Positions 1 to 63,428 are shown, counted from the whole stretch's first letter. The stretch: DNA of 63,428 bases, filler included, from Licmophora abbreviata (GCA_900291995.1; 10 parts of 10 records of this genome joined end to end with filler, not necessarily neighbours in it); one strand, 5' to 3'. Notes: generated by a model from the letters alone, not told the origin. Made by a program: numbers and translations.

Positions 1-2609
1 GCAGTCACTTTGGGTCGCTTCCGCTTTCGTTTGCTAGCCTCGGCTTCGGCCTCTTCCGCTTTTGCTTGCTTTTCCATCATGCGAAGGAACTGCTTTTCTG
101 TCAATCCGTCGTCATATGCCACGGCCTTGCGTTTCCGCGAGTCGCCAAGAGGGTGAAGAGCGCTGTTTGAAGTATTCGACGGTCGCGCAGGGTTCTTGAT
201 CCAGTCCGGAACATCGTCGGGGCTAGTGTACATGTGCAGATGTGTCGAAGCGTTCAAATTGTCCACCTCGGTGTACAGCTCGAAGTCAGCCTCGTTATTA
301 CTGAGTAGCTCGTTGATATTCTCATTGTCAGTAGCGTCGCTGTCCGCATCTGCAGTGTCTGCCACCTCAGAGTCGGAGACCTCGTCAATTTCTGAAGCCT
401 TGAGATTCGACGTTGTGGTGTCAAAATCGGTCAGTAGAACTTCCATCATGCGCTTGCGCTCAAGACTATTGTCTTTCTCGACACTGCTCTTGTCGAACTT
501 GCCAGCCTCGACAACGAGCTCGCTCATGTTTAACTTCTCCGTTGCACGGCTCAAGATCTTCTCTTCGACCGGCGAATTAGTTACGAGGCGGAATACGCTA
601 ACGTTCTGTCGCTGCCCTATTCTATGCGCCCGGTCCTGAGCCTGAAGATCCATCATTGGATTCTGAGCGGGCGTCGAGGAGAGGTGCGAAGTGAAGAGCC
701 GAGATAATTAGGATAAAATGTGCCACCAAGACGTCCGTACTAAAACATATAGCCAAGAGTGTACGTACCCAGTCGGAATCAAAGATAATGACGACGTTTG
801 CTGTCGCAAGGTTGAGTCCGAGTCCACCCGCGCGGGTCGAAAGCAGCTGTGCGAGGATTGTCCGGGGTAGGTAAGCGGCAAATAACGAGCGCGAAGAGCA
901 CAACCATCTTGACACGCCAAGGACAAACTTACAAACACGAAGTATGGCGAATCGGGAGCATTGAACTGGTACATGCGCTTCTCGCGTTCCTCTGCCGGAG
1001 TCGATCCATCCAAACGCAAGGCGGAGTATCCGCGCAATGCAAAATAATCCTCGAGGATCGTCATGACTGCAGTCATCTGCGTAAACATTAGGACGCGGTG
1101 CCCACCAGCTTTGAGCTTTGGTAACATTTGATCCAACAGATGGAACTTTCCCGACGACCGAATAAGATTTTCGTCAACATGATAGCCTTCCGGGGAGAAC
1201 AAGAAGGGATGGTTGCAGACCTTGCGTAGCTGCATCACGACATTGTTGAGTCCTCGAGTAGGCTGCTGCTGCTCAACGAAGCCTGTGCCGAGGATGGACT
1301 TGTCTGCAGTTGCCTTCGCGCTGATCTGCTTGTAAAGTTCTTTCTGCCACGACGACAAATCGCATCGAAGTATCTTCTCAACCTTTTCAGGGAGCTGGTC
1401 AAGGACTTCACTCTTAACACGACGGAGCATAAATGGGCGAAGAAGCTCGTGAAGTCGGTGAATGATGAGCATTCTTTCTTCATTTGTCAACATCTGATCC
1501 GTACTTTCTTCGATTGCAGAAGACGCGCCGTAATTCGCGAACGGACGGTTGAACCATTGGTCAAACGATTCGACGGAATTGAAAATAGTCGGCAGCAAGA
1601 AGTTCAAAAGAGCCCAGAGCTCTGGGAGATTGTTCTAAAAGCAAACATAGACGGACATTGTTAGCGCCACATTGGACAGGGCGTTTTTGAACTTGCATCG
1701 GACAACGCGAGTCTCACCTGGAGAGGTGTTCCCGTCAAGAGGATGCGATTATTGGTTGAGTACATCGTACTCAAAGTGACGGCGAACTTGGACTGAGCGT
1801 TTTTCATTCTGTGCCCTTCGTCGACGATTGCATACTGCCACATAACCTTTCGGAGACTGGCCTTGTCCTTAATAATGTACTCGTATGTGGTGAGGAGCAC
1901 GTTGAACTGTCCCGTTCGTACTTCTTCTCTGTAGAGTTCCTTGCGCTGCTGAGGCGTTCCCTTGTAAGTGATCACTCTCGCTGATGGACACCACTTTTGA
2001 AACTCGTTCTGCCAATTCGATAGAGTCGACAGCGGTACGATGATGAGAAACGGGCCGAGGTTATTCTTGAACTCCATCAAGTACGCTATCAACGAAATTG
2101 CTTGGATAGTCTTTCCGAGTCTGTCGAAATAAGAGCGAGAATACATTGACGAAAACGTTAGAAGCCACAAAAAGAAACGAACGCTGCGCAGCAACAACAT
2201 TGAAAAGTACTGACCCCATTTCATCGGCCAAGATTCCATTGAGCTTGTTATTGTACAATGACACCATCCACTGCAGACCCGCAACTTGATACTCTTTCAA
2301 TTCGCCACCGACCAACATTGTCGGCTGTCGGACTTCTTCCGTCTTGAGATGAGCCGACGCGTAGTACGAGCCGGTTGATGCGGAGGACGCAGTGGCAAAC
2401 TCAGCTGCGTTGCGGTCCTCGTCTGATCGCCTCTGGAGCAGCGACGATATCTGCGTTATACATTCGTCTGTCTTGCCGAGTAAAAACTTGAGACGCTCGT
2501 TCTTGGTCGACTCCAGAAGTTTGGAGTACGCAGCCATATCATTCGAACGGAGAGCAGCCAAACGGGCACGCTCAGCTTGATCGGCTTCCTTTTCTTTCTT
2601 CTTTTCTTC
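1..2609 (-). CDS. BRM: SNF2/BRM (SMARCA2/4-like) chromatin-remodelling ATPase, partial at both ends; exons ~2609-2215, 2120-1718, 1634-933, 846-769, 662-<1
   Basis: Spliced product has [33 protein letters not shown] (Walker A), [58 protein letters not shown] and a SnAC-like [20 protein letters not shown] introns restore the frame at each junction. Confidence 0.93.
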
Positions 2610-2755
2610 CTTAAGATAGAACAGAGAGCTTGCTGTGACGGTGGCAACCACAGTGTCTGAGCTGTCAAGACGCTTCACGCCGCTGCGCCGCGACGAAAAA
2701 GGCGGGTGTGAAGCCCTTTTTGCGCGCGGCGTGCGGTACCAACACCCGATGCAAA

Positions 2756-2855
2756 NNNNNNNNNNNNNNNNNNNNNNNNNNNNNNNNNNNNNNNNNNNNT
2801 TAATTAATTAANNNNNNNNNNNNNNNNNNNNNNNNNNNNNNNNNNNNNNNNNNNN
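2756..2855. other. Artificial contig spacer (44 N + TTAATTAATTAA + 44 N)
   Basis: Identical 100-nt block occurs nine times; the 12-mer gives stops in all six frames. Confidence 0.99.
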
Positions 2856-5800
2856 CTCGTGCCTGGTAGTAGCGGAAACCGCTCTGGGTGTAGGGGCAGA
2901 AAGCAAGGACGGAGTAGGGGGCGGGGGGATGGTGACATCAATGGCGATGTACCGGGAGGGAGTGAGAGAGGTGGCCGGGAGGTATGTAGGAGAAAGGGTT
3001 ACGCCGACGTCAGCCGGACGCGAGTTGGAGTCAGGGATGAGGTGGGTTGGTTCGGACACCACACAGTGATGAGAGGAAGTGTAACCAGCAACTGGACATA
3101 GTTTGCGACACAAAAGAGTAAGGGTGTCCCGGAGGGTGTGGTGTAAGGGAGATTTACTGGAGTGGCGGCACTGGAAGAGGTGGTCCCCAAGCGGGTCCAA
3201 ACGGGTGCCACAAGTGCAGAGATGATCACGAAGCGCTGCGGGAAGGCACGGGAGACGTAGTTTACGTTGGATGGCAATGCGGAAGGTGGTGTTGGTGAGG
3301 CGATTAGCAACAACACGGCGGGAGGTTTGGGTAAGCGCCACACTGACCCAAGGAGTGGTGGTAGCTGCTGCGTTGGCCGACAAGGCCGGTTGGCTGTGCA
3401 GCGGCGCATGGCGAGTTTGCTTAAAGTGTTTACGGCAGACGGCGCGTTGAAGGCCGGGCAAATTAAGGTGGAGCACAAGACGGTTCAAGTGATAGGATGG
3501 TTCATTCAGCGATGGGTCTGGGCCTCGACGAGGAGGGAGGATGTGGAAGCGGGCTAGAGCCGTTCCAAGAAGGTGATGGAGCTGCAGGAGACGGGTAGAT
3601 GGAGTTTGCCAGTCCTGAAACAGAGCTCGAATGGGAGCGGGTAAATGCGCCGGAGCCGCATTCGGTATGAAAATCCCATTAGTGGCAATCCTGATTGAAC
3701 GGGTGACAGCGATGACAAAGGCCGGAGCGGCAGAAATGGAAGGAGCACGGAAGCCGAGGCCTCCCAGATTAGGTGGGAGAACCGCTAGATGGCGGGCATG
3801 AGGCGGAAGGGAATCAGGCGTGTCGGCAATCCGAGCGAGAAAGGAGTGCAAGATGGCATCGGCTCGGTCGACAAAGGGAGATGTCCAGTCAAATAAAGCA
3901 GGGGTAGAGGAAGAGGGGGGCATGAGAAAGTTGTAGTAAACGTCCGTAGCTAGTAGGTGTGAAATTTTGGTTTGCAGACACAGTCTATAGACGGTAGCCT
4001 GTGTCTGAAGATCAGGGAGTGTTCGGAGGAGGGTATCAACATAGTGCGACAGGTCATCGGCCTTCGCTTGGAGGAAGCGACTGGCAAATGCGTGGCTTCC
4101 CACAGGATGACCTAAGAGGCGGAGGCCGTCGGTGACTTCGGCAGAGGGCGAGAGGAGGTCTGTAGCGGCAGAAATGGCAGTAGCGGTAGCCGCCGGACAA
4201 AGCATATGGCCGGTGGGTGAAGTACCGGTAATGCTGGAGAGGAACTTAGTTTTTGACAGGTTGAGACGGATGCCGTGGGGTGCCCCAAGCTCCGCAAACC
4301 GTCGGAGGAAAAAAGGGAGATCTAGTGTGCGGAGAAGCGCCATAGTGTCATCCAGGTACTGTAAGGAGGTAGAAGGCGCATCAGAAGTTGAACCAGCGGA
4401 TCGAGTGGTAATAGTAGGAGATCGAAGCCGTTCGCGTTCCTGGAGTTCTGCATGTAAAGGGCGTAAGACCGTGAAGAGCACCAAGGAAGCATAAAACGGT
4501 GCAAGTGGGTCACCTTGGGCAAAGCCTTCTGGCTGAGCGAAGCTGGCCCATTCGTTAGTATCGTTTCGGTACCAACACGTGTTGTCGTCAGCATAAATCA
4601 GATCGAAGAAAGGGAGCATGAAGGGGAAATGAAGACAGAGCATGGATCGACAGGAGGCTCGAGAACAAGCATTGAACATATTTTGAATGTCCAAAGCCAA
4701 AAGGACTTGGCTTGAAGGTAAGGCAGTATCCTCTGGGGCGAGGGTACGGGAAACAAACGTGTGAGCGGCATGAACAATGGCATCCATGCCTCCAGGGATG
4801 CCGATACCCAGCTGACCCTCAGTGATCAGCAGGCTGGCAAATTGTTGGCCGTAAATGTGCATGAGGAGCGCACCGAGTACACGGCGGTAGCTAGTACCAG
4901 CTCCTATGGGGCGAAGCTTGGTCAGGTCATGAGGGTCCTTATGGAGGGCCAAGAAGTAGTTGCTGCGGAGAAGGGAGGTTGCCAGCGGTGGTAGATTTCC
5001 CGATAGCAAAGCCTCTGCAACCGCTAGAAAACTAGCTGCATACGGGTGTGTAGGCGGATCATCCGGGTTAAGCGGTGGTGTCGTGTGTAATATCATATCC
5101 CGGAGGAGGTCGGTGTAGTCCCCAAAAGGACCAGCTGCCGTCCCGCGTTTGAGTTTACGACAAGCGGCGAAGAGATCTGGCTGGGCGAGAGAAATCGTGG
5201 CGGTAGAGGAGGTTACTCGGGAATGGGATCGCGTGCGTGGGCCGGGCGGTGAAGAAGCGTTTGACGCAGTAGGGTAGCGGGGTGGATAAAGTGCACTGAT
5301 AAGATCGAGGGTCTCTGGTGTAAGCCGGGCAACCGGTAGCGTGGAGTCGATGCGCGAGGCACACGCCGCAAAGTTGTCCAAATCAGCCGCGGCCTGCGCA
5401 TGTCTGTTTGAACGGGGACTGTATTCGTCTGTTGTGATGGTTGCATCGTTGGCATCATCGGTGGAGCGGAGGTGGGTCGAAGGCGGGAGAATGGAATAAA
5501 GCTCATCAAACAACGGGCGTAACTGTCCGCTAGAGAGTAACTTGAGGCGAGCCGAGACTATAGCATCTGGCGACCTGTAATGGGAATGGGGACCAGGGTG
5601 AAGGATTAAGGGTTGGAAGAGGAACAAGAGGAGAAATGGGAGATCGGAGGAGCGCTGGAAGGCTGGAAGGGGATCGGCGGAAGGCGGTGTATCATAAGGC
5701 ATGACGGCATCGGCACATGCTTGGTGGAGTAGGGATAAGGTAGCATATAATTCTCGGTGGGTAGATCGAGAAAGGGAATAGTAGATATTGCTCCGGATGT

Positions 5801-5944
5801 TCGGAGGAGCAATAGGGTGAACTGCCACGTGCGCTTGCAGCCAAGCGAAGGCATGAGACCAAGCAGCGGGGTCAGCAGTCGGAAAGTGTTGGGCGAAGAT
5901 GGCGGACGTAGTCAAAGAGCGAGAGAAGGAATGTAAAGAGCGCT
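2856..5944 (-). mobile_element. CRE-clade-like non-LTR retrotransposon ORF (RT + CCHC zinc knuckle + restriction-like endonuclease); both ends lie outside the contig
   Basis: Uninterrupted frame across the whole contig. RT motifs: AAGPFG, LRPIGAGTSYRR, QLGIGIPGG, LDIQNMFN, GFAQGDPL (~4503-4517), YLDD (4347-4358), GIRLNLSKT, LLGHPVG, GGLG. Then CTCGTRLDPLGDHLFQC (~3168-3218) and the RLE-type RPADVG...IAIDVT. Confidence 0.9.
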
Positions 5945-6044
5945 NNNNNNNNNNNNNNNNNNNNNNNNNNNNNNNNNNNNNNNNNNNNTTAATTAATTAA
6001 NNNNNNNNNNNNNNNNNNNNNNNNNNNNNNNNNNNNNNNNNNNN
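5945..6044. other. Artificial contig spacer
   Basis: 44 N + TTAATTAATTAA + 44 N. Confidence 0.99.
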
Positions 6045-6319
6045 GGGAAGATCGTCGAACTACTGCGATAGAAAGGGAATCGGGAACTCTGAAAATGCGA
6101 TTGCAAAACATTTCGTGAAACATCGTAGACAATGCAAAGAGCATCCTCGTTGTTCTGATGAGAGGCCTGAATGTATGGACTCTTGCCCACTGTGTTCAGT
6201 CGACGATGCCCTATAGCTTCAGATAGGCGCCGCAGGACTCGCTAATGATAAAGAGAACCCAAGACAGAAAAAGTTGACTGGGAGAGGAGCTCGTTTGTAA
6301 CGTCGCCAATATTGCAATC

Positions 6320-6991
6320 ATGATGATGATGTGGCCGTGCGCGAAGGCCGACGCTACAGGCTCGTCGAGCATTGACATCGAAGCACCTGCCGAGACGGTA
6401 TGGCGCCTGTTGATTGACCTGGACAACGCACCCAAATTTGCTTCTCAGCTTCATTCAGTAGAAAGAATCAAGCCAGACAGCAAGGAATTCGAAGCTGGAA
6501 CCAGTTGGATCGAAACACGGACCTTCAGGGGAAGCAGGATTGTAGTGCACAAGAAAGTCGTACAAACGACAGAAAATCCACACTCCTGCAGTATCAATAT
6601 CAGAGTACAGGATCCAAGTCCGTTCATGTGGAACAAGAATGACGTTGAGACCAGCACTCTAATGGTCCACCCGATCGACGACCGACGGTGCACCCTGATA
6701 TTTTCGTTTGCCTTTTCTTCCTCATCTTGCCTCGCCAGCATGTACATCAACTGCTTTCGCTCTTGTATTTTGCGAGATGGTTACAAGCACTTCAACACAG
6801 AGTTGGAGGAATATGCCGCTGTCGCGCTGTCGCGGAGAAATTGGCTCAAAAAGACACAACGAATACTATTACTGCGCCAGTATGAAAGAAACCAGTCGAC
6901 GGTGCTTATGACCGTGAACCCGTGTGATTTGTCGTGGCTTGCCAGCTTTTGTGCGGCCAAAAATTGTCGCTTGCACAAAGCTTTAAACTAG
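6320..6991 (+). CDS. SRPBCC/START-fold (polyketide cyclase-like) protein, copy 1; C-terminus frameshifted by an 8-bp duplication (probable ancestral stop 6883-6885)
   Basis: IEAPAETVWRLLIDL..P, FEAGTSWIETRTF, STLMVHPID and a terminal ELEEYA helix, all shared with the three neighbouring paralogs. Confidence 0.75.
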   Translation: MMMMWPCAKADATGSSSIDIEAPAETVWRLLIDLDNAPKFASQLHSVERIKPDSKEFEAGTSWIETRTFRGSRIVVHKKVVQTTENPHSCSINIRVQDPSPFMWNKNDVETSTLMVHPIDDRRCTLIFSFAFSSSSCLASMYINCFRSCILRDGYKHFNTELEEYAAVALSRRNWLKKTQRILLLRQYERNQSTVLMTVNPCDLSWLASFCAAKNCRLHKALN

Positions 6992-7438
6992 TGCACGGCA
7001 CCATCTACGAGCGGAGAGATTAGCCGGGCAGGCATTCCTATGGAGTCGTCGGGGGGTCCATTAGACAGCCTCCTTGTAGCTGGAAGCGGGGAAAGCACGA
7101 TCAAGAGGCTTGGATGCTACAGACTTGTCCAATTTCTTTTATGGATCATCGTCGCATGTTCAAAGGGATGTGGATAGGTTGTTTACTACTAGACTGCGAG
7201 TATAGTCGTACATGTCGAAGGCGGGGGGGGGTTGAGTCGTGTCGAGGACCACGCTCGGCTTTCGCTGATGAAAGCTCGAACTGCTCGACTTGATGAAATC
7301 GAGAGCTCGTGAGTCGTGCGCCAAAGACAAACACAACAACATCAAGAGCATGAGCCGCGACGCTGTGGGATGACGACGAGAGCACAAAGACGACAACGAA
7401 CGTCAAGGTCAGTTGAAAATCTCTGCACTGGAGTTTGA

Positions 7439-7966
7439 ATGGGCGGGATTACAACGTCGACGAGTGTCACGGTTCAGGCACCGTGCGCTTTGGTTTGGGA
7501 GACGATAGCCGACCTCGAGATGGCTCCTGAAATCCTCACATGCGTCAAGTCGTTTCAGCGTACTGGAGGAGGTGAATTTGAAGTAGGTACACGATGGAGA
7601 GAAACGAGAGAGTATAACGGCGATGAGGAAATCGTGTTGAACAAGATCATAACAGACATTGTTGCCGATGAAGGGAATCAGCGACAGCTTTGTATTACCG
7701 TCAGCTTCCTCGAAAACGACTCTTTCGCCAAAGAACTCAAGAATGCACAAAATACAAGCACATTGGTTATTCAACCTATTGGGGATACTTCTTGCGAACT
7801 GATAGGGACATTTGGAGTCGAGTTTAGCGGAGTTTGCGCCACTCTGGCCGTGTTACTATGCGGATGCTGCATTGTGAAACTGGGCCGACGCAGATTTCGA
7901 GAAGAACTGGAAGAATATGCGGTGGAAGCACAGCGGCGATACGAGCAGCAGTCACAGGATCGATAG
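7439..7966 (+). CDS. SRPBCC/START-fold protein, copy 2
   Basis: VQAPCALVWETIADLEMAP, FEVGTRWRETREY, STLVIQPIG, FREELEEYAVEAQRR; intronless, 175 aa. Confidence 0.85.
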   Translation: MGGITTSTSVTVQAPCALVWETIADLEMAPEILTCVKSFQRTGGGEFEVGTRWRETREYNGDEEIVLNKIITDIVADEGNQRQLCITVSFLENDSFAKELKNAQNTSTLVIQPIGDTSCELIGTFGVEFSGVCATLAVLLCGCCIVKLGRRRFREELEEYAVEAQRRYEQQSQDR

Positions 7967-8309
7967 AGTGTACAAGTAATGCAGAACTAATGATACAAGA
8001 CGAAGCTAACATACTCTGGTACGTCTATCTCTCTCATGGCATTTTCTGGGTGAGAGTCGAATGAGTCGCGACGGACGACTATCGCGGACGGCGCGCTGAC
8101 GGCGCGTGCTTTCTCTCAAAGTTTTTCTTCCCGCATTTTTTTGTGAACCGCAATGAGGAATACGATGAGGAAGAAGAAATACAGAGGTCAATTCGGTTTT
8201 TGAAGGCAGAATCTTCATCTTGATACAACACCATTCCATCTCCTCAACAAAGTGATTGAAAAGGCGTGTGAGACTCACTTGCTTACAGGAGAAGACCCGC
8301 AACATCGAT

Positions 8310-8882
8310 ATGGGTGGCATGTATTCCTCGCCGCATTCGGCATCCGGCTACGTGGAAGTTGCCGCACCAGCAGAGCTTCTTTGGAACGTCGTATCTGATT
8401 TGGAGGCCGCGCCTCTGATACTATCACAGGTCACTTCGGTGAAGCGAAAGAGCGGAGTGAGGTTTGAAGTCGGCACCAAATGGCGCGAGACAAGAACCTT
8501 CAAGGAGAAAGAGTTCGTACAACATAAGACAATCACAGCGATCACAGAAGACCCATATTCTGTCTCTATCAATGTTAGCTACCAAGAAATGAATTCAAAC
8601 GATCTGAACACTTCAACAATCATGGTGGAGCGTATTGATGAGAATTCATCTCGGCTGCTCGGGACATTTGCTTTTCAGTTCTCTACCTTGAAAGGTCGAA
8701 TTGAAGGTCTCCTGTGTGGTCGATGCATAATCCGCATGGCCCAAGCTTACTTCCAGGACGAAATGGAGGAGTATGCCGCAGCTGCTGAGAAGCGTGCACA
8801 GGGGTCGACCAACTTGAGCCTGCAGGAATTCAACAGAGACCAAAGAGCGAGTAGTGGGTCTAGCGCTCCAGCTGATCAATGA
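8310..8882 (+). CDS. SRPBCC/START-fold protein, copy 3
   Basis: ATG at 8310 (MGGMYSS); VAAPAELLWNVVSDLEAAP, FEVGTKWRETRTF, FQDEMEEYAAAAEKR. Confidence 0.85.
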   Translation: MGGMYSSPHSASGYVEVAAPAELLWNVVSDLEAAPLILSQVTSVKRKSGVRFEVGTKWRETRTFKEKEFVQHKTITAITEDPYSVSINVSYQEMNSNDLNTSTIMVERIDENSSRLLGTFAFQFSTLKGRIEGLLCGRCIIRMAQAYFQDEMEEYAAAAEKRAQGSTNLSLQEFNRDQRASSGSSAPADQ

Positions 8883-8916
8883 CATAACCTTGTCTCATAT
8901 TGCCGACCACGTACAT

Positions 8917-9450
8917 CTAGCTCTGTTCCGCGTCCTTCTCTTCAGTATATCGCCTCTCAGCCTCTACTCGGAAGTCGTCAAGCTCGTGCTCCATCACCGC
9001 GCGACCGGAATTGACCAGGCAGCGACGGCAGAGAACTCCTCGTATACAGCCCCTTACTCCTCCTGGTTGATACCCGAACGTCCCAACCAGTTGACAGGAC
9101 GTATTGTCTATGACCAACACCGTGAGTGTACTTGTACTCTCGACCTCTTCCTCCAGACGGGGTGCGCCCTCAAAACTTGCCCCCACACAGAACTGTAGAG
9201 GGTCCTTGCCAATCTCAGTCACCGTGTTGTTCACAGGAAACTTGCGACCGAAGTACTCTCGCGTTTCTCTATACCGTGTTCCAACTTTAACGTCGCCTTC
9301 ACCTCCTAACTTCTCTATTGCGCTGACGTGAGTCAGAAAACGGGGATACGCATCGAGGTCCAGGATAAGTTCCCACAGTGTATCGGCGGGAGCGTCGACT
9401 TTGATGCTCGACGATTCCGATACCCCCGATCTGGAACAAGCGTTTCCCAT
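8917..9450 (-). CDS. SRPBCC/START-fold protein, copy 4 (inverted)
   Basis: MGNACS start; VDAPADTLWELILDLDAYP, VKVGTRYRETREYFG, MEHELDDFRVEAERR. Confidence 0.85.
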   Translation of the reverse strand: MGNACSRSGVSESSSIKVDAPADTLWELILDLDAYPRFLTHVSAIEKLGGEGDVKVGTRYRETREYFGRKFPVNNTVTEIGKDPLQFCVGASFEGAPRLEEEVESTSTLTVLVIDNTSCQLVGTFGYQPGGVRGCIRGVLCRRCLVNSGRAVMEHELDDFRVEAERRYTEEKDAEQS

Positions 9451-9679
9451 TTCAGTTTGATAGGCAGGCTGGTCATGGACGACTGATATCGAGAGAGAAA
9501 ATAGAAAGCAAGATGCGTCGCGTTGTTATGGACAGCGTAGCAGCTTGTGGTGCAGCAATATCATCGTCACAGTGCAAAAAAGTATCTCGCCCACAAAAAG
9601 TGTGCCGTGTGAGATGCCATAATGGACGGTGATTAGGGGTAAGGATGGTGCCAATCGACTTTGGATTCGAAGTCTACGA

Positions 9680-9779
9680 NNNNNNNNNNNNNNNNNNNNN
9701 NNNNNNNNNNNNNNNNNNNNNNNTTAATTAATTAANNNNNNNNNNNNNNNNNNNNNNNNNNNNNNNNNNNNNNNNNNNN
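9680..9779. other. Artificial contig spacer
   Basis: 44 N + TTAATTAATTAA + 44 N. Confidence 0.99.
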
Positions 9780-9904
9780 CTCGTATACTGCCCACGTGAT
9801 GATTGCCGCCCGGTTCAAGGATGGTATTCACCTGAGCTGGCATTATTAGACGCCATGACTATGCGAGTTACGTTGCGGACTACGACTAGTCAGTAGGACG
9901 CCTA

Positions 9905-12146
9905 CTAAAAGTTAACCTGCTCTTCGGTTTCGGCAATCGGCCTGAAGCCGTAGTCTGTGATGAGGAAAACAAAAAAATTGCATGTGAGAATGATCAATAT
10001 CTAGCTTGCAACGCACGTTCTATCACCAATTCATCACCTACCGAATGTTCCTTGCTGCATTTCATCTTCCTCCTCCTTCTTGAGTTGTTCCATAGCCTTG
10101 CGCCACTCAGCGTCGATCGCGCCCGCACTCTCAGTGTTACACTCGTACTCGACGCTCTGCGATAGGGTCTTGACCAGTTCGGCCGCCAGCTCTTCCGGAG
10201 TAGTGCCTTGCGTTTCCGGAAGGTAATAAATCGTGAAGACAAACGTGAATAACAAGACGCAGGCGAATGGGACAAATGAATACGGTCCGAGGTACAGGTT
10301 CAAGTACGGGAATATCAAACCGACGATGAAGTTGCATGCCCAGTTGAGCTGACTGCAGGCTGACATGGCGACAGCGACGTACTTGGCATCAAACATCTCG
10401 GCAACAATCAGCCACGGGATAGGGCCCAGTCCAATCTCGAAGAATATTACATAGAAATTCACGGCAACAAGTGCAAGCATGTTGTTGAAGACACCCAACA
10501 AAGCCAAGACGATGACTATGCAGCTAAGAAACATACCCCCTGAGCTCCATAGTATGAGTGTCTACACACAGTGCCAGACAAAGAGTTAATAAAGTGTGAG
10601 CATCGCCTGGCAGCACTGAAAGAATGTCCTGTCAGAGAATTATCTCATTTACCTTCCTTCCGCACGAGTCCATTAGCAAGAGAGCTGCGTATGTGGCTAG
10701 CACATTGACGGCTCCGACAATGGTTGTTCCTACCAACGGATTGTCGATGACGCCCTTGAAGAAAGACGTTGAATAGTAGAAGACGGCATTAATGCCACTC
10801 ATCTGCTGCGCAAACTGAAGGACAAGACAAGAAATTAACAGCATTTTGATTTTGCGGTGAGAAAACATCTCTTCCAGGACTCCAGATTGAGATGGTTGTT
10901 CCTGTCGTTGCGCCGCCCCACCCAAGACGAAGTTTCCCACTTCCGTCTCAACTTCATGGTCGTAGCGAAGGCCACGAAGTTGCTTGATAATGTAACGGGC
11001 CTTGAGGGAGTTAGGGTCACGCCCGAGTAGCCAGCGAGGACTCTCCAGCAAGAATGGCGACATGACGAGCTGTAGCACTGCAATCATAACTGTGGCGGAA
11101 AACATCACGCGCCACAGAGATTCCGTCGCAAACTGGAACGCCAAAATGTCACTCACGAGAATGCCGACAACCAAGGCAAACTGTGTAAGCGTCCCCAGCA
11201 TACCTCGCAAGGTCGGAGGGGCCAACTCTCCCAGATAAATAGGAACCAGCACAGAAGAGTAACCGCTTGCGAAACCAATGATGAAACGACTGATAATGAT
11301 TGTGAACATGTCGAGCGCAAAGGTCTGCATCAACCCTCCCAACAAGAACATCCACGTGTCCATCAACAGAGCACCTCGTCGCCCCCTCTGATCCGCCATG
11401 CGCCCTCCCACAATTGCCCCAAACGGTCCACCGACTGCAAATGCCGCAACAGCCAGACTCCACGATGCCGTAGAGTGCCCGGGGAAAACTACGGCCTCGG
11501 GAGCATTCATAACGCCCGTGTTGTATCCAACCAAAAACTGCGACATGGCCGCCACAATTATGGCGAATACGAGCGGCGTGGTCACCATGACAGCATCAAA
11601 CTCGAGTTCATCGAGAATAATCATGCTAGCTCTCGAGCGACGGACTTCTCGGGCGTCGGCGGGAAGCTCCTTTTGATCCATGACATCGAGATCAGCTGCA
11701 TAGCTGGCAAAGGCTTGCGAGATGGTACGTTCCTTCTTCTGCATACCAAAGACGGCCGTAAAGGGAACGAGCTGGTAGAGCTCTTGGCGACCCAGCTGCG
11801 TGGGCGTGAGGTAGCTCATGGATCCATCGGCGCTAACGCTGTACGACTTTGGAAGGCCCTGAATTTTGGGTATGTCGCGCACGGTGAAGTGTCCCAGACT
11901 GCCCGAGCCACCCAGAGCCGCAATGCTTGCGCTTCGCTTGTGGCGCTGCTCGCGAGTACTGGAAGACTGACAAAAGCAACAAGGAGAGCAAATGTGTCGT
12001 GTAAGTATCAGGAGGTAATCGGCGCGCTGACTGACGGATGACACCCCTCCTGACGTCGATGCGAAGGAAGCAAATCTGTGACTTACCGATCCCTGTTCTG
12101 CATCCAGTTTCCGCCGCGCCAGTAGTTGCGTAGTTTCGGTGTCCAT
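9905..12146 (-). CDS. MFS sugar-porter (GLUT/SLC2-like) hexose transporter; exons 12146-12087, 11966-10653, 10561-10042, 9954-9905
   Basis: [78 protein letters not shown]; canonical introns keep the frame. Confidence 0.92.
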
Positions 12147-12339
12147 CTTTCTAGCGACTCAAACCTGTGAAGCACTCTGAAAGGCCATTCCTCGTGCTCC
12201 AAAGAGTCAAACTGCCGCAGGTGCAACAGCAACAGCAGAAAAAAACTCGAACTCTCGCCGTCATCAAGAGACACGCGCGAGGAGAGAAAAAGATTCGATT
12301 CGCCGGTAGATCTTTGTGAGTAGGCTTATCTGTAGACAC

Positions 12340-12439
12340 NNNNNNNNNNNNNNNNNNNNNNNNNNNNNNNNNNNNNNNNNNNNTTAATTAATTAANNNNN
12401 NNNNNNNNNNNNNNNNNNNNNNNNNNNNNNNNNNNNNNN
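12340..12439. other. Artificial contig spacer
   Basis: 44 N + TTAATTAATTAA + 44 N. Confidence 0.99.
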
Positions 12440-12448
12440 AATCAGCGA

Positions 12449-13252
12449 ATGAGGCATAGGAATTCGCCTTTCATTGTTACCGTCACACTCGGATCGTTGT
12501 GGATGCTATTCTTGTACAGCTCCCCATATTTAAGAAAACGATCCATCGCCATGCCAACACCATCGTTGTTCGCACCTGTGACTGGGGCTCACGCTCTCTC
12601 CAGCGCCGCATCGGTTCCTAAACGTCGAGTTTTCTGCTTCGGAGACTCTCTCACGGCCGGAACATCGGATGACGTGTTTGCGTTGTTCCCGTACGCTCCT
12701 CATTTGGAGAGCTCCTTGAATACGCGCCTTGGCCAAGACGACAACACCACCAACAACGTGTTGGTACGACACCACGGTATACCTGGATGGACTACAACGC
12801 AAATGTTGAATGATCTTGACGGAAGTCAGGGTCTTCGCACTTTCATTCGTGCAGCGCAACCAGTCGCGCTTGTCGTTCTGCTTGCTGGCACGAATGATTT
12901 GGGATATACGTCAGACCCAAGCGTTCTAGTCGGGAATCTCGCAGAGCTTCACCAAGCATGTCAGAATGAGGGTGTTCCCAGGACTTTGGCAATTGGGGTT
13001 CCACCCTCAGCCTATCAAAGTATGGTGAAAGAGGCTGCCGACATGGCTCGACGCGTCAATCAGCAGCTTCAGGACTACTGCGTCCAGAATGCGCCCAAGA
13101 CCACATACATGGAGTTTCCGTTTGCATTCTCTCGGACCGAAGGCAACTTTGCCAAAGATGGACTGCATTTTACGCCTCAAGGGTATCAGCTGCTGGGTGA
13201 ATCATTGGCACCGATCGTAGAACAGATTCTAGACGACACGGCTGAACCGTAG
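12449..13252 (+). CDS. SGNH/GDSL-family hydrolase (esterase/lipase) with N-terminal hydrophobic segment
   Basis: Blocks FGDSLTAG, HGIPGW, LAGTND and DGLH. Confidence 0.9.
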   Translation: MRHRNSPFIVTVTLGSLWMLFLYSSPYLRKRSIAMPTPSLFAPVTGAHALSSAASVPKRRVFCFGDSLTAGTSDDVFALFPYAPHLESSLNTRLGQDDNTTNNVLVRHHGIPGWTTTQMLNDLDGSQGLRTFIRAAQPVALVVLLAGTNDLGYTSDPSVLVGNLAELHQACQNEGVPRTLAIGVPPSAYQSMVKEAADMARRVNQQLQDYCVQNAPKTTYMEFPFAFSRTEGNFAKDGLHFTPQGYQLLGESLAPIVEQILDDTAEP

Positions 13253-13576
13253 ACTCGTTGTTCTAACATCACGTACCGATCTGCATTGCCGATCTGCAAT
13301 GTTTTGTTCAACAAAATATGTCTATGGCCTTCGCAGCAGGTAGACTATTTAATAGCCAAAACAGTAAAGAAGACTACTTACTTGATTTAGAAATTCACTC
13401 TCTTTCTCGTCCTCAACACCCCACGGCGGATTGTGCGCTCTATGGGGCGGTTTGCTTCAGTATGATCTGTGATGTAGCTTTATCGTACAAGATGCGATTT
13501 TCTTCTCTCAAACATGCAATCTAGCTTCTTAGTGTTATTGATCTCCATGTCAGCTATCGCTTTCTTCACCAGTCAC

Positions 13577-15514
13577 TCAGCAATAGTCGCAAGTAGATTG
13601 GCAAACTTCGGCGACGTCCTCGAAAATACAATAATTGTTCACATAGTAGTTGCGCGCTGCCAGCCAGTCACAGCTCTTCCAGCCAATGTTCTGGTTGATC
13701 CAAACGTCCTCAGACAAGTCCTCACAATCACCACCACCACTCTTGCTGTAAATATCTTTCGGGGTGTAGTTCCGGCCATCCCAGTAATCGCAGCTGTCGC
13801 AGGTTTCTTGGCACAGATAGCTGACGTCCTTGTCCTTGCCACACTGATTATTCTTGAAGTTGGCGCCCCTCTTGTCCACCCAAGCACAGTCCTGGTACCC
13901 TTTGCTGTTGTTGATCCAGATGTAGTAGTCGTTGTCGTTCTTGCAAGTGTCGCCGCCGCCACCACCACCACCGCCGCCATTGTCCTTGCTGACAGCGTTG
14001 ATGAGGTTATAGTTCCGGCCGTCCCAGTAGTCGCAGCTGTTGCATGCCTCTTGGCACAGGTAGCTGACGTCCTTATCTTTGCCGCACTGACTATTCTTGA
14101 AGCTGGTGCTCTTCTTTGCAACCCATGCACAGTCCTTGTATCCGTTGTTGTTGTTGATGAAAATGTTGTAGCTGTTGTCGTCCTGGCAAGTGCCACCGCC
14201 ACCGCCGTCTCCACCGCCTCCGCCGTCTCCGCCACTGCAAAAGGCTCCGGGTTTGGAAGAGTTTTCGCAGATCACCTTGTCGATCCATCCAGTAACGTGA
14301 CTGACACGTGCGTAAACGCCAGGGTACTTGGCTACAAAGAGGTGTGAAGACAGGGGGAAGGAATTGCGTGAGTTGCTACAGTTCAATGTACAAAGCGTGC
14401 ATGCACCACACGAATGCATATGCTTGGATCTCGTTGTCGTACCTCTTGCGCATCCCTCTCCCCAGCTGACGACACCGACTTGGGTATGCTTCCCGTTCAC
14501 AATCTCAACGAGCGGCCCTCCTGAATCTCCTTGGCAGCTCTATGGTTTTGAACATTGATGGGCGATGTGAGAAACGAACGGTAGATGATCGAGGGCAAGC
14601 AAGTCACGCTCCAAGAGACGCCACAACTTACGTCTTTTCCGCTACGCTTCGCACACATCATGGACTTTTCGTCGATTCCGCCATACAACGGCTGGTAGGC
14701 CTTGTCACACTCTTGATTCGAGACATAATCGACAGTTACTTTCTTGAGGGTCGAAGGATAATTTCCGCTGTTCTCCTTGAGGTCACCGAAGCCCATGACG
14801 ACGAGGTCTTCGCCGGCCTTTGGGTTGCCGCCATCGCGATTAATCTTAACAGGGTCGATGCTGGTGACAAATTTGTCGATCTTCAGGAGCATGAAGTCAT
14901 ACGCTTCAGTGCCGGAGTTGTAGGAAGGATGAGGGAACTTCTTGGTGATCTTCGCGCGTACGCCATTAGGACCACTGAATTTGTAAGTGTTGGGGTTTTC
15001 CTTGTGGGCTCCAATAACAACATTCTTTTGGTTCCCGTTGCAGTGAGCTGCCGTGAGGAGAAAGTCCCCATGAATGAATGATACGCCGCAGCCTCTATTT
15101 TCCCAACTGTTGCAAGACAAAAAGGTGACGCCGATATCGCGCATGAGTTGGTGGTGTAAGGACACATTTAGAGAATGTCACTGGACATTCTGGAATGTCA
15201 CACAGCACACATCAGACTTACCCGACGAAGTAGGGAAACTCCTTGGATCCGGCGTTGGTGCCACCGACAATGCGACTTTCGTGCTCGTGGTGATTCGTGA
15301 GGACTGTCGAGTTGCTGAAAGAGCCATCAAAGTTGTAGCTCTCGGTAGGAACGTCACGCGTGAGAAGTCCACGTGCCTGCCGATGATGTTCGATGTGGTG
15401 GTGAGAGTCGCGGTGAAGGGACTGCTCGTCGTCGAGATGGCGCGTGCCCTCAAGGCGAGCTGCAGTGGGAGTGACAAGCGCGGCAAATAGCGCTGCGAGA
15501 GTGAAGGAGACCAT
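13577..15514 (-). CDS. Secreted trypsin-family (S1A) serine protease with three C-terminal Cys-rich ShKT-like repeats; exons 15514-15222, 15106-14632, 14539-14443, 14331-13577
   Basis: Signal peptide MVSFTLAALFAALVTPTAA; R|IVGG activation site; triad LTAAHC / YDFMLL / GKD|SCQGDSGGP with Asp at S1; VVSWGEGCA; KYPGVYARVS; then 3x C-x-D...C-x-W...C...C-x3-C-x2-C. Confidence 0.93.
13740..14190 (-). repeat. Internal tandem duplication (period ~243 nt) encoding two near-identical Cys-rich modules separated by poly-Gly linkers
   Basis: tagttccggcc at 13767 and 14010; QCGKDKDVSYLCQE.C.SCDYWDGRNY occurs twice. Confidence 0.9.
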
Positions 15515-16231
15515 CTTGGTAGAGTAATGCTGGAGACAGTGTGGTCGTCAAGGATGCATTGGCATGTTTTGTGAGCATGTTTCATTTCGAATTGTTGGAG
15601 AACGATGAGTCTTTGTTGAGTCCTGGGTGTGGTTTCCGGTCTATCATACGACCAGCTAGGGTGGGCAGGATTCTGATATTACCGAATCTTTGAAGTTTAT
15701 TTGGTACTCATGCAACGTGTACCTGCTATCCTAGGTTCATTTCTTACGTTTCCAGACTGTTTTCGTCAGATATTGTCAAATGCGGGTGGACCCCTTGTCA
15801 TTCTTGGATTGGTGCGAAAACTTTAGCAACCATAAAACTCGAGGATGCGAGTTTCTTAGACGTGGATTGTCGACAGACAAATTATGAGTTTCTGTATTGT
15901 ATAACTATTGAATACCGGCATGTGCGAGAAATACTTTATATACAAACCGAGAGAGTCCACAATGATACAGGCGCGATCAATCTTTTTGCCTTGTTTGTGT
16001 AATGAATTCTTTTTGTTGTTGTGGTTCATCGCGCCACCACGTGGACCAGTTCCGTGGTATACCTTGTTTCACATTGTAGTGCCTCTTGATTCGAGGAAAG
16101 GAGAGCGAAGCACAGCGAAGGGTGGACCTGAAAAGGAAGTGCCACGGGCTGGACCACACCACTTCGACGACGACAACACGAGCAAGCACAGGAAAGCAGC
16201 TTCTTCCGAAAGGGACAAAGATACGGCTACC

Positions 16232-18273
16232 ATGAAAAATGATAAGAACGCCGCTGACCAGCAGAGTCGCCGGCCCCCTCAAGGAATGCAGGAGGAAGAC
16301 GATGATGGAGCGAGACTCCTTCAGTCCAATGGAAACGAAGCGGCGCTATCTAGAACAGCGGTTCCATACGATGGCGGCAATGAACGTTCTGGTGGACTCG
16401 ATTCAAATGATGTGTCCACACAGAAGCCTCGCCTACGAAGAACGAAGCCCGAGTGGGGGCCGTAGCTGCCTGAGTGTAGATTTGGAAATGGGAGATGAAT
16501 CGCAGACTGTGATAACTCATCTAGACACCGTCGTAGCGGAAGCGATCACAACCGACTACCTTGAAAGTGAGCTTCGAGACCAGCTGCGCTCCGAGCTTCG
16601 CAATGAGCTTCATGCCCAGATGAGGGTTAAGATTGTTCATGCGGAGGCGCTTCCCTTGGACAACGGCGATACACAACCCCGCACCCAGGCGGTTGATAAT
16701 GCACCTGAGGACGAAGCCAAACCAGCACTATTCTGGACAAAACGGCGAATGATAATAGCATCATCACTCATACTTCTGATCGTTGTGGGTGCAGCTACCG
16801 GGGCAGTGATTGCCTCGAGTGGTGATGGTGGTGGTGGCGGCGGCGAGCAGGGAAATGCTCAGTTTGATCAGCCGTCTGACCCAGGTGGTACTTCGACCTT
16901 CGCGCCAACGCAGAGTCCCAATCAAGCTCAGCCTGCTACCACGACAGCTCCTGTTGTGTCCGGGAGTCCACCGATAACCCCGTCGCCCCCCTCCTTCCCT
17001 CCAACTGCAAGTCCTACGATGACACCTCCAGCATTAGCGCCAACATTCGAGCCAACCACACCTCCAACCTTGGCGCCTTCGACTCTTTCTCCGTCCTACC
17101 CCCCAAGTCCAAACACGCCATTAAATGATTCTGCGCGGCCGCGTAATGCTCTCACGGGAAACAATGGCGGGGATAGGTTCGGAAGTATTTTGTGTATCTC
17201 TCGGACGATGGCAACACACTTGCCGTAGGGTCGACCTCTGCAGAAGGCTATGCAGAGGTGTATCGTTGGACGTCGATCGGTATACAAAACTTGGACAAAC
17301 CATTCGTGGGATCGGTGGAGGCGACTAGTTTGGGCGTTCTGTGGCGCTAAGTGAGGATGGAACAACGCTGGCGGTGGGCGCCTGGAACAACGATAACTCG
17401 GGTGACAACGCCGGTCACGCTCGCGCATTCACATATAATGGAAGTAGGTGGAACCAGATCGGCCTGACTCTTGTAGGTGACAAAGCTGGAGACCGTTTCG
17501 GGTGGTACGTATCTCTATCAGGCAATGGGAGAGTGCTCGCAACCAGTGGTCGACTCGGTGACCCTTCGAGCGCCTTGATAGACGCAGGATACGCTCGAAT
17601 CTTTGAACTGGATGGAAACCGCTGGAACCAGCTCGGCTCTGATCTTGAAGGAGAAAACAAAGAAGCGCAGTTTGGGAGATCCTTATCGCTGTCATCAAGT
17701 GGTACTAGGATTGTGGTCGGTGCTATTTATGGTGCAAACCGAAAAGGCCGCATCCGCGTCTTTGATTTTGATGGAAGTGATTGGCGTCGTCTGGGAAATG
17801 CTCTGGACGGCGAACAAGAAGACGATTTCCAGGGTACATCCGTCAAATTGTCGGGAAGTGGGACTGTGGTTGCCATCGGGGCAGATGGTAACGATCGAAA
17901 CGGTGAGAAATCAGGTCTTGTTCGGGTCTATAGGCTCGATGGAACTACGTGGTCACAGATGGGAGGAAACATACTCGGAGAGGAGGAAGGGGATCAATTC
18001 GGGGCAAGCTTTATCTCTTTGGACTTTGATGCAAACTTGCTCGGAGTCGGATCTCCTCGATACAGGAACTTTCAAGGAAAAGCTTATTTCTATCGTTTCT
18101 TCAACTCGCAATGGATCAAAGTCTTTGAGGTTGCTGGCGACAATGACGGCGATCGCCTTGGGCGTGTCGCGCTGTCGTTCAACGGGGAGGCGTTTGCTGT
18201 CGGGGCACCGCAGCCAGACACTAACGGGAATCCAGTCGGGTACGTGCGCAGCTACACCATAGCAGATGTTTAG
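16232..18273 (+). pseudogene. Disrupted type-II membrane protein: TM helix, Pro/Thr/Ser stalk, 7-blade FG-GAP/integrin-alpha-like beta-propeller
   Basis: TM IIASSLILLIVVGAATGAVIA; PT-rich stalk; seven GD/EA-x-FG-xx-V-x-LS-x-DG-type blades. Frame breaks at ~16445-16470, ~17200 and ~17265, and an in-frame TAG at 17326-17328 (GD*FG). Confidence 0.75.
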
Positions 18274-18362
18274 TAGTATTAGTGGCAAACACGCAGCAAA
18301 AGTAAAGATGAATGTCGGTACTGCGGTATGAGAAGTCTAGCCACACCCATCAATGGACATCA

Positions 18363-19220
18363 TCATTGCTGAAAAAGCTTTGCGAGCGCGTCCAGTGGAG
18401 ACGACTGCAATGCTGACGACACTCCTTTCGGCATGGCAGGTCTTGGTCGAGGCTGCACCGGCGGAGCGGGGAGAGCCGTCACTCTTCCAATAAGAAACGG
18501 AAAGAGGCTTGACAACAAAATGTCCCATCCGGGAATGTCGAATCGATCTTCTTGAAAGACAATAAGACCATCTTCTACCCTCAAGTCAGTATAGCAAATG
18601 TAAGGTTTGATGGTCAAACCGGGCCCAATATTGACCTTTCCAGATAGACGCCAAGTAACTGTAATGGTGTTTGGGACTGTCGTACTGACGACACTGGAGA
18701 TTATTTCGGCACGGGACGTTTCCTGGTCAAAAAGCTTGTAGACGCCTTTCGCATAGTCTTCAATGCCACTCAGCTTGACGTCAGGATCTTGAAACTCAAA
18801 CGAATCGGCAAAATAACTTGGATTCACTCGTCCCGTCACGAACCACTCCTTGTCGTACAGTTCGGCGTCCAGAATCCGCGCGAGGACGGACAAATTTCGA
18901 ATGGGAGTCTTCGGTGTAGAATCAAAATCGATCAACGAAAGTGGATTCTCTGATAGTTCAGTCGAATCCGACTGGTCGGGTAGGAAGTTCGACAAGACGC
19001 TCGTCAGAGCATTGCGGTACTCTTCAACACTACCGCCGCTGTCGTCTCTGTCTTGTTGTTTGGCATGATGATGTGTTGGAAGACGACAAGCGGCTGTTGG
19101 TTCCTTCTGGAATTCTCGCATCCTCATCACCGATGCTGGCGTCACCAGAAAAGCCATTGCATGATGCTGCAAGACAATCTGTGTCACTACGAAAAGCAGA
19201 AACGGTCTCATGGTCCGCAT
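18363..19220 (-). CDS. SnoaL/NTF2-like (DUF2358-like) protein, probably plastid-targeted
   Basis: Signal peptide ending AMA|FLV; WFVTG.V...YFADSFEFQDPDVKLSGIEDY, TWRLSG, IVFQEDRF. Confidence 0.75.
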   Translation of the reverse strand: MRTMRPFLLFVVTQIVLQHHAMAFLVTPASVMRMREFQKEPTAACRLPTHHHAKQQDRDDSGGSVEEYRNALTSVLSNFLPDQSDSTELSENPLSLIDFDSTPKTPIRNLSVLARILDAELYDKEWFVTGRVNPSYFADSFEFQDPDVKLSGIEDYAKGVYKLFDQETSRAEIISSVVSTTVPNTITVTWRLSGKVNIGPGLTIKPYICYTDLRVEDGLIVFQEDRFDIPGWDILLSSLFPFLIGRVTALPAPPVQPRPRPAMPKGVSSALQSSPLDALAKLFQQ

Positions 19221-19440
19221 GAGGATGGACGAGGCCGACGATGACGATGTGACACTTCATCATCGTCATCATCATCATCACACGCAGCTCTGCAACGAGA
19301 CGTCTGTACAAAAAACTTGGAGAGACGGACAGACACATCATCGACGACGCCATCGCAACACAGCATCATCACTAAGATGAGGGCGAGACGATCGACACGA
19401 GACGCGTCTGACATGGCGTCGACACTATGATTGCAGGACA

Positions 19441-20349
19441 ATGAGCGGCATCATTGATGATAAACCACCCGCCAGTCACGTTATTTCCCTCGATACAGAT
19501 CAATTCCGAGAGGCACTCGATCGATACCTAGACGAAAGCAAGCCGGATCCCTTGGCACTCCAGCAAGCACGGAGCTGGTTGCTCGAGTGGCATGACGTGG
19601 ACGATGACTCCGTATCCGACAACGCGCGCCTATCTTTGAAACACACGAATCGAATCATTTCTGGACGACTCTTGATTCACGGGGATTACGTGGTGGTGAC
19701 CTTGGAAGCGAACTGCGTCTGGGCGACGCGTGATGACAGAGAGGGCGTCATGCACAGCAGTAATCACGACGACAAGACATCGAATTCTGAATCGCTGTCC
19801 ATCGATGTGACTGTCAAAGCACGTATCCGAACCGACTATCCTGCTTTGAACTCCAGGAAGGAAGAGCGTATCGCGACGAAGCTTCGAAAACAAATGAGTC
19901 GTCGGCTGCGACAAGACGACTACGTTGCCAAGCTCCTGCATGTGGGAGAGACAGTCGAGGATAGTGCATCTTCACCTTTGCCATCTCCTCAACTATATCA
20001 AGCTAGTATTATATCCAACCCACCCACGGATGGATTGGAAGAACGCGTCATGGTGAATGACGAGATTGCGGAGGGACTGGCGCGGTGTCTCTATTATTCG
20101 CAGCATTCGGATTCAGCTCTTGCAATCATGGAAGTGGTGGTTAGTATGCCATATCTGCCCGCAACTCACTCCAAACTTGCACAAAGAGCCAAGCTGCGAC
20201 TTTTGGAAGAAGCCATGGTGGATGCTTGCGAAAAGCGGACGGACGACGATGAACTCTTGGACGAATTGACCTTGAACGAAAGTAGTGAAGACGAGGAATT
20301 GAAAGAAGACGGTGAACCTCATCTCAAAGCGAAACGACTAATGAAGTAG
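19441..20349 (+). CDS. Hypothetical protein (302 aa) with acidic then basic (NLS-like KAKRLMK) C-terminus
   Basis: Long ATG-initiated ORF filling the gap between two genes; family not recognised. Confidence 0.7.
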   Translation: MSGIIDDKPPASHVISLDTDQFREALDRYLDESKPDPLALQQARSWLLEWHDVDDDSVSDNARLSLKHTNRIISGRLLIHGDYVVVTLEANCVWATRDDREGVMHSSNHDDKTSNSESLSIDVTVKARIRTDYPALNSRKEERIATKLRKQMSRRLRQDDYVAKLLHVGETVEDSASSPLPSPQLYQASIISNPPTDGLEERVMVNDEIAEGLARCLYYSQHSDSALAIMEVVVSMPYLPATHSKLAQRAKLRLLEEAMVDACEKRTDDDELLDELTLNESSEDEELKEDGEPHLKAKRLMK

Positions 20350-20706
20350 ATCCAACAACTGTTCATTATAGCTGTAGGGTCGCTACAGAGTGGACGTGAA
20401 TGCTCGTGTGCACCTGTGGCCGATTGGGAATGTGCGCGAGCTCCTCAAACGACAGATCGCGTCTTCTGCTCTGTTGGAGCTCGCATCTCGACCTAACACT
20501 ATCATAATTTTTGTGGGGCCGCGAGGAGACGCGCGGCCATTGCGATCACACATCAGCGAGCCGTCGCAGGAGTAATTGGATGGTAAAACGATCACTTGCT
20601 TGCTCTTTTTGACTCCTTCGCGACGTCTGACGACCCTAGTAGACTGTCAGATTGCAAAAATAAGAAAAGAAATTACAACAAACAAGGAAAAGTATTGTAA
20701 GAAATC

Positions 20707-23700
20707 ATGTCGGAGGATGAGGAGGCATCAGGGCCTCCCCCCGCACTGGCAGACGACGCGTTGCCAGATACCGCCATGCTGGACAGTGAACAGCTCAATT
20801 CGGAGGCCTTTTTGGAGGCCTTGGAGAATCGCTATGTTCAACTGCAACAGGAGAAGGACGCTCTGGAAACGGCCGTCGCCGAAAAGGATTCCACGATCCA
20901 GGATCTTCGTGTCTCTCAACAGGACATGCAGCAGAGTCTCTTGACCAAAGAGACAGAGCTGGCGGAAGCGCAGCGCGAATCCTTGATCTATAAGGAAACC
21001 GGTGAAACGATCCAAAGTGAAAATCAGACCAAGCAGGAACGAATGGATCGGATGCAGGCCGAGGCAGATACCCTGCGAGCGGAAATTAGGTACGAGATGT
21101 GGTAATTTGGAATGACTGCGTGTGTGCCACAATCCTGCAAATCAAATTCACGCTTTTCCTTTTTGTCAACGCAGTCGACTTACGGAACGCAATGCAGTGT
21201 CTACTGAACGAATTGCAGAGCTGGAAACCATGTCAAAGCTTTCCGAGTCGGAGGCAGTCCCCCTTCAATACGAAGTCAATCGCACTCGCAAGGAACTCGA
21301 TTCTCTGTCGAGTCACACCCAGTGGCTTGAAACCGAGTTGGAGGATCGTAACAACAAGTTGATGTCGCTGCAGCAAAAGCATAGTGCGGAGCTCATGGAA
21401 ACGCGACAGTCGCTCGATCGCGCCACCGAAGGGCGAGACGAAGCTGCTCGAATGTTGTCCAAGGTGGAACTATCCAATGAAACTCTACAGAGACAACTGG
21501 AGCAGACCTCTACCGAGCTTAAGGATTCCAAGCAGGAAGCGGCGACAGCTGTGGAATCGTCGCAGACAGAACTCGTGCAAGAAAGGCGCTTGGTGGATCT
21601 ACAGAAGGAACAGCTGGATCGGCTGAGGACCAAGTACGATGATGCCGTGAAGGAGCTCGAGTCGCAGCGCTCGTTGGCCAGGGAGGCGTCCACCAAGACA
21701 CAAGAGCAGGTCGCCGCCCTAGAGTCAGAGCTCAAGGAGGCATCAGAGCGCGTTCTACAGGAGCAGGCAAGTAATTTCGAGCAGCAGCTGGGTGCACTTC
21801 AGACGCAAGTGGAAGAGGCCGTGCGCAAGCGTCAGGAGGCCGAAGATGGACTGCTCAACGCGCCCCGCCATCGCATTGTTGGCGCATCCATAGCGGAGAA
21901 CCCTGACCGACTGTTGGGTGCTGCCGAGGGTGACGAGGAACCTCTGAGCTTGACAGACCTCTATGAGCGTCTTAGCCAAACTGAAGATGAGCTGCGTGCG
22001 GAGAAAAAGGAGACGATGACCCTGAGGCTCATGCTGGACAAAATCCATGCTGATATAGCGGCCAGGACCCCGAAGATGGTTCGGCAGCGGCAAGAGTATG
22101 AGCGAGCCATGATGGAGGCCGACGAGGCACGTGGTCGACTCAAGGAAGCCCTGAGTGAAGTCAATTCTTTCCGCCAGGAGAACAGGGAACTGAACATCGA
22201 AAAGACTGAGTTGACTAGCAAGAATCGTGAACTGCAACAGGAGTCGCGCGATCTCGCGAAACAAGTGCAGGCTCTGCTTCGCAGCCGTGCTGGCGAAGAT
22301 CCCGGGGAAGGCATTCCCGTGTCAGTGGCTGATATTCAAACTCAGAACCAAACGTTGCTTCAGGAACATCGTCGTCTCAGTAATGACCTCTCGGATCTAA
22401 GAGAGCAGCTAAGAACTGACCCGCTCAAAATCCGCTGCGAAAAGGCGGAGCGAGAAAGGGACACTTTGCGAGAGAACGAGAAACGCCAGGAAACACTTGT
22501 GGCTGGGATCGTTCAGCAACGTGACCTGTATCGGGCTTTGTTAGCGAAGCACGATACCGCCCTGATCAACGAATCGACGACTGAAATCATTGAAGCGCAG
22601 TCCGAGAAAACGAAAAAACTAGAAGAACTCAAGATTTCTCTCGAAACTGACCTGGCGAAGGCCATGACAGAGTTAAGTGCTGCAAACAACGGAAAGGAGG
22701 TTCTCGAGCAACGCGCGGCTCGTTATGAAGCGCACACTTCTGAATTGACATCTTCGGTCGACAAGCTTCAGGCTCAGTTGGGCTCGGCTATGGCGGACAT
22801 TGCTAGGAGCGAGGCCGACGCCGGCTATCACCGCAACAAATGCACACGACTGGAGGAGTCACTGCAGCTCGCCCGCGATGAATCGATCCGTATCCAGGAT
22901 GCTAAGGATCAGATGCAGACTGTGAACGGTGAACTGCAGCAGACAGTTGCGAACGCGAACTCACGAGTGATGCAATTAGAACACGAGCTTCGGCAAGTGC
23001 AACGGAAATTGAACCTTTCCGAAGCTCAGGTTCAGACCGCAAAGGCATCCGAAAGTCGCTTATCACAGGAGGTGGCACAGCTTCGGAATGATGTCGCGCG
23101 TCAAGGTGCTCTCTTGGAATCGGTCCAGCGTATTGAAGCTAGCTTGTCCGCAAAGAGTGCGGAGCAAACGGACGCACTCAAGGAGGAAGTGGGTCGACTC
23201 ATGCAGAGAATCGACACGGATCAGTCCAAGCATTCGCTTGAAAGTGAGAGCCTCAGCGGCCGAGTTCGTGAACTCGAAGCTGACTTGAAGGAGCTTGATT
23301 CGAAAAGAGAAGCCGCAGTTGCTTCGATGGTGAAGGCCAAGGAAGAGTCTGCATCAACCATGGCAAGAATGAAAAGCTTGGAGTCGCGTTGCAATCAGCA
23401 AGAATTAGAGCTACGATCGACGAAGAAGAAGCTGGGAGAAAACAACGAGACCGAAGAAGAAAATCCGGAGGTCGAACTGCAGAACAAGGTGGATTCCCTG
23501 ACGACGGATCTTGAAGAAGCGAGATCAGAGCTAGCGACAACGCTACAACGAGTGGAAGACTACCAGAAAATTGCGAAGGCAAGTGAGGATGCGCTGGGCG
23601 ATCTGACACGATCGACGAATGAGTACAAGAATGCGAAGGATACAGAAGTAGAGGAGCTGAAGAAGACAATCGACAGCCTAAAGGCAGATTCTGAGTCGAA

Positions 23701-26700
23701 GCAAGAAGTAATCGTCGATCTCACAAAAGATCTCTCGAGTCAGCGCGGTGAGCAGGACAAGGTGGTCGCTGAAATCAAGGGTAAGGTTACGCATTTGGAA
23801 GAAGAGGCGACCGCATTGCGGAAGGACGCCGAAGCAGCGACTTCACGGGCATCGGCAATCGAAGCCGAAATCGCCACGTATCGATCAGAGGCCATAGCAG
23901 CACAAAACAACTATGAGCGAGAACTGAATCTTCACTCGACGGCCCGCACGGATCTGCGCAAAGCTCGAGAGAACACTGAGACCGAGATCAGACTTCGAAA
24001 GATCTCGGAAGAGCAGCTCGACAGCCTGCGACTAGAAATTGAAGAGAAAGGAAGAATGTGGCTCGAGGAGAGATCGGCCTTGCAAACCACTGTGAAAAAC
24101 CTTGAAAAATCACTTGAGGAGAGTAGGGCGCAGAGTGATGTGCTGCATAGCCAGCTTGCCACCCTTGGCGATCAGGTCGAACGGAGTCAGTCCGAGCGGA
24201 TCGATGCAGCCACAGAAGAAGGATCTGTTCTGGACACTGAAGAAGTTGGCGCGTTGCGAAAGACAATTACTGAGCTGCGAGAGGTGGTGAGATTTCTGCG
24301 CTCGGAGCGAGAAGTGTCGCAGGCTCAAGTAGACGCAGCTCGCCGAACAGCTGAACGCGAAAAGGCTGCCACGGTTGTGACAAGGAGAAGCCTCGAAGAG
24401 GCTCGTGCGGAACTGAAGGTTCTTAGAGATAGACATGTTGCATCGTCGGTAGAACCTTCAGAGCGTGACGATGCAACGTTGACTAGTCTGAAGGCGGCGG
24501 AAGATCAGCTCACCTTGCTTCGTGAAAGCAACAAGCTTCTTCGCGACGAAACCGTGGTATTGAAGACATCCGTTGGGGCGCTCAAGTCGGAGTTGGACGC
24601 GACAAAGGTCTCGATGGCTCCCAACGAGAAGAAGCAACGTGAGCTCGAGGTTGAAAAAGTCGCTCTTGAAGCAGAGAAGGCGAGCCTGCTTCGAGAGATC
24701 GAAGCATGGAAAGGAAGAGTTCACAGTTTGGTTTCAAAGTTTCATCAGGTAAGTTCAAGTGTGTGGTTGTCCAATTGATCTAGAGGAAAGAAACGAGAAG
24801 ACTAACGTGCTCCCGATCATGTCTAGATTGACCCAGAGGATCACAAGAAAGCTCTAAAAAAGGTTGAAGACTTGTCAAAACAGTTTGATGAAGCCGAGTC
24901 GCAGAAGGCTGGTGCACAGAAAGAGCTCTCAAGCGCTAAGACGTTGATGTCACGTATGAACAAGGACCTTGCTGCTCAGAAAGCGCTTGTAGAAACGCAC
25001 AAAAAAATGGTCCTGAAGATGCAATCGGCTGCTTCCTCCAAGGCGTCGGCAGAAGTGGTCAAGGAACGCAACGAACTGAAACAGAAAATCAATCAACTTG
25101 AAGAGTCGTCCAAGGCAACTAAAACCGAGCTTGACGGAGCGAACCAGAGGATTGAGGGACTCAAAAATCATCTTCGAAACTTCCAGAAGCAGATATTGGA
25201 CTTGCGAAAGAAGAATAGTGAATTGGAAAAGGCGGCGAGAGCGCCCACTGCCTCAGCTCGCTCGACTGTCTCCGACAAAGCAACCGAAACTCAAGGAGAA
25301 GCAGCTCGGAAGGCGTCTCCTCCTACAGCCACAAGGCCGACTCCAGACGAGACCCGGGGGGTTGTGGCCGCGGAGACAAGCGAAGATGAGAGAAAAACCG
25401 AAAACGTTGCGTTCACTCAGGCAAAAGTTCAGAAGAAGCCATTGCCTACCCTGCCAATTGGCGGGTTCAAGTTTGGACCTGGCTCAACTGAGTCTTCCAA
25501 GTCAGATGCTCCAGGGGCTGATGGCCCGCCGAAAGCTCTGTCCGATCCGGCCAAGGGGGAAAAAGAAAAGTCAGTCGCCGAGACAGAGACGCAGCGACCC
25601 GTAGAGGCAACCAAAACGATGTCTGCCGAAGATAAAATTCGCGAAAGGCTCCTTCAACGAAAGCGCAAGGCTCTCGAGGGTCTAGAGAAAGCAAAGGGTT
25701 CAAAGTCGATCAAAGCCACGGGCGCAACAGAGTCAAAGCCCGCCGAGAATTCCCTTGAACCCAGTGAGGAGAATGTGGCTAAGGAGCCAGAGATGGCAAC
25801 CGTTCCCCCGGCGCCCGTCCCAACGCCTTCTACTCCTTCGAATCTTTCGGTCGCTGCAGCTCCATTTAAACCATCATCTGTTCCGACGGAGCCTGAGGCG
25901 ACCGCGAGAGAAGACGCTGTCTCTGGCGAGAAGCCAGCAGTCGAAGTACCCGTGTCCCAAGCTGATGAGGAATCTGCACCGGCCGAAGAATTCAAGGACG
26001 ACGATCAGGGTGAGCCTGAAGTGCCTTCATCCGAAGCCACCGGGGATGTAAGTACGGAGGAAGGTGAGCAAACGTCTTCAGTCAACGCTACGGAAGAAGG
26101 GAACGGTGAAGGCGAATACACAAAGGAACAGACAAAACCAGCAGCTTTTGGATCATCTACGACATTCGGCTCAGGATTTGGAGGCAGTGCGGCGCCCTTT
26201 GGAGGTGGAGCATTTGGGTCAGCTGCTCCGTCGGGTTTTGGAAGTGCCCCGTTTGGCTCAAAAACGTCAGGCGAAGCAAGTTTTGGCAGTGGCAGCTCGT
26301 TTTTGGACATGAAACCTCCCGGGTCCAGCTCCGCACCCTTCTCGTTCGGATCTTCTCCCAACATTAAGCTCCCTCTCCCAGCGATGGGTGCCCCTGTCCC
26401 ATCAAAGACGACGTTTGGATCATTTGGTGGGGGCGTGGCGCCTTCAGCGTCGAAGACGGCGTTTGGCGGTGCGTCTCAGACCCACCAACCTTTGTTTGGG
26501 TCGTCGGCTGGGACGAAGAGTCCGGCTCCAGAGAACGACGATACGGAACAGGCAAACGAAGCGAAGGAACCGCGTATTGAGGAAGACGACGAGGGAGAAG
26601 GTGACGCTGAAGGAGATACCATCGAAGCAGACGATGCAGAAGACGACGATGAAGAGTACGAGGGTGACGAGACTGGGGGCGACGAAGAAGCGGAAAACGG

Positions 26701-26737
26701 GGAGGAGGATGAAAATGAACAGGAAGCAGAGGAATAA
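20707..26737 (+). CDS. TPR: Nucleoporin Tpr/Mlp1-like nuclear basket protein; exons 20707-21089, 21175-24748, 24827-26737
   Basis: Very long coiled coil with Tpr/Mlp hallmarks: LSLTDLY, IAARTPKMVRQRQEYE, IVQQRDLYRALL, AQNNYERELNLH, LREVVRFLRSERE, QLTLLRESNKLLRDE, WKGRVHSLVSKFHQ|IDPED. Disordered FG-rich and acidic tail. Confidence 0.88.
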
Positions 26738-26814
26738 TCTACGACGTGCTCGGGATGGCTCGCCACATGCGTAGTATGTATGTCGTTGACTGTGAATGAA
26801 TTTCGCTCTATGTA

Positions 26815-27445
26815 CTAGTTTGTCTCGGTTCGTTCCGCTTGGCGTCGCTCCAACTCGCCTGCGTCGGGCTCACCCGATCTCGCTACAAAGGCCAACCCTG
26901 TCGCCTCCATGAGGCCCTGCTTGGCTTCCTCTTTTGATATTCGATGCTTGATCCAAAACTTGTTGTCAATATGGAGCACAGGGATATCGTACTTGTACTT
27001 GGAGAACCACTCAGAATTTTGGTCGTCGGTAATGTCGACAGCTTCCAACGAATGGGGGTATTCGTCTTGCACCGACTGCAACACCTTTTTGCGAGTGAGA
27101 ATGATTGTTCAGGGTACGACGATTCAAGGACAATGATGAGCCTGGACTTCTCGTTCGACTTACATGCCTGACCTTGTCACAGAGTGTGCACCCCTCCTTC
27201 GTGAATAGTCGAAGGTGGGGCGAGCCGTCGACATCCGACGAGTAGACTATGCCCGACACGCTGCTGCTTTCTTGCGACAGGTTTCGAGCCAAAGCTCGTG
27301 GCAGCCTTGGACAGCTTTCCGTCCATGTTTTCTTTCTAGTAAGAACATGGAAGGCAGAGGAGCGGGCGATAAGCAGCATAGCTATAAGAAGTAGTACTCC
27401 ACTGCCACCCAAGAGAACAAACCGGCGGCATCGCAGCATCATCAT
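26815..27445 (-). CDS. Glutaredoxin-like (DUF836) protein with probable bipartite plastid presequence; intron 27085-27163
   Basis: ARSSA|FHV presequence; LFTKEGCTLCDKV, VDITD, KYKYDIPVLHI, KHRI. Confidence 0.82.
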
Positions 27446-27870
27446 GGTGATGTGCGAGTTTGGAGTTTTTGAGAGTTTTGCCGCGCGGCCTCCGCCTGTG
27501 CGCGTGGGAAGTGGAGTGGGTGGGGACGATACTGGGGTGATGAGTTTAGAGTGCATCTCTCGTCGTTGGCGTCATCACTGAGGTCTCCTCGTAAGAACCG
27601 ATTCTTTGCTACTATCATTTGATGAGCGACAGTTGAACCCACAAGCATAATTTTACCGTAACCATGAGTTTCTAGTTCAATAGGCGGCAATCCACTTGGA
27701 GAGAGCCATGTAACATGTAATCATGCTTTGCAGAAGCGCCTTGACCAGTATTTCAACCGTTGCTCTACGAAGCTATACAAACTCCCGTACAATCAATGAA
27801 GCGAAGATACGAGGTTGTCCAGCAGGGCGGTTGCGCCTAAAGATTCGAAGCTCCTGCTGACCACATTCCG

Positions 27871-28778
27871 CTATCGTTGATACTTGGACTCGAGCCCTCG
27901 TATGACCTGCTGCAGTTCAATCCAATGATCCAGAGCTTGCGCTCCGTGCTCCTCCAAATCCTGAACGCCATTCATCGTTATTACTCCATGCGTTTCGCCA
28001 TCCAGTATGATTAATGTCGGAATCTCAAACTTCCTGTCGATGCCCAGCTCTTGCAGTTCCCTTTTGGCGCAGACCTGAAAGTGTTTTTTGAGCGCGGTGC
28101 GTTCTTCCGATGCGAAAGGAACTGGAATCCATTTCCTATCCTGCGTATATTTCTGCATGGAAGATTCACTTGTATCCGAAGACACATGCACAATAGCTAA
28201 CGAGTGCTTTTGCGGCAGAGCATTGTCCATGTAGAGTAGATTTGGGACAGACGCAAAGTGCTCTGTCAACAATTCTGTCGCCGGTGTACTCATGGGACAC
28301 CTGTGGGGAGAATACAATTCCATCAATAAGAAAAGAAGGACTGGGATTCAGTCTCATCGCATACCAACACGTACCAGCTTGCTGCATAGTATAGACCGAC
28401 CAGACTGCTATGCTCCAGAGCGCGATTCAGAGTGTCGAAGTGTGCCAACGGAAGCGGCTCCAGGGACGGGATTGTCTGATGACCAATGACGATGCTCCGA
28501 CTTTCACTAGTGGAACGAACGCTGCCAGTCAAATTGTGTCCCACAAACAAGACCAGAATCAGCAATATGACTCCCACGACGGCACTGGTGGCGGTGGTCG
28601 TCCCACAAAGATAGACGGACCGCCGTTCGCCCAATGGCGGTACTGTTCGTTTTTGTCGTTTTGCAAACAAGTTGGTGTCGTCAGACGTCACTGGCAGTAA
28701 TTGTGTATCTTTTTGATTTCGTCTCTTTTGCATGGTATAGTCGTCTTCGTGAGAGTGAGGAACTGCGCTGTCCATCAT
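27871..28778 (-). CDS. Membrane-anchored thioredoxin/nucleoredoxin-like protein with WCPMS (CxxS) site; intron 28301-28374
   Basis: TM VVGVILLILVLFVG; spliced VGLYYAASW|CPMS; IVHVSSD, WIPVPF, IPTLIILD, VITMNG follow the nucleoredoxin/tryparedoxin pattern. Confidence 0.8.
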
Positions 28779-29055
28779 TTATTGCCATGGTGCTGTGGTC
28801 GACCAGAATGACTTTTTTCGCGACCCGCGCCGATTGCTCAGTCACATATCGACGTCATCACTCATGACTGGATCCACAGACAAGCGCTTCAAAAGGATAC
28901 ATCAGCATCACTACGACGACAAAACAGGGTACCACAGGGATAAATCTGATGTTAGCTATATGCGCCCTTGGCGGTTCGCCTCTCTCTACCGGCAGTGTTC
29001 CGTCCTCGAGACGAGTGAACGATAAGCTGATCCTTTGTGACGAGCGACGCCCAGA

Positions 29056-29155
29056 NNNNNNNNNNNNNNNNNNNNNNNNNNNNNNNNNNNNNNNNNNNNT
29101 TAATTAATTAANNNNNNNNNNNNNNNNNNNNNNNNNNNNNNNNNNNNNNNNNNNN
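29056..29155. other. Artificial contig spacer
   Basis: 44 N + TTAATTAATTAA + 44 N. Confidence 0.99.
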
Positions 29156-29230
29156 GCTGATTCAATCGCTCACAAGTCTCACGCAAACCACATCATCATA
29201 TCATTGTTTCTGTTCGACACTCTTTCCACC

Positions 29231-30160
29231 ATGGCCCCTAATGTTGTTTCGTTTGCGACTAGCATCGCCGATTTGGATCTATCTCTGGTGGATACAACGG
29301 CGAAACCTCTTTCAGAATTGATTCGAGAAGAAGACTGGAGCGCTGTCGAGGCACGAGTAGACCAATGTCCGGCAGAAGTGCGCATGCTCAGCAAGGTGAC
29401 CATTTTTGGCCACAAAGTCCAAGCCTATCCTCTTCACTACCTCATGAGCAAGAAAGACGCTCCGCCTAAACTGACTAATCTGTTTCTGCATCTGGCAAGT
29501 ACCGCCGCAAGTACTCCCGACTCGGAATTTGGCAGTCTGCCGATTCATCTCGCATGTCAACACGATGCTTCCTTGACCGTCATCGAGGCCTTGGTGAACG
29601 AGTTTCCAGAGGGCTTGTCGACTCCGGATAACAATGGAAACCTACCCATCCACTACGCCTGCTCCCTCGCTACTCCCCAAGTCGTTGGCTTCTTGCTGGA
29701 ACGCACGGACGACGAGGCCCTCGCCAGGAGGAACGAACGCAAACAAAACCTCCTGCACCTGGCATGCTCTCGCTACGATGTCTCTGGCGACATGGTCACT
29801 ACGCTTCTCGACGCCAACGAGGTCTTTTCCCACCAACGAGACTGGCAAGGCAGATTCCCTGTCCACAACGCTTGCATGTGGCATGCCGACACTCCCGTCG
29901 TCAAGGCGCTGCTGAAAGCCTACCCCGAAGCCATCCACGCCGCCGACGTGCATGGCCTGAAACCTTACGGTATTAGTCGCAAGTGTGTGGCTCTCAATAC
30001 TTCTCACCCGACGATCCAGGTCCTACGACACTACCGCAAACAACAACACAACTTGTTTGTCCGCGGCATGGACGTGGCGCAGTTTGCTTCGGAAAACGTA
30101 AGCGACCGCCTACACCACCACAATAAGCCTGTTCATGCTCCTCGCAACCTAGTGGACTGA
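29231..30160 (+). CDS. Ankyrin-repeat protein
   Basis: Repeats YPLHY, GSLPIHLAC, GNLPIHYAC, QNLLHLAC, GRFPVHNAC, GLKPY. Confidence 0.88.
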   Translation: MAPNVVSFATSIADLDLSLVDTTAKPLSELIREEDWSAVEARVDQCPAEVRMLSKVTIFGHKVQAYPLHYLMSKKDAPPKLTNLFLHLASTAASTPDSEFGSLPIHLACQHDASLTVIEALVNEFPEGLSTPDNNGNLPIHYACSLATPQVVGFLLERTDDEALARRNERKQNLLHLACSRYDVSGDMVTTLLDANEVFSHQRDWQGRFPVHNACMWHADTPVVKALLKAYPEAIHAADVHGLKPYGISRKCVALNTSHPTIQVLRHYRKQQHNLFVRGMDVAQFASENVSDRLHHHNKPVHAPRNLVD

Positions 30161-30803
30161 GCAGCATTCATAAGCTACCGAATATTCGATGTGTCGATAT
30201 ATGTCAAAGATAGAATTAGTAAAATCTTAATAGAGCAGGTCCTAGTCTACTGCTGTTCTACAAATTGTATGGATGTTCTGATGCGAAGCAACGTATAGTG
30301 GACGAATGATGATCGGAAGCTGAGCTGAATAGAACTGGGAAGAAAATAGCAAACATGGTCTACCTAATTCCAGCTAGAGCTCTTCAGTCCAACATCCCCT
30401 CCTGTTGCCCTCATAGATCTCGATCGTTCACCTTCTGAACAAATTCTAGACTGCCGGTACATGGGCCCTAACGCTCAACGGCTAAGCCTATCATTTTGCG
30501 TTCTGACTGTCACTGCAACGCAAAGAACAATCGGGTGTCACGCAAACTCCGGCAGAATCAATACATCCGGGACGTGCGTTTTGACTCTTATGGCGCTTCC
30601 TCCACAGAAGCAGCTACAGGACGTCAGAGTGACATAGGTCTGTATGTTGACCACAAGTTCAAAGTGGATCTGAAATCGCTGCAATCGACATAATTTGACG
30701 ATTACACCATGGCGGGACGACCGGCCGCGCCATTTCTCGGCGTTGAGATAGATCACTCGGCGGGTTGATCGTACCTAATAGGCTATTGAACGTTGCTTCG
30801 ACC

Positions 30804-32300
30804 ATGTCGTTTGCAGATGAACCGATGGATAGAACTGAATATCCACCTTTGGTCGACATTGGTGTGAATTTGACGCACCCACCACTACGAAAGCACTGGA
30901 AGGAAGTCGTTCAGCGTGCTCTGGATGCTCGTGTTGATCTAATCGTATTAACGGGTACATCCATTCAAAGCTCCAGAGAAAGTATTCATATGTGCCGTGA
31001 GTGGCACCGAGAAAACGGCTCCAGAAATATGGTAGCAACCGTCGGCCTGCACCCTCACAACGCCAAACATTTCCAACCGGAAGCCTCGACGCTCCAAGAG
31101 ATGACCGATACCGTCAACCAAAACCCAGACTTCGTGGTGGCTATCGGAGAATGCGGTTTGGACTTCAATCGAAACTTCAGCTCGCGGGACCAGCAGATTG
31201 ATGCCTTCCGAGGGCAGGTCCGATTGGCTTGTAGACTGAACCTACCGTTGTTTGTGCACGAGCGAGAGGCCCACACGGAGCTGCTGAATATTCTAGATGA
31301 GGTTCAGAGCGAGTCTTCTGCCCTCCCGCCTATTGTCATTCATTGTTTCACCGGTAGTAAGCAAGAAGCTCTGAAGTACTGCGAGCGAGGATATTACGTT
31401 GGTTTTACTGGAGTGATCTGTAAGAACGAACGAGGCGCTCATCTGCGAGACTTGCTTCCAGACGTCCCAATGGACCGTGTTCTGCTCGAGACGGATGCTC
31501 CCTTTATGAGTTTCCATAAGGTAGGGAAGCGACGACATAGTGAGCCAACCGATGTCGTGGACGTGGCAAGAACTCTGAGTCGCTCGACGGGACTGTCATT
31601 GGCGGAAGTATGTGCTGTCACCATGAACAACTCACGGAGATTTTTTCGACTGGAGGAATCAACAAATTCCACAAGGCACGACACCACCACGTTTGAGAAG
31701 CTTCAGCATCGTCTATGGGTTCTCGAGAAGTGGAGAGAGCTGGCCGTGCGCCCGCGGCTAGACGAGTGCGACCCTGAGGATCTCTCGCTGCTTGAAAATC
31801 TAGAAGACGATTGCGGAGAACTCGCGATTCGATGCCTCAAGGCCCGACAACGCATGAACGACAATCTGCCATCACATGAGATAGCCCTTGACAATGATCT
31901 GCACGCCGATATTAGCTCTATTTCGAATGCAGGCTATGGGCTTTATTATCGTCCAAGATTAAAAGGGAGCTTCATCCCAAAGGGACAGACAATTTGTTTC
32001 TACTGCGGACACATTCATAATTTCATGTCTGCGAAAACTGTGGATGACAAGTCGTATTTAATGCTAATTTCCGGAGATGTTCTTGTCGATCCTGGTCCTC
32101 TCCCAAAAATCAAAGCCCGATACATCAATGATCCTCTGAATCCAGAGCGGACAAACTGCACATATGAGCCACAACCAGATCTCTTTCGGAGTGCTGTTGT
32201 AGCGACTCGGGATATCTTGCCGGATGAGGAACTCTTCTCGAGCTACGGAGATGGCTACTGGGCGCAGCAAGGCATCGTCGGAACTTTCTATCGCGGATAG
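30804..32300 (+). CDS. TatD-family nuclease fused to a C-terminal SET domain (single intronless ORF)
   Basis: TatD (~30850-31650): DIGVNLT, TVGLHPH, VAIGECGLDFNRNFS, LFVHEREAH, IHCFTG, LLETDAPF, NSRRFF. SET (~31900-32260): SSISNAGYGLY, ARYINDP, NC, ATRDILPDEELFSSYGDGYW. No stop between them. Confidence 0.88.
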   Translation: MSFADEPMDRTEYPPLVDIGVNLTHPPLRKHWKEVVQRALDARVDLIVLTGTSIQSSRESIHMCREWHRENGSRNMVATVGLHPHNAKHFQPEASTLQEMTDTVNQNPDFVVAIGECGLDFNRNFSSRDQQIDAFRGQVRLACRLNLPLFVHEREAHTELLNILDEVQSESSALPPIVIHCFTGSKQEALKYCERGYYVGFTGVICKNERGAHLRDLLPDVPMDRVLLETDAPFMSFHKVGKRRHSEPTDVVDVARTLSRSTGLSLAEVCAVTMNNSRRFFRLEESTNSTRHDTTTFEKLQHRLWVLEKWRELAVRPRLDECDPEDLSLLENLEDDCGELAIRCLKARQRMNDNLPSHEIALDNDLHADISSISNAGYGLYYRPRLKGSFIPKGQTICFYCGHIHNFMSAKTVDDKSYLMLISGDVLVDPGPLPKIKARYINDPLNPERTNCTYEPQPDLFRSAVVATRDILPDEELFSSYGDGYWAQQGIVGTFYRG

Positions 32301-32335
32301 GGACAATGCGTCACTAAGTGTTTAAATATTCATTG

Positions 32336-34786
32336 CTAGAACTTCCGTCTGCGTTTCTTGGCTTCATGAGTTCCGGCGATCTGCTTGCGCTTTCCTTGTT
32401 TCATCGTGTTCTTTCTACCACGTTTGGATCGAGTTGCGGCTGAGAACTTGGTCATCAAGAAATTCTTCTTACGTGTCTTTTCGATATTAGTCGAACCACC
32501 ATCACGTTCTTTGTTTTCAAACTTCGTCCGTCCGGCAATGATCTGCTCTAGCTTCTCGGCCTTGCTCAGGCGCCTTCGTTTCGCTTCGGCCATGATGTCG
32601 CCAGGAGTGACCGTCCCTGCAATGTTCAACCTCTCGTCATCCGAATCCGAATCGCTGCCATCATCGTCGCTGAGCTCTTCGAAGTCTTTGCCCTGCGCAA
32701 TGGCCCTCTTCCGACGAGCAGCCTCTCTCGGATTCCTCCTGGCACGCTTCTCCCTTTCAACGAGCTTGCGCATCCTATCAAAATCGGAAGCGGAAAACAC
32801 CCGACTGGCCGACACTTCCTGCTTGAGTTTCTCGCGCTCAGCAGGCGTCAGTTTTGACAGATCAAGGGCTGGATCCAATGATCTTTCATCAGTGACTGCC
32901 GGCTTAGCATTGTTACCCTCCAACTCTTCTCCCTTTTTAAGGAGGACGAGATCCGGCGCAGAGTCGTCGTCACTCTCAAGTTCGTCATCCTCCGACTCGT
33001 CGTTCATTCTTTCAGCCTGAATACCGTCATCTTCGCCGCTGTCATCAGCAGGTTCAGAGTCGCGGCGCTGATGTTCTGTTTTCTTCGCTTCGTACTCCAC
33101 AAGCAAGTCTGCACCTTCGACACCAGCAGCTACCTTGTGCTGACCATATCGTAGAGGCTTTTGCCCGGCACGATGTAGTGCCGATCCCTTCATACCACGA
33201 TCTTTGCCTTGCAGAAGCGACGGGTGAACCTCCCGGATGAAGTTCGTCCACGCCTTTCCGGCAATCGAGACAGATCGGTCGCGGTGATTTGAGTATGCCG
33301 CCAAGTCTCGGGCAAAGGCTTCGATATCCATGGCAGTGCTTTCGGATTCTTTGCTCTCTTCCACGGATAGTGCCGACGGCACTCGGCCGCAAATGGCCCG
33401 TGCCGCGTTGATTCCCACAGCCATTTGCTCACCAGAGCATCTTTCCGTGATAAAATTGTGTGCAATCGTCTTCAAGATGCCATAAATCTCTTCCGGGGGT
33501 ACATATTCGTGGCATGCCTGAACGGAATACGCTAGGATGGCCGTAACATCGCGTTGGTGACCACCCATGTACCGCTGCAAGAAAGGATACAGGTTCAAAA
33601 GCAAGAGCTCGTGATTTCCCACCAACCGCGTTACAAGGTTCATCATGAGAAGCTTTACCTCGTACTTGTACGAGCTGTTTGTGGACTTTAAACGCTTCAA
33701 GACAGCCTCTGCTAGTCCCTGTGGATCCCGCAACAACTCAATGGCGGGATATAGCTTCTTGGATGCCTCCACTCCTTCATCGTGCTCTAGATCCATCCAC
33801 TCGGACCGCTCTTTCTTTAGCTGCGCCTTGCGTCGATGTTTGAGTTGTTTTGCCACCCTCCGCTTACGCGATGCCGTCTTTCTTGAATGCAAATGAAGAT
33901 TCACATGGTTTGACGACTGCCATTCATCGTCTTGCTGCTGCTGTTGGTCCATGGCCATTTTCTCTTCAATGTTGAGAAAGAAGCGCATGGCACGACACGT
34001 GGTTGTCGTGTTTGTGTGAACGACCGCCGAAGCCAAAATGGCGACAGCACGTTCGTCCACCCAGACTTGCCGCCGGTACAAGTCACACACCATATCTGTG
34101 GCCAATTTGGCGGCACAGATCGTCGAGGACGAAGAATCCGTCGATTCCGGACTCACGACGACGCGGTGCAGGAAGGACTGCACACTGCGATTGACGGCAT
34201 CGTTTCGTTTGCCTTTCACATTCATGTTTCGAATATCATGAACCATGTGACTGTATAACAGCTCACGCAGAGCCTTGTCGGGGATCACCACCATTAGCCG
34301 GAAGAAGAGTTCTAGCAAGCGCAGTGGTGGGATGGCGCCCTTGTTGCGCATCAGAATAAGAGCGGAAACGCAGGTTTTGCGCACATCACGATGCAGTTGC
34401 AAAGCAGCCATTGACATGGAAGATAGAGTCGAAACGTTAGGAGCAGCAGTGGCCGGGGCTCCACCACTGTCGGTTGCCCCCTGCTGTTGACCCATGAGCA
34501 AATTCATGAGCATAGTAGCAATTCGATCCGACTCTTCTCCCTTATAACTGCTCGATGAGACGGCCGCGGCAAACTGAATCAGTTCAATGAGATTCGACGA
34601 GGGTCTCTCGGTACTACTTCTAAGCACTAAGATTCCGCACTCGCTTTCCAATCGTCGAACCTGGGCTTGATAGTCGTCAAGGTAACCCGCCGGATCACGC
34701 TTGACCATGTTCTGAAGCTGACTGAGTTTCATCGTCACGTCGACGCGTGTTCCGGCGCCGGTCGCGACGCCTGCAGATGCAGACAT
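32336..34786 (-). CDS. SDA1: SDA1 ribosome-biogenesis protein
   Basis: LSQLQNMVKRDPAGY, ALILMRNK, YPFLQRYMGGHQRDVTAILAY, QACHEYVPP, IAHNFITER, VGINAARAICGRVP, STNIEKTRKKNFLM. Confidence 0.93.
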   Translation of the reverse strand: MSASAGVATGAGTRVDVTMKLSQLQNMVKRDPAGYLDDYQAQVRRLESECGILVLRSSTERPSSNLIELIQFAAAVSSSSYKGEESDRIATMLMNLLMGQQQGATDSGGAPATAAPNVSTLSSMSMAALQLHRDVRKTCVSALILMRNKGAIPPLRLLELFFRLMVVIPDKALRELLYSHMVHDIRNMNVKGKRNDAVNRSVQSFLHRVVVSPESTDSSSSTICAAKLATDMVCDLYRRQVWVDERAVAILASAVVHTNTTTTCRAMRFFLNIEEKMAMDQQQQQDDEWQSSNHVNLHLHSRKTASRKRRVAKQLKHRRKAQLKKERSEWMDLEHDEGVEASKKLYPAIELLRDPQGLAEAVLKRLKSTNSSYKYEVKLLMMNLVTRLVGNHELLLLNLYPFLQRYMGGHQRDVTAILAYSVQACHEYVPPEEIYGILKTIAHNFITERCSGEQMAVGINAARAICGRVPSALSVEESKESESTAMDIEAFARDLAAYSNHRDRSVSIAGKAWTNFIREVHPSLLQGKDRGMKGSALHRAGQKPLRYGQHKVAAGVEGADLLVEYEAKKTEHQRRDSEPADDSGEDDGIQAERMNDESEDDELESDDDSAPDLVLLKKGEELEGNNAKPAVTDERSLDPALDLSKLTPAEREKLKQEVSASRVFSASDFDRMRKLVEREKRARRNPREAARRKRAIAQGKDFEELSDDDGSDSDSDDERLNIAGTVTPGDIMAEAKRRRLSKAEKLEQIIAGRTKFENKERDGGSTNIEKTRKKNFLMTKFSAATRSKRGRKNTMKQGKRKQIAGTHEAKKRRRKF

Positions 34787-35072
34787 TGTCGTCAGTGGGG
34801 GGAGTCTTCGGTGTGAGCGGCGATGAGGGAAATCGCGGTACAGCCGACGGCAATTCGTTCATTGTGTGCGTTTCAAGTTTGAAAAGTTGGGTGGTCGGAA
34901 GACCCTTATGTCTGTCCGGCGTCAACCTCCGAATTTCTAAAACAGTCGAGCTCGCGAGCTTCGTAAAACTTCCTGAACAACTTTCTGCGGTGCGATCGAG
35001 GTGCGATATCGAGCAGGCGGCGACCATGATGATGGAGAACCGGAAATCCGCGACGAAACAAAGCACTCCACA

Positions 35073-35885
35073 ATGGTATCTAGAGGTCTTGTGCTCCTTA
35101 CGAAAGTCCTTATCGGCGCCCTATATATTTTTGTGTCAGTATTTGGAATGCTCTTTGCTTGGTCCATTGTGACGGGCTACATTCTGAACGACCCGAGTCG
35201 ATGGATCGAAAACACGGACGGTAAACTTGCGGGTCTCAGTGACCTCTGGTTTCCCGCCTTTGGCATGTACATTCACTGGATTGGGGGCTGTACCATTCTA
35301 GTGATTGGTCTTGTCCAGCTCTTTCCCTTTTTTCGAAGACCCAAAATGCTCATAATTCATCGCATACTTGGGACCACGTACATTTTTGCCTGTATCATAA
35401 CGTCGCTTGGAGGAAACTTGTTCATATATACGCACGGTTGCGTCGGAGGCGCCAACATGAACATTTCTTTTTCCATCGCTGGCTGGATCATGTTTGGACT
35501 GGCCGTCATGACGTACTATCATGCACGAAATAAAAACACAATACAGCACCGGGACTTTGCCATTCGCTTGTGGGGACAAGGCATTGCGTCATTGCTCTAT
35601 CGCGTGTGGTACCTCTTGCTGCGTCGTGGATTTGGATATCGAGTACCCGATGCACAGGCCTTTCACAGGCCTCTCGATGAATTTTTGGATTGGTGGTTCT
35701 TTGCACCGAATCTGGTTGTGACCGAGATTGTCGTTTGGTATATTCACCGACGCGACAGGCTACGACGGGAAGAGCAAGAGGCTGAAGCGATGGATCAGCA
35801 GCCTCTTATCGATGCAACAGTGGAGGACAATGATGAGTATGGCACTGCTGACAGTGTTGCAGCAACGGCCCCCCAAGTGTCATAG
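35073..35885 (+). CDS. Multi-pass membrane protein, DUF2306-like
   Basis: About six hydrophobic helices; HWIGG, LVQL, IHRILGTTY, QHRDFAIR. Confidence 0.7.
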   Translation: MVSRGLVLLTKVLIGALYIFVSVFGMLFAWSIVTGYILNDPSRWIENTDGKLAGLSDLWFPAFGMYIHWIGGCTILVIGLVQLFPFFRRPKMLIIHRILGTTYIFACIITSLGGNLFIYTHGCVGGANMNISFSIAGWIMFGLAVMTYYHARNKNTIQHRDFAIRLWGQGIASLLYRVWYLLLRRGFGYRVPDAQAFHRPLDEFLDWWFFAPNLVVTEIVVWYIHRRDRLRREEQEAEAMDQQPLIDATVEDNDEYGTADSVAATAPQVS

Positions 35886-36044
35886 GAGACTTTTGCGTAT
35901 TTTAGAAGTTCTTTTTTCTATAAGCCGAGGCGCATGTATGGCGCATCGACGTCGGCTTTACTCGAAGGATCCATAGTTACGCTTCACAGCTGTTTGGCTA
36001 TGATAGCATGAGATAGCACAGAGCCCAAGCCTTTACTGATGCCG

Positions 36045-36144
36045 NNNNNNNNNNNNNNNNNNNNNNNNNNNNNNNNNNNNNNNNNNNNTTAATTAATTAA
36101 NNNNNNNNNNNNNNNNNNNNNNNNNNNNNNNNNNNNNNNNNNNN
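36045..36144. other. Artificial contig spacer
   Basis: 44 N + TTAATTAATTAA + 44 N. Confidence 0.99.
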
Positions 36145-36278
36145 CATGTGAAATCTGCTTACATGGTATACCTTCGACTTCTACCAGGTATAGCTAAACA
36201 GACCCGCTCTGTCGTCCTTTTTCCAATTTCCAATTTTGACGTTTCGTGCTTTCTGACGTGTTTTTTTTTTCAGGATGA

Positions 36279-37073
36279 GGCGATCGCATTCCTTGTCCGA
36301 CAGCACGGGGCTATGGTAGACTGTCGTACGAGGTGGGTGCCGAAGACGGTGTCGGTAGCATTGGGCCCGCCTGGAGTGCCGAGGATCGGACCGCCACGTT
36401 TCAGTACTCGGATGAAATGAAGGATTACAATTTGCAAAACCTTCGAATAGTGGAAGTCGAACTGCTGGATCCCGTCCAGTGCAATACAATTACGGAAGGC
36501 GTCGACTCTATCATTTGGTGCGCGACCGACTTCAATGGGAACTCGCCGAGAGCTGTGTCGGGTTTGAACATTGCATTTATCTTTCGAGCTGTCGCGGCAC
36601 CCACCAAGGGACGAGTTGAGATTGAAGGATTGCGGAATATTCTCGGTGGTCTCAAGAATGCACGGCAGAGTCAGAAGTGGAAGGACAAAGCAGCACTCGA
36701 CGCTGTCATGGGAGGACCTCCCAAGTCGGCGTCCAACGCTAACGGGCCCATCAATTTTGTCATGGTTTCGGCTGCACCCGATGCATTTGAGGATTTTGAG
36801 ACGCCCTTTGGTACCTTTAATGGTCTCAAACGAGAAGGCGAAAAGCTGCTGAGGAATGAGTTTCCCAGTTTGTCATGTACAGTGCTACAAATGAGCAGAT
36901 ACGACGACAATTTTGTAGAGGAGAGCTTGACGGTCAACTTGGACGATGGCAACGCCGAAGAGACGTCCAGACGGAGAATCAATCGACGCGATGCCGCCCG
37001 TGCCGCTGTCGATGCCTTGACCAATGAAGACTTGGTTGATCGGACTGTTCAGGTATGGACGGCAACGAGATAG
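36279..37073 (+). CDS. Atypical SDR / NAD(P)-binding Rossmann-fold protein (NmrA/TIC62-like), 5' partial
   Basis: GVDSIIWCAT, VEIEGLRNIL, FVMVSA, KREGEKLL, RINRRDAARAAVDAL. The 5' splice/frame near 36188-36278 could not be resolved. Confidence 0.7.
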   Translation, partial: GDRIPCPTARGYGRLSYEVGAEDGVGSIGPAWSAEDRTATFQYSDEMKDYNLQNLRIVEVELLDPVQCNTITEGVDSIIWCATDFNGNSPRAVSGLNIAFIFRAVAAPTKGRVEIEGLRNILGGLKNARQSQKWKDKAALDAVMGGPPKSASNANGPINFVMVSAAPDAFEDFETPFGTFNGLKREGEKLLRNEFPSLSCTVLQMSRYDDNFVEESLTVNLDDGNAEETSRRRINRRDAARAAVDALTNEDLVDRTVQVWTATR

Positions 37074-37133
37074 GATACATCGAGCTAGTTAGTAGTTATA
37101 AACTTATATTCCACAACGTACATGCTGGTAGGT

Positions 37134-39308
37134 TCATGCGACGACACCGTTGGAAGGCGTAGGTGCCTTTGCAATGAGGTTTCGCTCTTCTGCAACATCG
37201 ATGTCGAGATGGTTGTAGCCGTCGTCCCCTCTCTGAAACAGTCGTTCAATCTCCTCCAGAGATAATCCTTTCGTTTCAGGCAGAGAAAAGAACAGCCAAA
37301 TGAAACCTGCCAGAGAAATTGCACCATAGAACCAAAATGCACCGTACGCCGTCAGTACGCTCGGACTACTGATCGACAAGAACGTTGCACTCACAATCAA
37401 GTTGCCAATCCAGTTGGTGGCAGTACTGAGACTGACTGCGAGCGACCGAAATTTGAGTGGATAAATCTCCGAGTTGATAGTCCACGGCATACCGCCCATC
37501 CCAATACCAAACGCCAACAAGTATAGGACCATGAAGATAACAGACGCATATCCGTACGGATTCGGACACGACTCGTAAATCCAGTCCGCCGAGCACGTTC
37601 CATCGTCCTGAAACGGCGCCGTTACGTTGCCCTCGACACACTGTCCATTGCAAAACCCGCACCCATCCATGTGCGCACAGTCGTAACAGTATGCTGTGAT
37701 TCCATTCCATACCAGTGCTGGTTCCTTGGCGCATTGGGAAGATGTATTTGTGACGGGAAATGACGACGTCCGGGCCAGATAGAACGAACTGCCAAGTCCA
37801 ACGAGGCACAAGGTAACTAGTGATAGGGACGTTAGTACGAGTTGCCGTCGTCCAACGCGTTCCACCAGATAGATGCTCAAACCAATGCCGACGACTTGGG
37901 CAAGTGCCGTGTAGCCACTTAGCCAGACGGCAGTCATTTCTGTGTTGCAAACAAAATAGGAGAGGGGTGTAAGCGAATTCATCGATCACGATGAAGGAGA
38001 AGCCGGAAGTCATGGCGAACAGCAACACAAAAGATGCTCACGTACCGTCAAATTGAGACATTTCATAAATGCTCGCTGCATAATACTGGTTGCAACATAA
38101 CAAATGCACGATTCGTAGTGAGCATACAGTTCACCTTCCAATATAACAAGTCCGCTTGTCTCACGTACCATGACAGTGTTGATGCCCGCCATTTGCTGCA
38201 ACAGCATGATGCCACAACCAAGGGAGAGCGCTCGTCGAGTAGGAACGTCGGAGAGCATGGCGCCGACACGGGTGAAAAACGACTGTTTGTCCGCCTCTTC
38301 CTGCGCCATCCTGGACGCCTGTCGACGGAGCAGCTCTGGGTCGGACGAACCGGCACCGTAGGATGGCGAAAGAGATGGAACACCCAGTATGTCATCTTCG
38401 TTTTCTATTCTGGATGTAGGAAGGTCCTCCTGTTCCTCTTCACCGTTGATGGGCGTCAAGGCATTGACAATCTCTACAAGTTCCAACTGTGCTTCACTGT
38501 CACTCGCACGTATACTCTCCAAGACGTTTCGCGCTTCTTCATAATGTCCCTGCATGGCAAGCCATCGTGGCGATTCCGGAAGATGGCATAAAAATCCCCA
38601 CAACATGGTCAAACTTGGCAGGGCCGCCAGTCCCAACATGTAGCGCCATCCAGAAATGGGAAGGAGTTCATCAAAGATTCCATCGACCATGCCAGCAATG
38701 AACTGACCCAGCGTGACGAGTAAGGCATTGATTGTAACGAGCTGTCCACGCATCTCTGGGACTGCCACTTCAGCAAGGTAAATGGGGGTGGTGAGGGAAG
38801 CTATTCCAATGCCAATCCCCACAATCACTCGTCCCAGCACGAGACTGGGGTAGTCCCAGGCAATGCTCAATCCCAAACTTCCAATCGTAAAGACAAAGGC
38901 TGCAATCAGAATACTCTTGCGCCGTCCAAGCTGTGTATTTAAAGACCCTCCGATCAACGAGCTTCCAAAGGCAGCCAGTACAGTGCTACTGACGACGACC
39001 TCTTCTTGCCAGGGATCGAGATCAAAGGCCCGTTGAATCGGTAGCATGGCGCCACTGATGACTCCCGTGTCGTAGCCAAAGAGAAAACCCCCGATGGCTG
39101 CCATGGTTGTGAGGAATCTCATTTTTCGTTTCACTCGCGTGTCACGAAGTGGGTCTGTGATTCCAACAGTGTCGACGGGGGTTGCTGTTGCCGATTCTGA
39201 TGAAACCATCTCGTAGCCCCTACTATTGCTGCTCCTGCTGCTCACGACTGGATGCGACTGCGGGAGAGTCTCTGGAGGAGGAGAGGATTGTTGCAGTTTA
39301 GGAGACAT
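37134..39308 (-). CDS. H+/myo-inositol transporter (HMIT/INT-like, sugar porter family); exons 39308-38169, 38085-38046, 37939-37134
   Basis: [85 protein letters not shown]; Cys-rich loop [17 protein letters not shown]. Confidence 0.9.
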
Positions 39309-39492
39309 GATGATGGAAGACAATGATGCAAATAAAGAGAGAAACACGTGCCGGTCACAACGCCATGGTCATGATCCGGATGTTTCGAATGTTTCATTTT
39401 TCGAATTGGACAGACGTTTGAGTAAAGATGACGTCATTGCCGAACACCATGTATCCACGGATGGTACGGTCGCAAAACCCGGCGCACACACC

Positions 39493-40263
39493 ATGAGGAT
39501 GACGACGACGACTAGGATGATGCTTCGTAGAGGAGTTTCGTCCTTTCGGACTTTCAGCATTCCAAATCGACGGATGGTGCAAGAGCATGGAATCTCCGGA
39601 AAACGTATACGTATACTTGATTCTAGGAGGATGTTGTTGACGAAAGCTGTCTCCCTACGTGCGCCCTCCGTCGCCAAGTCGTGCTGCTATTCTTCGTCTT
39701 CGCGTCCGCGGCACGACGAGGCTGGAGAAGTAGCAACGGTGGGGACAGACTCGGTGGACTACTTTCAGTTATTGAATCTTCCGCAGATCTTCGACTTGTC
39801 TCCCTCACTGCTCCAGAAGCAGTACAAGACCTTGATGAGCACCCATCATCCCGATCGAAAAATGCACACGTCCGACAACACTACCAAGGATGACGACATG
39901 GCATCGAGAATTACACATGCCTACGATACCTTGAAGCAGCCGCATTTACGAGCAGCGCACTTGTTGGAAGTTCGAATGAAGGAAGCTGTCCTTACCGAAG
40001 AAGAAACAACCATGGACGACGACGCACTCCTCCAAGTGATGGAAACCCGGCAACGCATTGACGATACTGGGGACGATCCCGAGGCGCTGCAGAGACTGTG
40101 GGACGAAAATGAAGGTCGTCTCCATGTTATTTACAAGCAGCTGAGTACACTGCTCGATGGCAGCAGTGACACCGATAGGAGTCTCTCCGAGGCACGAAGA
40201 CTCACCTCGACGTTGCAGTACTGGGTGCGTGTCCAAGAGACTCTGCGAGACAAAATGGAGTAA
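39493..40263 (+). CDS. HSCB: Mitochondrial Fe-S cluster co-chaperone HscB/Jac1
   Basis: Arg/Ser-rich presequence; J-domain DYFQLL...LQKQYK.L...HPD, ITHAYDTLKQPHLRAAHLL; C-terminal LLQVMETRQ...LQYW. Confidence 0.88.
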   Translation: MRMTTTTRMMLRRGVSSFRTFSIPNRRMVQEHGISGKRIRILDSRRMLLTKAVSLRAPSVAKSCCYSSSSRPRHDEAGEVATVGTDSVDYFQLLNLPQIFDLSPSLLQKQYKTLMSTHHPDRKMHTSDNTTKDDDMASRITHAYDTLKQPHLRAAHLLEVRMKEAVLTEEETTMDDDALLQVMETRQRIDDTGDDPEALQRLWDENEGRLHVIYKQLSTLLDGSSDTDRSLSEARRLTSTLQYWVRVQETLRDKME

Positions 40264-40657
40264 GCACAACTAGCCTAGCCTTCCAGACTTTGGTGCCTGA
40301 ATCTCGTACCCAACTATTCAACAGGAAGAGACGTGCGCAGCGATCGTGTTAGAAGAACGACAAGCAGTTTATCCGAATCTCCACTGCTCTCTATAAAAGC
40401 CGTGCATGTGTTGGAGGTCGTCCAGGACAATCATGTCACAGCAGTATATATGTATATACGACATGACATCCAACTATAGCGACCTTCCATGCCGCGAGGC
40501 ATTCTTTTTGCAAAAGCTTCATGACCGAGTCAAACATGGGGATCGCACGTACTCAACCTCAACAAGGGAATACAGTACGATGTCTGAACCGGAGATACCG
40601 TTTGCGTCTTCGTCACACTAGTAGGGTACATCAAGGCACGACGTACCTGGTCTTTGT

Positions 40658-41959
40658 TTAGCAGCACGACCAGTATTTGTTTTGCCACGGATGTTCCCAC
40701 CAATCTTCCGAGTCTCGAACTATCTTTCCCGGCGTTTGCCACACTATCGGCCTAAATACAATCCTTCCCAGGATGGCATCCCAGCAACCATCTCGGACAC
40801 AACAAAATTGCACGACATTCGCCACGAGGCCCCTGGAAAAGACCAAATCGGTTGGATGCGTGCCTTGCAAGTAGTCAATGTGTCGATGCGATTTGCCACA
40901 TTCAAAGGTGGTGAGATTGGATAGAGCGAGGAGCGTGTGTATCGCAAGTAGCACGAGCGCAACGCACGTCAGAGGGTACAGGTAGAGCTTGGCCGCCGCG
41001 ATCCATAGAGAAGAGTAGAGCACGGTCCGGTCGTCATCGTCGTGATGATGGAACAACAGTGATCGAACGCCATACTCGGACGATCCAACGATATGACAAA
41101 GTAACAAAAAGCCAACTCCTTGCGACAGTAAGAACCACCAAAATCGACAATGGTTGCGTTCGCCAATGCAGGTACCCAAGAATCCGCAGTGATGATCAAA
41201 GGTGGCGACGCATCGATTGCAAATCTTACAATGATGCGAGCGGAGGGGAGGCGCGATCTCGCAATGCTGACAAGCTTTGCGACGCGTGCCGTGGAAGCAG
41301 AAGGAAGAGAGAGGTGAGAGTGGGTCATCACTGAGTTCCTCATCGTTGCCCCAGTCATCCTTGTCATTAATCATCGGTAATACTGTGATGCGAGAGGATG
41401 TTCGTCGTATGGTTGTTGCAGAGGTCTCGTCCGCCGCGGAGATAGGGCCAGATGTAGTAGGCAAGCATATCTCCTCGTCGATTTCGGATTCCTGCTGCTC
41501 TTCTTCATACCCAAGTAGCGTAAGGCCGTCTTCTTGGCAGACAGAGGCGACAATGTCGGGTGTCAAATACCCCGGATCGCTTCCGATGACACAACCGAGA
41601 GAAATGATGGTGACGACAAAGATGGCCACTAGTTCCGCCAGTCGCTCGTGATTCAGTGACACCACAGTGCTGCCCTCATTCGCCTTCCAAAGAATCGTTT
41701 TGGGACTTTTTATCGTCAAAACCATCGCAAAACTGGCTGCGGCAATGTACCGGACCGCAGCAAAGCAAGGCGACGACGATGCTGTGCTAGGCGACGCGGC
41801 GCAGGCGGATGTCGCCGCCGGTATCGAGGTTTGCTCCAAATCATTGCATTTCTCGACATGAAGGGGCACAGTCACCTGCGTTGTTTCGATTTCAGAGTGT
41901 TCCCCGTCGTTGGAGCTATCCCCATTGTTGGAGCTACCGCTGGGCGCTGATGAATCCAT
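40658..41959 (-). CDS. DHHC palmitoyltransferase
   Basis: [56 protein letters not shown]. Confidence 0.95.
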
Positions 41960-42289
41960 GGTGGCATCAATGATGCAATGAGAGGACGAAATGAGACGAG
42001 TTTCATCGCGGCGCGTCTCGCCACCGTCATCGGCGGATCATGCTCGCGCGTACCGGTAGGGCGCGAACTGCGTCGCGCTCGATATACCGGTAGCTCGATA
42101 GACTATGACTAGGCATATAGGTCTCGTCGTCTTTCCTTATCGTCAAGGGCGTCGTGTATGCGTTCATCTACTGTTAGTGTGCGTATCTCTCTACACTGAT
42201 CGCTAAGTTATACCTGATACAACTATGAGCTGCTGAGCCATCATGATGGAGCCATACCTGCCGGCTGCGTGGCTTTGCTTGCGACGCCT

Positions 42290-44038
42290 TCAAAGCTTAG
42301 AACTAGAGCTCCCCATTGGTGTCACGATGAATGGATAACACACCGAGGTCAAGAAGTTATCGAGCTTATCGCTGTTCAGCATCTTTGCGACCTAAAAGTC
42401 ACGACATGAATGATTCAGTGAAAAAAATCGCCAGCAAACTAATGTGGCATCCTCACGTAAACGTTGCTGCGTGTCGATCGCCATACCAGTCGTACTTACC
42501 AATTTTCCAGCAAGACGCCACTTGCCCTTGGAAACACCAGCTCCTCCACACTGTCGATTCACTTCATTCTCAACGAGTCCTGATAAACGCCAAGACGTAA
42601 TCACTTGTCCATCATCGGCCGTTGCAGCTCCATTCACCCGCCACTGCCAAATCTGAGCGCGGCTAATCTCTGCCGTTGCTGCATCCTCCATAGCATTGTT
42701 CAGTGGAATACATCCAACGCCTCGAAGCCACGCTTCCGTGTATGCCAACACCACGGCGACACCATGCTGCAGCCTGTCACTGGTAATTGCCTCGGCACGA
42801 AGGACGCTGGGCAACTTGAGCAAATCCGCTTCGGTAATACCAGCACCGACAGTTCCAGGGGCACTGTCAATTTGATTGGGCGTCGGCATGTGCTGGTCAA
42901 ACACACCGCGTGCGACAGACACGAGTGCTGGGTGGGCCACCCACGTGCCATCGTGTCCTGCCAGGACCTCACGCACCTTGTCTTGTTCGATTCCCTTCAT
43001 GGCGGCCTCGTTGGCTGCGGGATCGTTCTTTATGGGAATCGCCGCCGACATGCCTCCCATGGCGAAGGTTCCACGCTTGTGACACGTATAAATCAAGCGT
43101 TTCACATAGGCATCCATCAAAGGCGTAGTCATACTGAGGAAACCACGATCCGGAGTCACCTTGTCGCTGTGGTGCTTGAACTTTTTAATGTATGAGAAGA
43201 GGTAGTCCCAACGTCCACAATTGAGGCCCAGCGAATGCTCGCGGAGCTCGTAGAGAATTTCTTCCATCTCAAAGGCCGCCGTGATGGTTTCGAGGAGAGC
43301 CGTGGCTCGGATAGTGCCTACGGGGACCCCGAGGTACTGTTGGGCTGCAACGAACACATCGTTCCAGAGACGTGCTTCGAGATGAGATTCGAGCTTGGGG
43401 ACGTAAAAGTATGGACCTGTACCCTTGGCGACGAGGCTATGGACATTGTGAAAGAAGTACAGTCCAAAATCGACCAGAGATCCCGAAGCAACACGACCGT
43501 TCACTAAAATGTGAGCCTCGTCGAGGTGCCATCCTCGAGGTCGGACGAAAAGGACAGCTGTCTTTTCCTTGGGCGCGTAGACTTTGCCATTGGTAGGGTT
43601 GGTGAAGGTAATCGTTCCCCGCACTGCATCTCGTAAGTTGCGCTGACCTTCAGCGTTGTTGCTCCAGGTAGGGCTGTTGCTATCTTCAAAGTCCGCCATG
43701 TAGACGTTTGCTCCACTGTTGAGTCCATTGATCACCATTTTGCGATCGACGGGGCCGGTGATCTCGACACGACGATCTTGGACATCTTCGGGGACAGGAG
43801 CACAGCGCCAGGAAGGGTCACGTGCAGGCGAGTCTTCCGGAAGAAAATGAGGCGTCTCGCCCGCATCGTACTCTGCGGCTCGCGCCTCACGCAGTGCTAA
43901 CAAGGCCCGACGCGTGTCTTCAAACTTCTCGCACAGAAATCCAACGAAATGAAGGGCATCCGGCGTCAGCATTTCTTCCGTCGCTGAACACACGGGCGCC
44001 AAGACGCGCACATGCACTTCTGTCGATCGAAACTCCAT
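42290..44038 (-). CDS. MLS1: Malate synthase A (glyoxylate cycle), peroxisomal; exons 44038-42500, 42391-42290
   Basis: DRRVEITGPVDRKMVINGLNSGA, VRPRGWHL, LNCGRWDYLFS, AMGGM, GHDGTWVAHP, MEDAATAEISRAQIWQW. The last exon ends SSSSKL-stop (PTS1). Confidence 0.95.
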
Positions 44039-44427
44039 CTTGAAAGAGGGACTGATGTCGCTTTACTTGTGAGATGATGATGGCCGATGAGAAGTGTCTC
44101 GGTTCGAAGCGTCACTGACACCTTTCCCACTTTTTCGCGCCATTGTGTCAAACTAGTGACTCGATGCAGTCACGAGTATGTAAAGTTTGCACTTTCGAAA
44201 TGTGTATGTAGGAATCTACTGAAAACTGCGTAGGATTGTAAAATGTGTCATCGGTTTGGTGTTCGCAGGTGTCGTCATCTGCGTAGCCATTCTCTCTCTT
44301 TTTGAACAGCCTTTCGCGCATCGAAAATACACATCAAATGAAATGCGAGGGCACCTCCCTCGACTCTCATTGTATTCTTCCATAGACCGGTATCAAAGTG
44401 ATCTAGCAATTGGATCATTTACTACTT

Positions 44428-45933
44428 TTACTTGTGCGCTTGTAGAATTTTGGGTGTCGCGTGGGGCAACGTGAGATTCCTCATTAGATTCTGGAACCAA
44501 ACTGGAAGGTGTCGATTCAAGAGGAAGACATACTTGCCGTCACATCCTACCACCATCTGAGGGGATGGATGGATTAACTCTATGGCTTTTGTCAGTTCCT
44601 GCGTCACAACCTTGGCTCTCCACTCGGCCTGTTTGGGGATGTCGATGCCCAGTTGAACGAAGCGCTCGAACATGTCTGCAAACAATCATAATTAACGCAT
44701 AGGACGGATGTTAGCAAATACGTACAAGACGAAACACAACCACTGTTTATGAAGATATATAAGTGCACAGCAATGCCATAGTCCTTACCTTCACCGTATT
44801 CATCACGCGTCTCCTTGGGCATCGCATTCCACTTGTCGAAAGCTCTTGACCTCATCGAGTTGGTCAACGGGGTAGAATGAAACGAAGGGTTGACAGTAAC
44901 TACCTTGACGCCAAACATGGTGAGCTCATGTGAAAGACAAGACGAAAATGCTTCTGCTGCAAACTTGGAGCCAAAGTATGGTGCGGCCAGGCCACTCGTG
45001 ATGAGTCCGGCGCACGAAACCATATTGACGACTCGTGCATGCGGATACGGTGCGCTCTGCGCAGCCTGGGATTTCAGAATAGGATAGAAGGCCTTTACAG
45101 TGCGAATCATTCCAAAGTAGTTGACTTGAAGAAGGGTGCAGAAGGAAGAGAGCGTCAGAGGGGGGCGAGTTTGTGAGCGGGCGGGCGAGGGTGACAACCC
45201 ACGGCATGCATCCCAATTGATAAAAGCCCAACGCACCATCCATGTTTCGCTGAAAGGTGGAAACATCCAACCAATCAATCAGCCCACCATCTCCAATTCC
45301 AGCATTATTAACTATCGCATGCAAAATTCGTTCTGATTTACTGGCGGTTTGTTCATCAGAAAGCCACAGCGACACTTGGCGAGACGCTGCTTGCACCTCG
45401 TCATCCTTGGTGACATCCATCTTTAGGGGAAACGCTCGTGGATCGTCTGAAAATTTAAAGACCAACAAGTGAATAACGTAAGTTTCAATGAACAATGCAT
45501 AGAGCCTCCATGAAGCGACCAAACTCTACAACAACCTACCTTCGTACTGCTTCATCGATTCTTCCGCCAGACACCCGGCAAACACGACGTATCCCTTGCG
45601 CGACAAGGCATGGGCGAGATCACAACCAAAGCCCGAGTCACAGCCCGTAATCACCACAGCCAGCTCTCGATCTTTGCCATCCTTCGACACATGGTCGACA
45701 CGACGCTCTCGCCATCCGAGTAGATACAGAACAAATTTGCCGGCGGTGAGGAAAGCCATGGCGATGCCCACGAGCGGGGAGAAGAGGACGAGAACGACCG
45801 TCCAGTACCAGCCGTAAAAAAGAAAGTCGAAGGGGGCCGTGTGGAGGAGTTCATTGATATAGTGTAAGACGGGATGAGGCCCGCGGTTTCTGGGATCCTG
45901 CTGGTCAGCCAATACTGCCGTCGAGGATGCCAT
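44428..45933 (-). CDS. Membrane-anchored short-chain dehydrogenase/reductase (BDH1/RDH/HSD17B-like); exons 45933-45540, 45446-45237, 45124-44789, 44675-44428
   Basis: [40 protein letters not shown], catalytic YFGSK. Confidence 0.9.
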
Positions 45934-46157
45934 GGTCGAAGCGGCGCTTTCTCTTTTTTGGGATCGCGCGATGTTGTCTCGCGTCACTTGTTTCCTAGTC
46001 GACTCACTCGACTCACTAGAGTATGGATCGAGAAATAAGTTTCTTTAGAGCTCGTTGTCAAAACACTTCTCGCTGCGTACGAGCTCCAACGTGTCACGGG
46101 CCGCGCCCGAATTTTGCTCTCCAAAAAATACACCCAGAACGGCACACTCCGTGAACC

Positions 46158-46808
46158 ATGGCGACTTCTTCTTTTTCTTCCAGCTCTTCTTCTTCTTCTT
46201 CGAAGAAGCCCGTTCGCTATGAGCGATTGTTGCAAGTGCTTCAGAAAGCCTTGAATGAAAGTCGCAAGTCGTTTGATGTGGACCAGGCCATTCAAGACTG
46301 CTACGGCGAGGAAGGCATGATGGTCTTTGGCAGCAATGACAACACGGCAGACGGCAGCAGCAAGACGCTCTTGCACACGGTGGTGGACGGCATGATGGAG
46401 AAGGTGCAAGATTCCGTCTACGAGGACACGTTAAAGGTGCTGGAGGAAAAGCAAGTGGAGACGAAATTGAGGGAGCTCGAGGACGTCGTGGGTGTCTTGG
46501 ACAAGGCCGAGCAGGCACGGGATGCCAAGGAAGACAGCGACAGGCAGTCGGCCAAGCAAGCGTGGAGGAACGCTCAGCTCCCAGAAGGGATTACTCCGGA
46601 AGATGTTGTCTTGTATCGCGCTTATTCGATTCTACAGGAACAGAAGGGTGTATTGGAAAAAGAACTGGCCAAGGTGCTGGAGGAAAACACAACGTACGAG
46701 CAGCGACTGGTGGATGCGGAGGAGAACGTCAAGTCGAACATTCGGGCCATGGAAACGGCGGGAGCAGAGCTGGAGCGAACGGCGGATGTGTGTTCCATGG
46801 TATCGTAG
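46158..46808 (+). CDS. NNF1: Nnf1/PMF1-like kinetochore MIS12-complex subunit
   Basis: RYERLLQVLQKAL...DCY, VETKLRELEDVV, LPEGITPEDVV and a C-terminal coiled coil; 216 aa. Confidence 0.65.
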   Translation: MATSSFSSSSSSSSSKKPVRYERLLQVLQKALNESRKSFDVDQAIQDCYGEEGMMVFGSNDNTADGSSKTLLHTVVDGMMEKVQDSVYEDTLKVLEEKQVETKLRELEDVVGVLDKAEQARDAKEDSDRQSAKQAWRNAQLPEGITPEDVVLYRAYSILQEQKGVLEKELAKVLEENTTYEQRLVDAEENVKSNIRAMETAGAELERTADVCSMVS

Positions 46809-46937
46809 GGAAAAATAGTAAGGAGGGGGCGGTGAGAGCGCGATAGCTGCAAGTCGATGTTACAGAAGTAAGATAGTCGTGGGTGCTGTTGGCATTACTG
46901 TTATGCAAGAGTAGTAACAAAACCTCTATACTTTTGG

Positions 46938-49900
46938 TCAACCACGAAAGAGAAGTTTAAAATCGTCAAGCGTCGGTCTCGCGTTTGGATTCGACGATAT
47001 CGATTGAGCCGCGTTCCCATCGCTGAGCACGCCACTGGCCATGTCTTGCTTTCGTCGCTGGAGCGCCACGATGCGTTCTTCCACACTGTCCGTCACAACA
47101 AACTTGCGCACCCGTACGACATCGGCCGACTGTCCGATACGATGAATGCGATTCACGCACTGATCTTCGACGGCAGAATTCCACCATGGATCGACAATGA
47201 ACACGGACGAAGCGGCGGTCAGGTTGATGCCGACGCCTCCGGCTTTCATGGACACGAGCAGTACGGAACCTTGACGGCGCGCGTCTCGTGCGGTAGCATC
47301 CTTCGCCGGATGGATTGTCGAGGTGCTGCTGCTGTTGCGAAACTTTTCCAGAACCGAAACGCGTTCCTTGAGGCTCAACTTGCCATCGAGTCGTCCGAAG
47401 GGAATGTCATGCTTGCGAAGTGAACTCTCCATGAGATCCAGGAATCCGAGAAACTGAGAAAACACAAGCACTTTTGAACCAGGGTCCTTCTCCCAAACGT
47501 TGTAGAGTTCCTCCACAACAGCTTTCAACTTGGAGCTGTCCGCTCCTCGAAGGGCGTTCTCAAGGGTCTGACGAGCCATACTGTCCACCGCACTCTTGGG
47601 GGGCTCGGTCGTGGCGCGAATCGCATGGGTAGTATTCTTTGTATCCGTCAAGAAAGAAGTCGTTGTGCGACCGTGACCCGAAGATTTCGACAAGGCAATT
47701 ATGCGCTTGGCCTCAATGGTCTCTTGGCATATGGGACACTCGCCATCGGGACAATCAAGAGTGTTCAGGAGTGAGCGCTGACCCCCATCCTCCCCGTCGC
47801 CTTCGTTCTTTGCTGCTATCTTTTGTTGGGCACTCTCGCGAAGCATCCGCACAAGGCATTGGCGACAAAACACGTGAGCGCAAGGAGTCAGGACGGCATC
47901 GTGAATCCGAGGTTTATCGAGGCAAAACGCGCACTCGTCGTTCACATGCGTAGCTCCGGCCTTGACTGCCCTATTGAGAGCATGCGCGACCTGAGACGCA
48001 TACTTCATTGCTGGTTCACAGGTCTCACGGTTGTGGCTATCCTGCGATAAGTCTGAGTTCTCCTTTTCAGCCTGCTTCGAATTAAACTTCTCCAGTAGCC
48101 CTTCAAGGAACTGGAGCCGAGAAAGTGGAAAGAGGATAGCAAGTGAGTTAAAGGCAGCATCACTCTGTGGTCCAAAACATTTCAGAAACACACTCACGGC
48201 GTCATTGACTGAATTCTTTGCTACTGGCAATTTCTTCGCGACGCGAGTCTCTGCCGCACCAACTGCCGCGTCGGTCGATGACACATTCGCAATCGTCGTT
48301 GGATTCCAGTCTGATTCTTCCATGTGAGCCTTGACGGTGAGCGCAACGTGGTCGCATGCCTGCCGAAGGCGGTGCAGAAGGCTAAAGATCGCAAACCAAG
48401 ACTTCGAGGCCATTCCATCCTTCATGTATCCCTCGAATACGCTCTGCGATCGAGAGAGAAGCGAGCAGTAGAAGTCACGCTCCGCTGGAGAAAGTTCTAC
48501 CTTGACCGTGACGTTCTCTACAGGTGGGAGGGTTAGGATCGGTTTCCTTTCAGAACCAATGTTAAGCAGCGAAATGTAAGGTCTTTGTAGTTCGAATCGT
48601 ATCTTATCCATCGCATACAACTTACCCGTCCATGGCCAACGAGTCCTTAGTGCGTCGCAAGATCAACGGTGCAAGGAGGCGCCGTACACGACTTTGCGCA
48701 TCATTCATACAATGAGCATTTGCGGTCTTGTCAGTCAGATTGACACCTACGGTTTCTTCGCTATCGCCATCGTCACCAGACTTTAACGGATCCACCGCAT
48801 TGGTGATGGCAGCTTTCCAAAAGCCTGCCTCACACCACGGCTCATGTCTGAGAAACTTTAACAGGGCGTAGATATCTTGAAGCGAGTTCTGAATCGGCGT
48901 GCCACTGACACACCAACGTTTTTCTGCCTTCAACAGGCAGCAAGCGCGAGATGCCAGAGTCGAGCTATTCTTAACACAATGCGCCTCGTCCAGGATCACC
49001 CTGGTCCATTCGAAGCCCAGAATTCCTGAAGTCGAGGCAGTCTTCGTGGCCTGTTGAAGCTCCGCTTGTAACGTTCCGTCTGAAATAGTGGGAACAAGAC
49101 GTGGTGAGAGCCAGACAAACAGCTATCGTTTGCAATGATAGACAAAGTCTTACATGTAGTGAACACAACATCGACATTCTTTAAGCTCCAAGCATGCAGC
49201 GACCCCCTCGCCGAATCACCATAGTATACTCGATGACTCAAGTTTGTCTTGGACAGTAGCTCCTCTTCCCACTGAGAAATAAGAGAGAGTGGCGTGACTA
49301 CAAGTGTCGTTCCGTTGGGTGCTGATTTCTCTTGAGATTCCGGCGCGCCAAAAGCTTCGGTTTCTCGTTCTTTGGACTTCAGAATGAGCGCCAAAAGCAT
49401 GACCGTCTTCCCCAGGCCCTGTGTGGGGTTTGGCGGAACGAAAAAGGTTGGAAAGAGAAATCGCACCGTCTGCACGCAGTAGCATATGGACTACATACCA
49501 TGGCATCGGCCAGAATTCCGCCGACACAGTGACTGGGCGGACTGGGCGGCTCGGCAGACGCTACTCCAATAAGTTCATTCACCTGAAGATGAAGCGAGGA
49601 GCACAATGGCGAAGGTGAGTCTATGTCCACCGGTTAGATAGGAAGGCGACACGACAATTTAGCACTTACGTAGAACGAAATAGCTTGGGTCATATCATGG
49701 GTGGCCAGGAAGCGTCGGTGCCAGAGAGGATGTTTCGCTGGGTTCACAGCGCCTTGAATCGTTTGCGATTTCACAGCGGCTTCAGGAGAAACTTTCACCG
49801 GGCCCACTTCACACATGATGTGGTCCTTCAAGTTGCCTGGAGAAATCGAAGGTGTCACTTGAGCAGCACTCCGTGCTAACTCCGATAGTAGTGCGAGCTC

Positions 49901-51211
49901 TTTTTCCAAGGACTCTCTATGTTCACCACCGCTCTCCCGACCCAGCATCCAATGCAACGCTTGCCTTTGATAAGGACGGAGCTCGACGGCCTCCTTAAAT
50001 CCGGCGGGGTCTGACTCCTCAGGAAAGTGTTCTTCGATGGAAGCAGCAGCACCATCAACTAGACCCTTGGCCCACTCCGACGCTTCCTCTTCGGCGCCTT
50101 CACAAGCGTCCGTTTCAAGCTGGGTTTGACCCACAACAATTTCGTCGCCTTCACTACAGGCATTCCCATCCTCAGTTGGAGGCTCTTCACCTCCTTGGGG
50201 AGGTTCGAAGTGATACTGCTCCCCGTATTCCGCCCATTGCAAAAGGCCAAACGCTGCCTCCAGTATCGGCAAACCTTTCTTCTTTTGCAATTTGGTCGGT
50301 GCCGGTCTATCCTTGTGGGCGCCAAAGAACTGCGACGCGGCTGATGACGAGTATTCCGCACTGCCGCGAGAGTCAAAGAGACCAAAGAATGCTCTGGTGT
50401 TCTCTGCAAAGATTTTCAGTGACACAGGGACTTCAGCACCGATCGCCAGTCCTCGCAGCTCCATGAGCGCCTCGGCCTCAATGGAAATGAGTGTGTCGTC
50501 TTCGTCGCCGTACCGCAGCAGAGGCGTCAGCAAAGCTGCCAAGTTGGATTGCAATACTCCTTCGATCCGGGATCCCTTGAACCGCACCATAGGCGGTCCC
50601 TGCAATGAGTGCGACACCTCCAGGGTTTCCTGGTAATCCGCGGCACCATATTTCGTCGTGCATGTGCCGACGACCCATCGTTGACACAAGAGCAAGTGCG
50701 AGTCATTCCTGTGCGATGACATACCTGGAGTAGGAGTAACCTTCAGAAGAGATCCATACGAGACCAATGAAGCATTATGTTCAGCTGTCGATAGCGAAGC
50801 CATCATAGTGTCAGCTGCTGGTTTCTTGTCGGATAGTGATGGGGTCACGCTGATGGCGCCTTTGACTTTGCTTGTTTCTACTAGTTTCGGTCTTTTCGCC
50901 GCCGGTGGTTTGTCTGAATCGTTCACCTTCGATCCTTTCTTTTTATCGGTTGCTGGACTGGATGCGCTCATGTCGAAGAAAGTGCTCTTGTGTCGTTGAA
51001 ATTGGCCCGTCATGAGTCGCTCCGCCGCCAGCTCAACATTGCAAGCGCATTGTCTCAAACAGGCCGAAAGATCCGATTCCTCGGCGTCTGAAGGTACAAA
51101 TTCTCGCAGCATTTGAAGTTTCGACAGGAAGGAAGTATTCTGAGTAGAAACATCGTCGGAGTGCTGCTTGCGCTGTATGGAAGCGGACGAAGCCCGTCCA
51201 CGGTGCGCCAT
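46938..51211 (-). CDS. RAD5: Rad5/HLTF-like DNA translocase-E3 ligase (CUE/UBA-like + HIRAN-like + SNF2 ATPase + RING); exons 51211-49670, 49582-49499, 49418-49154, 49079-48626, 48546-48198, 48110-46938
   Basis: LRPYQRQALHWM, GGILADAM|GLGKT, TLVVTP.SL..QW, VILDEAH, RWCVSGTPIQN, LRQACDH; RING CAFC...TPCAHVFCRQC...CPIC; KVLVFSQF, KAGGVGINLT, DPWWN, RIHRIGQ. Confidence 0.92.
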
Positions 51212-51823
51212 GGTGATGATGATGTGAAATCTGTCTGATGAAATCTGGACCAAAGTTGCCTCCAACAAAGGAACCCGGCGTTTGTCGTACAAAAGATACC
51301 ACGCCTGCATTTGGGTTGCGCGCTTGTTTCAAACTCGCGCTCCGTCTCATCTCTCGCATCAGTCATGGAGCGTCTCAATGTGAAGAGTTACCTATAATTT
51401 GCCATGGGAAATAAGATTGGCGCCCCATTGACGAGGGGCCAAACTGATGCAGAAGCATGTGAGTTATCAAGTTTTTCTCAGGCGACCGATGATCGTATCT
51501 GGAGAAAATGGAAAAGTCGACGACCTTATTTTCTACAAACGCTAGTCTTTGGAGGCGCTGCTTCTTAGTATAGCAGCGAGACAAGAATGTGTAGTGTAGC
51601 CAACATGAACACAGCAAAAATGATGCGAATAGATAGTTCCAACAGAGGCTGTTGATGTCGCACTTTGGGGAAGGCTGTGCCGAGTCTACACCATCTATTC
51701 TGCGATGCAACCAATTGCTTTTCGCAACCACACTCTTTAGCTTATAGTGTTTTGAGGTACAGTACAGAAAAAGGAGGGCATGGGCATGCCGTGATGGTAC
51801 CATGTTGTGTATCACTGCACACA

Positions 51824-52468
51824 TTAGTTGAAAGGCAACTCAATCGACGGCAACGACGGAAGCGGGATGGACGGGAGTGTCACAAAGCCATCGACGAGCA
51901 AGTTCTGACTAAAACTAAAGAAGCCTGCGACCGCCACCAGGAGACCTAAAAATGCAATTTCCTTGGGCGACGGAGAAAAGGGTGCCAGCAGCCGCAAGAC
52001 ATAACTCACACCCAATCCAACACTGACGGCCGTGGCAATACCCAATCCAGTGCCTACCTGGACCATGTCCCCACTCGTCACCATGGGACCAGAGACGAAG
52101 GAAAGAACGAGGGCTGCGACTGCAGCAGGAATCAAAACCTTGGCGTGATCGAACGAAGGTGCCTGAGCGAACGACCAGAGTGCCTCGCCGACGGCCACCA
52201 CCGCCAAGCCATAGTTCTCCTGACCAACCACAAGTCCCACCACATCCAGGTCCGGAACGGCTGCTTGTAGTGACGAGATGGGTCGACTGTATTCCGTTGC
52301 ACTTGTCGTTACGGATGATGAAGAGGAAGTGCTCCATAGGACTCGTCGTGATGGTGGCGCAAAGGCATCGCACGCCATCATCGACATCATCAGGAGGAGC
52401 AGCATCGTGCCGTAGCCACCACCACTGGCTAGAAACGACACGGTCTTTCTAGTACTACTACTTCTCAT
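51824..52468 (-). CDS. Hypothetical plastid-targeted membrane protein (~4 TM helices)
   Basis: Signal peptide with CDA|FAP (ASAFAP-like) cleavage, Ser/Thr-rich transit peptide, hydrophobic helices, C-terminal LPSIP repeats. Confidence 0.75.
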   Translation of the reverse strand: MRSSSTRKTVSFLASGGGYGTMLLLLMMSMMACDAFAPPSRRVLWSTSSSSSVTTSATEYSRPISSLQAAVPDLDVVGLVVGQENYGLAVVAVGEALWSFAQAPSFDHAKVLIPAAVAALVLSFVSGPMVTSGDMVQVGTGLGIATAVSVGLGVSYVLRLLAPFSPSPKEIAFLGLLVAVAGFFSFSQNLLVDGFVTLPSIPLPSLPSIELPFN

Positions 52469-52524
52469 CGTTCTACAATCTGGTAGCAAGTTTCGGAAGC
52501 TTAAAGTTCACACTGACAGCAGCG

Positions 52525-52624
52525 NNNNNNNNNNNNNNNNNNNNNNNNNNNNNNNNNNNNNNNNNNNNTTAATTAATTAANNNNNNNNNNNNNNNNNNNN
52601 NNNNNNNNNNNNNNNNNNNNNNNN
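52525..52624. other. Artificial contig spacer
   Basis: 44 N + TTAATTAATTAA + 44 N. Confidence 0.99.
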
Positions 52625-52984
52625 TAAGGAATCCATCTGTACTAGAATGGAACATTCAGACAATAGATCATTACCACTGCATTGCGTCGCTGCCGATGCC
52701 TTGCTGAGACTGTTCCACTCGTCGTCTCGCATCATTGTCCGGCGTCGGCACGTGGATGTATATCAGTCGAGTCTCTGTGAATTGTGTGGCCGACATGAGA
52801 AGACGATGAGCGTAGTGGCAACATGACGGAGATTCCAGATTCCATCGAATATGGAGCGAAAATTGAAAATTGAAAATTGCTGTCACACCATGACGACGAC
52901 GACGACGATGCACAACAGCATAGCTGCATTTCAGGAGTGCAACATACTAACAGCAGCAGCATCCTCATCACCGGCGATCCGACC

Positions 52985-55020
52985 ATGGGCCGTGAAACGA
53001 TCCATATCTCCTTGGGCTCGTCTGCAAATGCCATTTCGGCACATTTGGTGAACCTTCAGGGCTTGGGGGCTACCAATGGGACGTGCGATGCGTCCATCAC
53101 CCATCAACAGCATCACGCATCGTCGAATCATGATAAGAATGCTGTGCAGGTGCCTCGCGTACTATTTGTCGACGAGCGAGGAGGAGGAGGATCGTATCAT
53201 TATTCGTCAGAAGACAACAACAACAACAACACCGTGTCGACATGGAACGGATCCGTGGAAGTTCGTCGTGACGGAGACTCCGTTCCACATCGGCGCCATG
53301 ACGAGCGGACGGCCATGCATCATGCGGCCCATACGCTCGCCTACGCTCCGCACTCTCGCTACCGACAGTCTGCAACGAGCAATAATGATGGCTACTATAC
53401 AACAGCGAGTACAAACAGGCATGTACAATGGGATGACGAAGAGGAAGACGAAGAAGAAGAGGAAGACGAAGAGGAGAGACAAAGAAGAAAGGCACGTGAA
53501 CACTATACATGGCGAAATCAGACGCAAGTGCCACTGGAAGATCAAATGGAGGCCTTTTGGACAAGTGAAATTACACCTGAAGCATCATCATTAGAGTCGA
53601 ATAAGGATCAGAGCTCTGTAGACGACCTGCATTGGACAGACTATTGGATGCCTCCGTATCCGCGGAATGCAAGGGTGACTTTGCCCTATTCAAGTGAGTC
53701 TTACAATGTCGTCGATGCATGGGATACCTACCAGAACGGCGTATCTTACATCAAGAACGACGCCGACGATTCATTGTTGGAATACTTGCGCAAGATTTTG
53801 GAAGAGTGTGATGCCGTGCAGGGAATGACGATTGCAACCCAAGGACATGGCATCTACGCGGGTTTGACCACGACCCTTTTGCAAGAGATGAAAGACGAAT
53901 GTCGAACCGCCGGTCGTCTCGTGTGGCATGTGGTGGAGGATACTACCAGTGCATTCCAGAATGACGAAAATGAGGATGCATCATGGCAGAAAGCGCATAC
54001 CGATCGTGTTCGTAGGTACATTCAGGAGGGCTTGTCGCTGTATGATATGACGAGTCATGCGCACGCCGTGCTCCCCCTCTCGCTGCCTTTTCATCTTAGC
54101 TTGTTTCAGAGCAGTGCACAAATTGCGCTTGCTCTAGAAGCGTCGACTCTGCCCTATCGATTCAAGTCCAATCCTACTCAAAGTAGTAGTATGGAATCCA
54201 GAATTGGACTGGTGCATGGGTTCTACGGAGGGTCTGGGGTGGCGGACGAAGGGTACGGAGTTGCCTCAAAGTTATCCTTTGGCGAGTACCTGGCGTGCTT
54301 ACAACCGTCACCCAACCATTGCATTCTGGAGTTGGACGCATCCCCCGAGTCGACGTTGGATTCGTCCTTACTGGCGACGGGGACCAGCGTCGAACGCAAA
54401 CGAATGATGCAGGGTCAGCGTGACGTGAATCGGCCCAAGGACGTATTGCCAGGAGCATGGCTAGAACAGTCGCGGGGCGATAAGGCTCTCTTGCAGAGCT
54501 TTTCACCGATGCACGATACAAGTGAGCGATCCCTGCACCATCATTTTGCCTTGTCCTCTTCCTTTCGACCGAGTAGTCATCCTTTGGTAAATATATCGTC
54601 GACAACAAGTCAGCACTTGACATGTTTAGTGGAAAGCATGGTGCTTCGATATCGACCAGAGGTGTCAATGGCGAGTGTAACGAGCGATAGCATCGCTTCA
54701 CTAACGAATGGTGGGTACGGCGCAGGTTCTTACTGGAAGTCATTAGGAGTAACTGCATCATCATCCGTGTTGTCGTCGTTGGAAATACAACCCGAAGTTA
54801 TCCATATTTGCATTCTGTTGCGTCCAACATGAAGAAAGTACTGTCACCGAGGTTCCGAGGCTATCATGGCCGAGATGCCGCCAGCGGCATTCTTCCCGAA
54901 GCAGAAGACTGTGACGAGGCTCTTCAGCATTGCTTTCACATTCGCGACGTCTACTACCCTCCGGATGCCAGTGGACTCGGAGTCGATGAGGAAGGTACAT
55001 ACTTTGAGAGCAATGTGTAA
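52985..55020 (+). CDS. MSTO1: Misato/Dml1 tubulin-related protein with an apparent frameshift at ~54770-54781
   Basis: MGRETIHISLGSSANAISAHLVNLQ, PRVLFVD, WTDY, LRKILEECDAVQG, FQSSAQIALALEASTLPYR. The C-terminus continues in another frame (GNTTRSYPYLHSVASNMKK...FESNV). Confidence 0.8.
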
Positions 55021-55065
55021 CTAATAAGGTCTCCGCATGCGAACCAGGACTCTCCCTGGCGAATA

Positions 55066-56208
55066 CTATAATTCTTGTCTTGTGTAGGCTAGAAGCGACA
55101 TGAAACTCCTTTCTTTCTGGTGAAGAAACACTCGTTTCGGGCGAGGATCCTCCGACGATGATGTGAACGCTTGCTTGACAAGTTCGCTCGCTCTGAGTTC
55201 CACCCCGTGCTTCGTAGTCCCGCGCCTCCCTTGCGGTCCCATCAGTGGAAGCTGAAAACTACGCGTCGCCTTGACCAGTCGCTCCCAGAGTGACTCTTGA
55301 AAGTCCGGACTACAGGGAGCAGGCTGCCATCGATCTCTCGCGTTACTCAGATCGCGAGATGCATGTTGAGTCTCGTCCACTGCACTCGTGCTTAGATTGT
55401 ACCCCGTGGGCGGCGGTTCGTCCGCCGGCCAAAGATTGAACAGAAGGACGCTTCTCCCCAACTCCTCTTCTGGTTCATGCACCAATTCGTTTTTCGATAA
55501 GGAAGGAGTCAGCCACAATTCCGAGGGTCGTGGAACGGCATGCAGCAAGTTCCCTTGAAATCGAAGGAGGCGTCCTTGCACCGCGGGCACCACAAGCAGC
55601 TCCACATCTCGGTTCGGTCTCATCATATCGCCACCCTTGGTGATATTGGGAAAGACCACGGTAGGACCATTGACACTCGATCCCATTTTCAAGTACAACA
55701 CATGACCAAACTGTGGATGTCGGTCGGGTCGATTCGATTGCAGCGATTCTTGCTCGCGTCGATACTTTTCATCGAGATCGGCGTGTGCCAGCGTGTGGTA
55801 CCACTTTTGTTTGGCCCAGTATTCGACGTAGTACCGTGGCTCGTTACTTGCAACGGGAGGTTCTAGGTCAAGTAGAATCTGATGGATGACTTGCTCCATG
55901 TAGCTTGGCTTGTGCGAAGCCTGCAAGGGCCAGAGAAAGACAACATCGTCGTTGTCCCACGCCGAGCAGGCCTCGTGCATTCGTAAACAGGTATCTCTCG
56001 ACAAGACATTGTCAAAGACTTGAATTGAAGCGGAAGGTGTGCGATTTAGATAGGCAGCGATATCAGGAGCGACGATCAGCGTCACGACGAGACAAGCCAA
56101 GAGCGCAGCGAAAAGAAATGACACAGATGACGCCGGCGCAGTGACGACTTTTGTATTTGGTTCCACTCCATTTTGCTTTCGTGTGACTCTTACGACTCGC
56201 CTTTTGAC
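55066..56208 (-). CDS. 2OG-Fe(II) oxygenase-like protein with N-terminal TM helix, 5' partial (open to the contig edge)
   Basis: VEYW, HADLDE (HxD), HVLYL, GPT, RLLRFQGNLLHAV (distal His), RSVLLFNLW. Confidence 0.78.
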   Translation of the reverse strand, partial: VKRRVVRVTRKQNGVEPNTKVVTAPASSVSFLFAALLACLVVTLIVAPDIAAYLNRTPSASIQVFDNVLSRDTCLRMHEACSAWDNDDVVFLWPLQASHKPSYMEQVIHQILLDLEPPVASNEPRYYVEYWAKQKWYHTLAHADLDEKYRREQESLQSNRPDRHPQFGHVLYLKMGSSVNGPTVVFPNITKGGDMMRPNRDVELLVVPAVQGRLLRFQGNLLHAVPRPSELWLTPSLSKNELVHEPEEELGRSVLLFNLWPADEPPPTGYNLSTSAVDETQHASRDLSNARDRWQPAPCSPDFQESLWERLVKATRSFQLPLMGPQGRRGTTKHGVELRASELVKQAFTSSSEDPRPKRVFLHQKERSFMSLLAYTRQEL

Positions 56209-56308
56209 NNNNNNNNNNNNNNNNNNNNNNNNNNNNNNNNNNNNNNNNNNNNTTAATTAATTAANNNNNNNNNNNNNNNNNNNNNNNNNNNNNNNNNNNN
56301 NNNNNNNN
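56209..56308. other. Artificial contig spacer
   Basis: 44 N + TTAATTAATTAA + 44 N. Confidence 0.99.
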
Positions 56309-56795
56309 TGTCTTTGAAGACTTTCTCCAGCTCGGGAAGTGAGGCGGTTGGCCACACGTTGGGAGCGAAGAAGGACGGGTTCGCAGCGACGACGTCGCGT
56401 GCGGCGATTGAGGGTAGACTCGCACTCAAGTCGTCCGTCAGCGGGTTTGCGTAGAAGGATCCTTTCGCCAAGTCAAGTTTGTCACCCTCTACCTTTTCTT
56501 TACCATGAGACCAGCCCACTCCGTAACCAGAAGCCTCGTCCGTTACTTTGTTCAGCTCATCTTGGGGTAGCAATGCGAGACGGCGTGCCAAGGGTAGTAA
56601 CATTTGTCTCAGAGAATCAAAGTTAGGTACATCTGTCACACCGATGATGCCCAGACAGGCCTCCCCTTCTCCAAAGGCAAGGCCGATCTTTTCCACGAGG
56701 ACACTCTGCACATGTGGATGTTCCCCTCGAAAGTCCAGCAGATCGTTGTACGAAATGGACACGAGTGATGGTGTATGCGAGGAAGATGGCGTCAT
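56309..56795 (-). CDS. IPNS/clavaminate-synthase-like 2OG-Fe(II) oxygenase, N-terminal part (3' truncated by contig end)
   Basis: ISYNDL, AFG...LGIIGVTDVP, RQMLLPLARRLALLP, GWSHGKEK, KGSFYANP, PNVWP...LPELE. Confidence 0.78.
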
Positions 56796-57185
56796 GAAAA
56801 CCTGATGTCTTGTCTCTACCCCGTGTCTTATCGATAGCGTAGGTCACGACGATCCAAACTGCTTCGTTGCTACTTGAGTCCTCCGAATGCCGCACACAAT
56901 CTTGTCGATGAGAGTTCAGAGTGCATGATGGCAATGCGCAATGCTACTGCGGGTGTTTAAAGCTTTTTCAGTTTCGAATTCAGGACGATTGTGGACTCCC
57001 ACGACTCAAAAAGCAACTGCCGCTTCCAAAACAACGGGTTATGCGCTGCTTACACATTTCCCGCCACACCCGCCGCCCTGCCCATCAAGACATTCACGCA
57101 TCCGAGTTCTGTGTTTGTACACTCTCTGTCTATGGATCTGCCACGTTGTATCTGAACTCTGTGCCTATGCATATAGCTTCCGGCT

Positions 57186-58487
57186 ATGAGTGAAGATCCA
57201 TTTCCCGAGACGCAGTCAATGGACGTACAAGAACGAGCAAACTCAATCTACAAGGGTGTCGCCTTGGCACCCATGGTGAGGGCATCGACGATTCCGTTGC
57301 GAACTTTGGCCTTGGAGTATGGCGCCGACTTTGTGTATACAGAAGAGCTAGTGGATCGATGTTTGATGGAGACGGTTCGTGAGGAGAATGCAGTCCTTAA
57401 AACCGTCGATTTTGTCAAGGATACGCTGCATCTTTCGGAGAAGGCCAAGCGCCGACTAATGAGGAATGGTGGAGCGGCCCGTCTCACGCTACGAATCGAC
57501 CCGATCATCGAGGCCGGCAAGTTGGTGTGTCAGTTGGGGACTGGTGAGCCAGAGCAGGCTTTGGAAGCAGCCAGGCTTGTTTATAAGGATGTCAGTGCTA
57601 TCGATATAAATATGGGCTGTCCGAAGAAGTTCAGCGTCAGTGGCGGTATGGGTAGCGCGTTGCTCAATGATCCTGACAGAGCCTGTCGCATCGTCAAAGC
57701 CCTGCGCAGTGAGCTCCCCAACACGCCAGTGTCATGCAAAATTCGGTTGCTACACGACGTTTCTTCGACACTGGACTTTTGTGGGGCCATGATTAATGCC
57801 GGTGTCAACGCCATAGCTATACACGGACGACGAGTCGGCGACGAGGCCATGAACCCAGCGAATTGGGGCGAACTGAAAGAAGTTGTTATACAGTTGCGTT
57901 CCAAACACGAAAGACTTCCCATTCTAATCAACGGTGACTTCTACACGCGTCGTGAGTGGACTGACTTCATGGGGGAGACGGGTGCAAACGGTGTCTTGCT
58001 TGCGCGACCAGCCTTGTACAATACTAGTATCTTTCGCAAGCCCGACGATGCAGATTTTAACGCTTCTCAATACGGCTACCAATCCCCGCTGCTGCTTGAT
58101 AAGACACGTGTCATTCAAGACTACCTTGGACACGCCCTACGTTACGACGGTCACTACAAGAATATAAAGTACGTGATCTGCGAAATGATGAATAATCGAC
58201 GTGCGCCGACCGCGAGAGTCCCCTTCTTGCCGCACAAATATGATGCAGGTCGAACGATTGGGAGCATATGTACGTGTCAGAGCATGGAAGATCTATGTCA
58301 ACTTTGGAATGTGCGGTGTTCCCAAGGAATTGAGAACCAGAAGTCGTCGGCGCTACCTGGTGAACACCGCTATGACGATTCGTACTTTCTGACACGAGAC
58401 CAGCATCAGTCATCCTCGGAAGATGCGCCAGTGACGAAACGCCCTCGACTCGATGAAACCCACCTCCGTGGCGATGTTACAATATGA
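57186..58487 (+). CDS. DUS2: tRNA-dihydrouridine synthase, Dus2-like
   Basis: LAPMVR, PLRTLALEYGADFVYTEE, QLGT, DINMGCPKKFSVSGGMGSALL, CKIRL, IHGR, INGD, LARPA. Confidence 0.92.
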   Translation: MSEDPFPETQSMDVQERANSIYKGVALAPMVRASTIPLRTLALEYGADFVYTEELVDRCLMETVREENAVLKTVDFVKDTLHLSEKAKRRLMRNGGAARLTLRIDPIIEAGKLVCQLGTGEPEQALEAARLVYKDVSAIDINMGCPKKFSVSGGMGSALLNDPDRACRIVKALRSELPNTPVSCKIRLLHDVSSTLDFCGAMINAGVNAIAIHGRRVGDEAMNPANWGELKEVVIQLRSKHERLPILINGDFYTRREWTDFMGETGANGVLLARPALYNTSIFRKPDDADFNASQYGYQSPLLLDKTRVIQDYLGHALRYDGHYKNIKYVICEMMNNRRAPTARVPFLPHKYDAGRTIGSICTCQSMEDLCQLWNVRCSQGIENQKSSALPGEHRYDDSYFLTRDQHQSSSEDAPVTKRPRLDETHLRGDVTI

Positions 58488-59055
58488 TATTGACTGGATG
58501 AATTGAAACTGTCAATTTCGGGGTGTAGACTCTTCTGAACGACAGCTAGTTTGAAGCCGATTCTTGACAACTGCTCTGTTGATCACCCCTTCGGCGACGA
58601 GAAAGCTCTGAATGTATTACTCGATAGGGGGTTTGTATCACGCGGTCGATGCCCATGATTCCGGTTGATTCTGGCTATTAAAGCCTTGGAATGTTCTGGC
58701 GTTTTATTGCTTGCGCGTTGTCGACTCCAGCAACGAGCACAAGCCTCTCGGAACACTTTTGCCATTCTTCATACTACTACCATATTTTTGTTTAACTAAT
58801 CGTAGATAGATGACAAAATAGCGAGGGCGGCAGTGAATCGGTCACTGAAACAATTGTACCAGGTACTTCGGAGTTCGACTATGACGCCAGAGCCTCGGCG
58901 AAGAACCGATCAGTCACCGTTCTCTCCCACTCACTAAGCTCCGCATGAATCAAACCAAAAGACACAGACAAGTCTCGACATAATGGTAGCAGACGTTCCA
59001 CCATGGCAGAACGATTCCAATCAGCCGTATTCTTCAATGCAGCCACACAAAAATG

Positions 59056-59155
59056 NNNNNNNNNNNNNNNNNNNNNNNNNNNNNNNNNNNNNNNNNNNNT
59101 TAATTAATTAANNNNNNNNNNNNNNNNNNNNNNNNNNNNNNNNNNNNNNNNNNNN
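59056..59155. other. Artificial contig spacer
   Basis: 44 N + TTAATTAATTAA + 44 N. Confidence 0.99.
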
Positions 59156-59168
59156 GCCCTTTGGCATA

Positions 59169-62100
59169 ATGATGTCAGAGGAAAGAAAAGAGAAGGGGCC
59201 CGAGGACGACCCGGTGCATGATGCGGATGTCACTCGTCCTCGGGACGGCGAAAAGCAAGTGTTTCTACTCCTCGATCCTCGCTTGAAACTGCTCATTACT
59301 TCGATTGAATATTATCGCAAGTGTGTCGATGCGGATGATTCGCACAAAGAATCCATGAAAAGTCGCTCTCGGGAAGAAGAACTGCTCGAATTGTTGAGGT
59401 TTCAGATGAAGCTGATGGAGCAACTTCAGAACGAGATTCAGCAGATTTCCCAGCAATCGGATCGTGACCGTGAACATCTCGCTGCCATGGCGGACTACTT
59501 GACACTACCTCTGGGTCTCTTGCTAGGAAATAACAGATGGGACGCTACTAAAGCCTTGGGAACATCGGAAGTTTCGATTTTGATTCGGCAAAGTGCTCTT
59601 TGGAAGACGGTTCAGACCGCAGCCGACACGCTGCGTATTTACGCTGCGGCATGCGGTGAGTCTTCGTTGACAGCGACTCAGATTGTCAAATACGTCGCGG
59701 CCTGTGCCATCGCACTTCCCGTGGAGCAACGAACGCCTATCGCTGGTCAGATGGATCATGGAGACACGTGCGTCGCTGCGATTCTACAGTGTATTGATGT
59801 ACTTTTGCAGGTTGACGCCACCGACCAGATGCACCTCCCACCGACGTCGATTGTCAAAATTGTGCGCGGATGTCTCTTATCGCTGTCTGCTCCCAATCCA
59901 AAAGAAGGATCAACAGCAGACAATCTGCTGCACACTGTTTCCTCGAGAGTACAGCTGCAGGCCTTGAACACGTTGCAGTGCCTCATGCGCACAGTTCCGG
60001 AGGAAAGTGTCTGGAAGAAAGTTTTGCCTGGGTGCTTTGGGGCATTGTTTCGGCTCATTGTATCTCAGTTGCGACCTTCTACCCAGAACGCGTCGTCGAA
60101 GGTCACCGCCGAATCCATAATCACCTTGTCTCAGCTATTGAGTGTGGCTTGTCGATCATATCGAAAAGACGAGAGAAAGGACATTGACATTAAGATGCAA
60201 ATAGCATTGGCACAAATGCAGGCGCTGGGAGCCACACGAGAAGGCCAAACTGTGTCGCCTAATGCTGAAGTGACAGAGCCTAATGGGGAAGGAAGTAACG
60301 TCGACGACTCAAGAGCTGAATCGATTGATCAATTCCGACAAGAAGTAAACTCACGCCTCCCGGGACCGCTGACTGTGCTGATGAACGTTCTGCCGTCGGC
60401 TGCTTCAGCAAGTATTCGCAGGGCTGCTCCTATCTTGTGTCGCTGTGTTCTGATCGAAACGCGATACATATGGGACTCGCCGTCACCGGCAATAAATCTG
60501 CGGCAGGCGGCTTTGGAGTGCTGTCTCGTATTGAACACGGATAGAGATGAACGGGCGGCGTCAATCAGTCGTTCCACTGTGGGCGACTGCCAACATGATC
60601 TTGGTATAGGCGAATGGCAAAAGGAAATTGGGACAGTTGTTGGGCCTCGCGTGATTGATCTGTTGAAAGAAATTTCGATCTTGACCAGGAGCCAGAGAGA
60701 AGTCGAACTCCGCACCAAGCTGAAATTGATATGTGGATATCTCGACATGGCAACGTCGACGGAAAGCCTGGGAAAATCATTGGTACTGGGGTCCGTCTCC
60801 GATGATATTCGAAAGATTCTAGTGGCTATGTTTGATATGGACTTTGAGTCGGTGCAGTACTCGCATGTTGTGGCCAAAGTTACTACGAAGACCGGTGACG
60901 GCAAGGAGCCAACAAGGTATCGATGTCAGTTTCTTTCAGCAGAAACGGAAGAAGACGCAAGACGTATGCTTCAGACCCTGGGCAGATGCCTTGGTACCAA
61001 ACGCGCTAGTCTGTTTGTTGATGCTCTTCTTTCTGACCTGTTTCAGGCGGCTGTGGATAGAGCTGAGACTGGCTGCTCCATGCACAGCGTGGCCCATACA
61101 CAATGGCTTCACGAGTGGGTCGGGTCGGTCGTTGTTGCTCATGAGATTCTTGTGGGAGCGTTTGAGAGTGTATCTGCGTCGAGCAAACACCAAAGGGCGC
61201 ACAAGAGGTTACTATCGCTATGCAGGGCCGTATTCCCTGTCATGACAAGCCCTCCGCTCTGGACGCTTCCTACTGCTGCCGTTAGTACTGAGACTGTCCA
61301 CTCCGGCCATAGTATACCCTCCAAGAGTTTGGCAGAACTCTTGGACCTGTCTGAAAAGAGAGGACAAGCCGTATCACACGTTTGTCGCTCGGAGGAAACC
61401 GACGATGGATCCGTTTCTGCGTCCGCCCTGAAAGGCAATGCTGTCCTCGTTGGCTCGCTAGTGCAATTGGTCGGAAAGATGGTCTCACTAGCAGGGAAAG
61501 AGTCTGAATCATTCCTGCCGATGCTGCTCTATCCACTGTGTGAAAAGAGTGGCTCGAGGAATCACTCCCAGGTTCAGAATGTGTCCAGCGTCGTCCTTGA
61601 GGAGGTCGCACAGTCATGCGGAGAGCTTTCTTCAGCCGACCTGCTGCGATCTAATTTTGATTATCTTTTCCGCTCGGTGCTTTCGAAACTACATCTGCCT
61701 ATTGGACGAAGCTCGCTGAGAGCTTGCGACTACCCCTCCGACATTGCCTCCATTGCACTGGCCATTCTTGGCAAATCTTCTTCGTGCGCGACAAACGAAC
61801 CTACAAACGCCATAGTTCCGCATGGAAAGCGCTCCTTGACGGAGGAAACGAACGTGTCGTATGTGATTGAAGCAGTTACATCGCTCGTGGCCATCTATGA
61901 TCGCAGCTTTTTGGGGGTTCATAGTGGTGACTATTTTGTAGCATCGTCACTGGAACTGGTACAGACACTGTATGCAGTCGTAGAATATTTCGCCGCCACG
62001 ATGGGCATCGTGACGGGGGCTCTGGCAGTCACTGATCCCGCTAGAGGAGATCGATCTGAGCAACCATGGCTAGAGCTGCTACAACCCTTTCTCTTGGAGT

Positions 62101-63265
62101 TTGCGGGGGAGAACCGGGACGACGAGCACGATTGTTTGTCACCAGATGATGCATTCAACAAAATGAGGGAGCAAAGAGACGCTGGGAGTGATGGTTCTTC
62201 GCTAGCCATGGAAATCTCTAGTGGCGAGCTTGGATACTTGGAACTCATGTTGAGACGATGCGGATTCCTCCTTTCTCTTTCGAGTCTGAAAGTGCAAGTC
62301 GCAGCTTGTGCAGCGATGAAGCGATGTTTTGAAGTCCTTGGCTTCATCGCCTTCCATTACAAAGTGAGTGATGTGTGTGTCAACACTTGGTCTCTTACGC
62401 GTTGCTGCGAACGCTCATGACCTCGTATTATCTTGGTTCGTGATAGCCCAGTGAGGATGAGGTCAATGGACCGAAGACAGCAATCTATCGCCACATTGCT
62501 GATGCATGGCCCGCAGTCTTAAGTCAACTCAATGTCACTGCATCGTCCGTTGTACATATCGGAAGCACGCGGGCAGTATCGCTGCGAAGGCAGTCTCCGA
62601 GGTTGCTACAGCCGGCGGTGCAGCAAGACGTTTCGACACATACGGCGTTCGCGTCAAGATTATTTGATCTAGTTGCGTCCATGGCGGAAGCTTCCGATAG
62701 TTTCATGGTGGATCGATTGAAGAATTTCGTGTGGCCAATTATAAAGAAACTACTCGGGCATTATCTCGATGGGTGGACGTCACGGAGCGAAGCGCGTTAC
62801 TCGGACGAGCCCTTCTGCTCCTCCGTTGCTCGAAAAGAGCCTACTACAAGTAAGTTGCAAGTTACAGAAAAGGATCGACTACTCTGGAATTTGTTCGGCT
62901 TTATTCGACGAATCTTTCGACAGCGAGACTGCGGTGCGAAGCTGGCGAGTTTGATTCCAGAAACGGGTACTCTTCTCCTCCCCTTCCTATCGGATACCGC
63001 CGAAAGTGGCGACGGAGCGATGGAAACCATCAAGGTCTTGTTGGAAATCGATGGGGATGCATTGTGGCGTGCATTAGTGGTCACCAGTGGTCGTCATGGA
63101 CAACTACCTCCATTGCCATTTGCAACGCCAAAGAATCTACTTTCTGTGGACACGTCGCCTCGCAATGACATTTGCGTTGCTTCGTCACCGTCTACGCTAC
63201 AACGTCGAGCTGCAGAGCTCATGGAGTATGCAAATACGCTGCCTGAGCAACCATTTGAAGAATAA
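59169..63265 (+). CDS. TTI1: Tti1-like HEAT-repeat protein (TTT complex); exons 59169-62363, 62447-63265
   Basis: ADYLTLPL, VLPG..GAL, LLYPLCEK, LLRSNFDYL, AWPAVL, FMVDR...VWP, IDGDALW. Intron 62364-62446 joins the two ORFs in frame. Confidence 0.72.
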
Positions 63266-63428
63266 CGATTCATGTTATTAGATCTTTGTATTCTAAAATG
63301 CATACCGCAGGAATTGAATACCCACCGGCGACGTTTCGTAACACCTGATATAGGTAGAATCGGCCGCACTTGCTACTCTTTGTTCCTGTTTCAGGTAGCG
63401 GCGACCGCTTTAGATTGGGTAGCAAGCG

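Follow-up and report, generated by a model that had tools for sequence, protein, structure and literature searches.

The reading frame analyzed here lies within a 63,428-nucleotide stretch of DNA, filler included, from Licmophora abbreviata (GCA_900291995.1), the whole of which is referred to here as the window. The frame starts at the first ATG downstream of an in-frame stop (30744-30746) and continues uninterrupted to its own stop codon (Table 1). Pfam assigned two domains to the encoded protein, TatD_DNase and SET, both above their curated cut-offs. The frame is flanked by an ankyrin-repeat open reading frame (ORF) and by a convergent gene for an SDA1 ribosome-export homologue. The stop codons of the fusion ORF and the SDA1 gene are 36 bases apart (window 32300-32336), so the 3' UTRs of these genes must overlap or be extremely short.

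Other long ORFs within the window were matched by Pfam to TPR/Mlp, sugar transporters, DHHC palmitoyltransferase, malate synthase, RING helicase, Misato, Dus, and TTI1. The named relatives of both halves of the fusion are diatoms, including Thalassiosira profunda, Skeletonema marinoi, Cylindrotheca closterium, Odontella aurita, and Licmophora paradoxa. Since these ORFs are typical of eukaryotic nuclear genomes and the relatives are diatom proteins, our data indicate that the window is an intron-poor, diatom-type nuclear region. No further copies of TatD or of the SET module were found in the 63-kb window.

Table 1. Coordinates of the fusion ORF, its parts, and its flanking genes, counted from the first nucleotide of the window.
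Feature	Position	Strand	Remark
TatD-SET fusion ORF	30804..32300 (stop codon included)	+	498 codons, uninterrupted
TatD-type metal-dependent nuclease domain, residues 17-282	30852..31649	+	Pfam PF01026
M274, in-frame ATG within the last TatD helix	31623..31625	+	23 codons ahead of the SET module
True linker, residues 284-296 (EESTNSTRHDTTT)	31653..31691	+	Unconserved; no in-frame ATG or stop
Complete SET module, residues 297-498 (three N-terminal helices, SET core, C-terminal YW segment)	31692..32297	+	
Three helices at the front of the SET module (residues 296-313, 324-330, 337-353)	31689..31862	+	DSSP on AF2 model
SET catalytic core, residues 390-482	31971..32249	+	Pfam PF00856
Ankyrin-repeat ORF, flanking gene	29231-30160	+	
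SDA1 ribosome-export homologue, flanking gene	32336-34786	-	Pfam

The two halves and the spacer between them

We found that the TatD match spans the whole profile (positions 1-253 of 253) with an E value of 7.9e-60 and 202.8 bits, compared to a cut-off of 27, and that TatD homology extends to L283 (nucleotide 31652). The motifs GECGLD (residues 115-120), VHER (151-154), IHCF (179-182), and ETDAP (229-233) are present, and residues E116, H152, H180, E229, and D231 are invariant in an alignment of 30 sequences that includes the window. We take these residues to be the metal-binding and catalytic Glu/His/His/Glu/Asp set, with roles assigned from the E. coli TatD structures. At least 90% of 29 TatD relatives agree at 78 alignment columns, and the window retains 77 of these. 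Profile searches of the PDB matched bacterial TatD proteins (3rcm, E 1.2e-50; E. coli TatD 1xwy/4pe8, approximately 1e-49) and the other subgroups at higher E values (TATDN1, 2.5e-30; YcfH, 2.9e-29; YjjV, 2.9e-21; TATDN3, 1.9e-20). The N-terminal half aligns end to end with the bacterial enzymes (1xwy, 4pe8, 4p5u, and 3rcm; E 1e-49 to 1e-50) and has in common with them both the Glu/His/His/Glu-Asp set and a 'DIGVNLT' start, which replaces the HxH of YcfH-type members. Our data indicate that bacterial TatD proper is the nearest of these subgroups to the TatD half, ahead of YcfH, YjjV, TATDN1, and TATDN3. The top NCBIfam model, NF007745 ('3'-5' ssDNA/RNA exonuclease TatD'), scored 209.9 bits, far under its equivalog cut-off of 395, as expected for a eukaryotic homologue; the closest sampled TatD relative is 61% identical. 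TatD is a Mg2+-dependent 3'-5' exonuclease that acts on single-stranded DNA and RNA. Given the residues that are kept, the TatD half is predicted to be a 3'-5' nuclease and is probably active.

The C-terminal half matches the SET profile with an E value of 1.8e-7 and 32.0 bits, compared to a cut-off of 22.4. An AF2 model, which covers the SET module alone and not the entire fusion, has a pLDDT of 94.3 and a pTM of 0.87, and Foldseek matched this model to MLL3, G9a, and SET7/9 (E approximately 2e-7, probability 1.00). A profile search also matched G9a/EHMT2 at 3e-8; Y-x-G, the NH-motif Asn, and the Tyr of ELxxxY line up with their G9a equivalents. The SET motifs lie at residues 375-380 (NAGYGL), 399-403 (FYCGH), 438-446 (ARYINDPLN), 475-482 (EELFSSYG), and 485-486 (YW). 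DSSP placed helices at module positions 12-29, 40-46, and 53-69, with pLDDT of 96-97, and the R, L, E, W, E, A, and P residues of the helix motif are invariant or near-invariant across the SET-module family. The complete family signature, F..L..RL..LE.W.ELA.RP before the SET core followed by ARYINDPLN and YG..YW, is found in the window. Among 48 SET-module relatives, 38 columns reach at least 90% conservation, and the window retains 36 of them, the two exceptions being the start Met, now unneeded, and an F-to-Y change; the closest sampled relative is 57% identical.

The G-x-G, Y-x-G, ELxxxY (with its catalytic Tyr), and YW residues are invariant across 49 aligned sequences. Where the canonical motif has Asn-His, the window has Asn-Asp (within ARYINDPLN), as do all 49 family members aligned. 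Since every aligned member carries it, the ND motif is a trait of the family and not a lesion of the fusion copy, and given the Asp at this position methyltransferase activity cannot be taken for granted. Our data suggest that the module is a SET-fold protein of a variant subfamily and a putative methyltransferase. The ND motif and the absence of pre-SET and post-SET zinc clusters would fit a small non-canonical lysine methyltransferase and not a classical histone enzyme.

The initial annotation had described a complete TatD barrel running, in one stop-free frame, into a complete SET domain, and had quoted motifs for both. The open frame with both Pfam domains, the full-profile TatD match, and the SET-fold model of a module conserved nearly throughout bear out this description, and all of the quoted motifs were found in the translation. 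The helical linker of approximately 80 residues (FEKLQHRLWVLEKWRELAVRP...) proposed between the domains had to be reassigned: this stretch is helical but conserved, it is integral to the SET-module family, and the real spacer comprises 13 residues. The four stand-alone TatD relatives examined terminate 2-8 residues past the FF motif, and the conserved part of SET-module relatives starts at the residue directly after the spacer, which confines the spacer to the segment listed in Table 1.

The 45-nucleotide junction contains no ATG in any frame and no in-frame stop, and GC3 is alike in both halves (0.525 and 0.498). The in-frame ATGs nearest to the junction are M274, within TatD, and M351, within the module. 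By hand alignment, position 274 is Thr in four stand-alone TatD relatives and Met in the fusion. M274 is the sole candidate start for a hypothetical 225-residue SET-only product, which could be made if an internal transcript exists. We considered an intron separating the halves unlikely, as by eye there is no GT in the spacer before position 31691. A GTATGT at 31609 was rejected as an intron donor because its use would delete the conserved end of TatD.

Six sequencing runs matched parts of the stretch at small shares (0.33 at best), through contigs from low-depth marine metagenomes. Contigs from four of the six runs leave positions 31565-31777, junction included, uncovered. Run X6, guessed to be RNA, contains a 193-base contig over 32150-32342 that cannot count as expression, and no RNA run was found among the listed runs that match the stretch.

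Occurrence of the halves and of their fusions

We found no second TatD+SET protein in any protein, locus, or literature search, in keeping with the initial view that the architecture is non-standard. Among the best 120 full-length matches (273-872 residues), 84 contain TatD only and one contains SET only. The multi-domain matches comprise TatD with RNA 3'-phosphate cyclase (25), DUF4326 with TatD (8), DUF2368 with TatD (1), and TatD with PF04909 (1). None of the 120 combines TatD with SET, and query cover never exceeded 57%. Pfam detected no TatD in the 29 SET-half representatives of at least 316 residues among the 150 listed, the remaining 121 being too short to hold both domains, and no SET in seven matching proteins of 873-2490 residues. 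The exact fusion protein is absent from approximately 15 billion catalogued sequences, and the ESM Atlas gave no usable match. In the literature collection searched, no paper combines TatD, SET domain, and diatom, and those that mention both domains along with fusion describe no such protein, judging by their titles and the starts of their abstracts. Since the nearest sampled relatives of the two halves are just 57-61% identical, close kin are unsampled, and since there is no second instance of the fusion in the searched data, conservation of the architecture cannot be shown. Each half belongs to a known superfamily; nothing like the TatD+SET architecture was found in the searched data.

TatD proteins had also been described as usually single-domain, which stands for the larger part of the matches (84 of 120) but not for the cyclase (25), DUF4326 (8), and DUF2368 (1) fusions among the 119 that bear TatD. 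The proposal that two neighboring genes had fused found no backing, as TatD was absent from the flanks of 20 metagenome loci that carry the module; they are distantly related, many of the contigs are short, and just 7 of the 20 have at least 1.5 kb upstream. Read-through of adjacent genes was rejected as an origin on the same count (none of the 20 related loci has a flanking TatD).

We found the SET module to be widespread. When 1.84 billion representatives were searched exhaustively with HMMER, 492 matches at E <= 1e-3 were returned, 151 of them at E <= 1e-10, hosted by diatoms and marine eukaryote metagenomes. Residues 285-498 of the fusion matched 18 proteins of 274-594 residues that are 38-54% identical over 93-98% of this half. 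Stand-alone SET-module proteins are 183-376 residues long, most of them approximately 210-300, with their own start and an N-terminal tail that is variable or absent; many metagenomic ORFs of 208-242 residues begin right at the helix. At 15 of 16 loci the module forms an ORF of its own, complete and closely preceded by a stop codon, while at the remaining locus (L011) the ORF starts mid-module near a contig end. The fusion copy departs from this family trait of an own start codon and a small stand-alone protein. Our data indicate that the three-helix plus SET module of approximately 205 residues is an uncharacterised stramenopile/diatom family that is otherwise a small independent protein.

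Bacterial and other diatom TatD enzymes are single-domain proteins of 260-340 residues, to which the fusion adds a C-terminal SET module. Stand-alone SET proteins (such as P0122, a Licmophora paradoxa transcript, and P0120, P0124, and P0139) are 43-57% identical across the C-terminal half and have the same helix, ARYINDPLN, EELF.SYG, and YW motifs but are independent ORFs, while the fusion has a whole TatD enzyme in place of their N-terminal tail.

The SET module has been joined to another enzyme in P0126, a protein of 594 residues from an environmental assembly that carries a JMJD7 orthologue (Cupin_8, 2.2e-47 to solved JMJD7) and the same SET module. As in the window, the module of P0126 (54-57% identical) is C-terminal to its partner and the join lies just before the conserved helix; unlike in the window, a Cupin_8/JmjC lysyl hydroxylase homologue takes the place of the nuclease at the N-terminus. 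The JMJD7 fusion was found in 1 of 18 relatives and in none of the 20 loci, and JMJD7 was not found near the SET module in the window or in those 20 loci. P0126 thus combines a lysyl hydroxylase homologue and a putative lysine methyltransferase in one chain.

The TatD clade has been joined to other domains as well. In oomycetes, TatD of the same clade (44-47% identical; P0089, Phytophthora) is N-terminal in a two-enzyme protein with an RNA 3'-terminal phosphate cyclase, and the cyclase is C-terminal to TatD throughout these fusions (P0089-P0121 and P0282-P0284). The oomycete partner is an RtcA-like enzyme of RNA ends, and its fusion to TatD is widespread in oomycetes, whereas the SET fusion is found just here. 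In sequences from other marine eukaryotes (P0065, P0066, and P0075, among others), the TatD clade carries an N-terminal DUF4326 or DUF2368. The cyclase and DUF fusions hint at a role of this clade at RNA ends.

SETMAR/Metnase, a primate protein, has a SET domain and a mariner transposase nuclease on one chain, and its SET domain is among the profile matches of the SET half (3bo5, E 3.9e-4). It is the closest analogue in principle, since it too combines a SET methyltransferase with a metal-dependent nuclease, and it is the textbook example of how a protein of this sort could operate. The two architectures are not homologous: in SETMAR the domain order is reversed, the nuclease is RNase H-like and not a TIM-barrel amidohydrolase, and the SET domain is of another subfamily. 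Diatom-restricted SET proteins have been described before. According to citing descriptions, BacSETs are Bacillariophyceae-specific SET-domain methyltransferases (Nemoto et al. 2020, bioRxiv 10.1101/2020.11.23.393678; PMC11151724) that are tied to the building of the silica cell wall and share their expression pattern with wall genes (bioRxiv 10.1101/2020.11.23.393678). Restriction to diatoms is a likeness to the SET module, which was compared to BacSETs through these descriptions. Secretory targeting is a further BacSET trait. In contrast, stand-alone modules begin at the helix with no leader that is obviously hydrophobic by eye, and the TatD barrel of the fusion starts at residue 17, which leaves no room for a leader.

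Interpretation of the fusion

We hypothesize that the ORF reflects a genuine gene fusion, specific to its lineage, in a nuclear genome of diatom type, and that it encodes a two-enzyme polypeptide of 498 residues in which a nuclease of the TatD-proper type is followed by the 13-residue spacer and the SET module, and we hold this to be somewhat better than an even bet. The fusion would have deleted the stop codon of TatD together with the module's own start and variable N-terminus. Since these signals are lost, the module would normally be translated from the TatD start. Both enzymes are presumed active, judging from the residues kept. The short flexible spacer would tether TatD to a small putative lysine methyltransferase, and the fusion would thereby enforce 1:1 co-expression and co-localisation of the two. 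The SET module might dock on its protein substrate via the conserved helices and the substrate groove, which would bring the exonuclease to the nucleic-acid partner of that protein, or the roles may be reversed. Capture of the same SET module by another enzyme in P0126, and the frequent fusions of the TatD clade, provide a precedent for such an event.

An assembly or sequencing error could have created the join or removed a stop, or a separate SET-only protein could be made from M274 via an internal transcription start. In line with this, no independent contig spans the junction, the protein is missing from all catalogues, and M274 replaces the Thr of four relatives at a short distance before the module, where it would yield a product whose size fits that of many stand-alone modules (208-242 residues). 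A chance misjoin, however, would need the right frame and exact borders of both domains with just 13 spacer codons between them. Composition is even across the join, no ATG is available within the junction, and, barring a sequence error, the lack of an in-frame stop obliges ribosomes translating TatD to read on through the SET module. Restoring a stop would turn the SET module into a pseudogene with no start, even though nearly all of its conserved positions are intact. The in-frame join exactly at both domain borders, the even composition, and the conserved SET module argue for a real fusion, and we regard an artefact or a non-fused SET product as improbable. By the same sequence evidence, the join is probably real and the ORF is probably a true gene.

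The main rival to a two-enzyme protein with a joint function is a neutral fusion without one, in which the join is real but the halves act as independently as the separate diatom proteins, as beads on a string, sharing no target or pathway. The combination is unique in all of our searches, the TatD and SET-module genes are not neighbors in the 20 related loci, and the linker is short and unconserved. The SET module has also been joined to the unrelated JMJD7, and distant SET relatives to glycosyltransferases, a class I methyltransferase, a CoaBC-type flavoprotein, and LRR; such unrelated partners suggest opportunistic fusions. Nothing directly opposes a neutral fusion, the intact halves being compatible with either view, and we consider it unlikely overall while giving it real weight. 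A catalytically dead SET half whose sole job is to bind proteins or to target the TatD nuclease would account for the Asp in place of the canonical NH His in all aligned members and for the modest Pfam score (32 bits). The ND motif is, however, invariant across the family together with G-x-G, Y-x-G, ELxxxY, and YW, and this joint invariance indicates a conserved active site. In solved SET enzymes the NH-motif His touches SAM mostly via its main chain, and there are active PR/SET enzymes that do not have this His. We therefore find a dead SET half very hard to credit.

If the fusion is real and expressed, it would be a natural nuclease tethered to a protein methyltransferase. JMJD7 is a lysyl hydroxylase of the translation GTPases DRG1/2. 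The JMJD7 fusion, together with the oomycete cyclase fusions, points weakly toward RNA or translation and away from chromatin. We speculate, with only a slim chance of being right, that the SET module is an unrecognised stramenopile family of non-histone lysine methyltransferases acting on RNA- or translation-associated proteins, that the JMJD7 and TatD captures are Rosetta-stone marks of a single network for repairing or modifying RNA ends and their bound factors, and that in this organism the grip of the methyltransferase on its partner protein delivers the nuclease to RNA or DNA. Since a single, unconserved fusion is a weak clue, its practical value will be modest until expression and activity are shown. 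Fusion partners are nonetheless among the few computational clues to the function of orphan enzymes, and this fusion offers a handle both on eukaryotic homologues of bacterial TatD, whose cellular substrate (DNA or RNA ends) is debated, and on a widespread, uncharacterised family of small SET proteins.

Further observations within the window

Several other ORFs within the window are of note in their own right. A 964-residue ORF (2808-5702, minus strand) has a weak RVT_1 match of 27.1 bits, under the cut-off of 29.6, and GC skew peaks at 0.22-0.30 over positions 2001-6000, the region of this ORF, which is probably a retroelement. Two ORFs on the minus strand (10632-12146 and 38010-39308) have partial sugar-transporter matches, one to profile positions 2-317 and the other to 2-232 of 452; these are probably genes that continue across introns, or else truncated copies. 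On the plus strand, positions 21230-26737 contain a TPR/Mlp-like ORF (1182 residues) and, after it, an ORF of 596 residues without a Pfam match; the two may be exons of one long coiled-coil gene. The AT skew of this region is marked, at 0.25-0.29.
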